Source: Octopus vulgaris (taxonomy: Eukaryota). Taken from it: a stretch of DNA of 64,000 nt. A program made the translations under genes and the position numbers. The notes under the pieces are model-generated. The model did no database searches. It was not told the DNA's origin and saw only the letters and a list, made by a program, of their open reading frames with translations. How positions within the stretch are numbered: the first letter of the stretch is position 1; each line of letters starts with the position of its first letter. Of the stretch, positions 1 through 64,000 are shown piece after piece. Location: NCBI GenBank assembly GCA_951406725.2, contig OX597835.1, positions 11,966,001 to 12,030,000 on the forward strand. The letters run 5' to 3'.

Positions 1-159
1 ACTCTGCAGTAGTCAATCAGTTAATTCGATTTTGCCTTTCCTGGTTTGTTTACTGTATTTACTGTTTTGCTGAGCGTATAATGATTATTAGCAATATGAA
101 CATATAACTGTCATAATGAAGTTACTATGGAGATTTTATATTCTCAATAATCGAATCTA

Positions 160-215
160 AACACATACATACAAACAACCACACATATATAGTAATATAT
201 ATGTATGTACATATA

Positions 216-267
<52 letters not shown>

Positions 268-349
268 TATACGTACAACACGTACTTATATATATGTATA
301 TTTATATATATAGAGAGAGAGATATACATAAATATACATGGATATACAT

Positions 350-380
<31 letters not shown>

Positions 381-728
381 TCATACATATACATACACAC
401 ATATATATATGCACACATATATATATACATACATATATATATATGTATGTATATATATATAGATATATGTATATATACATATATGTACCATGTATATATA
501 TACATATACATACATATATATATACATACATATATATATGTATCATGTCTATATATACATATACATACACATATATATATATATACATATATACACATGT
601 GTATGCCTATATATATGAAATATATATAAATATATAGATATAAGTATACATATATATACATGTATGTGTGTATATTTAAATATATGTATATATACATACA
701 TACACACACATATATGTAATATATATGT

Positions 729-807
<79 letters not shown>

Positions 808-830
808 CATATATAATGTATAGATACGTA
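160..830. repeat. Compound (AT)n/(ATAC)n microsatellite
   Basis: Long degenerate TA/TATG runs; source of the YIYI ORFs. Confidence 0.95.
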
Positions 831-1679
831 TGAATAATTACAATCTTTACTGTGTCCCGTGTATTTGTGTTCTATTGTGGTTTAATAAGACTGTATTGGT
901 TGTGAATTCTCAGAAACAACGACGATACAAAATATAAATGGCTGCTTTCTGAATAAGTCAACATTATACTTATGATAATTGATATTATCGATTAAATGCC
1001 ATACGTCAGTATGAGCATAACTAACAGAAACTCATCGATGCCTTTTTTTTTCCCCTTCCGCAACACCTCATCACCGACAGAATTATCATCGTGGCCATTG
1101 CTACCGCTTCCACCACAACAGAACAGAGTAGACACGACGACAGCATGAAGGCCACTATAACCCTCGAATTGAGCACCACCACCACTACCAACACTAACAA
1201 AAACTACAACAAATATACCCCATCAAACTTTCATTCTTTTATATATACAAATGTTGTTGAATGAAACATTATTATTGCTTTCTATAGGATGTTATTGATT
1301 ATGGAGCCAAACGCCGATACTACGCAGTCCCTTATGTCCTTGACAATCAGCGAAGATATATAATAGTTTCTAGATTTCTGTTTTCCAGCATTCTCGTCTC
1401 ATTGTTGCTTTTGCTTCCTTCTTTAGAAATTTCCTTTATTATATTTAAGCCCATGTTTTCTTAACATTTTTCATTATTTTTCCATTATGTTTCTAGACAT
1501 TGGCCTTGCATTGTTGCAAATAAAACTCGCTTCTGCCTACGCTCCATCATCATCATCATCATCCTTATTTCCTTCTCAACAATGTTATCATTTATTATTA
1601 GTATTCCTGATTATTGAGGTTGTTTTTGCTAGTGTTGTTGTTGTTTACTGCTTTTTCTTCTTCTTCATCATTATCGTTA

Positions 1680-1682
<3 letters not shown>

Positions 1683-1738
<56 letters not shown>

Positions 1739-1879
1739 GGTCTTTGTGTTGTAGTTACATATAAATGCATATTACAATCGTAAAATACACTTTCGAAAAA
1801 TACGTACACAAACAAACATACACACATTATACACATGCACGCACAACACACGCACATACGCACATACGCACACACTCAC

Positions 1880-1968
<89 letters not shown>
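1683..1968. repeat. (ATT)n tract 1683-1738 and (AAT)n tract 1887-1968
   Basis: Pure trinucleotide runs. Confidence 0.95.
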
Positions 1969-1969
<1 letters not shown>

Positions 1970-2012
1970 TATTATATATATAGTATATTATGTATGTATG
2001 TGTGTGTGTGTG

Positions 2013-2062
<50 letters not shown>

Positions 2063-2206
2063 CCGGCCGAAACTTATCAAAGTAACAAAGTATATATATG
2101 TATATATATAAAATTAAATAAGGGTAGAAATTGATATTAATCAATTAATATATCTAGCATACAGGCTGTCCACTATTAGTGGTCATTCCTCTTAATTTTG
2201 TATATA

Positions 2207-2256
<50 letters not shown>

Positions 2257-2288
2257 CATACATATATATATATGTGTGTGTGTGTGTA

Positions 2289-2340
<52 letters not shown>

Positions 2341-2370
2341 TATATGTATATATATATGCCTATATATATA

Positions 2371-3060
2371 CTTTGATAAGTCTCGGTCGGTATTGGCCCA
2401 GGCCATGTCTAACTTAATAGCACCACCTGGCAAAGTCATCCAAATCAGGAATCGGACAACATGGCTCGCTCGAATAGAGAGTTATTGTCTATGGAGACAT
2501 ATCCGGGTGTAGGAGGTTTATCTGGGATTTCCTGAACAAATTTGTCTAAAGACTTCTTGAACCTTCTGGTTTCTGCCTTAATGTGTTTCAGTGTCATGTT
2601 AAATTGAGCAGTGGGGGTGCAATTGAGGTGAAATAATTGAGCTGTATTTTTATGAGATGCGTGTATGATTTATGTTGTGAGCCGATGGCACGGGACCCAA
2701 GCCTTAGGTGTATCTTAAAGTTGATGCCATCATCATATGGGCAATGCTGATGGAATATTTTCCGTATCAGGCAGATGATGAAGCGCTCATGGCGACGTTG
2801 GAGAGAATAGAGCTTGAGCATTTCTAGTCGATCCTAATAGTCAAGGCCTGTCATGACATCTATCTTTTTGGTAAGTAACATTTGTGTTGCTTCAACTTTC
2901 ATGATGCTTTGTTTCGTGTGGGGAGACCACAGTGGACAACAGTATTCAATGTGAGGTCGGGCAAATATGGAGAAAGAAAGGATAATGGTGTGGATATCTC
3001 TCGACTGGAAAATTCTGAGAATCCAGGAAAACATTCTGCAGGCCATGTCAACTTTGCTGT
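2371..3060 (-). mobile_element. CR1/L2-type LINE, 5'-truncated ORF2 C-terminus and 3' end (pseudogenised)
   Basis: Minus strand reads RPHIEYCCPLWSPH...LDY*DRLEMLKLYSLQRRHERF...LDKFVQEIPDKP, typical CR1/L2 post-RT motifs; in-frame stop at 2834-2836 where W is expected. Confidence 0.85.
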
Positions 3061-3176
3061 TTACATGAACTTATATTGTTGTCCAGAATTACTCCCTAGT
3101 CTCTGATATTTTTGGATGCCATGAGAGTTTCACCTGAAGGAAGGGAATATGGAAGTTTCAGGGTATCCCCTTTTCC

Positions 3177-3228
<52 letters not shown>

Positions 3229-3635
3229 CGAGAAAGAAAGAGATCGACATACATACACAAATATAGGCTAAATGAAAGCCTAGCCTGACACGCATAAATG
3301 CATACGATATAGATAAATAGATACATATATACATACATACATGCATACATATATATAGTTTGCTGTTCCGGTAAGTATTCCATGCAGTGGGAGGTAAATA
3401 TCATTTAATGTACATTGTATTAAAATAAAAGTTCTGAGCAAATGGTTTGTTGTATTTGAAAATTCAGCCGGCGATACAGGAGAAACCAATGTCCTGATTT
3501 TCAGGTAGAACAAATCATATTCTCAGAGACCGAGGATTGATTTGAGACGTAAGACATGTTATAAAACCTTTCTAAGCTCATGTCTTAATGGCAAACATGT
3601 TTTAGTAGCTCTTACTTTAATACACTATACATTGT

Positions 3636-3743
<108 letters not shown>

Positions 3744-3934
3744 CAACTGTTGTATATAAATTTACATAGCAAAATACAACAAGAATATGAACTGATTTCG
3801 AAATTTCATTAGAAATTGAAAAATGTCCCGAATCGCTATATTACCGAAAGGAGCACGTGTTTATATAGATCTTCTGCTTTGCAAGAATGGAACGAAAGCA
3901 AAAACTATAGGTATCAACAAAAATATATTATATA

Positions 3935-3968
<34 letters not shown>

Positions 3969-4003
3969 CGTGTGTTCTATCTATGTATCTATCTATCTAT
4001 CTA

Positions 4004-4061
<58 letters not shown>

Positions 4062-4526
4062 GGCATACACACATATGCATATATAACAGACATATGTATA
4101 TGTATTTCTAAATGTATACCAAAGCGGGCGAACATGCAGAGAAAGAGGGGAAGAGAGAGAGAGAGAACGGAATGCATGTTTTTCCTCGAACATATATTAT
4201 TTCGGTATTTTATTGTCATCTCTAACTTCATCTATTCCGGAAGCTGTATACAAAGCAAACTTTATTCATTGAGCAAATAACATACTCTTGTAATTGTTTG
4301 CCAAAACAGCACCCATCGGAAAAGTTCGTAATGGACTTTCATCAGCATCAACTCCAAACTTAACATTCACGAATATTTTAGGCGTTTTCTAAAGTATTTC
4401 CTTCTTTAATATGAGACTACATGTGCTGGTTAAATTCTTTGAACGCAACACATTTATACACTTGTCCGAAAGATTGAACTGGTGAGGTTAGAAGAACAGA
4501 CAGGTGAATGTCAGATTGCCTCTTGC

Positions 4527-4590
<64 letters not shown>

Positions 4591-4592
4591 TT

Positions 4593-4665
<73 letters not shown>

Positions 4666-4673
<8 letters not shown>

Positions 4674-4805
4674 GGTGTATACTGTCAATCTAACAAGAAC
4701 GTGACAGTAGGGGTTACACCACCGCTGTATAGCCCTAGCTGTATAGCGGTGGTGTACCCCCTACTGTCACGTTCTTGTTAGATTGACAGTATACAACCAT
4801 TCTAT
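4666..4805. repeat. Near-perfect 140-bp palindrome (68-bp arms, 4-nt loop) between (AT)n tracts
   Basis: atagaatgggtgtatactgtcaatctaacaagaacgtgacagtagg... mirrored by ...cctactgtcacgttcttgttagattgacagtatacaaccattctat. Confidence 0.95.
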
Positions 4806-4855
4806 CGCCCCACCACCGTACATGTCTCTACGAGAGATTTAGAAATTCAATATTT

Positions 4856-4885
<30 letters not shown>

Positions 4886-4890
<5 letters not shown>

Positions 4891-5182
4891 ATAAGATCGT
4901 TAATTTAAGAATAAAATAACGATTTTATCAAGTGGTCAGCATGGAAAAAATAACCTTCAAATGTAATAATTATTCAAATTATAAATTAGGGTATCTACGA
5001 TATACCACCATGCTGAAAATAGCATCTATGATCTGACTCTAAAACTGCCTTAATTGTCCATATATCACCACGGAGAAAAAACAAAGAGACAAGATATATG
5101 GACAATTAAGGTGGTTTTAGAGTAAGATCATGGCTGCTATTTTCAGCATGGTGGTATCTCGTAGATACCCTAATTTATAATT
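4886..5182. mobile_element. (AT)n-embedded fold-back element with 90-bp inverted arms (4977-5066 / 5093-5182), probably Penelope-derived
   Basis: Arms are reverse complements with about 6 mismatches; left arm is homologous to 61077-61200, which carries an HHR-like core. Confidence 0.6.
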
Positions 5183-5197
5183 ATATTATATATATAT

Positions 5198-5868
<671 letters not shown>

Positions 5869-6189
5869 AGTTAGTGTTTTCTAGAACGTTTGGTTAAATA
5901 GAGCGTTCATCCTTCGAATTCCCAAATAGCCGGTAGTACTATTATGGTATGCTACCAATTGTAGTCTCAGGTATTCCTCGTGAGTGAGAATTAAAAAGTA
6001 AAGAGTATACGAGTTAAAAGGAAGAGCAAGTACTGTTAGGCATGTGCAGAATAACATGTGAAACTAAATAAATGAACAGACAACGAGCCCATTGCCGCTC
6101 ATGTTGAACTTGATAACATACTCACAGCGAGAGGATTGAAACCGTCAGTGTTAGTTTCAAAGGAGCCATGGATATAATAGCGTTAAAAT

Positions 6190-6527
6190 CAAGATTTACT
6201 AACGGAGACAGCGATTAAATATCGCCTGAGATATTTTTCGAGCACATTCCAGAGTATCCGAGTGGTTCCAAGTAATGCTATATTCTGCAAGTGCTCCACC
6301 CTCATAGCAGCCCCTATTTGTTCCATGTACTTCTCAAGATTTTTACTCTCTATTCTCAGGGCTCCGACAATTATTGGTACTACTACCACCTTTTTCATCA
6401 ACTACAACTGCTTAACCTCCCAAGCTAATCTGTAATATCTATCGACTTTCTTTCTTCCTTATCGCATACCTTGTTTTCGGCAGGACATGCTATACCTATG
6501 ATCCAGCATAGTTTGCTTTCTTTCTCA
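6190..6527 (-). mobile_element. R4/Dong-type (RLE) non-LTR retrotransposon C-terminal endonuclease fragment
   Basis: KESKLCWIIGIACPAENKVCDKEE...KKVVVVPIIVGAL...LQNIALLGTTRILWNVL; frameshifted; abuts (ATT)n at 6528. Confidence 0.85.
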
Positions 6528-6601
<74 letters not shown>

Positions 6602-6603
6602 TT

Positions 6604-6634
<31 letters not shown>

Positions 6635-6641
6635 TATTATT
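6528..6641. repeat. (ATT)n microsatellite
   Basis: Trinucleotide run. Confidence 0.95.
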
Positions 6642-6649
6642 GTTCCTCC

Positions 6650-6861
6650 AGGGGATGAAGATGAGGGAATCTGTAACAAGGGTCCTGGACACCTTCTCTT
6701 GGGAGGACTTTCATGGGAGCTTAAAGAAGTGACAAGAGTTCTGCAACAAGTGCATTAAAGTCAGAGAGTCCTACTTTGAAGGAGAATAGACTTTTATAAT
6801 TGCACGAAATCAATGTCTGTCTTTCCTGAAAAGTCTCAAAACGTCTGGAAGGCACCTTGTA
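6650..6861 (+). mobile_element. Tc1/mariner transposase C-terminal remnant with 3' TIR
   Basis: EDFHGSLKK*QEFCNKCIKVRESYFEGE* matches the mariner C-terminal KCI...G.YFE motif; ends aaaagtctcaaaacgtctggaaggcaccttgTA. Confidence 0.75.
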
Positions 6862-7310
6862 ATCATGGTATTTTCTTGTTGGAATAATTGTTGGTGAGAA
6901 TGGTTGTATTTATGTCTTCATTAATAAGGTAAACGGATATTAAATTGAAACCAGATTTCAAATGGTATATTTGATTCGCATATTAGAGTTATTTTTCACA
7001 GTTACTATATCTTATATCCTATATATTACTGTGTGGAATGATATGGAAAACGAACTAGCAGTAATGTGTGTTTAATGTATATTAAGATATAGAGAACAAA
7101 ATACCAGTTGTGAGATCTGTTTAACAAGTGTTCCAAAACCCATAAAATATCGAGAAATTCCATATTTTGTGTTGAGTCAATTTTTCTAATAATTTTGCTT
7201 GAAATATTTTTTTATATCTCAAAGAACAGTTATGCCAGTGTTGATATGTATATGTATACTTGCGTAAACCTGCCTTTCTATATGCATACACACACACACA
7301 TATGTATATG

Positions 7311-7363
<53 letters not shown>

Positions 7364-7380
7364 TATACACTCACATATAC

Positions 7381-7436
<56 letters not shown>

Positions 7437-8299
7437 TTATATATATATGTATATGTATATACATATATATATGCATATATACATACATTTATATTTAATA
7501 TGCTATATATGTATATATATATATACACACAAAAACAACACACATACACACAGATACATACACACACACACATATATATATTATATTTATTATATTGTAT
7601 TATATATGCATATATATATGCATATCTTTGTAGAAATGTAATCATAAATTCTGTAAATCATAACAGCACTCAACATTACGTTAGGACTATATATAGATAT
7701 TACATTTGACGGATATAGATACATGGCTCGTGATTGAATGCTTGGCTATCTTACACAAAAAGACTTTTTTAGTAAACACAAGTTTCAATATATAGATATA
7801 ATTATAGATATCTATTCATGCAGCATAAAAAAAAAAACATATTCTACATCCCATTCTGTGGATCGCAGAAAAACCATCGCAATTTTGTTGAAGTAAATAA
7901 TATTGTTATCTACTCTCTTTTTGTCTGATTGTGTGTGTGTTTTTTTTACTCCTGGTTTAGTTTTCAATCTCTTCTGTTGCAATTTATTGTATGTTATTCT
8001 TCTATAGTGTAACTTGAACATTTACAATAACATAGCAATGTGTATGTATGTGCACGCGCATGTCTCTTTGCGTAGATGTATGTGTTTGAGTTTGTGTGTG
8101 TATTCGTGCACGCTTGTGCTCTTAAATTAATAGAATCTTTAGATTTATTCTTCTATTGAAGAACAGTGCTTGATATGAAATGAAAAAATATGGTTTATAT
8201 AATGTCGACGACAACAATACTAACAGTGATAATAATAATATCAATGATGATGATGAGGACGACAACGACGACGATAATGGTGATGATGATGATGATGAT

Positions 8300-8585
<286 letters not shown>

Positions 8586-8626
8586 CATAATCATCCTTTT
8601 ACTAGCCACACTGTATGTATATACAT

Positions 8627-8673
<47 letters not shown>

Positions 8674-8676
<3 letters not shown>

Positions 8677-8884
8677 CCATGTTGATTCGCTAGCCTCTGC
8701 ACGCATTTTTTTCTCTCCTTGTTTCTTTCTGTGTTTCTTTTCTGTGTATCTTTCTGTTGAAGAGCGTAGGCTCGAAACGTAAAAGACTTGTTTTATTTAT
8801 ATTCCTGAGCGCCATACTAGTACAATTGTTTGTTTGTATTCCACCTGCCTTCGTCTTTTGTTTATTTTCATAAAGCTTCCCGTT
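8674..8884 (+). mobile_element. (AT)n-embedded non-autonomous element with hammerhead-like motif (Penelope pLTR-like); second copy at 62586-62785
   Basis: About 210 bp homologous to 62586-62785; contains TCTTT-CTGTTGAA-GAGCgtagGCTC-GAAA-CG-TA-AAAGA at 8749-8786. Confidence 0.65.
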
Positions 8885-8909
8885 ATATATATATATATAT
8901 ATATATATA

Positions 8910-9290
8910 TACTCTTTTACTCTTGTTTCAGTCATTTGACTGCGGCCATGCTGGAGCACCGCCTTTAATCGAGCAAACCGACACCGGGACTTATTCTTTG
9001 TAAGCCCAGTACTTATTCTATCGGTCTCTTTTTCCGAACCGCTAAGTGACGGGGATGTAAACACACCAGCATCGGTTGTCAAGCAATGCTAGGGGGACAC
9101 ACACAAACACACACATACATATATATACATATATACGACAGGCTTCTTTCAGTTTCCGTTTACCAAATCCACTCACAAGGCATTGGTCGGCCCGGGGCTA
9201 TAGCAGAAGACACTTGCCCAAGATGCCACGCAGTGGGACTGAACCCGGAACCATGTGGTTTGTTAGCAAGCTACTTACCACACAGCCACT

Positions 9291-9293
<3 letters not shown>
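8910..9293 (-). mobile_element. tRNA-derived SINE family A, near full-length
   Basis: Head aggagtggctgtgtggtaag...ggttcagtccc (A/B-box-like), internal TA/CA tract, tail ...gactgaaacaagagtaaaagagta; about 10 copies in window. Confidence 0.92.
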
Positions 9294-9337
<44 letters not shown>

Positions 9338-10997
9338 CTTGAAGGGGTATGGTAAAAATGTCAGGCAAAATATTAGGACAGGTTAAAGATTTAGTTCACA
9401 TAAGGAATCATAGTAATTCATCCCTAACTTGTGAGACCAACCACCTTAGCAGATTGTGTTCTGTTTGAGAAGTCTACAATCGGCTTTCTTTTGATCTGCC
9501 GCACAGACATTTCTCACCTTTTGTAAGCAATAAAGATTTCGATTTGTTCTGAGTAATACCAATTGACGGTCGACTTGACAGTCGAATATCATCTTAGAGT
9601 AACCGCTATTTACACCTTCTTCACCAGTCCAATCAGCGACAATTTACTTAGCGCATTTGTAGGTTCATCATCAGATTTATGAGACTTTCCTCTGCTCCTC
9701 CGAATTGCTGAGAAGTTTAGACGTTTGGCATGGTTCCATACTTATGGATGCCTTAACCTATAGAGTTGCACACGATCTCTCCGGTGCTGGTAAATTTCTT
9801 GGGCACTGCAGTTACTTGTGGGATATACACCAATCCTTCCTCATTCAAAATGGTTCAATGACATTCAACTGTATAGATATTAGCTGTAGCATTTTCAAAG
9901 AGATTCTCTATCTCTCTCTATCTTACTGTTATTCACCCACTCTCTCGTTCTCTCTCCCTCTCTCTCCCTCTCTCTCTTTCTCTACTGCTTCTCTTTTCCC
10001 CTTTAATTTCTCTGTCCTTAGAATTTAAACAAACCAGGATACGTTTATAATATTAAGGTCAGGAATATTACCTTATTAATAAACCAGAAAATACCAGACG
10101 CTGCTACAAATTCTAAACCAAAAACTAACAAAACGCCGGAACATACAGAATGGAACCAGGCAAGATTTTATGGTAATAAAACCAGTAAGATTTACATTTC
10201 ATTTGCTGTGCAATTAAAAATGATTCATTTTGTATAAGAATTAGTTTACCTTCTACTAATTCTTTCCCAAATCGTTTTATTTTTATTTTTACTTCCATCA
10301 TGCTAATTCTTTTTCCAACCATTCTTCTGTTGAACACGTATCTTATTTAAAACTAATTTGTTCTCTCAGTTTTTTCTCTGGATCGAATATATTAAGACTA
10401 TATTATGATAGAATTTTATACCATAAAGTGTCAAAGCCTTTCTCCGTAGATCAACGACCTGCTCTTGGAAAATTCTATTATCTCACTATGTTTGCTATTT
10501 GTCTATAAATTTAAATTTCCATTCCTGTATTAACTCACAGTTTTCTTATTTTATATTTTCACATTTGGTTCATTCTTTAAAGGTTTCATTTGTTTGCTGC
10601 TTCTCCTTGTATGCCAATGGCGTAATAAATGCGATTTCTATGTGTGATATGTAAATCATTCAACGGATTTCCTTGTGAATGTTTCTTTTTATTCTTTACC
10701 ATACAAGTGTATTGTTATCAATATTTATATATAAAGGCCAGTATTGAAGCTTTATTATTTTGATTTTGTTTTATAGTTGTGGATATCTGTAGACGTTGGC
10801 AATAATGGAAAAAAAAGAAGAAAAAACACAGAAGCTGTTGATTTCTAAACAGATTTTGTATTGGTGGTGTTTCTTTCGTGTTGTCAACGGAATTGGTTTG
10901 TTTTTTGTTTGCCGTTGCAATGTTTAGAATATGAGGATATGAAATGTTTACACTTATGTAACCGTTTACATTTATACACACGCACACACACACACAA

Positions 10998-11605
<608 letters not shown>

Positions 11606-12095
11606 ATATACGTATATGCGCACGCGCGCGCGAACGAATGTGTGTGTGTTTGTGTTCGTTGCTTTCTGCAGTGTCCTTCATTGCGAGCACTTTGTCCAAT
11701 ATCTTTGCGCGTAATATATGAGCTCTATACGGCAAGGTCGTACCACTATTCATATTGCATTTTCTTAATAAGTATCTCAATAAGATATTGTAATAAGTAT
11801 GTTTAAGCTCATTTTAAACAACCCATGGGACTCGAGGCTTCACTATTGATATTCTTGTAATCTTTGTATATATTATTATTTACGTGTTTCAGAACTTCAC
11901 CCGCACTTTATGAAAGGGAAAATATTAGTTGGATTTTCGAAGGACGCGCATATAAATCCATATTAATCCATATAAACGTGTTTTCACACCTATTATTATC
12001 GAGAATGTTGTCTGCCAACAGAATTTTCAGAAATTTTTGGTTGTTTCTGGGAAATTGTCACAGCCTGCTGTTACTTACATACAAATATATATATA

Positions 12096-12138
<43 letters not shown>

Positions 12139-12140
12139 AG

Positions 12141-12250
<110 letters not shown>

Positions 12251-13220
12251 TATAAATACAAACTGTCTCCTATAAACATTATATTTAACCGTTTGGAAGA
12301 GAAACAGATTTCCAATTCAGAGATTAACTTGTTTTCGAATATGCATTATCTGGAACAGCCTCATTATGAATACTGCTACGAACTACGTATGTAGTTATTT
12401 TGACGAGGTACATGCAGAAAAGTTGACAAACATCCGCAAGAATTGGTTGTTATAGAAATGGCATATATTATCAAGTATGGGAGTAAATCACTAGTTACAA
12501 CTGGAAACAATGGCTTTAATTTAGAAATTGTTCTGTACGTTACCATCAATAGCATTCAGTGGATTACGGAACATATGCATAAACTGAAGAATAATCATTG
12601 GTTGAAACGGAAATAGATTTGATTTAATGACATTTATACACGATATCTCGTAGATAAGATATTTATCTTTTACCTTTGCTTATTCTAAATGCAACGAATT
12701 CCAGGAAAAGTGAAAATATAAAAGATCATAAAAAACTATGGATAATACAATAAATGAAATAGAATATAATTGTGCCACATAGAATATAACTTTATATTGG
12801 CCTTAAGGCTGTAACCATTCGAACATACCGTTGATCAGGTGCAACCGTATAAATCGAAGCAAATTTAATGCAAAATAGAATACACGAGAATTTAGTTCGA
12901 TTTTTTTTTCTGTTTCTTTTCTTTCAAATAACGTCGAAAGAACTGATTGCAGATGTGACCAATTCAGGAACTGCGGGTTCTACGAACCTTAGAACTGTTA
13001 ATAACCTACTTGTGAATGCCAAAATATTCCAGGATCAGCAACGAAATAAAGAAAATTTAGAAATGACTGTCGTTTGGTTTAGCAAATTATCTGCGTACAG
13101 ATACTGCACTATAATATCAATTTAAGGTTATCGCCATATATTTTCTATACAATTCAGAGCCAAAACAGTCAGTTACGACGTTTCGTAAGCAAACAAACCT
13201 AAACAAACAATTCTATCGAA

Positions 13221-13274
13221 GATAGGTGTACATGCATATTTCGAAGATTATTGCTCTCTCATCAGCACCTCATC
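13221..13274 (-). ncRNA. Minimal type I hammerhead ribozyme
   Basis: Minus strand AGGUG-CUGAUGA-GAGAGcaauaaUCUUC-GAAA-UAUGCAUG-UA-CACCU; canonical core, 5-bp stem I, near-palindromic stem III, GUA site. Confidence 0.75.
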
Positions 13275-13335
13275 CAACCAACGTCTAGTAGGCGACATTA
13301 AAATAATCTCTTAGCGGATAGTTGATTGGTTATAT

Positions 13336-13386
13336 AAAGTGCTAATGAGAGGACAATAATCCACGAAATATGGATGTACAGCATTT
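13336..13386 (+). ncRNA. Hammerhead ribozyme copy with G5A core change (probably inactive)
   Basis: aaagug-CUAAUGA-GAGGAcaauaaUCCAC-GAAA-UAUGGAUG-UA-cagcauuu; homologous to the 13221-13274 motif. Confidence 0.6.
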
Positions 13387-14336
13387 ACCTTCTTTATCTT
13401 CGATCACAGAAATCTGCTCGTTTACAAAAGGTCATAACTTAAAGTGTTGGCTCTGAATTCTATAGAAATTCTATATAGATAACACTAAACTAAAATAACA
13501 AGCACTGCTAACACACGTTGGGACACATTTTTGACTTAATGAACATATAATATACATAGCAGTTTATTGTGTTTACAAAACGAAATACTGCTACCTTACT
13601 AGCATATAAAAAAAATTTAACACAACGAGTAGAATTTAAACTCCAAATACCTTTTCTCTGTTATTACAATTCTCACTGCAACATTGTATGTATTTATATA
13701 TCCAGTTAAAATAATCGGTAGATTTTATTCAAAACATTTTAGATATGTTGCCTGTCATAATTTAAATTGTTCGTTCACTGATGGCCTCCTTCAAATAGGA
13801 AAAAGTATTTTGGTTCATTTCTATTCTCTGATTATGTATATTAAAGTCCGGTTCTGTGTTCCTGGTATGGAACGCTATTTGATTAATATGCACTTGTAAC
13901 AGCAACATCTGCGAGAAACCATTTAAAAGCTATCATTACTATACTCGTTTTTTCCCGACTTCTTACAAGTTCTTTATATTTATATAACGATCCTAGCTTA
14001 TTACATGAAAAGCTGAAGGAAAATGAAATTGCATGTCTTCTTGTTCAATAGATCAATCAAAATCTTCCCTTTTTAAGTAAGAAACGGGCTCATTATTCGT
14101 TAGTTCAATATTTTTGTTCTATTAACACGCATCCTTCTATCCAAGACAAAATTCTGTTGAAATAGGAAGCAACTATTGTAAGTATTCTCAAACTCTTTTA
14201 GATTTGAATTTGAAATTAACTTGACAAGAACTGATAGGTTCTTCACAATCTTTTATACATGCAATACGGAAATTAAAGTCAAAAATAAAACAGTCTGTAA
14301 CTGAGCGATAGTAGAGATTCATTTAACTCTATTTGT

Positions 14337-15275
14337 GTATACATACATACATACATACATACATACATAAATACATAAATACATACATACATACATACAT
14401 AAATACATACATAAATACATACATACATACATAAATACATACATACATACATACATACATACATACATAAATACATACATACATACATACATACATACAT
14501 ACATACATACATCATACATACATACATACATACATACATACATACATACATACATACATACATACATACATACATACATACATACATACATACATACATA
14601 CATACAATACATACATACATACATACATACATACATACATACATACATAAATACATACATACATACATACATACATACATACATACATACATACATACAT
14701 ACATACATACATACATACATACATACATACATACATACATACATACATACATACATACATACATAAATACATACATACATACATACAAATACATACATAC
14801 ATACATACATACATACATACATACATACATACATACATACATACATACATACATACATACACATAAATACATACATACATACATACATACATACATACAT
14901 AACATACATACATACATACATACATACATACATACATACATACATACATACATACATACATACATACATACATACATACATACATACATACATACATAAA
15001 TACATACATACATACATACATACATACATACATACATACATACATACATACATACAATACATACATACATACATGCATACATACATACATACATACATAC
15101 ATACATAAATACATACATACATACATACATAAATACATACATACATAAATACATACATACATATATACATACATACATACATAAATACATACATACATAC
15201 ATACATACATACATACATACATACATACATACATACATACATACATACATACATACATACATACATACATACATA
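14337..15275. repeat. (ACAT)n array, about 940 bp
   Basis: Tetranucleotide run with ATAA variants; source of MYVC ORFs. Confidence 0.97.
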
Positions 15276-15399
15276 CGTATGTATGTATATATGTATGCGA
15301 GTGTGGATGTACTTACGCTGTTTTTAATCATTAAATTCTTCCTCTGCAGAATGTGCTGCTATCTAACACATACAAAACTACATTGTTGGAATGTCGATA

Positions 15400-16480
15400 A
15401 CAAAAATAATGTTAAATTATAAACTATAAGTCTTGCATATTTTTACAGTTCCACTAACAGGTTATATTTGTAATGTGCCTGTAAGCTGGTCGACTTCGTT
15501 TTCCGAAAATCCAGCCTTATCCAGTCTGACTGATAATGGATTTAGTGCCAAAATGAACAGAACTACAGAAAGATATCTCCTTGGAATATTCTCTTTGAAC
15601 TATTTGTAACATTTGTGATGACAGTTCTGGTCTTAGTTCTAAGTATAAGAATTTTTACCCACGTCCTTGTGAAGATTTTAGTGGCAGAAATTAAGCCAGC
15701 AGGCAGTTTTGCCAAATGTATTTACTTCTTGATCGGAGAATAAATTGAAATGCCTTCCTATAATCAAGGTACGTTGGTGCAAGGTTCTTAGAAATTTTTT
15801 TCACTTGAGGCAGTACAGCTTTATCAAACTTTGCTCCGCACATTCTCACACTCCCTTCTTTCCCCCGATCTGTTCATCAGTGACTGTGTTGTTGGAATCA
15901 CAATAAGCTTAGAGTAATTGGTTCAGGCAGCGCGTGTATAGTTTGTACGTATCTTTTTGTGAAGTAATAGGCCTATAATTTTTTGCTAACTCTGTGATTT
16001 CATTATTGGTTACACTATTCGTTCGTGCAATAGCAAGCCAATTTCCTATGTCAATCTGACCTTAAGTCGTACTTTTGAATATAGATATTAGCGGTTTCCT
16101 ATAAAATGTCAGTCTTTCTTAAACGTGATATTTTTCCCTTTCTCATCTTTCCGTATAATGTCAGTGAGTTAGAAGCAAAGTTGTCATTTATACAGACTCC
16201 TTCAAAATTTGCCTACGGTTATGAAGATATTCACACAGCGCCCTAAGTTTGTGTTTTAGAGTAATTAATCTTCCCTCAAGCGACAGGTGTGAAGAGTCAC
16301 CGTAGAATTCTGTTAATTTATTCATAAGCTGAAAGTGATTAGGTGTAAACTCATTATTCCTCTTACATTTTATTATCGTGGTTAATTATATTTCATGCTT
16401 TGTTTCCCATCTAGGTTGCTTCCGTGTAGTAGCTTCATAAACATGTATTCTGCAGATGTCTCCTAGGTGTTCTTTCAGAG
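15400..16480 (-). mobile_element. Decayed R4/Dong-type LINE reverse transcriptase region
   Basis: Minus-strand pieces AKNYRPITS..YKLYTRCLN, DEQIGGKKGV, LDYRKAF, RIFQGD, VLFILALNPLS with stops and frameshifts; 5' boundary uncertain. Confidence 0.8.
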
Positions 16481-16916
16481 TGAAAGCAGGTGTGTATATG
16501 AGAGTATTAATATTCCTGCAATTAACATCTCATCATTCCATGTGCTCTCCAGCGACATTGTTAAAAGATTTTAACATTAGAGCTGCTGGATTTGTTTCTT
16601 AATCTTGTTAGGAATGGCTTGTCGCTTAAGAATAGATTCCAGAGAATACAAAAGTTTTCTCCGACTTGTGGTTTCAGAATGTTTCTTACTTGAATATATT
16701 TCACAGTCGTCTCTGTTGACTCGGTTTGCTTACATTAATTACGGTCTCTCATCAGGTAGGTTTTGGCCAGCTCTCAGTAGTTTGAGAATATCGAGTTATA
16801 TCACAAGAGCAAGACATTGTTTATGAAAGAAAAATGCTTGTCACCAAAATAAAAATTCTTCAGTTGGGGATGAACTTTGTTCCAGTATTTTCCTAACCAC
16901 ATCTTATATATACACG

Positions 16917-16955
<39 letters not shown>

Positions 16956-16984
16956 CAATAATAATTCTCTAAATGAGATATAGA

Positions 16985-17253
16985 CAGTGACTGCTCCGTA
17001 ATATAAGGGATATTAGCCAACCGAATATGGCTAGGGACAGGGCAGGGTGGTGGGGGTGTCACTGTTGCCTTTAGCCCCAGGCGAACATCAACGTCACCAG
17101 ATAGGCCTGACGCCATCACGGCGTCCTCTATCCTGCAAAGGGAGATCACCCACCAAGAAGCCGATACCACACACGGACCTAGGTTTCAAGGTGTATTGCC
17201 TATTATCAACGTGTGGTAGGCATCGCTTCTCGATGAACGACCAACTTTGCAAG
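16985..17253 (-). mobile_element. GC-rich non-coding element between (AT)n tracts carrying a hammerhead motif (Penelope/retrozyme-like)
   Basis: GC-rich island flanked by TA runs; HHR at 17165-17218. Confidence 0.55.
17165..17218 (-). ncRNA. Type I hammerhead ribozyme, U3-A8 variant
   Basis: UACCACACG-UUGAUAA-UAGGcaauacaCCUU-GAAA-CCUAGG-UC-CGUGUGUGGUA; 6+3-bp stem I, palindromic stem III, GUC site. Confidence 0.65.
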
Positions 17254-17273
17254 ATATACATATATATATATAC

Positions 17274-17370
<97 letters not shown>

Positions 17371-17895
17371 GAGACCAAGACAAAGAGATAGACAAAAGGG
17401 AAGAAAAGAGAATACAATATCAGTTAGGATTATGAAGTTATAAGATGAAAGCTTTAAGGATGCAGGCATGGAAGAGGACCGCGGTTTCAAATCCCTCCTT
17501 CACTGTTCACCTTCCACCCATCTGATTTCGCTAAATTAAAAAATATTCTAACGCTTTTATCTCATGATACGTACATAGAATTAAACACGCTTAATAGGTA
17601 AATAACATAAATGTTGGGTTTTTAAACATAACCTAACTCTTATACGAAACTTAAAAAAAATATTTGAACATCAGAAATTCTTAGTCTGTAAATTTTGTTG
17701 CAGCCGTCAGGGAGTACCTCCGATGGCAGAAACAAGATAGTTTGTATTTACTGTTCATATATATGTTGCAGTTCAAAGACGAGAATAAGTAAAAAAAAAT
17801 AATCTCGTGATTTGTCTGCCCTATGCAGTAGCCAAATTGGCAGCCCCTTTTTCTTTAAACGTAACATCTTGGACTACATCAAATACAGTTATATA

Positions 17896-18127
17896 TATTT
17901 CTTTACTACCCACAAGGGGCTAAACACAGAGGGGACAAACAAGGACAGACAAAGGGATTTAGTCGATTACATCGACCCCAGTGCGTAAGTGGTACTTAAT
18001 TTATCGACCCCGAAAGGATGAAAGGCAAAGACGACCTCGGCGGAATTTGAACTCAGAACGTAACGGCAGACGAAATACGGCTTCGCATTTCGCGCGGCAC
18101 GCTAACGTTTCTGCCAGTTCGCCGCCT
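17896..18127 (-). mobile_element. tRNA-derived SINE family B
   Basis: Head aggcggcgaactggcagaaacgttag...gagttcaaattcc; tail ttgtcccctctgtgtttagccccttgtgggtagtaaagaaata; possible TSD agttatata. Confidence 0.9.
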
Positions 18128-19044
18128 AAAGTTATATAAAGTGGCCATCTTATGTAATCTTCGCATCCTGTAAACCCCATACTAAGTGTTGCCAGATTCG
18201 ATCTTGCTCTGCGGTACCTTACCATAGGCACGTCATTCCTACCTTAGCCTTCAATCTACACAAGTACTGTAAGTGAGATTTCGCTGAATCAGGTCGAATC
18301 AAACGTAATTGTTCCTTTTTGGAAGACGTAATCACAAGAAACATTTTTGGCTTAGACGTTCGTGTTGCGCTATTAATCCGTTTTCATTTTTAATCTCCGT
18401 ATTATTTTTCCCAATACTAACCGTCATGATACTTCTCTGATGTTTTGCTGATGCCTTCCTAATTATGTGATTTAGTCTATTTATATCTGCCTTAGAATGA
18501 TAGAATCAGAAATAATGAGATTAATCTCCTTGAGTTCTGTTTAAGATATTCAGATCAAATAATTTTCAATGATTTAAACGTCCTCTAAATTTTTTAATAT
18601 AATTATTTTGTGTTTTGTTTTTATCAGATTATTCAGCTCATATTTACAGATGAAAGAATTTTTATATTTTCGTATATATTTCCATATTATTTCGATATAT
18701 GCGCTACTCCTGTCATTATTCTTTTATAAAGCCCAAACAATATAAGGTCTTAGAAATAATACAGGTGAATAGTTATTACTTTTGGGGCCTTGTATTTCAA
18801 TATTTCGAGGTTAGGCTCTCTTTTTCAGGGAACTGGAATGCAAGATGAAAATACTAACCTTCGACCTGTAGTATTTCATATAAATTGCTATATTTCGTTT
18901 TTATTTTTAAAAAAATAATATTAAAACCATTTGTGTATGTCAGACAATATCTTGAAAATTATACAACTCATTCTTTTCTTTTCATATTTTTAAGTTTCCA
19001 TTCTAGCTTCCTTTGACATATGAACATTCTACTTACTTTAATTT

Positions 19045-19445
19045 TACTTTTACTTATTTCAGTCATTTGACTGCGGCCATGCTGGAGCACCGCCTTTAGT
19101 CGAGCAAATCGACACCGGGACTTATTCTTTGTAAGCCCAGTACTTATTCTATCGGTCTCTTTTTGCCGAACCACTAAGTGACGGGGACGTAAACACACCA
19201 TCATCGGTTGTCAAGCAATGCTAGGGGGACAAACACAGACACACAAACACACATACATATATATATATATATACATATATACGACAGGCATCTTTCAGTT
19301 TCCGTCTACCAAATCCACTCACAAGGCATTGGTTGGCCCGGGGCTATAGCAGAAGACACTTGCCCAAGATGCCACGCAGTGGGACTGAACCCGGAACCAT
19401 GTGGTTGGTTAGCAAGCTACTTACCACACAGCCACTCCTGCGCCT
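19045..19445 (-). mobile_element. SINE family A, full-length
   Basis: Highly similar to 8910-9293 and 48337-48750. Confidence 0.92.
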
Positions 19446-20210
19446 ATATTTCCTTCGGGATCGATATGGGATATCTTTTTTTTTTTGTTTTTCATAATGT
19501 ATTTTCAACCATCCCTGATTAAATATTTGTTTCTCATAAACCTTCCTGAGGTCTCTCTGTTCTCCTGTTTAGAAGTTTCTCAGTTTGTCCTTTGTCCGAA
19601 ATTTCGTAGATGCAGGCTTATTGTAGTCGCTGTTCTTTTGTTCTTGGGTAAAGAACCTACACAGTGTAGTTATGCTTTGGAAAAATATCTGTGATGCTGT
19701 ATTGTGTGGCAATTCCTTAGAATTTTAAAGGCCACTGACTTGCAGTTAGGTTTTGGTAGAACTGAATTTCGTTTGACCTCTACTTTTTCTTTAGAGTTTC
19801 TGTGACACTTTGAACGATAATTGTTCTTAGACAATTTATTTTTTCTGGATAAGCAGACGATATTCATGTGAACAAATCCTGTCTTTACACAGTATGGATG
19901 GTGTAATTCATAGTTTAAGTAGAGTTCACTGGTACAATGTCTTTCTTTTTCGATAACTTGAAGCTCTGCCATTATCTCCGTTATTGGAATAAATGGCTGT
20001 TAGTTTCTGCTTTGTCTTTTAGGGTAAATAGGATAGATGTACCTATCATTCAATTTATTCTTCAAGAACGTGTATATCCACAAGTTATTACCAAAGAACA
20101 AAGTTACCATCCATGTATTTTAACCATTTTATAGCATTCTAGCTATCAATTATGACCGGGATAGCTAAACCCTATTTCAATGATTTTACCAATAATATTT
20201 TGGGTATAAA

Positions 20211-20790
20211 AAGGTGGCAAGCAAGCAGAATCGTAGGCATGCCGGGCGAACTGCTTAACGGTATTTCACCCGTCGCTACTGTTCTGAGTTCAAATTCCGC
20301 CGAGATCGACTTTCCTTTTTATCTTTTTTGGATCGATGAAATAAGTATCAGTTACGCACTGGGGTCGATATAATCGATTAACCCCCTTCCCCTTAAGTTT
20401 TCAAGGCCTTGTCCCTAGAGTAGCAATATATAAAGGCGGTGAGCTAGCAGAATCGTTAGCACGCCGGGCGAAATGCTTAGCGGTACTTCGTCTGCCGTTA
20501 GGTTCTGAGTTCAAATTCTGCCGAGGTCGCCTTTGCTTTTCATCCTTTCGGGGTCGATTAAATAAGTACCAGTTACGCTCTGGGGTCGATGTAATCGACT
20601 TAATCCGTTTGTCTGTCCTTGTTTGTCCCCTCTGTGTTTAGCCCCTTGTGGGTAGTAAAGAAATAGTTATTTCGTCCGTCTTTACGTTCTGAGTTCAAAT
20701 TCCACCGAGATCGACTTTGCCTTTCAACCCTTAGGGGCCGATAAATTAAGTACCAGTTTTGGGCCTTGTGCTTAGAGTAGAAAAGAATAT
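20211..20790 (+). mobile_element. Three head-to-tail SINE family B copies (about 20211-20428, 20434-20665, 20667-20790)
   Basis: gttctgagttcaaattc...cgag motif occurs three times; two different 3' tails. Confidence 0.85.
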
Positions 20791-21052
20791 TTTGGATATG
20801 AAAATGAATCTCCTGTTATAGTATTTTGTTATCCCGTGTCTTTGTATGTTGTTCATTTTAGGTGAACGAACATCTAAGCTTATATCATTCTGTTCTAATG
20901 ATTTGATTCCGCTGTTGAAATCTAAATTCGTAGAATGAGTTTTAATACTTTTGACATTTCATGTACGGTTGTCATATCTCTGAAACTTCTTATTCATTTT
21001 GATATCAACGTTATATCTCTGATTCTCAATATTATTTTCTGCACGGTATCCA

Positions 21053-21121
<69 letters not shown>

Positions 21122-21869
21122 TTTAATTATATATATATATGATTTTAATTATCGACTATTGAGATCAATTTGTAATCAGGATTAGGTATTCTATTGTTAT
21201 CAAGTAGAGACTGATGTGGTATTGATAATGCTGCGATATTGTAACTGTCTTATATTATCATACTATCTTCGATATCGAGGGCTTTTGTATACTTTGAAAG
21301 GATTTTCGGTAATCAATCCACCCTTTTCTAAGATATTCATTTTATCATTGTCTTCAGTAACTGTCCCCATGACCAATAGATTTATAGCCATACATCCCAT
21401 TGAAACATCATTTACGACCCTCTAATCGGATATCATTATCTTCGATGTGAGCAGTCGGTGCATCAGCGGTCAACGGTATCAGCGTATTATACAATTTTAC
21501 GCTAATCCTTCAAAAGTTGAAGAGATCGTAAATTGCAGAGAAGTCTTAATTGTACACGAAATTCCTCCTTGATAAATGTTCTTCTGGATAGGCAGAACCA
21601 TTCTTTTCTCATTATTGCATTTTTCTCTTCATTGTCTTTTGTATTTATTACACCTTATTTAGGTATGACTGTGAACTACAATTTCCCCAATGCCTAATTT
21701 CTTGCCAAACATGTTTTCAATCTCACATTGTCATATTCAGCATTGATCGTTTTTCAAAATCTTCCTCGTCCTCCTCGTCTTAATGGCTTCTCTAACTTTG
21801 TCGAGTGTCTCAATGCACAGCTCGCTTTTACAGTAGAGACATATCTGAGAAACTCCAAGAAAATAAACC

Positions 21870-21948
21870 AGATTGACATCGGAAATTGGCTTGCTATTGC
21901 ACGAACGAATCGTGTAACCAATGACGAAATCACAGAGTTAGCAAAAAA
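21870..21948 (+). mobile_element. Short R4-type LINE fragment, inverted near-copy of 15979-16058
   Basis: cagattgacatcggaaattggcttgctattgcacgaacgaat...gagttagcaaaaa. Confidence 0.75.
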
Positions 21949-22372
21949 TCCACCAAACAGTCACCATTATTTTTTCTACCCATCGCTGGCTCTTGAAATT
22001 CTTAAGCATAGGAAAGAATTCGGACTCCATTCTTTGGACTAAGACATTATTTCCTGATCCTGAAGATGCGTTAACATTTTATCCAACACACATACTTTGG
22101 CCCCACTAAACACACATACAAAACAACGATTTTTTAGACGCTGTTTGGCATAAATACAGACATGTGTGTGTATGAGTGTGTGTGCGCGCGCGTGTGTGAG
22201 TGCGTGTTTCATGTATACAATGCTTCTGCAGTTTCGATCGACCAAAACCCATTCCAAACAGAACGGCAGCATCAATATTTTAGTTGCAAACACATGTTCA
22301 AGAGACTGCCATGCAGAGGGATCGAACCGGAAAACTCGTGGTTATACAGCGAACCCTTTAATCATATCAACG

Positions 22373-22432
<60 letters not shown>

Positions 22433-22438
22433 ATTTTT

Positions 22439-22476
<38 letters not shown>

Positions 22477-22624
22477 GTATGTATGCATATATATGCATAC
22501 ATACATACACACATATAAATGAGTGTGTGGTTTCATGCATAAAAGAAACACAAACATACGTATGAGTACATATGCATTTACATACACACACTCACTATAT
22601 ATACATATATATACATATATATAT

Positions 22625-22742
<118 letters not shown>

Positions 22743-23382
22743 ATATATATATATTATTCTCCAGACTCATAAACGATTTCATATGCCTACATTTTCGCGC
22801 ATCACGTATTGTATGAAGACGTTTATTTACCGATACATACATGTATAACATATTTTATGTATACAGGGACTGAAAAACATGCCTCACTACTATAAAAGGT
22901 CATGCACAAATACATCCAGAAAAAAACCCACATACACACACATGCATGCTTGCATACGTACATACATACACACACATACATGTTCAATCACATGACAAGG
23001 ACATACATAGATTCATACATATTATTAACTTCCCCTTTGTTTACACATTCACTCGGAGCGGAAATTTGCATTCATGTGACCTCCATACAGAATTCATTCC
23101 TTGATAAAACAGCATTTCTCATACAAAAGCTGACTTGCAAGACTTAATGCCCACCCCACCCCCTCTCCCTCTCCCTCTCACCCCCACCCCGCCCCACTCC
23201 GCTCCAGTTCCTTGTTCTTGTTTGTTTGTTTTTTTTTTCCGTTTCCCGTTCCACCTTCTTTTCACACTTTGTCACTATAGCAGTTTTTCTCGTTGATCCT
23301 GTAATGACGCAATCTCTATTCACGTAGATACAAACACGCACAGACGCACACACAGCGAAATATATGCAGGTAAAACTACATG

Positions 23383-23473
<91 letters not shown>

Positions 23474-23615
23474 CATATATATATATATATATATAGACAT
23501 GTATACATATATATGTACATATATATAGATATATATACATGTATATATATATATATATATATATCTATATATATATATATATATATATATATGAATATAA
23601 ATATCTATATTTGTC

Positions 23616-23657
<42 letters not shown>

Positions 23658-23857
23658 CGTAGGTATGTATGAAAATATGTTTGTATATGCATATACGTGT
23701 GCATACATATTATATATATATATAATGCATCTATCTTGCTGCATAAGCACACTCACGCATACATATTTGTGCGCATTATCATCGCTAATATCATCATCAT
23801 CATCATCATCATCATTATGGTATTTATTTTATATATTTTCATGATTTTTTGGTGTCA

Positions 23858-23897
<40 letters not shown>

Positions 23898-23995
23898 TAT
23901 TATCATCATTTTCATCCTTATTGTTATTGTCATCATAATCATCATCATCATCATTATCGTCGCCATTATTATTGCCAACATTTTGTGCGACTACA

Positions 23996-24058
<63 letters not shown>

Positions 24059-24144
24059 GTTTACAATATATAATATATATATATATATATACATATGCAT
24101 ATATTCTTACGTACATGAATGTATTTATATATATATAGATATAG

Positions 24145-24190
<46 letters not shown>

Positions 24191-24606
24191 GTGTATATAT
24201 ATATAAATGTATGAATGTTTGTTTGTATATAGGTTAAGCCATAAAAAATGCACGAAAGATCCTAATAACTCCGGGTATGATAATTTTTTGTGACATATAT
24301 TTGATTGAGGTTTTCTTTTTTCCCTGTTTTTGCCCTCTTCCTCAGAGATTACATGCATATTCATAAATGACTGAGGACGGACAATATGTATCTACAAATC
24401 TAAATGTCTTGAAATTTTCTTTTTTATTTACATTACACCAGTTCGAGATTTTTATAGGAAGCTTCTGAAAACCCATTATGCAAAAGTATACTTGCTCTTT
24501 CGGTTTCTTTGTGAAACACGCTCTCGCTAAGGGCAATTCACAAATATACATACATATATACATAGATATACATATATACAATATATATATATATATATAC
24601 ATTCAA

Positions 24607-24672
<66 letters not shown>

Positions 24673-25040
24673 TTATGTATATAAATGTATGTATGTATAT
24701 CAAACAGGTTTCTTTGTGAACATAAAAGTAAAGTAAAGAAGAAAATGGAATGAGAAATATATACTAATGCAGTTTTCAAGATTTGAATAAATCAACGCAG
24801 TGTTTTCGTTATTTGTAAAAATGTTAAGTTATAAAGTAAGATAAAAAAAAAAAGGAAAACTGCGTCAAACACAAAATGAAAATGTGTGGAAATGGTGTTA
24901 AAAAAATATATATACTGGTGCATGATATTAAGATTATAATCTGAGAATTAAATGGAGATCGAAGCCAAGCAGCTGTGCCATCAGACGTTTAAATATTATA
25001 TAAGCTATACACACACGCATTTACATACATGTATACATAT

Positions 25041-25044
<4 letters not shown>

Positions 25045-25077
<33 letters not shown>

Positions 25078-25106
25078 CATACATACATACATACATACAT
25101 ACATAC

Positions 25107-25156
<50 letters not shown>

Positions 25157-25185
25157 GGATAGATAGAGATGGTAGATAGATAGAT

Positions 25186-25274
<89 letters not shown>

Positions 25275-25277
25275 TGG

Positions 25278-25368
<91 letters not shown>

Positions 25369-25370
25369 AC
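25045..25370. repeat. Compound (GA)n/(ACAT)n/(GATA)n microsatellite
   Basis: Direct observation. Confidence 0.95.
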
Positions 25371-25595
25371 AGACAAACATACAGACAAATAGATAGGTAG
25401 ATTGATATGTATCTCTCTCTATATATATATATGATACGCATACAAACAAATATATATACGCGCACGTGTGTGTGCGCGAGTGTAAGAATATAAGTACTTC
25501 TCTATGCGTTTGTATATCCTTTAGAATTCTTCCAAAAAAGAGGTGTGTTCCGTTTACACTTGATGTTGCTGTTCATATTCCAGCATTCCCCGTGT

Positions 25596-25651
<56 letters not shown>

Positions 25652-25657
<6 letters not shown>

Positions 25658-25932
25658 AATATTAGGGAATAAATCCAAATTTACAGGGAAAAAATCAGAT
25701 TTAGGATTAAATCCAATTTTATAGTAAAATATTATATAATATTAATTCGAGACAAAACCACTATTTTGCAAAACAAATTAAAACAGATTAGGAGATCGAA
25801 AATCCACCTGACGAATGTCATTGAAGACATGAAACGATTGTAGTGGCGGTTTATTTCTTTATATTAAAAAAGTTTTATGTATTGATTAAGTCTTTCCTTG
25901 TTTGTTTTGCAAAATAGTGGTTTTGTCTCGAA

Positions 25933-25945
<13 letters not shown>
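25652..25945 (+). mobile_element. (AT)n-embedded element with 45-bp perfect inverted repeats (25733-25777 / 25901-25945) enclosing a hammerhead
   Basis: tatataatattaattcgagacaaaaccactattttgcaaaacaaa ... tttgttttgcaaaatagtggttttgtctcgaattaatattatata. Confidence 0.75.
25804..25846 (+). ncRNA. Minimal type I hammerhead ribozyme
   Basis: CCAC-CUGACGA-AUGUC(auugaa)GACAU-GAAA-CGAUUG-UA-GUGG: canonical core, perfect stems I and II, GUA site. Confidence 0.82.
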
Positions 25946-26018
<73 letters not shown>

Positions 26019-26194
26019 GTAGTGAATAAAAGAGGCATTGTCTGTGTTTATCCTAGGCCATTACTGCCTTTCCTGCGAATACCATTCCGTATTGTCGCAA
26101 TACCTGGTAGTAACACTGCCATTTTAGGTCGACCGCTGAATCACATGAATTGTCTTCCTCCTCGGATTACTGCTGACATTCTATATTCTTGTAT

Positions 26195-26417
26195 TCGTTC
26201 ATTCTTTTATTTGCTTCAGTCATTTGAGTGCGGCCATCCTGGAGCACCGCCTTAAAGGGCTTATTTTGTTTAGTCGAAGAAATCGCCCCTAGGACTTATT
26301 TTTTGTAAGCCTGGTGCCTAATCTATCGGTCTGTCTTGCAGAACATCTACGTTACGGGGAACTAAACACAACTACATCGGTTGTCAAGCGATGGTTGGGA
26401 CAAACGGAGACACAAAG

Positions 26418-26462
<45 letters not shown>

Positions 26463-26470
26463 TATACACA
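26195..26470 (-). mobile_element. SINE family A, 3' half, diverged
   Basis: cagtcatttgagtgcggccatcctggagcaccgcc...ggttgtcaagcgatgg. Confidence 0.85.
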
Positions 26471-26670
26471 CATATACATATATAAATATATATATATATA
26501 TAGCAATCTCTATACCATAATTAAAACAGACTGCTAGCATCTGCTTGCTAATTGATACTTGCTACTGACGAAGCTCATTGAGATAGAAAAGCGTATTAAG
26601 TTGTGCCTTCATTGCTTTTCTGCCGGACGATTTTCGTCTGTTACTGATATATCTGCGTTTCGTTAAAAGC

Positions 26671-26948
26671 ATTTATAAGTAAATATTGCATTAATATGTA
26701 GTTGAAGTTCTCTTATGAGACTCGGGAAAATGGTGAGGATTTTCACTTCTGAATAACCTCAAAATGACTTTTCGAAAATGCTCACTGAAGGACTTCAAGA
26801 CTCAATTATGCTACAGGAGCGTATAAATCTCATATTTCTTAGTACACTTCAACAGTTACGGTTTCAAAGAAGAGTATTAATGCTGTTTGTGGAATGCCTT
26901 CCATTTTACAAAAGTACAACAGAGTATTGTGAAGACTCTATGCCAGTC
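26671..26948. repeat. Local duplication, copy 1 (copy 2 = 28313-28336 plus 28722-28971)
   Basis: About 250 bp near-identical from tagttgaagttctcttatgagactcggg to tgccagtc. Confidence 0.92.
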
Positions 26949-27895
26949 TTTAAGGGATGCTTATCTGAGACAATTACCGCAGTTTAACAGAAACTAACGG
27001 TATATTTTCTTTCAGCCATTGAACTGCGACCGATATACAGAAGTATGGCCTTGAAAGAAAAATATGAACTCCTCACGAATATGAGTGTCTTCCTATTTCA
27101 TTACGTATATATAATACCAATTTTAGAATATGTACTGCCGAATATAATTGATATTCTAATATGTGGGTGCGTGTGCAAGTGTACGCGAGTGTGCGCGAGT
27201 GTGTGCGAGTGTGTGCGAATGTGTATGTGTGTGTTTGTGCGCGTGCGTGCGTTTTATTTAAATGTGCTTTTAATATATTTATTGATACGTAGTTATTACT
27301 GCACGACATATAAAAACTGAAGCACGCAAAATGGTATTAATTTTATATTGAAACGATTTTAAGCATTACCTGAAGAATTTTTGGGGTCTTTTAGGTTTTT
27401 TATTCGGATTTTTTTTTTTTGATTTTTTTTTGGGGTTTTTTATTTGGATTTTTTTTGTTTTTGTTTTTTTTTTTTTGTTCTATTATGTTAAGTAAAATAC
27501 AGAAAATCTTTCTCCTGGCTCAGAAACAGACCCAGGGTAATTTTTGGCAAAATAGCATCAGAAATTTCACCGACAAACCTACTGCCAAACTATGCCATTA
27601 AACAACTTGATCTTTATTGTAAAAAGCTTTCTCTCTCTTTTGCGATATACTTCACCTTTTTCTGGCAGCTGGCCAGTAATTCTTTGAAACTCGAAATGTT
27701 ATAAAAAAATATATTCTTTCCTTCATATTACTGTCGTTGTCCCCACCGAAGCTCTCTTTGTTGTTACCAATGTTAATGGCATCAACAATGACACTAACAA
27801 TGTAAACGCAGTTATATTTCTGTCACACGGTTCAAACTATTTATATTTTATTCGCGCGTGAATACTCAACATTTCCTACAAATCACTTGTTTTAA

Positions 27896-28206
27896 CCCCT
27901 TACCCGGCAGAAACGAATATATGCGTTTTGACCGAAATCGTTTTTTTTTTCTATCTCTGGCGAGTTAACTCGTCAAAAGATAGACTCGCCATAATCTACA
28001 GCAAACGAGTTCCTTCGTCTAAAAACGGGTTAACTCGTTTCTGCCCAAAGCGGTAATTTAAAATCAATATTATTGAATTAAAATTCATAATAAATAAGGT
28101 TTGAAATATACCTCGAAATCACCATTCAAAACATAGTAAAATAAAACAATTAAAAAATATGTCTGAAAAAATACATTTATTTTCAAAATAATTGTTGGGT
28201 AAGGGG
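27896..28206. mobile_element. piggyBac-like MITE
   Basis: TTAA|CCCCTTACCC ... GGGTAAGGGG|TTAA (TSDs 27892-27895 and 28207-28210); internal inverted ggcagaaacga/tcgtttctgcc. Confidence 0.8.
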
Positions 28207-28336
28207 TTAAGAGGCATTGAAGTAAAACTACTAAATTATGCCGTTCCTACACTTAAAGTTTTAAAACGGTGTGATGCTGTGCTTACAACCGACCGTTACA
28301 CGCAGCAATAATATTTATAAGTAAATATTGGATTAA

Positions 28337-28721
28337 CGGTCGTTTAGAAAAAGCGCGGGCTAAAACTACGCGCCTTCACTAGTCAGTTAAGGCGAGACAG
28401 TGTCACGTGACAACTTGCGGGGGCTGCCTGCTGGAGCCTATGCGGCAGGTATTTTAAGGGAGAAATTTGACAAGACAGTCAGTCACCGGCTGACACTCGC
28501 TGACGATACATCGAAGAGGCCAGGGAACAGAAGAAAGAAGAAGACATGCACCCAACACCAGAGCTGAAGACACCTCCGAAAGGGGGGGTGCCCGCCACGT
28601 CAAAACGGTAGAGGAGTAGGGGCCGAAACCGGACGTGGTTCTTCCTGATGATGTCTTGAGCTAACTGGATCCTATAAAGGAGCTGTTGTGGTAGCAAACC
28701 ACGAAACACGGTTGTAATTCC
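28337..28721 (+). mobile_element. GC-rich insertion (about 385 bp) absent from the paralogous duplicate, ending in a degenerate hammerhead
   Basis: Empty site at about 26694-26699; AGGAG-CTGTT-GTGGTagcaaACCAC-GAAA-CACGGTTG-TA-ATTCCT at 28678-28722. Confidence 0.6.
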
Positions 28722-28971
28722 TAGTTGAAGTTCTCTTATGAGACTCGGGAAAATGGTGAGGATTTTCACTTCTGAATAACCTCAAAATGACCTTTCGGAA
28801 ATGCTCACTGAAGGACTTCAAGACTCAATTATGTTACAGGAGCGCATAAATTTCATATTTCTTAGTACACCTAAACAGTTACGGTTTCAAAGAAGAGTAT
28901 TAATGCTGTTTGTGGAAAGCCTTCCATTTTACAAAAGTACAACAGAGTATTGTGAAGACTGTATGCCAGTC
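28722..28971. repeat. Local duplication, copy 2
   Basis: Matches 26699-26948. Confidence 0.92.
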
Positions 28972-30063
28972 GGGGATAAGCATCATTTCGAATTACACTT
29001 AGAGGAAGGTGAAATAATTTATTCCGAATAAATTCGTTTATTGCAGTTGTTTATGACAGCAATTCATTGGAAAGTTTAGCATTATATAACTGTAGCGAGG
29101 ACCATAAAGAACAAATCAATGATATTACGTAGTAAGTTAAGACTTAATATTAAGCTACTCCGATGCTAAAGGTATCCAGGACACCGAACTAACGAAACTG
29201 CAGATAAAAATGTCATTAATTCTCCGATATGCAATCAGAGACAGTTCGCATAAATATTGCAGATAGCATACGGAGTTAGAATTGTTTCGTTCACGAGAGG
29301 TTTAATGTGGCGCATTCATTAATGTGCTTAAGAAATACAGGTACGAAGCAAAATGTAATAGATATAAACGGATTACCATAGTTGATCAATAAGGCCATCT
29401 CTAGAGAAAGAAAGAAAGAAAACGGTTAGAAATAAAATAAAATAATAATAAAAACATTCAACAAATGAGAATTTAATCTGAGCTTATTTAGAACATTGTG
29501 AGATGTAATTCAATAGATATCTCACCAAGATTACTATTACAGATAAACATGAAATAAATATTGACACGACTCCAATAACAAATAATAACAACCATAATAA
29601 TAATAATAATAATAATAATAATAGCAACAACATTTGTACTATGTCACAAAGCTTTGGAGGAAAGCATTTGGCTGATTCCATATGATGTCTTACCGATTCC
29701 AGATAATACGAACAACGATCAATTAGATGTAAAGTTTTCCCCCCTTCTTCTTCCACGCAAACAGCCATTATCTTCGGTAAAACGTGATTTCTTCACATAT
29801 CTACCCCCATCTATCATGCAAACTACACAGCGTCTTCCTCTCTGAGACACAAATCTGTTTTTCTATCTCTCGCTCACGAACGGATAGAGGAGGACTGAAT
29901 GTGTAGCACCACCTGCGGGATTTGAACGCCGTTTCTACTGCTCTAACCATTACAATAAAGCAACGTTACGAATCTTGATCTCTCAAAATTAGTCGACTTA
30001 AGCTAAGTTGACCTGAGGATATATTAATGGCCTTGAGCAAGGCTCTCAAAATATATCATGATA

Positions 30064-30204
30064 TAGCGGTTCGGCAAAAGAGCCCGATAGAATAAGTACT
30101 AGGCTTACAAAGAATAAGTTCTAGGGTCGATTTGCTCGACTAAAGGTGGTGCTCCAGCATGGCCACAGTCAAAAGACTGAAACAAGTAAAAGAGTAAAAG
30201 AGTA
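30064..30204 (+). mobile_element. SINE family A, 3' fragment
   Basis: tagcggttcggcaaaagag...gactgaaacaagtaaaagagtaaaagagta. Confidence 0.88.
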
Positions 30205-30212
30205 TATATTAT

Positions 30213-30424
30213 TACTCTTTTACTTGTTTCAGCTATTTGACTGCGGCCATGCTGGAGCACCGCCTTTAATCGAGCAACTCGACCCCGGGACTTATTCTTT
30301 TGTAAGCCCAGTACTTATTCTATCGGTCTCTTTTGCCGAACCGCTAAGTGACGGGGACGTAAACACACCAGCATCGGTTGTCAAGCAATGCTAGGGGGAC
30401 AAACACAGACACACAAACACACAC
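30213..30424 (-). mobile_element. SINE family A, 3' half (inverted relative to 30064-30204)
   Basis: tactcttttacttgtttcag...ctagggggacaaacacagac. Confidence 0.9.
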
Positions 30425-30504
30425 TACATTATTCTACATTATTATTTAACTTTATTTTTAGATTTTTTTGCCAATCTAAAAATAGCTGGTTTCTATGTAT
30501 TGTA

Positions 30505-30725
30505 TACTCTTTTATTCTTTTACTTGTTTCAGTCATTAGTCTGCGACCATGCTGAGGTACCGCCTTAAAGGGTTTTAATCGAAGAAATCGATCACAAGAC
30601 TTATTCTTTGTAAGCTTTGTATTCTATCGCATACTTTTGCCAACTGTTAAGTTACGGGGACGTGAACACACCAACATCGGTCGTCAAGTAATGGAGTGGG
30701 GAAAAACACAGATACTAAGACACAG
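30505..30725 (-). mobile_element. SINE family A, 3' half, diverged
   Basis: tacttgtttcagtcattagtctgcgaccatgctg...gttacggggacgtgaacacacc. Confidence 0.82.
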
Positions 30726-31098
30726 TATATAAGTGTATATTTGTATCACGGGTGGTTTTATACTCATGGTTCACAGAAATGTAGGCAGAATGTTACACTT
30801 GATATCTGCCTATATTTCTGGGGACTATAAGTATGTCACACTTTATAAGTACATATATGAAGAGTACCTCATTGTGTCAGATTGATGGCCGTTTCACATT
30901 TAGCTTGGTTGCTTTGATTTACTTTTTATCCATGCATGTATGCGGTTATAACTTTCCACGTGACACATGCATGGCCATAGGACAAACTACAATGTGCCCC
31001 GAGAAGGGAAATGATAGTGAAACATTTGTATGTCATTGAATTTAAGTAACAAAAACTTGTACAAGATTTCTGCCATAAAATATTCCAGTGACATACAT

Positions 31099-31445
31099 CT
31101 GATCTGAGACCCTCTTCGGTCAGACACTGACCATAGGATTGCACCTAGAAAGTTACCCTCCCAGGCACAAGTCCGGGCAAGGTTGTTTATGGAAGACTAG
31201 CAGTCGCCCATGCATGCCAGCCTCCCCTCTCCACGCCACCAGTGTTATCCAAGGGAAAGGCAAAGGGGCCGATACAGCTTGGCACCTGTGACGTCGCAAC
31301 TCATTTCTACAGCTGAGTGGACTGGAGCAACGTGAAATAAAGGGTTTTGCTCAAGAACACAACAGGCAGCCCGGTCCGGGATTCGAGCTCACAACCTCAC
31401 GATCGTAAGTTCGATGCTCTAACCACTGAGCCATGCGCCTTCACA
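31099..31445 (-). mobile_element. tRNA-derived SINE family D with 12-bp TSD
   Basis: Head gaaggcgcatggctcagtggttagagcatcg...gagctcgaatccc; TSD agtgacatacat at 31087-31098 and 31446-31457. Confidence 0.88.
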
Positions 31446-32231
31446 AGTGACATACATACATACAAACAAAAATTATGGAGCTTTGGATCTAGGTTAGAAA
31501 CCGATTCTTTCTCTATTGGCAAGAAATTTTGAAATAAACTAAATAATGACATGCATACATATATACATACATACATACATACATGCCTGTATACATGCGT
31601 GCGACTGCATCTATAGCAAATCGACAAGAATTTCTGTAATGTTTGAAGAATGAAGATAATAAATTTATGAAACCAAAATTCGAAAAAAGAATCCAATCTA
31701 TCAATAATTAAATACAGTTCTTCAATTATGCATAACTTATGCTTCAGTTATTTCGTACAAATCGAATTATTTCGATGTTATGTTATACAATACGCCATGT
31801 TACTACAACTGAAGACATTGATAAAAAAATATCATATACCACATGAAAAAGAAACAATGATATTGAAGATATCAATGATAAGATATCACCGAATCAGAAG
31901 AGTTGTACCAGACAGTATCAATATGTCGATATTATAATGAGGAAACAGCAGCCGAAGGAATGGTAAGTAAAAAGCTGTACATGTGTTGGTGTGTTTCTAC
32001 CAGCAAATAAAACACTCGTGTCACGTGTTTATACGTTCTCTCTATCTCTACCCCTCACTATGCTCTCTCTCTTTCTTTCTCTCTCTCTCGTTCAGTCTCT
32101 TTCACTGTGTATACACACACACATATATATGTTTATATACATACATATTTGTTAAGTAAGATGTAAGTTAGATGTTGTGCAACCAACTAAGGGATAGATG
32201 TATCCGTAGGCACACCTGGTATATTACCTTA

Positions 32232-32591
32232 GTGGAGGCGCAATGGCCCAGTGGTTAGGGCAGCGGATTCGCGGTCATAGGATCGCGGTTTCGATTCCCA
32301 GACCGGGCGTTGTCAGTGTTTATTGAGCGAAAACACATAAAAGCTCCACGAGGCTCCGGCAGGGGATGGTGGTGACCCCCTGCTGTACTCTTTCACCACA
32401 ACTTTCTCTCACTCTTACTTCCTGTTTCTGTTGCACCTGTATTTCAAAGGGCCGGCCTTGTCACTCTCTGTGTCACACTGAATATCCCCGAGAACTACGT
32501 TAAGGGTACACGTGTCTGTGGAGTGCTCAGCCACTTACACGTTAATTTCACGAGCAGGCTGTTCCGTTGATTCGGATCAACCGGAACCCTC
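32232..32591 (+). mobile_element. tRNA-derived SINE family C
   Basis: ggaggcgcaatggcccagtggttagggcagcgg...ggtttcgattccc (A and B boxes); 5' half homologous to 43584-43760. Confidence 0.85.
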
Positions 32592-32944
32592 ATGTTTTTT
32601 ATTTGCCACACAAGCATCAGATGAGAACAGTTCAAATTTGTGTAGTGGAGGGGAGTTAGTGAGGTACCTAAAATCGTTAAGAAAAATCTTAAGGGATTGT
32701 TATTAGGGAGAAATGAGAAGAAAACCTATGCATAATATACAAAATATGTGAGTACATGGACGATGAAATCCTCTTGATACATCAGATCTTCCAACTGGGG
32801 TCGATCAATGAGCCCCACATATCCAAGACCATCCTGAATACCAAGACGAAGAACAGTCGCCCCACCGTAGTCCTCCGATTTATAAGGTTTGGTGCAGTTC
32901 CATTCCGCCTCACCATTTTTGCCATTGATACCGATCTCTTGATT

Positions 32945-33350
32945 TACTCTTTTACTCTCTTTTACTCTTTTACTTGTTTCAGTCATTTGACTGTGGCCAT
33001 GCTGGAGCACCGCCTTCAGTCGAGTAAATCGATCCCGGGACTTATTCTTTGTAAGCCCAGTACTTATTCTATCGGTGTCTTTTTGCCGAACCGCTAAGTG
33101 ACGGGGACGTAAACACACCAGCATCGGTTGTCAAGCAATGCTAGGGGACAAACACACACACACACATATATACATATATATACATATATACGACAGGCTT
33201 CTTTCAGTTTCCGTCTACCAAATCCACTCTCAAGGCATTGGTCGGCCCGGGGCTATAGCAGAAGACACTTGCCCAAGATGCCACGCAGTGGGACTGAACC
33301 CGGAACCATATGGTTGGTTAGCAAACTACTTACCACACAGCCACTCCTGC
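32945..33350 (-). mobile_element. SINE family A, near full-length
   Basis: High similarity to other family A copies. Confidence 0.92.
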
Positions 33351-33857
33351 TTTTGATATGCTTTTTCCTTTTTTTTGTCTAGTTGTTTTGTTTCGTTGTT
33401 TTATTGTTTCTAAACATTGTTGCTTTCGTCAAGATTAGAGGATTTTTAATGGTATGCATGTTTGTGAGTGAACTGAACAGTAAAACTAATTAAGGGTTTA
33501 TCATTTATTGTCAGAGTTTATTTTGTTTCCTGGTTCAGATGTATGCATATAGATTGTGTCAGTTAAACTAATTAAAGATCTTTGTTTAATTCATTGGTGG
33601 TATATTTTAATCATGGTTCTGCACTGTCGGTTTATGTCTGTTTTGATTCTAGTAAAACGTTGCGTATAAATCCCGTGCATTTAATTATCTCCTCTTGATT
33701 TCTCCCTGACCTCATCTAAATGCGCATGCTAATTTAATCCCCAGTTACATCGCACGCAGTTACTAAAACTTTTCGGTGATTTTATCAGCTCAATATATGA
33801 CGAAATAAATATTTCGACGAGAAAACCTTGGCGTGATGTATCTGTGCATGTGTGCCT

Positions 33858-33911
<54 letters not shown>

Positions 33912-33973
33912 GTGTGAGTGTGTAGTTAAAGTATGTTCTATTCTTGTAAGCATTACATCCTATTTCATAAATA

Positions 33974-34861
33974 CGTAACCTGTAAAACTAAAACTCTTTG
34001 ATAATGTTACATAAGTGCAATTGCCATTTTGCATTGTGGTATCTTGGTTTAGGTTTTTGATCTATCCCTAGTTACTAAAACCACCACATTTTCACCCTAT
34101 AGGATCGTTATTTCATATCCCGCCTTCATATTTAGTAAGAGACAGAAGGCGGTGAGGTGGCAGAACCGTTAGCACACAGAGAAAAATGCTTAGTGATATC
34201 TCGTCCGTCTTCACATTCTGAGTTCAAATTCCGTCGAGGTCGATTTTTGCCTTTTCGTCTTTTGGTAGACGATAAAAGAAGTTCCAGCTTAACAGTGAGG
34301 TCGATGAATCGACTGAGGCCCTTCCTCTTATATTGCTGTTCTTGTGCCAAAATATTTGAGACCAATATTTAGTATGAAACGTTGGGTTGTTTTGACGACA
34401 CACATTCTTTAATCTGAAGTGAAAGACAATAGAATTTAATGTTGTTCTTGATAGATTTAAATTCAGTATTAGAGAAATATAAAATCACTGACATCTTTGA
34501 AGGCACCTTTGTAAAGTGAGATCACTTACTCAATTGGGTTGTGGAATACTGGTATAGTTGACAAGGCAGAATATTTTTTTATATTTTCTGGGAAAGGAAA
34601 TACAAGAAGATTAAGTTGCATTTTAAAACCTCACGTGAAGAACATAAAGAAGAAAATGATGGAAATTGTGAATTCGAAACGTGGTTCTTACATCTTGTTG
34701 CATTCTATATATTATAATCGAATTATTTAATAAAACTTGTTCTTGTGGTGTGAAGAATACAAAATCATGTTTATCATTATTTTGTATCATATCTATAGAC
34801 ACATCGTAACCTGTAAAACTAAAACTCTTTGATAATGTTACATAAGTGCAATTGACATTTT
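33974..34861. repeat. 57-bp direct repeat pair (33974-34030 and 34805-34861)
   Basis: cgtaacctgtaaaactaaaactctttgataatgttacataagtgcaattg(c/a)catttt, 1 mismatch. Confidence 0.9.
34147..34369 (+). mobile_element. SINE family B, diverged
   Basis: aggcggtgaggtggcagaaccgttagc...ttctgagttcaaattccg. Confidence 0.8.
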
Positions 34862-35030
34862 CTATTATTTTAGAGATCTAATCATTTTGTTTAACGTTGT
34901 GTCGTTTTTTGTGACGATATCTATAAAATCTTTGAAATGTTGCGAAAAGAAAATAATTCACAGTTAAAAGGAGAAAAAAAAAAAAAAAGAGAAATGTAAG
35001 TAAGTTTTATTTCTGCGTTGTTGTAGTCGA

Positions 35031-35062
<32 letters not shown>

Positions 35063-35187
35063 GTATTTTTCAGTGTGAATATCGGAAACTGATTTCTTTG
35101 AAGTAATTTGTAGGACACTGCACATGTCAATTACTGTGGATAATGCGCGCAAACATGCATGCATGCATAGACATATACATACATACA

Positions 35188-35219
<32 letters not shown>

Positions 35220-35373
35220 CATATGTGTATATATATGTAAGTATGTATGTATATATATATACATATATAGTATGTGTATTTGTATGTATATATGTGTGTG
35301 CATACAAATATACACGCATAAATTTCTACATACAAGCATACATACATGCATACATATATATATGTATATATAT

Positions 35374-35418
<45 letters not shown>

Positions 35419-35454
35419 CACATATACATATATGTGTGTGTGCGCACGCAAATA

Positions 35455-36082
35455 TACATACATACATACATGCATGCATACATACATACATACATACATA
35501 CATGCATACATACATACATACATACATACATACATACATACATACATACATACATACATACATACATACATACATACATACATACATACATACATACATA
35601 CATACATACATACATACATACATACATACATACATACATACATACATACATACATACATACATACATACATACATACATACATACATACATACATACATA
35701 CATACATACATACATACATACATACATACATACATACATACATACATACATACATACATACATACATACATACATACATACATACATAATACATACATAC
35801 ATACATACATAAATACATACATACATACATACATACATACATGCATGCATACATACATACATACATACATACATACATACATACATACATACGTACATAC
35901 ATACATACATACATACATACATACATACATTCATACATACATACATACATACATACATACATACATACATACATACGTACATACATACATACATACATAC
36001 ATACATTCATACATACATACATACATACATACATGCATACATACATGCATACATACATACATACGTACATACGTACATACAT
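35455..36082. repeat. (ACAT)n array
   Basis: About 630 bp tetranucleotide run. Confidence 0.97.
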
Positions 36083-36694
36083 AAAGCTCAACCACGAGCA
36101 ACAAGTAAATTTTCGTTTTTGCGCACATTGCTCGCGTCTTAATTATGTTTACTAAATCAATTACGTGATTACAGAAGTAATTTTATTGTGAAGTAGTTTG
36201 CTTAACACAAATTAAATTATATTTGTAATCAGGAAAGCAAAATCCACAAAGAGAGAAAGTTAGGAAGAAGTTTTGATTATTGTGGTAAAAGGTTATTACA
36301 ATGACATTTTAACTAGTTTTCTCCCGTTCTCTAGTATTGGACTGATATGTTTAAAGTTTGCCGATATTCTGTTCGGCAGCGAAGATATATTTTACGATGT
36401 GTATCTAATAAACAGCTTCAGATACTATTAATAGGTGTTTCTTGTGAGAATATTAACAAATTAAACCAGTCGTTAATTGAACCAGTCGATAATCGCATAA
36501 GATATAGTAGTGATACTTTGATAATACAGAGATTAGGATTAATAAAAAATAATAATGGTTATTTTATAGTTAATGTTAAGATTAAAAGTTGTTTCATTAT
36601 GGAACGGTTGTGATATTTTAACACAATTTTATCAGATGTATTCGTGTTAAATTCTGTATCTAAGCAGTGTTGTTGTATTCTGATAAATAATTTT

Positions 36695-37069
36695 AAGGCA
36701 GCCAACTGGTAAAATCGTTAGCACGCCATATAAGAGTGTTTATCGGCATTTCGTCAGTCCTTACATTGTGAGTTCAAATACTGCTGAGGTCGACTTTGCT
36801 TTTCATCTGTTTCTGGGTTGGTAAAATAAAAATACTCATCTAAGCCCTAGAACTACTAACCTTGTGCCAAAAGTTGAATCCATTATGATTAATAACTGTT
36901 TCTACTAGAAGCACAAGTCCAGCGATTCGTGGGGAGGCGTTAAGTCGATTACATCGACCCCAGTGCATCAACTGGTACTTATTTTATTGACCCCGAATGG
37001 ATGAAATTCAAAGTCAAACTCAATGGAATTTGAACTCAGAACGCAAAACCGGAAGAAATACCACCGCCT
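36695..37069. mobile_element. Two diverged SINE family B copies tail-to-tail (+ 36695-36885, - 36897-37069)
   Basis: gagttcaaatactgctgaggtcgactttgc on +; gtcgattacatcgaccccagtgc...ggaatttgaactcagaacg on -. Confidence 0.75.
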
Positions 37070-37389
37070 ATAATGGATGCGACTAAGATTAGTTGGTTAC
37101 ATGTACCATGCTTTCTTTAATGGTTTTAGATACGTATGCAGTCGTGAGTAGACATAGGTATCCTCTTGACCCCTTACCCTTTGTCCCAGCGATACATCCA
37201 TGGTATGAAAGTTGCAAGGAGAAAGAGAGAGGGGAGAGAGAGAGTGAGAACTGCACCAGCACTTGGCAGTGTAAACTGAAGAAGTATGATAAAGTTTCTT
37301 GTTAAAAGAGACAATACAACATCCTCTCTAAGAATTGAACCCAGGTTATTATGATCCTGAGCGGAATACCCTTGTGATAAGTCCACACA

Positions 37390-37572
37390 TACTCTTTTAC
37401 TTGTTTCAGTCATTTGACTGCGGCCATGCTGGAGCAAATCTACCCCAGGACTTAAGTCTAGTACTTATTCTATCGGTCCATTTTACCGAACCGCAAAGTT
37501 ACGGGGACGTAAAGACACCACCGTCGATTATCAAGTGATGGTGGAGGGACAAACACAGACACACAAACATAT

Positions 37573-37657
<85 letters not shown>

Positions 37658-37698
37658 CCTACATATATACATATACATATATATATATATATACATAC

Positions 37699-37756
<58 letters not shown>

Positions 37757-37895
37757 GATATATATGAAAATGCAATTTAAACGATAACATCGTTTAAATT
37801 ATCAAACCTTTTTATATATATATATATATATAGACTGAACCCAGAACTGTGTGGTTGGTAAGCAAGCTACTTACCACACAGCCACTCCTACGCCT
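37390..37895 (-). mobile_element. SINE family A with central part lost or replaced by (AT)n
   Basis: 3' half at 37390-37570 and head at 37833-37895; the cgacaggc...gtgg segment is missing. Confidence 0.82.
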
Positions 37896-38289
37896 ATAAA
37901 TATACTATCGTAAAGTTTGTATAACGCTTGTTATTCCAACTTACGTGCTGCTGGGATATAACAGCATTTATGTCATAAATATAGTAGTAATTTTAAATAA
38001 ACTTAGTACATGGGTTTGCTAATGTACAGGAATAATTAAAAACTGTTAGAAGCGAGTATACACAGAATGACAAACACATAAAGAACGACCTGTTAGCAAT
38101 TTCAGTTAATATTATTTAGAGATCGACTATAATATGATTATAGTAGGTATTACGTCGGTGTGTCTATATGTGGTCTACGGCAAAGTGAGAGAAAAACAAG
38201 CAGAAAAGATGGTCAAGTGATATAACAAACAATAGATGCATTGTGGTTTGTTTAAGTTCTTACGCTTAACTGCGCAGACGGATGGAGTG

Positions 38290-38922
<633 letters not shown>

Positions 38923-40491
38923 GTAAACTTTGATGAAACTGAACTTATATTAGAATCATTTGGTTAATCCTTATGTGTACAGTATTTATCGACCGCGGTT
39001 CAGAATGACATGGCACTGTTAATATTTGTTACTCTGTTTTGTCTTCGAGATCGAAAACTGATAATCGATCTAAAAGGAGGATAATTAGGAAATAAGCGTT
39101 GCTGTCAACACTTCAAAGTTACCAAACTTTTCCCAAATCACTCTCAATGTCTTTGCTTTAGTTCTGAGATTATCAGGGAAGTATTCTTATTGAATTTCCG
39201 ATAGACCATTTCAAACAACCATTCTCTGTTAAATTTATTTATACAAAAGCGATTAGTATATTAATGGAGTAGCGAATGTTTGCTAACCTTTACTTCAATA
39301 ATGGCGTTCTGTGGGAAATGTACGGAAGTGTTTTAAGCTCTTCGCAAACCGAAATATCTCCTGTTTTGAATTATGCCATTTCCACAATATATATTATATG
39401 TAGCGTTCGAATTCCAACAGACCAAAGTATTCTCGAGAGAGTAAACCAGAAGAAAAAAAGATATTCATATATGATTCTTTGACATTCATATTGAAAAATG
39501 GTGTAGCTCTTTTAGTGATATAAACTAGGAAGAACTGACAATTTAAATGACACAAGAACATGCAATCTGTTCCATGGGGGTGACTGAGGGCTAAAACAAC
39601 AAAAACCCATTTTAGTAATGATTTAGATAAAAATCTTACAAACGTATATAATTTTCTCAATTCTTTCTTTCCATTCAAAGAATAAATATAACTTCATGTA
39701 TCTTAAATGAAACAAGAATTTTCGCAATAATATTAAATGACTATACCCTTTTTATTCACAGACATATCATGGGTTAAATAGGATCATTAGCAGAATAAAT
39801 ATTTGCTTGGTGCCAAAGAGCCATCTACTATTATTAATTACAAAATTATATTTGTTATTCAAAAGACTGGTTGCCTTATCTCTGGATTACTCAACAATGT
39901 TGCCTGAAAGCAGTTTCAATTATATGTATTGAAATACGAAATTATTGTTTTGATGACGATAATTATTATGCATTTCAGTAAATGGACTCGAAAATATTTC
40001 CTACCGTTTTAAACATAAGCTATTCAAAGGTCCTGGCTTTCTCTGCTTATCAAATACGCTTAATGTTGGTGTTATTCTTACACATAGAGTAGAAAAAAAG
40101 ATAAGGAAGGTCCTTGTCATCAACGATGGACTCTAAGGTACGTGACTAAGAATCAAACATTCGTAAATACTTTTAATTTACCATGTTTCGAAATAATCTC
40201 CTTAATGTATGTTTAGATAAACATGCACTTATTGGCAGTTTGTGGAAATATAACGAACTTAGCTGCGCTCTTCGGCTAATAATATACTTCGGCGATGAAG
40301 CAATATGGCTGTGGTTCTTTTAGTTACGATCTACAATTGAAATAGCATATGGAGAGTCATGTGCGATGGGAATTAAGCTTAGTGATGTGGCATTAAATGA
40401 AGAGGATAAGAGGAAGAGCTGGGAGTACGGTGGAAGGAAGAGAGGAAAAGAGAGAGGGAAGGAGACATGGACAAATGAATAGAGCTTCTAC

Positions 40492-40545
<54 letters not shown>

Positions 40546-40576
40546 TTGTATATTTATATCTATATATATCTATATC

Positions 40577-40612
<36 letters not shown>

Positions 40613-40619
40613 AAGATAT

Positions 40620-40665
<46 letters not shown>

Positions 40666-41719
40666 ATATATATATGTGTGTGTGTGTATGTAAGCATATA
40701 TATATATATATGCGTGTGTATATATATGCTCTATCTGCTTGTCTCTTTCCCTCTCTCTTTAAATATGTGTATACATATAACATGTACTTGTGTGTGTGTG
40801 TGTATGTATGTGTGATGAGGGAGAGCAAGAGAGAAGTATTTGGTAATGTTTTTCAACGGCAGATTATGTAAATATCTTTATTGAACAAAAACTTTGCACT
40901 CGCTAAAAGCAACCGAAGAAACACGGCCAAATGCTACGCTGCGAGTTAAAAGGATTTGATTTATTTGGTGGGAAACTCTTTGTTGGATCATTAGAGCTCT
41001 GATCCAGATGCCATGCGGTATGTACATCTGCTCTTTTTGTTTTGAGTTCAAATCCTGTTGATGACGATATAATCACCTGTGCTTTTTCCCTAAGTCTCTA
41101 ATCTTCTGGGGTTTTTTTCTACAACCACACCATATTCTAAAAGTTAAATACGCCAAGCTGGCAGAATCGTTGCCGCATCGGACAAAATGCTTAGAGGCAT
41201 TTATTTTATTTCTCTGGTTGCTAACATTCTGCGTTCAAATACTGACGCTGCTTTTCAGCCTCTCGGGGTCGAGATTAATAAGTGCCACTCTTACTACTGG
41301 TGTCGAGGCAATCGAGTTGGTCTGTTGATGATTTTGTGTCGAAATTAGAAAGAAATTATCCAAACTGAAGAAAAGAGAAAAGCAGATGTGAAGGAAAGGG
41401 AAAACAAAGAAGCCGAAATATAACGATGAAGAAATTCAGTAGTAGTAGTAGTAGTAGTAGTAGTAGTTGTTGTTGTTGTTGTTGTTGTTGTTGCTGTTGT
41501 TGCTCTTGTCTAGTTTTACTATTTTGTCGTCGGATTTCAAGTTCATCCGATGTCAAACCCTCTTCCATAATTATTTGTTCAGGAAATGAAGAAATTAAGA
41601 CTCTCTCTCTTTCTTTCTTCTTCTTCTTCTTCTTCTTCTCTCTCTCTCTCTCTCTTTATTTCTTCTTCTTCTTCTCTCTCTCTCCTTCTGCTCCAAAATG
41701 CATAAATGAACTTGTAGCG

Positions 41720-42245
41720 AAGAAGGAGAAGAAGAAGAAGAAGAAGCAGAAGAAGAAGAAGCAGAAGAAGAAGCAGAAGAAGAAGCAGAAGAAGAAGAAG
41801 AAGAAGAAGAAGAAGAAGAAGAAGAAGAAGAAGAAGAAGAAGAAGAAGAAGAAGAAGAAGAAGAAGAAGAAGAAGAAGAAGAAGAAGAAGAAGAAGAAGA
41901 AGAAGAAGAAGAAGCAGAAGAAGAAGAAGAAGAAGAAGAAGAAGAAGAAGAAGAAGAAGAAGAAGAAGAAGAAGAAGAAGAAGAAGAAGAAGAAGAAGAA
42001 GAAGAAGAAGAAGAAGAAGAAGAAGAAGAGAAGAAGAAGAAGAAGAAGCAGAAGAAGAAGCAGAAGAAGAAGAAGTAGGAGAAGAAGAAGAAGAAGAAGA
42101 AGAAGAAGAAGAAGAAGAAAAAGAAGAAGAAGCAGAAGAAGAAGAAGAAGAAGAAGAAAAAGAAGAAGAAAGAAGAAGAAGAAGAAGAAGAAGAAGAAGA
42201 AGAAGAAGAAGAAGAAGAAGAAGAAGCAGCAGCAGCAGCAGCAGC
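41720..42245. repeat. (GAA)n tract of about 520 bp ending in (GCA)n
   Basis: Long polypurine run; source of the poly-K and poly-L ORFs. Confidence 0.97.
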
Positions 42246-42868
42246 TGCGTATGTGAGTAATGTATGGCTGTCTCCTTCAATTCAATTGCGGACGATATTC
42301 TTATTTGGATCACCATAATATCTTATTGAAACAATATGGAGAATAATATGAAATTCGGTGGCATAAGAAACCTGAATTAAATATATTGGAAGATGGTTGC
42401 CATTTGTCTCAATATGAATGTATAAAATGTATTGTTACTATCGTTAATTAGTTCCATGTTTTATTTGAGGGTCTGTTCTTCTTCCTCGTGTTGTTGACGG
42501 TCATCATCGTCGTGTTGAATTAATTAATGTTGTTGTGGCTGATGTAGCACATCGAGGTATCCAGTTGTGGTTTGTTAAATTCAGAGATCGAATTCTGTAG
42601 AGTTCAGCTCTAGCAATTATTCTTCTGGGATGAGGCGACGACTTAGCAGAACCTTTTGCACGCTTGAAAATATAAAGGCTTAGCTGCATTTCTTCTGGGT
42701 TTACGTTTCGAGTTCAAATACCACTGGGGTCGACTTTGCCTTTAGAGCACTGGGGTCGATGTTATTGATTTTCTCTAAGATTACTAGCAATTCCTCTACG
42801 ATTTCCTGCCTTGTGTTAAAATTACAAAGAACTGTTCTCAGGGGGTCAAAGAAACAAAGTAAACCCCT

Positions 42869-43031
42869 CCGTAGCATAGCTAAGAGTTGGGGCAGGCGGT
42901 CCACCCCGGACGGGGCTTTATGGGAACGGCGCTTTTCAGTCTGGTGTGTAAGCCTATAATGGGGTGTGAAGAGGCGAGTGACGGGAAATCAATAGACCGA
43001 CCCCCAGCGGTACACGCTCTAGCGACACCAT
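42869..43031. mobile_element. Probable hAT-type MITE (CAGTGGCGTAGCTA-like ends), degenerate
   Basis: ccgtagcatagctaagag ... ctctagcgacaccat; flanked by similar aaacccct / aaacccgc (possible 8-bp TSD); GC-rich. Confidence 0.45.
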
Positions 43032-43583
43032 AAACCCGCCTATAAAATATGTGGGGGTTTGCCTATGATTGCAAAAACTAATATTTATCGTATCGATTAT
43101 CATTATAATTACGCGCTGTTGTTAATTATCTGTTTTTAAGATAAGCAACATTTTTCGATATCTTTTGATTATATCGATCCACATAAATGGCTGATAAGTA
43201 TTTTATCGAACTGATATGACAAAAATTATTGAACAGTATCGATCACTTTTAAGTTGTACAATCATTGAGAATCCCATAATGCATTCTTGTACAATATTTT
43301 ATTTGCTTTTAATGCGCGATCTAAAAACAACTCTATTTAATGGCGACAAATAATATTTTTATAAATGTAACTTAAAATACAACAAAATTTATTTGCTGTA
43401 GGCAAGGCTGCGTTCATGGGAAGTTCTCTTTGCAATCTCGTGATATGGACTCAGTCCCGTTACGAGTCACTTTGAACAAGCACATCTCTTTTACTATGAC
43501 TCTGAGCCGAGCAAAGCTCTACCAAATTTGGTAGGGATAATCTGTGTGGAATCCCGTGTCATATATGTAAGTATATCTTATAT

Positions 43584-43880
43584 GGTGGAGGCACATGGCC
43601 TAGTGGTTACATCAGCAGACTCGCGGTCGAGGGATCTCGGGTTCAAATCTCAGACCGAGCGATGTGAGCGTTTATGAGCCCCACGCGGTTTCGGCAGAAG
43701 GTAATGGCGAACTTCTGCTGACTCTTTCACCACAAATTTCTTTCACTCTTTCTTCCTGCATCTTGCAGCTCACCTGTGACAGACCGCCGTCCCTTCCAGA
43801 TAAGGAACCTATACGCCAATGAAACCGGGAACCCAGCCCCTAGGATCCAGGCATGACTCGGGAAGGAACAAACAACAACA
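43584..43880 (+). mobile_element. SINE related to family C with a different 3' half; 11-bp TSD
   Basis: tRNA-like head ggaggcacatggcctagtggtta...gggttcaaatc; (ACA)n tail; TSD atatcttatat at 43573-43583 and 43881-43891. Confidence 0.85.
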
Positions 43881-43884
43881 ATAT

Positions 43885-43919
<35 letters not shown>

Positions 43920-44142
43920 CTCAAGCGATCTTATTTGTTTATGTCCACGCGGATTCCTTTTACAGCCACTCGTTAACCCGCGGACTTAGTCCTCGATAGA
44001 AATTTCGGAGTGTAAGTTCAAACCATTTGAACGCTACAAAGAGTCTTGTATTATGAGCGTCTCTGGGTCTCATATGTTGACTAGATAGGACAGGCGGACA
44101 AACAGACAGATAGAGAGACAGACAGCTAGCTAGCTAGCTAGC

Positions 44143-44247
<105 letters not shown>

Positions 44248-44690
44248 CTCTCACACACACATGTGCCTGTGTATTTCTTCCCACACCGACTAGCAACCAA
44301 TGTTGGTTTGTTTTCGTCACTGTAACTTCATGATTGGTAAAAAGAGACAGATATACTAATTTTCATTTAACAATTCTATTAAAAAAAGCAATGAGGCCGC
44401 TTTTTTCTACTAACCCTCCTGTGTAACAATTAAAAATAACTGTTAGAAAATATAACTGGAATAGAAACCATATTGTTGTGAATGCACAATGTCGGAGCAC
44501 GCAATTAAAACCTATTAGCTGTTGCAGTGTTTTACTGTAGATGCAGCACAGCACTCTTTCACGCCGTGTGCTTTTTTTATGTATTCCTTGTACTTAGGCT
44601 GGTTATTCGGTTTCCATGGCATCGAAACCCCGACGCTCCTCAGAATAAGATGCTGATCCAAGGACAGTTATTTTGAAGGAAACAGGGACA

Positions 44691-44862
44691 AGTCAAAGAT
44701 GATTACATCGACCCCAGCCAGCCCTTGACTGATACTTTGCTTTACCCACTCCGTAAAGGCAAAGTTGATTTCGGCGGGACTTGAATTCGGAACATAAAGA
44801 GCCGGAAAAAACGTCAGTAAGCATTTTGTCCGTCGCACTAAAGATTCTACCAGCTCGCTGCC
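44691..44862 (-). mobile_element. SINE family B, diverged
   Basis: gattacatcgacccc...aaaggcaaagttga...ttctaccagctcgctgcc. Confidence 0.7.
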
Positions 44863-46539
44863 ATATGCTCACTTAATCTCACAAATTATGAATTGTTACC
44901 ATAGCTCTACGCTAAAAAGGAACAGTTCCTATGCGGCTACGATATCTATTTGCAACTAGTTTAGCATACTGTTAGCTGAAAGAACCGCGTGGGTTTATTG
45001 TTAAAAGCTATTCCAATACAGAATCAATCGAGACTGCTTCCTACAGTGATAACATGTGCTGTTATCTATTCTGAGCTCGTCCAGCTGGATCGTTGATGGT
45101 ACTGGTATGTGTTTGCTAGAGAGAGGTGAGCGAGAGCGAGAGAGGAGGGAGAGAGGGAGGATGGAGAGAGTGTGTGTTTGATTCCGGAGTACGTTGCTCG
45201 GCTTCACGATCGGGCAACCGGTACTGAATAACCTGAGCCACTTGCTAGCCTTATGATATCTGGAATCAAACAGATAATAGTGTGAACGCATAGGTATGGA
45301 AATTATATAGCCATGTCTTATCTCTCTTTCTGGGGGACATTGTATTTTTAGTTGCCTTTTTATTATGAAGCATATTAAAACTATCTCTTCATCTTATTAT
45401 GAATTTATTGTCATCGGTGAGTTTATCTCTATGTTCAAACATAATTATAGGTTGAGTATTAAAGATATATGTTCTGTAATATCCAATTTATATTTGCTTC
45501 TGTAGAACATTCAATGCATTCTTAATACTTTAATTACTTTTCGTTGTTTTTTCTTTTTTCCCCCCATTTCAAAAGTTTACATTACAGTCTTATTATTTAT
45601 TCATATACCATTCCATACGATAATTGATTTTCTATAAGCATTGAACGAAAACCATTTTATCTTGATTCTAGCAATCTAGTTTAATATTCAACAACTTTTC
45701 AAACAAACATCAAGAGAAATCAATGGTAAAAGCAAATGGCATATATTAATCGCTTAATATATTCCGTTCAAATTGATTCATCACTAAGACCCGGCTGCGA
45801 AAATATTTTTAAGGTTGGCGCCATTATGCTTGCATCTCCTATTTCGCCATTGTCTTCATTAAAATACATTTGCCTGCACGATATAACTATTATTTTAGTT
45901 TAGGTTCAATATTTATTTTGAATCAATAAATATTGCAGCTGCTGTTTAATTATTCCCAGATACTCATGCACATCTTAAAAACAAAAAGATAAATTCATTA
46001 AGCCATAATCATTGTAAATATTATCACGTCTTGAAATGAATGATAAACGATGTGACCTTCGGGAGATACAGGTTAAAGCAGGTGAATGTTGCGCAATTCA
46101 CACGTGTATTACGAACGACAAGAATAATTTAACATTAATCTTCAACTAGTTAGGTTGTTTATAAACATTGCATAACTTTGCTACAATTGTGAAGATTAAT
46201 ATATTAAAATACATTCATGCGGATAAATCTGAGTCGTTATCGAGGAGGACAAGTTTATCGTTAATGAAAACATTCTTGTATTTTTCTGAAAAACATAGTT
46301 TAAGAGGTTTTGCATTAAAGTACCTTTTGCATATAAACAATAGTACGTTGTATTCTCTATTTATATCTAACTAAACAAAATATCGTCTGTAAGTTGGATC
46401 CGACGCTGTAAGTTGGATCCGAACTGCATTCGTTCTTAACGTTCTGAGCTCAAATCCTGCCGAGACCCACCTTGCCTTATTTTTTCCTTTTCGACGAGAT
46501 AAAATGCCATTACATTATCTTTTCTATCTCTTTTCTCTC

Positions 46540-46621
<82 letters not shown>

Positions 46622-46670
46622 CGTGTGAGAGTGTGTGTGTGTGCGTGAGTGTGTGCATGTGTGTCTGTCT

Positions 46671-46811
46671 AGGCATAGGTGTGGCTGTGTGGTAAGAAGC
46701 TTGCTTCCCAACAACATGGACCCGGACTCAGTCCCACTGCGTGGCATCTTAGACACGTGTCTTCTACTATTGTAGAAAATTTCGGGCCTTGAGCCTAGAG
46801 TAGAAAAGAAT
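46671..46811 (+). mobile_element. SINE family A head followed by a family B-type tail
   Basis: aggcataggtgtggctgtgtggtaag...gtgtcttctactat then gggccttgagcctagagtagaaaagaat. Confidence 0.7.
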
Positions 46812-46868
46812 GTTTAAGACATTTATATGTATCAGACAATGCTTCATGGAAACTACACCTATAAGTGT

Positions 46869-46912
<44 letters not shown>

Positions 46913-47006
46913 TAAGCACTAAAGGGTTTGGCAACGAATTGCCTTACCACATACCGAATTTAGAAATAGCAGTCAAAGAGTTATAGCTATTTCTTCTACT
47001 ATATAT

Positions 47007-47037
<31 letters not shown>

Positions 47038-47058
47038 AATATATATATATATATGTAA

Positions 47059-47096
<38 letters not shown>

Positions 47097-48336
47097 GTAT
47101 GTATATGATATATAGAGAGAGAAGAGGGAAGTTTGATTATGCGTGTGTGCTTATGAGCGTGCGTGTGCATGTGTGTGTATTGAAGAAATCGGTTGCAATC
47201 AGACCTGGGGAGTAAGAGCACTCCACCAGGTTTAATACGACTCTAACAGAATCTAAGGTAACCATTATTTAGTGTATATAGTCAGTAAATAATAGATATA
47301 GCTAGAAGCAGTTTCTTCATTTTATGTCTCGTGAACAAGAACCGAATGGAATCGGTCACCTGAGTCGTGGCAGAATGTTATTTCGTTGGATTGCAAGAAA
47401 AATGTCTGCTATTAGCTGTTAGCGAGATGATGATAGCTGCTATTTATTTGAACTGCTCTAATATCAGTTTAGAAGTTTTGTTTGTTTTTAGCATTCATTA
47501 ATCTAGACATTTCTTTCAGAATATCATAATATTCCTTTGGCATGTCTGAGTAACTGTTCCGATCAAAATGTCGTTAGGAATTATTGAAATTACAAAAATA
47601 AAAGTCAAATGAGAGCTGCAGGAAATACATGGAACATTTGTTGCAAATAAAGTACTCGTGACCTTTTATTTCATGATAATATTTGTGTTTATGAGGTCTT
47701 GGATGTGTGTTTTTATGGGTGTGGCAGTGTTTATGATCACAACAATTTAACAAATTAAAATGCCTGTGTAATTAAACACATTCATACCATGTTGAAGTTC
47801 CTTGCTTTTTGTCGGTATCACATGTAACATCAACAAGGCCCAACTGCAACATTTTATGCTTTAATGTTCCAATCATCAATTAATAAAAACAGCGCTGAAC
47901 TAATTGCCTTCAGGATACTTTATATCGATCAGTAGTCTTCATAATTTTGGTCGGTTTTTAAAGAAAGCTTTCCATTTCTTTTTTACATCTTTGTAGCAAT
48001 TACATTGCAGAATTCAACAGACTAATTAACTATTATTCGTTCCCTAGATAATTCATGTAATACAAACATTTGTAAAGTTGTACTAAAAGACAGCTGGAGA
48101 AAAATATGTCGTCCATTATGAGTAACATTTAAAACTTCAATTCTCTTGTATCCTGTATTATAAAATGTACATAAAAATCAGATTTTAAAAATCCATTTGT
48201 TTATTATTCATTCTATATTTTTATTTGATGTTTAATGCGAATTTTTGTGTTGTCAGCCGTTTGTTTTTTATATATATTTTATTGCTTAAATATTATTTTG
48301 CTTTTGTTTAATCACATGACTCGAGATTCACTTGTT

Positions 48337-48750
48337 TACTCTTTTACTCTTTTACTTGTTTCAGTCATTTTGACTGCGGCCATGCTGGAGCACCGCCTTT
48401 AGTCGAGCAAATCGACCCCCGGGACTTATTCTTTGTAAGCCCAGTACTTATTCTATCGGTCTCTTTTGCCGAACCGCTAAGTGACGGGGACGTAAACGCA
48501 CCAGCATCGGTTGTCAAGCAATGCTAAGGGGACAAACACAGACACACAAACATATACACACACACTTGTAAATATATACAAATATACGACAGGCTTCTTT
48601 CAGTTTCCGTCTACCAAATCCACTCACAAGGCATTGGTCGGCCCGGGGCTATAGCAGAAGACACTTGCCCAAGATGCTACGCAGTGGGACTGAACCCGGA
48701 ACCATGTGGTTGGTTAGCAAGCTACTTACCACACAGCCACTCCTGCGCCT
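48337..48750 (-). mobile_element. SINE family A, full-length
   Basis: Complete head (aggcgcaggagtggctg) and tail. Confidence 0.93.
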
Positions 48751-48882
48751 ATGTTGTGTTACGTTGTATAAACACGAAACGAACGGTTGCAATATATAAT
48801 TTGATTTTCAAGAATCGCTTTAAATATAAATAAATTTTAAAAATATGTCTAAACTATATTAATTTAATACGATCAGGATACC

Positions 48883-49113
48883 TATTTCTTTACTACCCAC
48901 AAGGGGCTAAACACAGATGGGACAAACAAGGACAAACAAAGGGATTGAGTCGATTATATCGACCCCAGTGCGTAACTGGTACTTATTTAATCGTCCCCGA
49001 AAGGATGAAAGGCAAAGTCGACCTCGGCGGAATTTGAACTCAGAACGTAGCGGCAGACGAAATACTGCTGAGCATTTCGTCCGACGTGCTAACGTTTCTG
49101 CCAGCTCGCCGCC
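48883..49113 (-). mobile_element. SINE family B, full-length, 19-bp TSD
   Basis: TSD ttaatacgatcaggatacc at 48864-48882 and 49114-49132. Confidence 0.94.
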
Positions 49114-49710
49114 TTAATACGATCAGGATACCGTATTTGTAGGAGAAAACAAATTGTTATCTTCTTATTCCATTTCCTAAGGAGGTTTCCATTTGTCTTG
49201 GGTTCTTCCTTTCTGTCAGGAAATCAGGGATATGACATTTATGTAATGGCGTGACTTAAAATTGACCGCAAGATAAAATTTAAATGTTGTCGGACCAACT
49301 TCTTTTGAAAAGAGTTGCGCTTGGAACGGTTTATCGGTAGGCTCTTTCCGATTTCTTTGTGCGTAGGAATGTTAATATAAACGAACTTTACAGTAATTCT
49401 CAATGAAGCTAATATAATTTTTAGAAACACTAGTGTCAAAGGCTTTCTATATGATATATTTTGTGGAGCGATATTTCGTGTGAATTCTATAAGCCATTGG
49501 GAAAATTAATTCTCATTTTCTAAGAATTAGAATTTAATATGCATATAAAAGGTAGAATCTCAAAATGTGTAAATCTACTTCTTTTCCAAATTCTTGTATA
49601 ATATTTTATGATACGATAAATCCTCAGTCGTATGGAAAAGTGGTATGCGAAACACGAGATAACGAATAAATTGTAATAATATTAATATTAATATTAATAA
49701 AAATAATAAT

Positions 49711-49905
49711 AATCCTTTCTACTGGAGGCACAAGGCCTCAAATTTGTGGGAAGGGGACTAGTTGATTGCATTGACCCCAGTGTTCAACTGGTACTTAATT
49801 TATCGACCCCGACATGATAGAAGGCAAAGCCGACCTCGGTGGAATTTGAACTCAGAACGTAGCGACGGGCGAAATACCGCTAAGCATTTCGACCGGTGTG
49901 CTAAC
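49711..49905 (-). mobile_element. SINE family B (alternative tail)
   Basis: ctttctactggaggcacaaggcc...gaccccagtg...ggaatttgaactcagaacg. Confidence 0.82.
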
Positions 49906-50899
49906 TCATTCTCTTTTTTAAAATTAAACTTGAAGAAATTGATATGATCCTTGCTAAAGAGGAAGGTGTCCGAATTCAGCCATTGTAGTCTCGTCCACCA
50001 CGCAACCTGTTTTCCAAAGCTACCGGACAAAGAAAAACTGCTTGCTTTTCATGGCCAGAAGATGCGGCAGAACAATCACAACAACGGACCCAGCTGATAG
50101 CCAGCTCTGTTCTACTCGCAACAGCATCTGTCCGACATAACTCTTCAAATCGCCAATGCTCGAGCACTGCACGAGTGCATGAAGAACGGTTTCGATGCCT
50201 GGTGGATATTTCATATTTAATCTTTCCTTCGATGGAGGAAAGATTAAATATGAAATCATCGTCAAGTAGGAATTAAGAAATCGCAAAAAAAATAAAGAAA
50301 ATCATTTTTTAATGTAAGTCTTTTGAGTAAAGCGAACGATTTTTCTTAAAATTGTAACCAACACGTGGAGCTGCGATGTCAAAGCTACGCGTTGCCGCAG
50401 CGAAACGTGTGCACGAAAGTGCAAACAATACGAGAAACTGCCAGATCCGTTGTAAATGGAGCTGTGAACAAAACTATCAGTACTAGAATTAATGAGAAAT
50501 GCATTACCATTACTACACATATGCACTTTGTTGCTTCCCGTTTATACATCAACAAATATGTTTATGCAATTCACGCAGGAACACGTGAACACAAGAAACA
50601 TCGAACGCGCGGCATTTAAATGACTATAACAAAGGATGCAACGAGTTTGTTTTTAAACAATCGAAAATGTGCATTTGTGCACGTTGATAAAGCTACCAAG
50701 AAGAGAGTAATAGTGGTTAATTTCGTTCTGTAAAGAAATAGAAAGAGAATGATTACCAGAATTAAAAAGCGTTAATAGAAGGAAGCTGCTAGATATTACT
50801 AGGAAAATAGATTCTGTTGTCAGTAAGATAGACCCTAAAAATATAGGTGACATTAACTTATTGATTTATGCAAGAGGGGTAGTAGTTAGCATACTTGGT

Positions 50900-51960
50900 A
50901 TTCTTTAAGAAAAGAATAGAATGGAGCAGATGTAGAAATGGAGATTGGAAAACAAAGTGAAGGCTTTAAGAGATCTGAGTAGAATAGAAACCTGGAAACA
51001 GGACAAGTTAGGAAACACAAGATTTAAATTTTCTCTTGAGAAAATACACTTAATCAAAGAAAAAGGATTTGGGATAGTTACGGTAGAGCTGAAACAGTAT
51101 TATAGCAGTAGCAGATAAGCTTTCCAGATATCAGAAATGAATAGATCAGTATCTACAGAATAGATTATTTGATACAGGCCAGAGGAAAATTTATCGCCGA
51201 TGAAATAGTTTAGAAGAAAGCCTAATGCAGAAGCTAAAAGGTTCTGGAATGATATTGGAGATAAGTCAGTTGACCATAATGAAGACTGAGCATGGTTAAT
51301 AAAAGAGAGGGAAGAAGGAAGTTGTGAGAAGCATGCCTGTCTACAACTAACTAGTGTATTAATGGGAAATGTATTAAGAACTCTGAACTGGAAGGGACCA
51401 AGATCTGATTTATTTCAAGGGTACTGGCTGGTTAAAGAAATACAGAGGCTTACCAAACTGAAAGACTAGATGCAGTTGTAAATACTTGGGCCGTATTGTT
51501 ACTTAGATATTCAGCTGATTTTGTAGTTTGGACAAAACCTGATTTAGCAAATCTAGACAGAAGAACTAGGAAGGAATTCAAAATGAATGGGGGACTTCAT
51601 CCAAGAGCAGGCTTAGCAAGACTATATTGATATCGAAAGGAAGGTGAGAGACGTTTAATGTCAGTAGAAGTCTGCGTGGGGTTAGCTTCAGAAGATATAG
51701 ACTCCTATGAAGATAATTGTGAGGAAAAATCATTAAGAGCTGATACAATAAGAAAAGGAAATAAGGAAACCAAAATGCCAAATGTAATTAAAAACAAGAT
51801 GAAAGAAGAAAGATTATTTGACTGGCAATAGAAGGCTTTGTAAGACAAATTCCCAAAGATAATTGCAGAAAATAGTAATAGTGAAACATGGTTGTGGTTG
51901 CAGAAAGGAAGGCTGGCAAAAGAGCACATGATCAAGCATTGAGGACTAATTGGATAAAAT
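50900..51960 (+). mobile_element. Decayed R4/Dong-type LINE with internal deletion of the RT core
   Basis: Pieces IDQYLQNRLFD, AEAKRFWND, NWKGPRSDLFQGYWL, then ANLDRRTRK..LHPRAGLARLY..RKEGERRLMSVE, ETWLWLQKG. Confidence 0.8.
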
Positions 51961-51977
51961 TTCTCAACAGCCCTGAA

Positions 51978-52325
51978 CAAGGGTGGTCTTCAGGTGACAA
52001 GGGACTATTCGTAAAGTGTGAAAACTACTCGTAAACTTGTATTTTGCTTATGGCAATCTCCTTGTAACTTGTTTAGCAGCTGCTTCGGCCGCCGTTTCCC
52101 CCAGCAGAAAACAGAATTTGACGGAAGGACGCTGTTCCTTCGCAAAACTCGACGAACAAGGGAGAAGCACTGCAAAGCGAAGACACACCACGTGACAGTA
52201 CGGTATCACTTCACGCCGCCGGTTCACAAACTGATGCCTGAGGATCGAGTCAAGATGCTTCTAGCGGTGGAAGCTTGAACTAAAACAGAGAACGTTTCCA
52301 GTTACTTTTGGGTATCCTCCTCATA
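51978..52325. mobile_element. Possible mariner-type MITE remnant
   Basis: Right end gtttccagttacttttgggtatcctcctcaTA resembles a mariner TIR; left end poorly preserved. Confidence 0.4.
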
Positions 52326-52333
52326 TATAAGAG

Positions 52334-52376
<43 letters not shown>

Positions 52377-53131
52377 TACACAAATACACATGCATATATA
52401 TGTGTGCGGTGGTGGGTGGGTATGGATGTGTGTGTGTGAGTGTAATTTAGGACAATCAGTAAGTTGTCACTATGGTACTCGGAGTTTTGAATGTCGGAGC
52501 GAAGAGCTACGATGCATTCTCGTCGGGTATTAATGGCAATAGACGCTAAGAAAAAACGTTAAATAAAAGGGACGTATATGTGGGTATGTAAGTGTATGTG
52601 AATACATGTTAGAGCGTGTATACGTTCGTATATATGTATATATATATGTGTGTGTGTCTGTGTGTGTGTATGTATATATGTATATATACACACAACATGG
52701 TTTATCTGCCTGTTACGCTGAACAAGATCGATCAATGTATTTAAGCGTATGTGTGTATGTCTTTATATACGTGTGGCAGAGATGAATAGAAGAAGGAAAA
52801 AACTATTTGTGTTGGTTCTCCATTTATATTTGTATAAATATAGACTATATTTCTTGTACAGCTCTTTAAATCTAAATATGTAGACATTGTGTATCGAATG
52901 TCTCGTGAGACCGCCATGTTGTGATTAAATCAATGCAGAGATATCAATTTATTGGCTGTTCTCAATAATTATTAACCAAACTAAACAAATCAACCTCAAG
53001 TATCGAGAAAGTTTGTCAACAAAATGGTTGCGTGTTCTAAAAATATAAGTTACAGATATCATTAACACACGCACATACACAGACACCTATGTATACATGT
53101 GTGTGTATAACTATGTAATAATGCATGTATA

Positions 53132-53173
<42 letters not shown>

Positions 53174-53555
53174 TGTGTGTGTGTGTTTGTGTGTGGGTGT
53201 ATGTATATATGTATGTATGTATAGATGTCTTCATACATATGCACAGAAACAAACAAGCGCGAATATACACACCGCGAACACATATACACATAACTATGTG
53301 TAGCTGTGTGTGTGTATGTATGTGTACATATGTATGTATATAGGTATATGAATATATATTTGCGTATATGTGTGTATGCATGTGTATATATGTGATGGCT
53401 GCAGGTTTTCATGCTTATACACACAAATACTATTCACTGTAAGTTATCTACATAAGAAAATTTTAATTTGCGTTAAACGTAAAGAGGGAAAATAATTTAG
53501 ATTGGTATCTACTTTAATTAAATATATTTGTATCTATCTACTTCTCCTACATTCA

Positions 53556-53594
<39 letters not shown>

Positions 53595-53625
53595 TCTCGC
53601 TCTCCTCTCTGCTTATCTTCCCTTT

Positions 53626-53673
<48 letters not shown>

Positions 53674-53748
53674 GCGTGCGTGTGTTTATTTAATTATATA
53701 TGTATGTGTGTGTGTGTACACATACACTAATATTTATATATATATATG

Positions 53749-53780
<32 letters not shown>

Positions 53781-54018
53781 ATGTATTTTTACTTACACTT
53801 GTATATTTTGAGTATCGATTATATATATCCAATACTTATAACATGTGCATATCATATATATCATATATGTTTGTATGTGTGTGTATATATATATAGATTA
53901 CGTAGTAACTAAGATCTATCTGCGTACTAACCCATGCATGTCTAAAATATATACATACATACATATATATATTAAGCGTTTACACATGTATATGTGTGTA
54001 TATATATATGTATATATA

Positions 54019-54061
<43 letters not shown>

Positions 54062-54111
54062 AATATTCATATAGTATATATATATTTGCATGTATATATA
54101 TATATATGTTT

Positions 54112-54145
<34 letters not shown>

Positions 54146-55076
54146 CCTACATACACACACACACATATACATTCGCCCACTATGTGTGTATATATGCACA
54201 TATATATTGTCGCCCACTTAACTTTTCTATGCACGCAATCGTGTATATATGTAAGAGTGGGTAAGTGAGAAGGAGAGAAAGAGAGAGGGGTTGCTGGTGT
54301 GGTTGTGTATGTGTGGCTGCGAGTGACTTACAGACGAGAAACATTTTCCACTTATTATATACATCTTATGTACAACAAACTTTTCCAGTTGTAGAACGCA
54401 GACTGAAGTCGTTTTTAATCGTCTTCATCTCGAATGTTATGTGAATAAAATATACTCTCTTGCAGGAAAAAAAAAACGATGAAGATTTTGCTACCTTCTG
54501 GTGATCTTACGAAAAAAAATTATTATTATATTCAGACAGGTCTCTGTCTGCAGAAGATTTCGCTTCAAGAAATGAGAATTGATCAGACCCAACCTCATCC
54601 TGGCCGTTTCCCTGCCACTGTGGAGACAAGCTAAACTTACCATTAATACTCATTATAGTGAGAACAACACTACTACGGTATATCACCCATCAGAAGCAAG
54701 CATGCAAATGTTTTTAAGCTGAAATATTTATTTATGACTCTGAAGAAGTTATAAAGCATTGTATTGGCACTCATGTCTCCTGTAGCAGAAACGGCTGTGA
54801 GCTAATGAAAGTGATTACTTAACTTTTGTTCTTTTGTTCTTTTGTAATTCATACGTGTAAAAGCATGTTCAGGTGTGTATACATATTGTGTATAGATGGC
54901 GCTTGTGTATTTGCTTTTACTTTTCCGTATGAATTCTCTGTCAAAGCAATATTTTCCCATAAGGCTTGGCTTCAAACTCATTATTATAAAACTGCTGTTG
55001 TGCATTTCATACGTCCTGTACATCCTCTCTGTAAGACATTGTTTTATATCCAACCTCTCGTAGCAAATGCATGAAT

Positions 55077-55524
<448 letters not shown>

Positions 55525-56068
55525 CCCTGTTTGATCTCAATCATATCAAACGAATTAACGTCCGAGAACAGTGACAAATTCTTCGCAAAGTATTTTCTAC
55601 GGAATATAGAATGACAGATTCCTGTAGTTTTATCCGCGCCTCAATTTCAAGGTATCACTACCTTTAAAACAGTTCTTGAATATTAATGACTTCCATTTGC
55701 ATGGATCGAATTTTTTTTTTTTTTTTTTTTTTGCAATTCTCTGTCCAATTCTTGTTACTTTGTTTTAATATGTTCCTACTCCTTTTGCTTCAGCTTTGCT
55801 ATCAGATGGTAACGCAAAACCTAGAATCTTGCTTGCGTTGCTTTTGTTTTCTTTATCATAATCATCTTATGGCCAGAATAATTCTATTACATGTTTTGGT
55901 AAGGTAAGCTCTGAGAAGTTCTGCGTTATATTAAACTAATCATACTTAAGTACACCTACCCGGTGCCACAGCGTTTTTTAATTATTAATGCTTTCTCTTC
56001 TTAATTTAAAATATGTCAAGTATTTCCTCTCTTACATCAAAGAGAATTACCTGCAAGTTATTATTATT

Positions 56069-56250
56069 GGCAAATTTCTTAGCGGCATTTCGTTTATCTG
56101 TACATTCTGGGATCTAATCCTGCGGAGGTCGATTTTGCCTTTCATCCTTTTGTCGGTTAATAAAATAAGTGCCAATCAAGTACAGGGGTTGATGTAGTCA
56201 ACTAAGCACCCTCACCGAAAATTTCAGGCCGTGTGCCTGCATTATAAAGG
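56069..56250 (+). mobile_element. SINE family B, diverged
   Basis: cttagcggcatttcg...gaggtcgattttgcctttcatcc...aaatttcaggccgtgtgcc. Confidence 0.72.
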
Positions 56251-56268
56251 ACTCTTCCTCGTCTTCTT

Positions 56269-56337
<69 letters not shown>

Positions 56338-56352
56338 GTTGTTATTGTTATT

Positions 56353-56908
56353 GAGTGAGGGAGCAGTGCATGCCATCAAAGTGACACTGGCATAAAATAT
56401 ACGAAGCCCAGTTTACCCATCATGACTACCCGTCTGATAAGGGTACACCAGGCACATGCATCACAACCATATGTGCGCGACATGGTAATCTCATATCAAA
56501 ATAAACAGCGCATGACCTTGCAGGTGGGACCCAATGAGAATTTTTTTTCTGCTCGAGTAACCCATCCTGCTCAAAAGGTCCCTGAATGAGAGTTGTTTAA
56601 GGATGTTGAACGAACCACCCATGTTTCCAAATGTAAATTATCCAAACCTCTAAGAATTCCTTTCAACACACGGCTATGATGCTCCTCCACTACTTCTGCT
56701 CGTGATCAGAGATGCACATGTCATCAGCCACTAAGGGACATGCTCAACTGGTTAAGGTCAAACAACTGACAAGCAAATCTGTGGTATTGAGCAGAATATT
56801 TGCTGTAGCCCATCTTTTATAATAAGACAAATCAATGTACATGATAACACTTCCAATCAGTTAAGATCAGAAGCCATGAGAGCCACTACCTGGTACTGCA
56901 TCAGGGCT
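56353..56908. mobile_element. Unclassified ~555-bp element inserted between (ATT)n tracts
   Basis: Complex, higher-GC segment bounded by ATT runs on both sides; no recognisable ORF. Confidence 0.45.
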
Positions 56909-56917
56909 ATCATAATA

Positions 56918-56976
<59 letters not shown>

Positions 56977-56979
56977 AAT

Positions 56980-57081
56980 AATGTCTTTGCACAGCTTCTA
57001 TCGCTGGAGATGTACTACGGTGTCAGCCATTCACTATCAGTGAACTTAGGTAACACTCCTTATTTTTCGAGCAATTATTGG

Positions 57082-57132
<51 letters not shown>

Positions 57133-57165
57133 CTTTTCCACCGACTACAACTGCTTAACCTCTGG
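56980..57165 (-). mobile_element. Internally deleted R4-type 3' fragment homologous to 6231-6419, with expanded (TAC)n
   Basis: tatttttcgagc, aattattggtactactac and actacaactgcttaacctc are shared with the 6190-6527 element. Confidence 0.7.
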
Positions 57166-57779
57166 AGTCATTTCGAATTAAAATATATTGATGAACTATG
57201 TAAGACAGCCAAAAAATGCTTGGTTTGAAAATACCGCCTGGAAAAGTTCCGATAAAAGCGACACGAAAAGTCGTTTTCATTTTTAAAAGAAAATTCCATC
57301 TTGGTAATTCGAAATGAATTCTCTTTACAAGATCACTATTTTCATATTAATTTCGCTACTGAACTCATTGGCGATACGTAAATGCTTTCATGTTGTTTGT
57401 AATCCGTAGTACATAGTTTGATGTCATCCATATATGCAGGACATCACATAACACTTGTATGACTTTGGTTTTTAACATGTTGCTTAAAACTGACTTAACG
57501 CTATAGATATTTCGTAATCAATTCTAATAGGAAGGGATTTCGCTTTCACGGTTGCTTCTAACATTGGGAACGGATGAATATTTATGATTTCCGAATATGT
57601 CGACAAAACTTTTTTGTATAGTGGTAGATTATGAGTTTTCAATTTTTAAAGGCTTCCCGTTTCTTCGGCATTCCGCTTTTCTCTTATTTTATTTTATTTT
57701 GTACTTTCGTTGAGTCATCAAGGTGTTATAGTACCTGTTGACGATTCTATTTAATGTAGGGTAGATTACGCAACATCTA

Positions 57780-58489
57780 TTATCTTTACTTCTTTTTCAT
57801 CTTTATGGATAAGCAAGATATCTGAGTGTCTTGCCTCTATGACTTAGTCGCACTGCATGTTAAAATCCCAGATTACTTTGTAATGTTCCTTTTCCATTAT
57901 TCCCCCTGGCTTGTGTTCATACCATTGTTCAACTCTCTCAAGGTTTTGCTTTACCGCACAACAGCCAGTGGACATATCTGGCCACATTGTCGTTCCTTCT
58001 TTTGTATTCGTGTTGGTGTGAGCTTACAACACTCCCTAACAATATGGCTCATATATTCTCCTTTCTCAGAGCACATCCTAGACTGTGGTGAGTCAGTGCT
58101 TTAGCAATGTGATATTTGGAGTAGCTTCTTCTGAGAGCTTTTCTTGAGCGATGCACACTAATGCCTGAGTAGGCCCTTTTAAGTCTCCTTTCTGCAGCCA
58201 TTGCCAGTTACCATTCCAATCAATCTCATCTTTCTTCAAAAACCGACGGTGCATTTTCTTGTCCTGCCAAATTTTCTTCATATACTCTCTCTGGTCATTC
58301 TCGAATTGTGTTGGATCTACGGCTTCGTTCACTTTTAAAGCTCCCTAACTTTTCACTGTTTCAATCCTTTCTTCTTTACTCCCCTTGATATACCAAGCCA
58401 GGATATTCTCTTCTTCCCTTACACAAACTTCACAACACACCAATCCCCGTCCTCCTTCTTTCCTCTTTACATACAATCTTGACGAATCA
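57780..58489 (-). mobile_element. R4/Dong-type LINE (post-RT region and zinc knuckle)
   Basis: RLYVKRKEGGRGL, WQDKKMH, WQWLQKGDLK..IAQE, RMCSEKGEYMSHIVREC, EYKRRNDNVARYVHW. Confidence 0.88.
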
Positions 58490-58659
58490 AGGTGCAGGAG
58501 TGGCTGTGTGGTAAGTAGCTTGCTAACCAACCACATGGTTCCGGGTTCAGTCCCACTGCGTGGCATCTTGGGCAAGTGTCTTCTGCTATAGCCCCGGGCC
58601 GACCAATGCATTGTGAGTGGATTTGGTAGACGGAAACTGAAAGAAGCCTGTCGTATGGT

Positions 58660-58707
<48 letters not shown>

Positions 58708-58924
58708 GTTTGTGTGTCTGTGTTTGTCCCCCTAGCATTGCTTGACAACCGATGCTGGTGTGTTTACGTCCCCGTCACTTAGCGGTTCGGCAAAAGAGAC
58801 CGATAGAATAAGTACCGGACTTGCAAAGAATAAGTCCCGGGGTCGATTTTCTCGACTAAAGGTGGTGCTCCAGCATGGCCGCAGTCAAATGACTGAAACA
58901 AGTAAAAGAGTAAAGAGTAGAGTA
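58490..58924 (+). mobile_element. SINE family A, full-length, nested in R4-type LINE
   Basis: aggtgcaggagtggctgtgtgg ... gactgaaacaagtaaaagagta. Confidence 0.93.
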
Positions 58925-59449
58925 TCCATCTGATCTCTTTCAATGATACCCAGGTACTGATATCCTTCCTCGCTGACTTCCTTTATAGTTCCACCACTTT
59001 CCAGCTTGATACCATTGGTTTTACTGAGTCCTTTCTTGTGAGAATCCTTACACCACATCTCTCGATCCCGAATTCCATGTCAATATCTTTGCTAATCATC
59101 TGCATAGTTGCCGTCAAACTCCCAATTTCTTTCTCAGTTCAGTCCTAGCGAATAGCTTCAGGTAATCCATAAACTACAGGTTGTTTACTGTCACCCTGCT
59201 TAGTATGTACCCCACACTCATCTTTCTTAAAACGCTCGTTAGTGGTTGTATGCAGAAAACAAATAGGAGAGTCGACAGACTGTCCCCTTGAAAGATTCCT
59301 CTTTTGAGATTTTCCTCTCCCAGCTTATCTTCCCATGCTGTGAGTTCAGTTTGCCGCGATGTCATTGAGTTTTGTATTAACTTCAGGATATTGTGGGAAA
59401 CCTTACGCAGTTTAAGGCATTCGATAATCCATGAGTGTGAAACCATGTC
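58925..59449 (-). mobile_element. R4/Dong-type LINE reverse transcriptase fragment
   Basis: SHSWIIECL..RGIFQGDSLSTLLFVFCIQPLT..FMDYLKLFA..GYQYLGIIE; 5' end at (ATT)n. Confidence 0.9.
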
Positions 59450-59477
59450 GATTATTATTATTATTATTATTATTACT

Positions 59478-59920
59478 TTTTTTTTTCTTCTTTCAAATTT
59501 GCTTCCATTTCTTGCCGAGTGTCTTCCCGACTCCTAGGGCAAAGAAACTCATAGTATACATTGGTAGGTCATTAAACTAAACTCAATAGTTCGTTCATTT
59601 TTTTTTTAAGTTAAATTAAAATACATGGGTAGTAATAATTCTCACATCGACAATGCTCTTCTCAATACGTGTGATGTACCAGTTAAGACAATCTTTTGTA
59701 CTTCTTGCAGGGATGGTAAGCCAGGGATCATTCTCATATAATTTTCGGTTCCCTTCTTGATCATTCCTAGTGCTCCTACGATCACTGGTATAGCAACCGC
59801 CTTGAGATGCCACATTTTCTCAATTTCAATGAGTAGGTCTTTATATTTTCTGAGCTTGTCAAACTCTTTCGCTGATATATTATGATCACAGGGGATGCTC
59901 ATGTCGATCAATAAGCAAAC

Positions 59921-59921
<1 letters not shown>
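59478..59921 (-). mobile_element. Young R4/Dong-type LINE 3' end (intact RLE C-terminus plus 3' UTR) flanked by (TAA)n on both sides
   Basis: LIDMSIPCDHNISAKEFDKLRKYKDL..IPVIVGALGMIKK..LQEVQKIVLTGTSHVLRRALS* with no stops. Confidence 0.9.
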
Positions 59922-59977
<56 letters not shown>

Positions 59978-59978
59978 T

Positions 59979-60020
<42 letters not shown>

Positions 60021-60165
60021 CTATTATTGTTGTTGTTGTTGTTGTCGTTGTTGTTGCTGGTGTTGTTGGTGTTGTTTGTGTTGTTTTGTCAGTCCAGTCC
60101 CGAAACTGGTTAAATCGACGATTGTTGAACCGTTATTTATTATACATACAGACACAGATATATAC

Positions 60166-60252
<87 letters not shown>

Positions 60253-60380
60253 ATATATATATATATATACATATGTACATATGCATATATATATGCATAT
60301 ATATATATATATATATATATATGTATACATATGTGCATATGATATATATATATATATATGTATATGTACATATGTATACA

Positions 60381-60411
<31 letters not shown>

Positions 60412-60419
60412 GTATATGT

Positions 60420-60457
<38 letters not shown>

Positions 60458-60507
60458 ACATAGGTATATGTATATATATATATATATATATGTATATGTA
60501 CATATGT

Positions 60508-60558
<51 letters not shown>

Positions 60559-61032
60559 TACATACATACATATTCGAAGTTGGTGGTCCCTGATGTTATT
60601 GTTGAAGCCTGCGAAGCATAAATAATAAATATAATGACACAAAACAATAGTTCACTGAAAACGAACTAATGAAGGTACTGACAAGAAAAAATTCTGTTTC
60701 TAGTGGTTTTTTTGCAGCGTGACATTGCGGGCAGCTCCCTGTTCCGGGTCTGCGATTTGGAAAAAAAAAATCGGTGAAATGAAATATGATTCAAAATTAA
60801 TGGTTTATGAAACTATTATTTTTGTAAGAGAGAAATATAAATTAAATTACATTAATGAATCTTGGCTGACAAAAAAAGGGTGTTGTAGGGAGGAGGAAGC
60901 AAAACGGCGAAACGACTGTGATATATACATACATATACGCATATGCATATATGTGTATGTATGTATGTATGTATGTATGTATGTATATATGTATATATGT
61001 ATGTATATATCTATCTGTACATATATATATAT

Positions 61033-61076
<44 letters not shown>

Positions 61077-61081
<5 letters not shown>

Positions 61082-61276
61082 TGATTTAGGTATCTAAGAG
61101 ATACCACCACGCTGGAAATAGCAGTCACAACCTGACTCTAAAACCACATTAAATGTTCATACAGCATCAGGAGAGAAGACAAAGAGACAAAATAAACTAG
61201 CAAAAAATTACTGTGGAATTACAGATCTCGGTTTTCTGGCTTTGCATAAGAAATGCTCTGCCTTCATCAGTGGAAT
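61077..61276 (-). mobile_element. Penelope pLTR-like element homologous to the 4977-5066 arm, with degenerate hammerhead (61218-61276)
   Basis: ggtatctaagagataccaccacgctggaaatagcag...ctgactctaaaacc; minus strand AUUCCA-CUGAUGA-AGGC...GCCA-GAAAACCGAGA-UC-UGUAAU. Confidence 0.6.
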
Positions 61277-61303
61277 ATATATACGGTCACGTATGAGCAA
61301 CGT

Positions 61304-61334
<31 letters not shown>

Positions 61335-61512
61335 AGAGGGGAGAGAGAGACATATAGGAAACGGTGCAGGAGGGTGGAGAAAAGGGGAATTAGAGAAGGA
61401 TGGATGAAGGAAACAGTATAGAGTATCAAAAAGGTGAAGATCGCAGCATCGAAAAGGTGAAGATAAGCTTACTTGGAAGTGTATGCGTCGCGTTCAATTA
61501 AATTATAAGTAA

Positions 61513-61910
61513 CTAGCAGTATCGCCCGGCGTTGCTCGGGTTTGTAAGGGAAATAACTATATAAGCATTTTTAAGAGATGTAAAGTATAATAGCCATCTC
61601 AATATGGTTAACCACAAAGGGGTGGGTGTTACTGTAGCTTTTTACGTTCTGAGATTTAATAATAAACTTTTAGAGAGTTACTTCCCTATATATATGCCAA
61701 AAATGCATTAAAAATGGGGAAAATTGATTAACAAAATTTTTTTTAAATCGTGGACTCATCGTAGACGCGCTAATACCCAGAAGGGCTCGATATGAATCAC
61801 GACTATAGGATACCCGGTTTTGGTTAAACTGCACCGCAAAATGTGTGAGTAGTTAGGAATCTAAATCGTAGGAGACAGACAACACACAACCTCACTTTTA
61901 TTTATAAAGA
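61513..61910 (-). mobile_element. Non-autonomous Helitron
   Basis: Minus strand begins A|TCTTTATAAATAAAAG and ends with hairpin cccgagcaacgccggg followed by CTAG|T. Confidence 0.82.
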
Positions 61911-61918
61911 TATAAATA

Positions 61919-62085
<167 letters not shown>

Positions 62086-62514
62086 TTAGATGGATATACC
62101 GACATATATATGTATGTATGCATGTATTTATGTATGTATGAAAATCGCCGTAGATTACTGGAATCATTGTGATGTAGGTGTAAAATGAGAAATAATGATG
62201 ATACAGTGCGAAAGGAAAAGTTAGGTAACCCTCATGTTTCTCAGTCCAAAATGTCCGTCATCAGAAGTGGACGGCGGAAAAGAAACGTATGGTTACTTAG
62301 ATCCCGCCATGTTGTTATACGTTGCGCGAATGGGGATCTACGTAACCTGTCACGATATCGGTCTTTGTGCCTGGAATATATAAAGGTTGCTTAACTAAGA
62401 AGCTCTTTGAGTTTCTTCTTTATTTTGCTTCTCGAAACATGTATAAATGTACATGTATGCATACATACATATATACGTATGTGCGTATTTATATATATAT
62501 ATATATATATATAC

Positions 62515-62585
<71 letters not shown>

Positions 62586-62588
<3 letters not shown>

Positions 62589-62782
62589 GCCATGATAGAT
62601 TGTTAGCCACTACACACATTTTTTCTCTCCTTATTTCTCTCCTTGTTTTTTCTGTGTCTCTTTCTGTAGAAGAGCATAGGCTCAAAGCATAAAAGACTTT
62701 TTCTATTCCTGAGCGTTATACTTATACATCTGTTTGTTTTGTACACCACCTGTCTTCGTCTTTTGTTTTTTTCGTAAACTCT

Positions 62783-62785
<3 letters not shown>
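62586..62785 (+). mobile_element. Second copy of the 8674-8884 (AT)n-embedded element, with decayed hammerhead-like motif
   Basis: tctttctgtagaagagcataggctcaaagcataaaagac; flanked by TA runs. Confidence 0.7.
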
Positions 62786-62847
<62 letters not shown>

Positions 62848-63147
62848 CCTACATTTATATATGCATATATACACATGTGCGCATATAAGTATGGGATATA
62901 TGCGTGTGTACCTGTATGTGTGCATGTATTTATGTTTGTGTGAGTGTGTATGTACAACTATGACTCTATGTTTCACTTCTCTTCCGAATACGTGTAGGAT
63001 GTACATGCCTATAGCTCTGTCAGACGTTTATTGTTAGTGATTGCTGTTGATTAGAGAGATGGAACTGATAGTTTGTCGGGGCGTTTATAAATTAAATCGG
63101 AAAGATTTGAGTCTCCACTCTCTCTCTCTCTCTCTCCCTGCTTCTCT

Positions 63148-63184
<37 letters not shown>

Positions 63185-63669
63185 CAGAGGGGGAGGTTTG
63201 TTTATCCTCAAATAACAAATTGTTGAACTAATATTATAAGTACTTTCTGTAAGAGATTGTATTGGATAAGAAGAATTATCTTTTTTTGGAAGTACTGAAC
63301 AGCGCCTTTAGAAAAGCTTGTTTACATAATAGCATTTATTGTAACTATCTTTGAATAATCTGTATCGATTATCTTCGAGTCGTATATAATTTGAATCTTT
63401 GCTGTTGCTATTTAAGACATTTGATTACAGCTTTGATATAGAAATATCTGTTATCAAATATTGATTGTTGATGATGTAACTATATTTTTTTGTAATCTGA
63501 ATATTCACGCAGTGAAATAGCATATTATTGTATAGTGACTAATGCTAATATCGTATTTAATTTATTTGATAGAGATAATTCGGGATGAACTGTTTCAAAA
63601 TAAAATATCACTATTTAATTCATTCTTTTATGATAGATCGTATATGCGAGAAAACACAAAAACATGTCC

Positions 63670-63942
63670 AGGCGCAGGAGTGGCTCTGTGGTAAGTAGCT
63701 TGCTAACCAACCACATGGTTCCGGGTTCAGTCCCACTGCAATACTAGGGGGACAAACACAGACACACAAACACACACACACATATATATATATATACATA
63801 TATACGACAGGCTTCTTTCAGTTTCCGTCTACCAAATCCACTCACAAGGCATTGGTCGACCCGGGGCTATAGCAGAAGACACTTGTCCAAGATGCCACGC
63901 AGTGGACTGAACCCGGAACCATGTAGTTGGTTAGCAAGCTAC
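63670..63942. mobile_element. Rearranged SINE family A: + strand head (63670-63739) fused to an inverted 5' half (63740-63942)
   Basis: gtagcttgctaaccaaccacatggttccgggttcagtcccactgc is mirrored at 63899-63942. Confidence 0.85.
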
Positions 63943-64000
63943 ATTATTTCAAAACATTTGCCATAAAGGCAGTACACAGATTAAGTTAGCTTTGCGGGCT

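What the first reader, a model, noticed from the sequence alone, without database searches (positions are those of the whole stretch)
25733..25945. Canonical hammerhead enclosed in the loop of a perfect 45-bp inverted repeat
CCAC-CUGACGA-AUGUC(auugaa)GACAU-GAAA-CGAUUG-UA-GUGG at 25804-25846 satisfies all core positions, with predicted cleavage after GUA (25842). It lies inside the 123-nt spacer of perfect arms 25733-25777 / 25901-25945, and the whole unit is flanked by (AT)n. A + strand transcript would form a long stem with a self-cleaving module in its loop. Perfect arms suggest a young insertion.
Basis: partly seen in the sequence, partly recalled or inferred. Interest (0 to 1): 0.72.

Follow-up and report, generated by a model that had tools for sequence, protein, structure and literature searches.

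The report
Spliced Penelope leader copied head-to-head
The hairpin with a ribozyme motif in its loop is one of hundreds of short, intron-less, mirror-image pieces of a Penelope-type jumping gene, likely copied twice from the front end of the element's spliced message into one DNA cut; this copy likely does nothing, but the family bears on the open question of which RNA these elements copy and why their long copies keep the intron.

Summary
Observation confirmed: exact 45-bp arms and all hammerhead core positions. The unit is really 292 bp (25654-25945): a 5'-truncated terminal repeat (pLTR) of a Penelope-like retrotransposon with Hydra-clade motifs, its inverted partial copy and a 79-bp 'tail', inside (TA)n. 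The hammerhead is the minimal, dimer-type pLTR motif, not a canonical monomer. The inverted repeat is a by-product of insertion; arm length varies from copy to copy. The less ordinary part: long copies carry a GT-AG intron that this copy lacks precisely (25794/25795). Exact spliced junction 225 times, intron-bearing acceptor 62 times; sister subfamily 119 versus 434. Spliced arms mostly stop 27 nt upstream of the junction; 11 of 11 intron-bearing donors run past that point. Inverted insertions have exactly one tail in 64 of 65 classifiable cases, on either arm, with matching haplotype and splice state. Best reading: a sense, spliced, uncleaved RNA primed twice. No RNA evidence was obtained. 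The scan found this kind of copy before in several other genomes; I found no paper on it.

The parts
25598..25653 (.). (TA)n target, left side
   Evidence: 161 of 176 arm-end junctions in fetched copies are followed by a TA-type repeat, loose pattern
25654..25732 (-). 79-bp 'tail' of the pLTR, inverted; in ORF-linked copies it follows the arm and ends 58 nt before the ATG
25733..25777 (-). Left arm: inverted partial copy of exon 2 (+107 to +151 from the splice junction), continuous with the tail
25775..25777 (.). 3-nt overlap (AAA) at which the inverted and the sense copy are joined
   Evidence: L001 1626-1628 belongs to both alignments
25775..25794 (+). Last 20 nt of the 27-nt first exon of the element's leader
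25794..25795 (+). Precise splice junction; long copies carry a GT...AG intron of about 0.6-1.6 kb here
25795..25945 (+). Exon 2 up to the tail-less 3' end; differs from the ORF-linked, intron-bearing copy L110 by three mismatches and one-base gaps in 151 nt
25804..25846 (+). Minimal type I hammerhead motif; helix I may extend over a 5-nt bulge (25795-25798 with 25847-25850); predicted cut after 25842; helix III/loop 25834-25841 is self-complementary
25901..25945 (+). Right arm: 3' end of exon 2, ending in the TA-rich site where tail-less copies end
25946..26013 (.). (TA)n target, right side

Best explanation
This is an intron-less, head-to-head double copy of the terminal repeat of a Penelope-like retrotransposon with Hydra-clade motifs, likely reverse-transcribed from the 5' leader of the element's spliced sense RNA and likely inert. 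Shown: membership of the family, precise loss of a GT-AG intron, a 5' limit 27 nt upstream of the junction, one tail per inverted insertion, matching arms. Inferred mechanism: the pLTR promoter starts RNA at about -27, the intron is spliced, and the RT/GIY-YIG protein cuts both strands of (TA)n. Each cut end primes cDNA at one of two internal start sites 79 nt apart (arm end and tail end) on the same uncleaved RNA. One cDNA end then anneals to the other at a few matching bases (AAA here) and repair fills in. Because priming is inside the leader and copying runs 5'-ward, spliced mRNA can only yield these short ORF-less pieces. ORF-bearing copies would need read-through RNA whose downstream pLTR kept the intron, which would explain intron retention. 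The hammerhead is the family's pLTR ribozyme, predicted to work only as a dimer or with protein help, and it had not cut the template.
For: Family and parent. Splicing: 225 spliced vs 62 acceptor and 11 donor exact matches; six exon-1 variants occur both with and without the intron. Two insertions in the sister subfamily begin with a second exon-1 copy joined further upstream, in L292 at an AG. 5' limit: 112 of 119 spliced arms end at or inside -27. Of all 46 exact matches reaching -27, 41 end within 5 nt of it, against 0 of 11 intron-bearing donors, which run 90 nt or more (Fisher p = 2e-8; two arms of one insertion counted separately). Sister subfamily: 24 of 30. All 14 of the 20 best ORF loci that have an upstream hammerhead region keep the intron acceptor; none of 133 partly redundant spliced-junction loci holds intron ends or ORF. 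Of 82 inverted insertions: one tail in 64, none in 1, two in 0, 17 unclassifiable. Tail on the long arm 20, on the short arm 17, 8 others. Arms share haplotype in 80 of 90 pairs, 29 sharing a minority type against 5.5 expected, maximum 13 in 5000 permutations. Splice state: 26 both spliced, 5 both unspliced, 8 unclear, 0 mixed of 39. In vitro, an anole Penelope protein cuts and extends both target strands, starts at two internal sites that bound the tail, and uses uncleaved RNA (PMC11167929).
Against: No RNA evidence: no run on record as RNA holds the stretch, so start site, splicing and cleavage are read from DNA only. The 5' limit leaks: L070, L078 (-97/-99), L218 (-42) and L271 (over 300 nt) are spliced yet run upstream. 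An extra G before -27, the sign of a cap, is seen in 20 of 35 against 19 of 94 controls but in only 1 of 7 in the sister subfamily. The recurrent -27/-24 junction has the tail on the -27 arm in 9 of 10 scorable copies of this subfamily, as a snap-back of one cDNA would give, so two routes may coexist. Matching arms could also come from subfamilies being active at different times or from later conversion between arms. Pfam does not recognise the ORF itself; clade assignment rests on motifs, no tree was built.
Confidence: 0.62

Rival explanations
1. Same origin (spliced sense leader of this Penelope-like element), but the inverted arm is made by snap-back of a single cDNA on itself; copies like this one, with the tail on the short arm, arise by later flipping of the spacer between the arms.
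For: Gives matching arms and splice state automatically. The recurrent -27/-24 junction is tail-biased 9 of 10. Self-priming was proposed from junction palindromes in PMC3846280.
Against: Snap-back alone cannot put the tail on the short arm, seen in 17 of 37. Flipping to near 50% would be needed in young copies with short arms. Tail-less cDNAs are common among single arms (23 of 38) yet a no-tail inverted insertion occurs once in 65.
Confidence: 0.22
2. The short copies are a self-propagating non-autonomous family (SINE- or retrozyme-like) descended from one or a few spliced master copies and mobilised in trans.
For: Spliced arms outnumber intron-bearing acceptors 225 to 62 in this subfamily; high homogeneity; a preprint derives animal retrozymes from pLTRs (10.64898/2026.07.22.740005).
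Against: Each of six exon-1 variants, and both arm-end haplotypes, has its own intron-bearing counterpart; junctions differ from copy to copy; the ratio reverses in the sister subfamily (119 vs 434). Retrozyme-type tandem arrays were not seen, apart from one short tandem locus (L288).
Confidence: 0.1
3. One reading: a functional RNA hairpin that displays an active monomeric hammerhead and cleaves a host or element transcript at 25842/25843.
For: Core and helices I-III invariant in 16 chosen variants while loop 2 varies in length and sequence; perfect arms.
Against: Conservation belongs to the parent pLTR. Arm length is random. The catalytic monomer fold is 2.7 kcal/mol above the predicted minimum of the isolated motif and nearly unpopulated in context. 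Minimal PLE hammerheads showed no monomer activity and low dimer activity (PMC4209133). No arm ends at the cut site.
Confidence: 0.04
4. A MITE or fold-back DNA transposon whose terminal inverted repeats happen to enclose a hammerhead.
For: Terminal-looking inverted repeats, TA flanks, short non-coding unit, many copies.
Against: The repeats are variable-length copies of internal sequence, one end carries a 79-bp extension, the sequence is the leader of an RT/GIY-YIG ORF, and an intron is lost precisely.
Confidence: 0.01

Closest known systems
Hydra clade of C-terminal EN+ Penelope-like elements (Craig et al. 2021, PMC8557442; section 11 and passages read)
   Same: Single ORF with RT and C-terminal GIY-YIG; DKT, CxCx5C, CxxC..E..N..CxH; hammerhead in the pLTR; (TA)n targets; 5'-truncated copies with an adjacent inverted copy and a tail at one end.
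   Different: Tail 79 bp against the 30-40 bp given for PLEs; RWK reads KWK here; ORF about 840 aa with an Asn-rich insert; a large class of precisely spliced short copies, whereas the paper stresses intron retention and calls its significance unknown.
Drosophila virilis Penelope pLTR (PMC2377424, passages; PMC4209133, main text)
   Same: 5'-leader intron shortly downstream of the RNA start (46 bp there, 27 nt inferred here); intron end next to helix I of the hammerhead; inverted terminal repeats of variable size.
   Different: Intron 75 bp there, about 0.6-1.6 kb here. Those passages describe spliced RNA but intron-keeping genomic copies; here hundreds of genomic copies lack the intron.
Minimal type I hammerheads of metazoan PLEs (PMC4209133)
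   Same: Short helix I (4 bp core), 2-bp helix III with palindromic loop, mostly dispersed single motifs tied to truncated PLEs, opposite-strand pairs close together.
   Different: The conserved G10.1-C11.1 pair is absent: the pair next to the core is A-U in 5, U-A in 3 and unpaired in 8 of 16 variants.
Anolis Poseidon element PAc in vitro (PMC11167929, main text and part of methods read)
   Same: Two 3' ends bounding a tail, AT-rich target, uncleaved hammerhead in the template.
   Different: Different clade; there the start sites lie inside the ORF, here 58 and about 137 nt before the ATG; spliced templates and inverted products are not analysed in the text read.
L1 twin priming (recalled, not from a call)
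   Same: Both target strands prime on one RNA; pieces joined head to head at a short overlap.
   Different: In L1 the two pieces do not overlap, giving an inversion; here the same stretch is present twice, giving an inverted repeat.

Membership tests
EN+ Penelope-like element (pLTR fragment) | Sequence is the terminal repeat of an ORF with RT and GIY-YIG | tested here: met
   pLTR-ORF-pLTR in L102, L261, L262; 12 of the 20 best loci have stop-free frames of 820 aa or more; YRDD and VVY..YIG motifs. Pfam: no hit for the ORF itself, sub-threshold RVT_1 in 2 and GIY-YIG in 2 of 20 proteins scanned; profile vs PDB only E = 0.44 to an RT.
EN+ Penelope-like element (pLTR fragment) | Adjacent inverted 5'-truncated copy and a tail at one end | tested here: met
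   64 of 65 classifiable inverted insertions have exactly one tail; scheme in PMC8557442.
EN+ Penelope-like element (pLTR fragment) | Intron retained in genomic copies | tested here: inconclusive
   Met by long and ORF-linked copies; not met by this copy and 225 exact-junction arms. This is the variant feature.
Hydra clade | DKT in place of DKG | tested here: met
   DKT at residue 128 of the L261 ORF.
Hydra clade | CxCx5C linker; CxxC and CxH around conserved E and N | tested here: met
   the same motifs in 22-24 of 33 long homologues.
Hydra clade | N-terminal RWK motif | tested here: inconclusive
   RIKWK here; RIRWR in a related family of the same genome; RWK/RWR-type match in 17 of 33 homologues.
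Hydra clade | (TA)n target and hammerhead in pLTR | tested here: met
Hydra clade | Phylogenetic placement with named Hydra RTs | not tested
   No named reference sequences were on hand; the paper's supplements were not opened.
Type I hammerhead, minimal/dimeric | CUGANGA, GAAA, UH core with helices I and II | tested here: met
   Invariant in 15-16 of 16 variants; 95% of cells paired, but 10 of 17 pairs never vary, so covariation support is weak: 3 pairs with double change, 28 of 500 shuffles as high.
Type I hammerhead, minimal/dimeric | Palindromic helix III loop allowing a dimer | tested here: met
   8-nt self-duplex -5.8 kcal/mol; loop variants pair A-U 11, G-U 3, G-C 2 at the outer and A-U 14 of 16 at the inner position.
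Canonical monomeric hammerhead | Stable helix III, G10.1-C11.1, Rfam match | tested here: not met
Type I hammerhead, minimal/dimeric | Self-cleavage activity | not testable with these tools
   Needs in vitro transcription.
Non-LTR retrozyme | Head-to-tail tandem units each with a hammerhead | tested here: not met
   One copy in the window; family copies are single or head-to-head.
MITE / fold-back DNA transposon | Fixed terminal inverted repeats | tested here: not met
   Arm overlap about 13-179 bp, tail outside one arm.

The most novel reading that the evidence does not exclude
Penelope-like elements copy sense RNA by coordinated twin priming at two fixed internal sites on one uncleaved molecule. 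Their spliced mRNA therefore yields only short fold-back copies of the capped leader, and only unspliced read-through RNA can carry the ORF. This would settle the antisense-versus-sense template question, explain intron retention as a consequence of where priming starts, and make these short copies a genomic map of each element's start site and splice junction.
Probability: 0.5. Interest if true: 0.7.

Novelty: new variant of a known kind. Interest (0 to 1): 0.5.

Why it matters
The locus itself is ordinary transposon debris. The family matters because the PLE replication cycle is unresolved. PMC3846280 left open whether inverted ends and intron retention come from an antisense template or an unspliced sense one; PMC8557442 calls the significance of intron retention unknown and the origin of tandem/inverted structures a next task. 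An antisense RNA would not be spliced, so precisely spliced copies that have the full inverted-plus-tail architecture point to a sense template. The one-tail rule on either arm connects the two in vitro start sites of PMC11167929 to the inverted ends. The genome holds intact ORFs and hundreds of products, so the model can be tested by census and by an in vitro assay with spliced and unspliced RNA.

Tried and rejected
Rfam found nothing at gathering score or up to E = 10. Pfam gave no meaningful hit on the four ORF pieces or the intact ORF; single-sequence and profile searches of solved structures gave nothing significant. Hammerhead cleavage as the source of arm ends: rejected, 0 of 46 at +49 and 5 within +45 to +53. 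Cap-derived G: not replicated in the sister subfamily, kept as a weak hint. A single fold-back master: rejected for the recurrent -27/-24 junction, which occurs on both arm haplotypes and in the sister subfamily. Microhomology deletion instead of splicing: rejected, since the loss follows GT/AG in variants whose exon 1 ends in GAG, AAG, AAA or TAA. A host gene around the site: none evident among 51 long open frames of the window, nearly all simple-repeat frames; introns of a host gene cannot be excluded. The look-up of earlier findings by sequence found nothing. Literature searches for spliced or intron-less genomic PLE copies and for twin priming in PLEs listed no paper reporting them, judged from listings except for the six papers opened. 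Arkhipova 2003, Evgen'ev and Arkhipova 2005 and all supplements were not seen and may bear on this.

Full report
Observation. The arms 25733-25777 and 25901-25945 are exact reverse complements over 45 bp and cannot be extended. The hammerhead-like motif at 25804-25846 is as described. Helix III is only 2 bp with a GAUU loop, and the 8-mer around it pairs with itself (-5.8 kcal/mol). Rfam has no match. In a + strand transcript the arms pair (probability 1.0 at a sampled pair) while sampled hammerhead pairs have 0.00-0.07; the isolated motif's catalytic fold is -5.9 against a minimum of -8.6 kcal/mol. These are predictions without tertiary contacts.

A family, not a one-off. The window lies in a 2.8-Gb animal genome (its size and microsatellite load recall an octopus; recalled, not tested). 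Searches gave 1298 and 919 first-look candidates, 40 scored each. Copies consist of a sense piece and often an inverted piece joined head to head, in (TA)n. The element here starts at 25654: 79 bp outside the left arm continue the inverted piece. Among 82 distinct inverted insertions holding the exact spliced junction, arm overlap runs from about 13 to 179 bp (two cases have no overlap), 64 carry the 79-bp tail on exactly one arm, 1 on neither, 0 on both, and 17 could not be classed; 38 single arms end at the arm end 23 times, the tail end 14 times, elsewhere once. This is the PLE architecture of PMC8557442 (passages read).

The parent. Walking upstream led to pLTR-ORF-pLTR units. Of the 20 best RT matches, 12 have stop-free frames of 820 aa or more. 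The 840-aa ORF of L261 has RIKWK, DKT, YRDD, CxCx5C, VVY..YIG and CxxC..E..N..CxH, matching the Hydra description (section read) except RWK. It has 244 relatives at E <= 1e-30 among 1.84 billion representatives, and 33 long ones mostly share these motifs. Pfam gives only sub-threshold RT and GIY-YIG hits, each on 2 of 20 proteins. The window's exon 2 differs from the ORF-linked copy L110 by three mismatches and one-base gaps.

The intron. Long copies have a GT...AG intron exactly between the window's positions 25794 and 25795 (1148 nt in L109; 1559 nt in L101). Exact genome-wide counts: spliced junction 225, intron-bearing acceptor 62, donor 11; sister subfamily 119 spliced, 434 acceptors; reversed-pattern controls 0. 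Exact patterns miss mutated copies, and the two arms of one insertion count twice. Six exon-1 variants exist in both states. All 14 of 20 ORF loci with an upstream hammerhead region keep the acceptor; none of 133 partly redundant spliced loci shows intron ends or ORF within the fetched flanks of 0.65-1.5 kb.

The 5' limit. Of 119 spliced arms, 112 end at or inside 27 nt upstream of the junction. Of all 46 exact matches that reach -27, 36 scored -27 exactly, 5 scored -28 to -32, one -42 and four (two insertions) -97/-99; all 11 intron-bearing donors run 90 nt or more (p = 2e-8). In the sister subfamily 24 of 30 arms end at or inside -27; of the 6 others, 3 arms (two insertions) start with a second exon-1 copy joined further upstream, 2 arms (one insertion) run over 300 nt and 1 ends at -31. 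The base context at -27 resembles an initiator (consensus recalled; a TCACT initiator-like site is noted for a rotifer pLTR in PMC3846280). An extra G before -27 is enriched here (20 of 35 vs 19 of 94), many at one recurrent junction, but not in the sister subfamily (1 of 7). In D. virilis Penelope the intron lies 46 bp after the start site and most transcripts are spliced (PMC2377424, passages). I infer that -27 is the RNA start; this is not shown.

How the inverted repeat forms. Both arms agree in haplotype in 80 of 90 pairs, with no pair mixing the two common types, and in splice state (0 mixed of 39, 8 unclear). Where only one arm spans the junction, the tail is on the long arm 20 times and the short arm 17 times, 8 unclassed; the window is of the second kind, joined at a 3-nt overlap. 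Snap-back of one cDNA gives only the first kind; free use of two RNAs would give no-tail and two-tail products. Two coordinated primings on one RNA fit both. PMC11167929 (main text read) found cleavage and extension of both strands, two start sites bounding the tail, a predicted dimer, and uncleaved RNA as substrate. Against a single route: the recurrent -27/-24 junction has the tail on the -27 arm in 9 of 10 scorable cases. PMC3846280 (nearly whole text read) favoured an antisense template because introns are retained; spliced fold-back copies argue for sense RNA, at least for this class.

The hammerhead. In 16 hand-picked variants the core, helix I, four pairs of helix II and helix III are invariant or nearly so while loop 2 varies; covariation is weak because most pairs never change, and the pair next to the core is unpaired in 8 of 16. 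It fits the minimal PLE hammerheads, which had no monomer and low dimer activity (PMC4209133, main text read). No arm begins at the cut site (0 of 46), and copies span the site, so the templates were uncleaved.

Known and new. The element, its inverted end, tail and hammerhead are known PLE features. The abundant precisely spliced leader copies and the one-tail rule were not found in nine literature searches; the retrozyme preprint 10.64898/2026.07.22.740005 (first part and passages read) does not treat them in what I saw; supplements were not seen. I reached this reading; the scan's notes, opened, show the same reading from other genomes, unreviewed, and are no independent support. Verdict: real feature, inert copy, new variant of a known kind, interest 0.5.

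Noticed in passing
L266 and L292 (G000:C1:51338623-51341645; C5:130727205-130730227): Copies that look spliced twice: an exon-1 copy joined to sequence upstream of a second exon 1, which is itself spliced to exon 2; in L292 the first join follows an AG of the parent.
   Followed up: partly
L070, L078 (G000:C3:40585563-40588662; C16:9850176-9853253): Two independent spliced insertions end at -97/-99, possibly a second start site.
   Followed up: no
L261:2910-5429, L255:238-2685: The ORF carries a long asparagine-rich stretch between RT and endonuclease, like the N-rich inserts of rotifer Penelopes in PMC3846280.
   Followed up: no
L257:2696-5778, L259, L260 (G000:C2:168267500-168277400 and others): Further Hydra-like families at about 50% protein identity; L257 has a different minimal hammerhead with a G-C pair next to the core and frames up to 955 aa.
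   Followed up: partly
L288 (G000:C5:64450115-64453137): Three tandem spliced-leader units about 107 bp apart, each with a hammerhead: a small retrozyme-like array that could fold as a dimer.
   Followed up: no
L101 and L102 introns: The intron and upstream pLTR are built of degenerate repeats of a few hundred bases whose number varies, giving intron lengths from about 0.6 to 1.6 kb.
   Followed up: partly
window 59642-60088 (-): Open frame ending in a non-repetitive stretch (KVCLLID...GTSHVLRRALSM) that looks like the C-terminal end of a non-LTR retrotransposon protein (recalled, not tested).
   Followed up: no
window 26230-26410: Fragment of another common interspersed repeat just right of the element; similar sequence flanks several fetched loci.
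   Followed up: no
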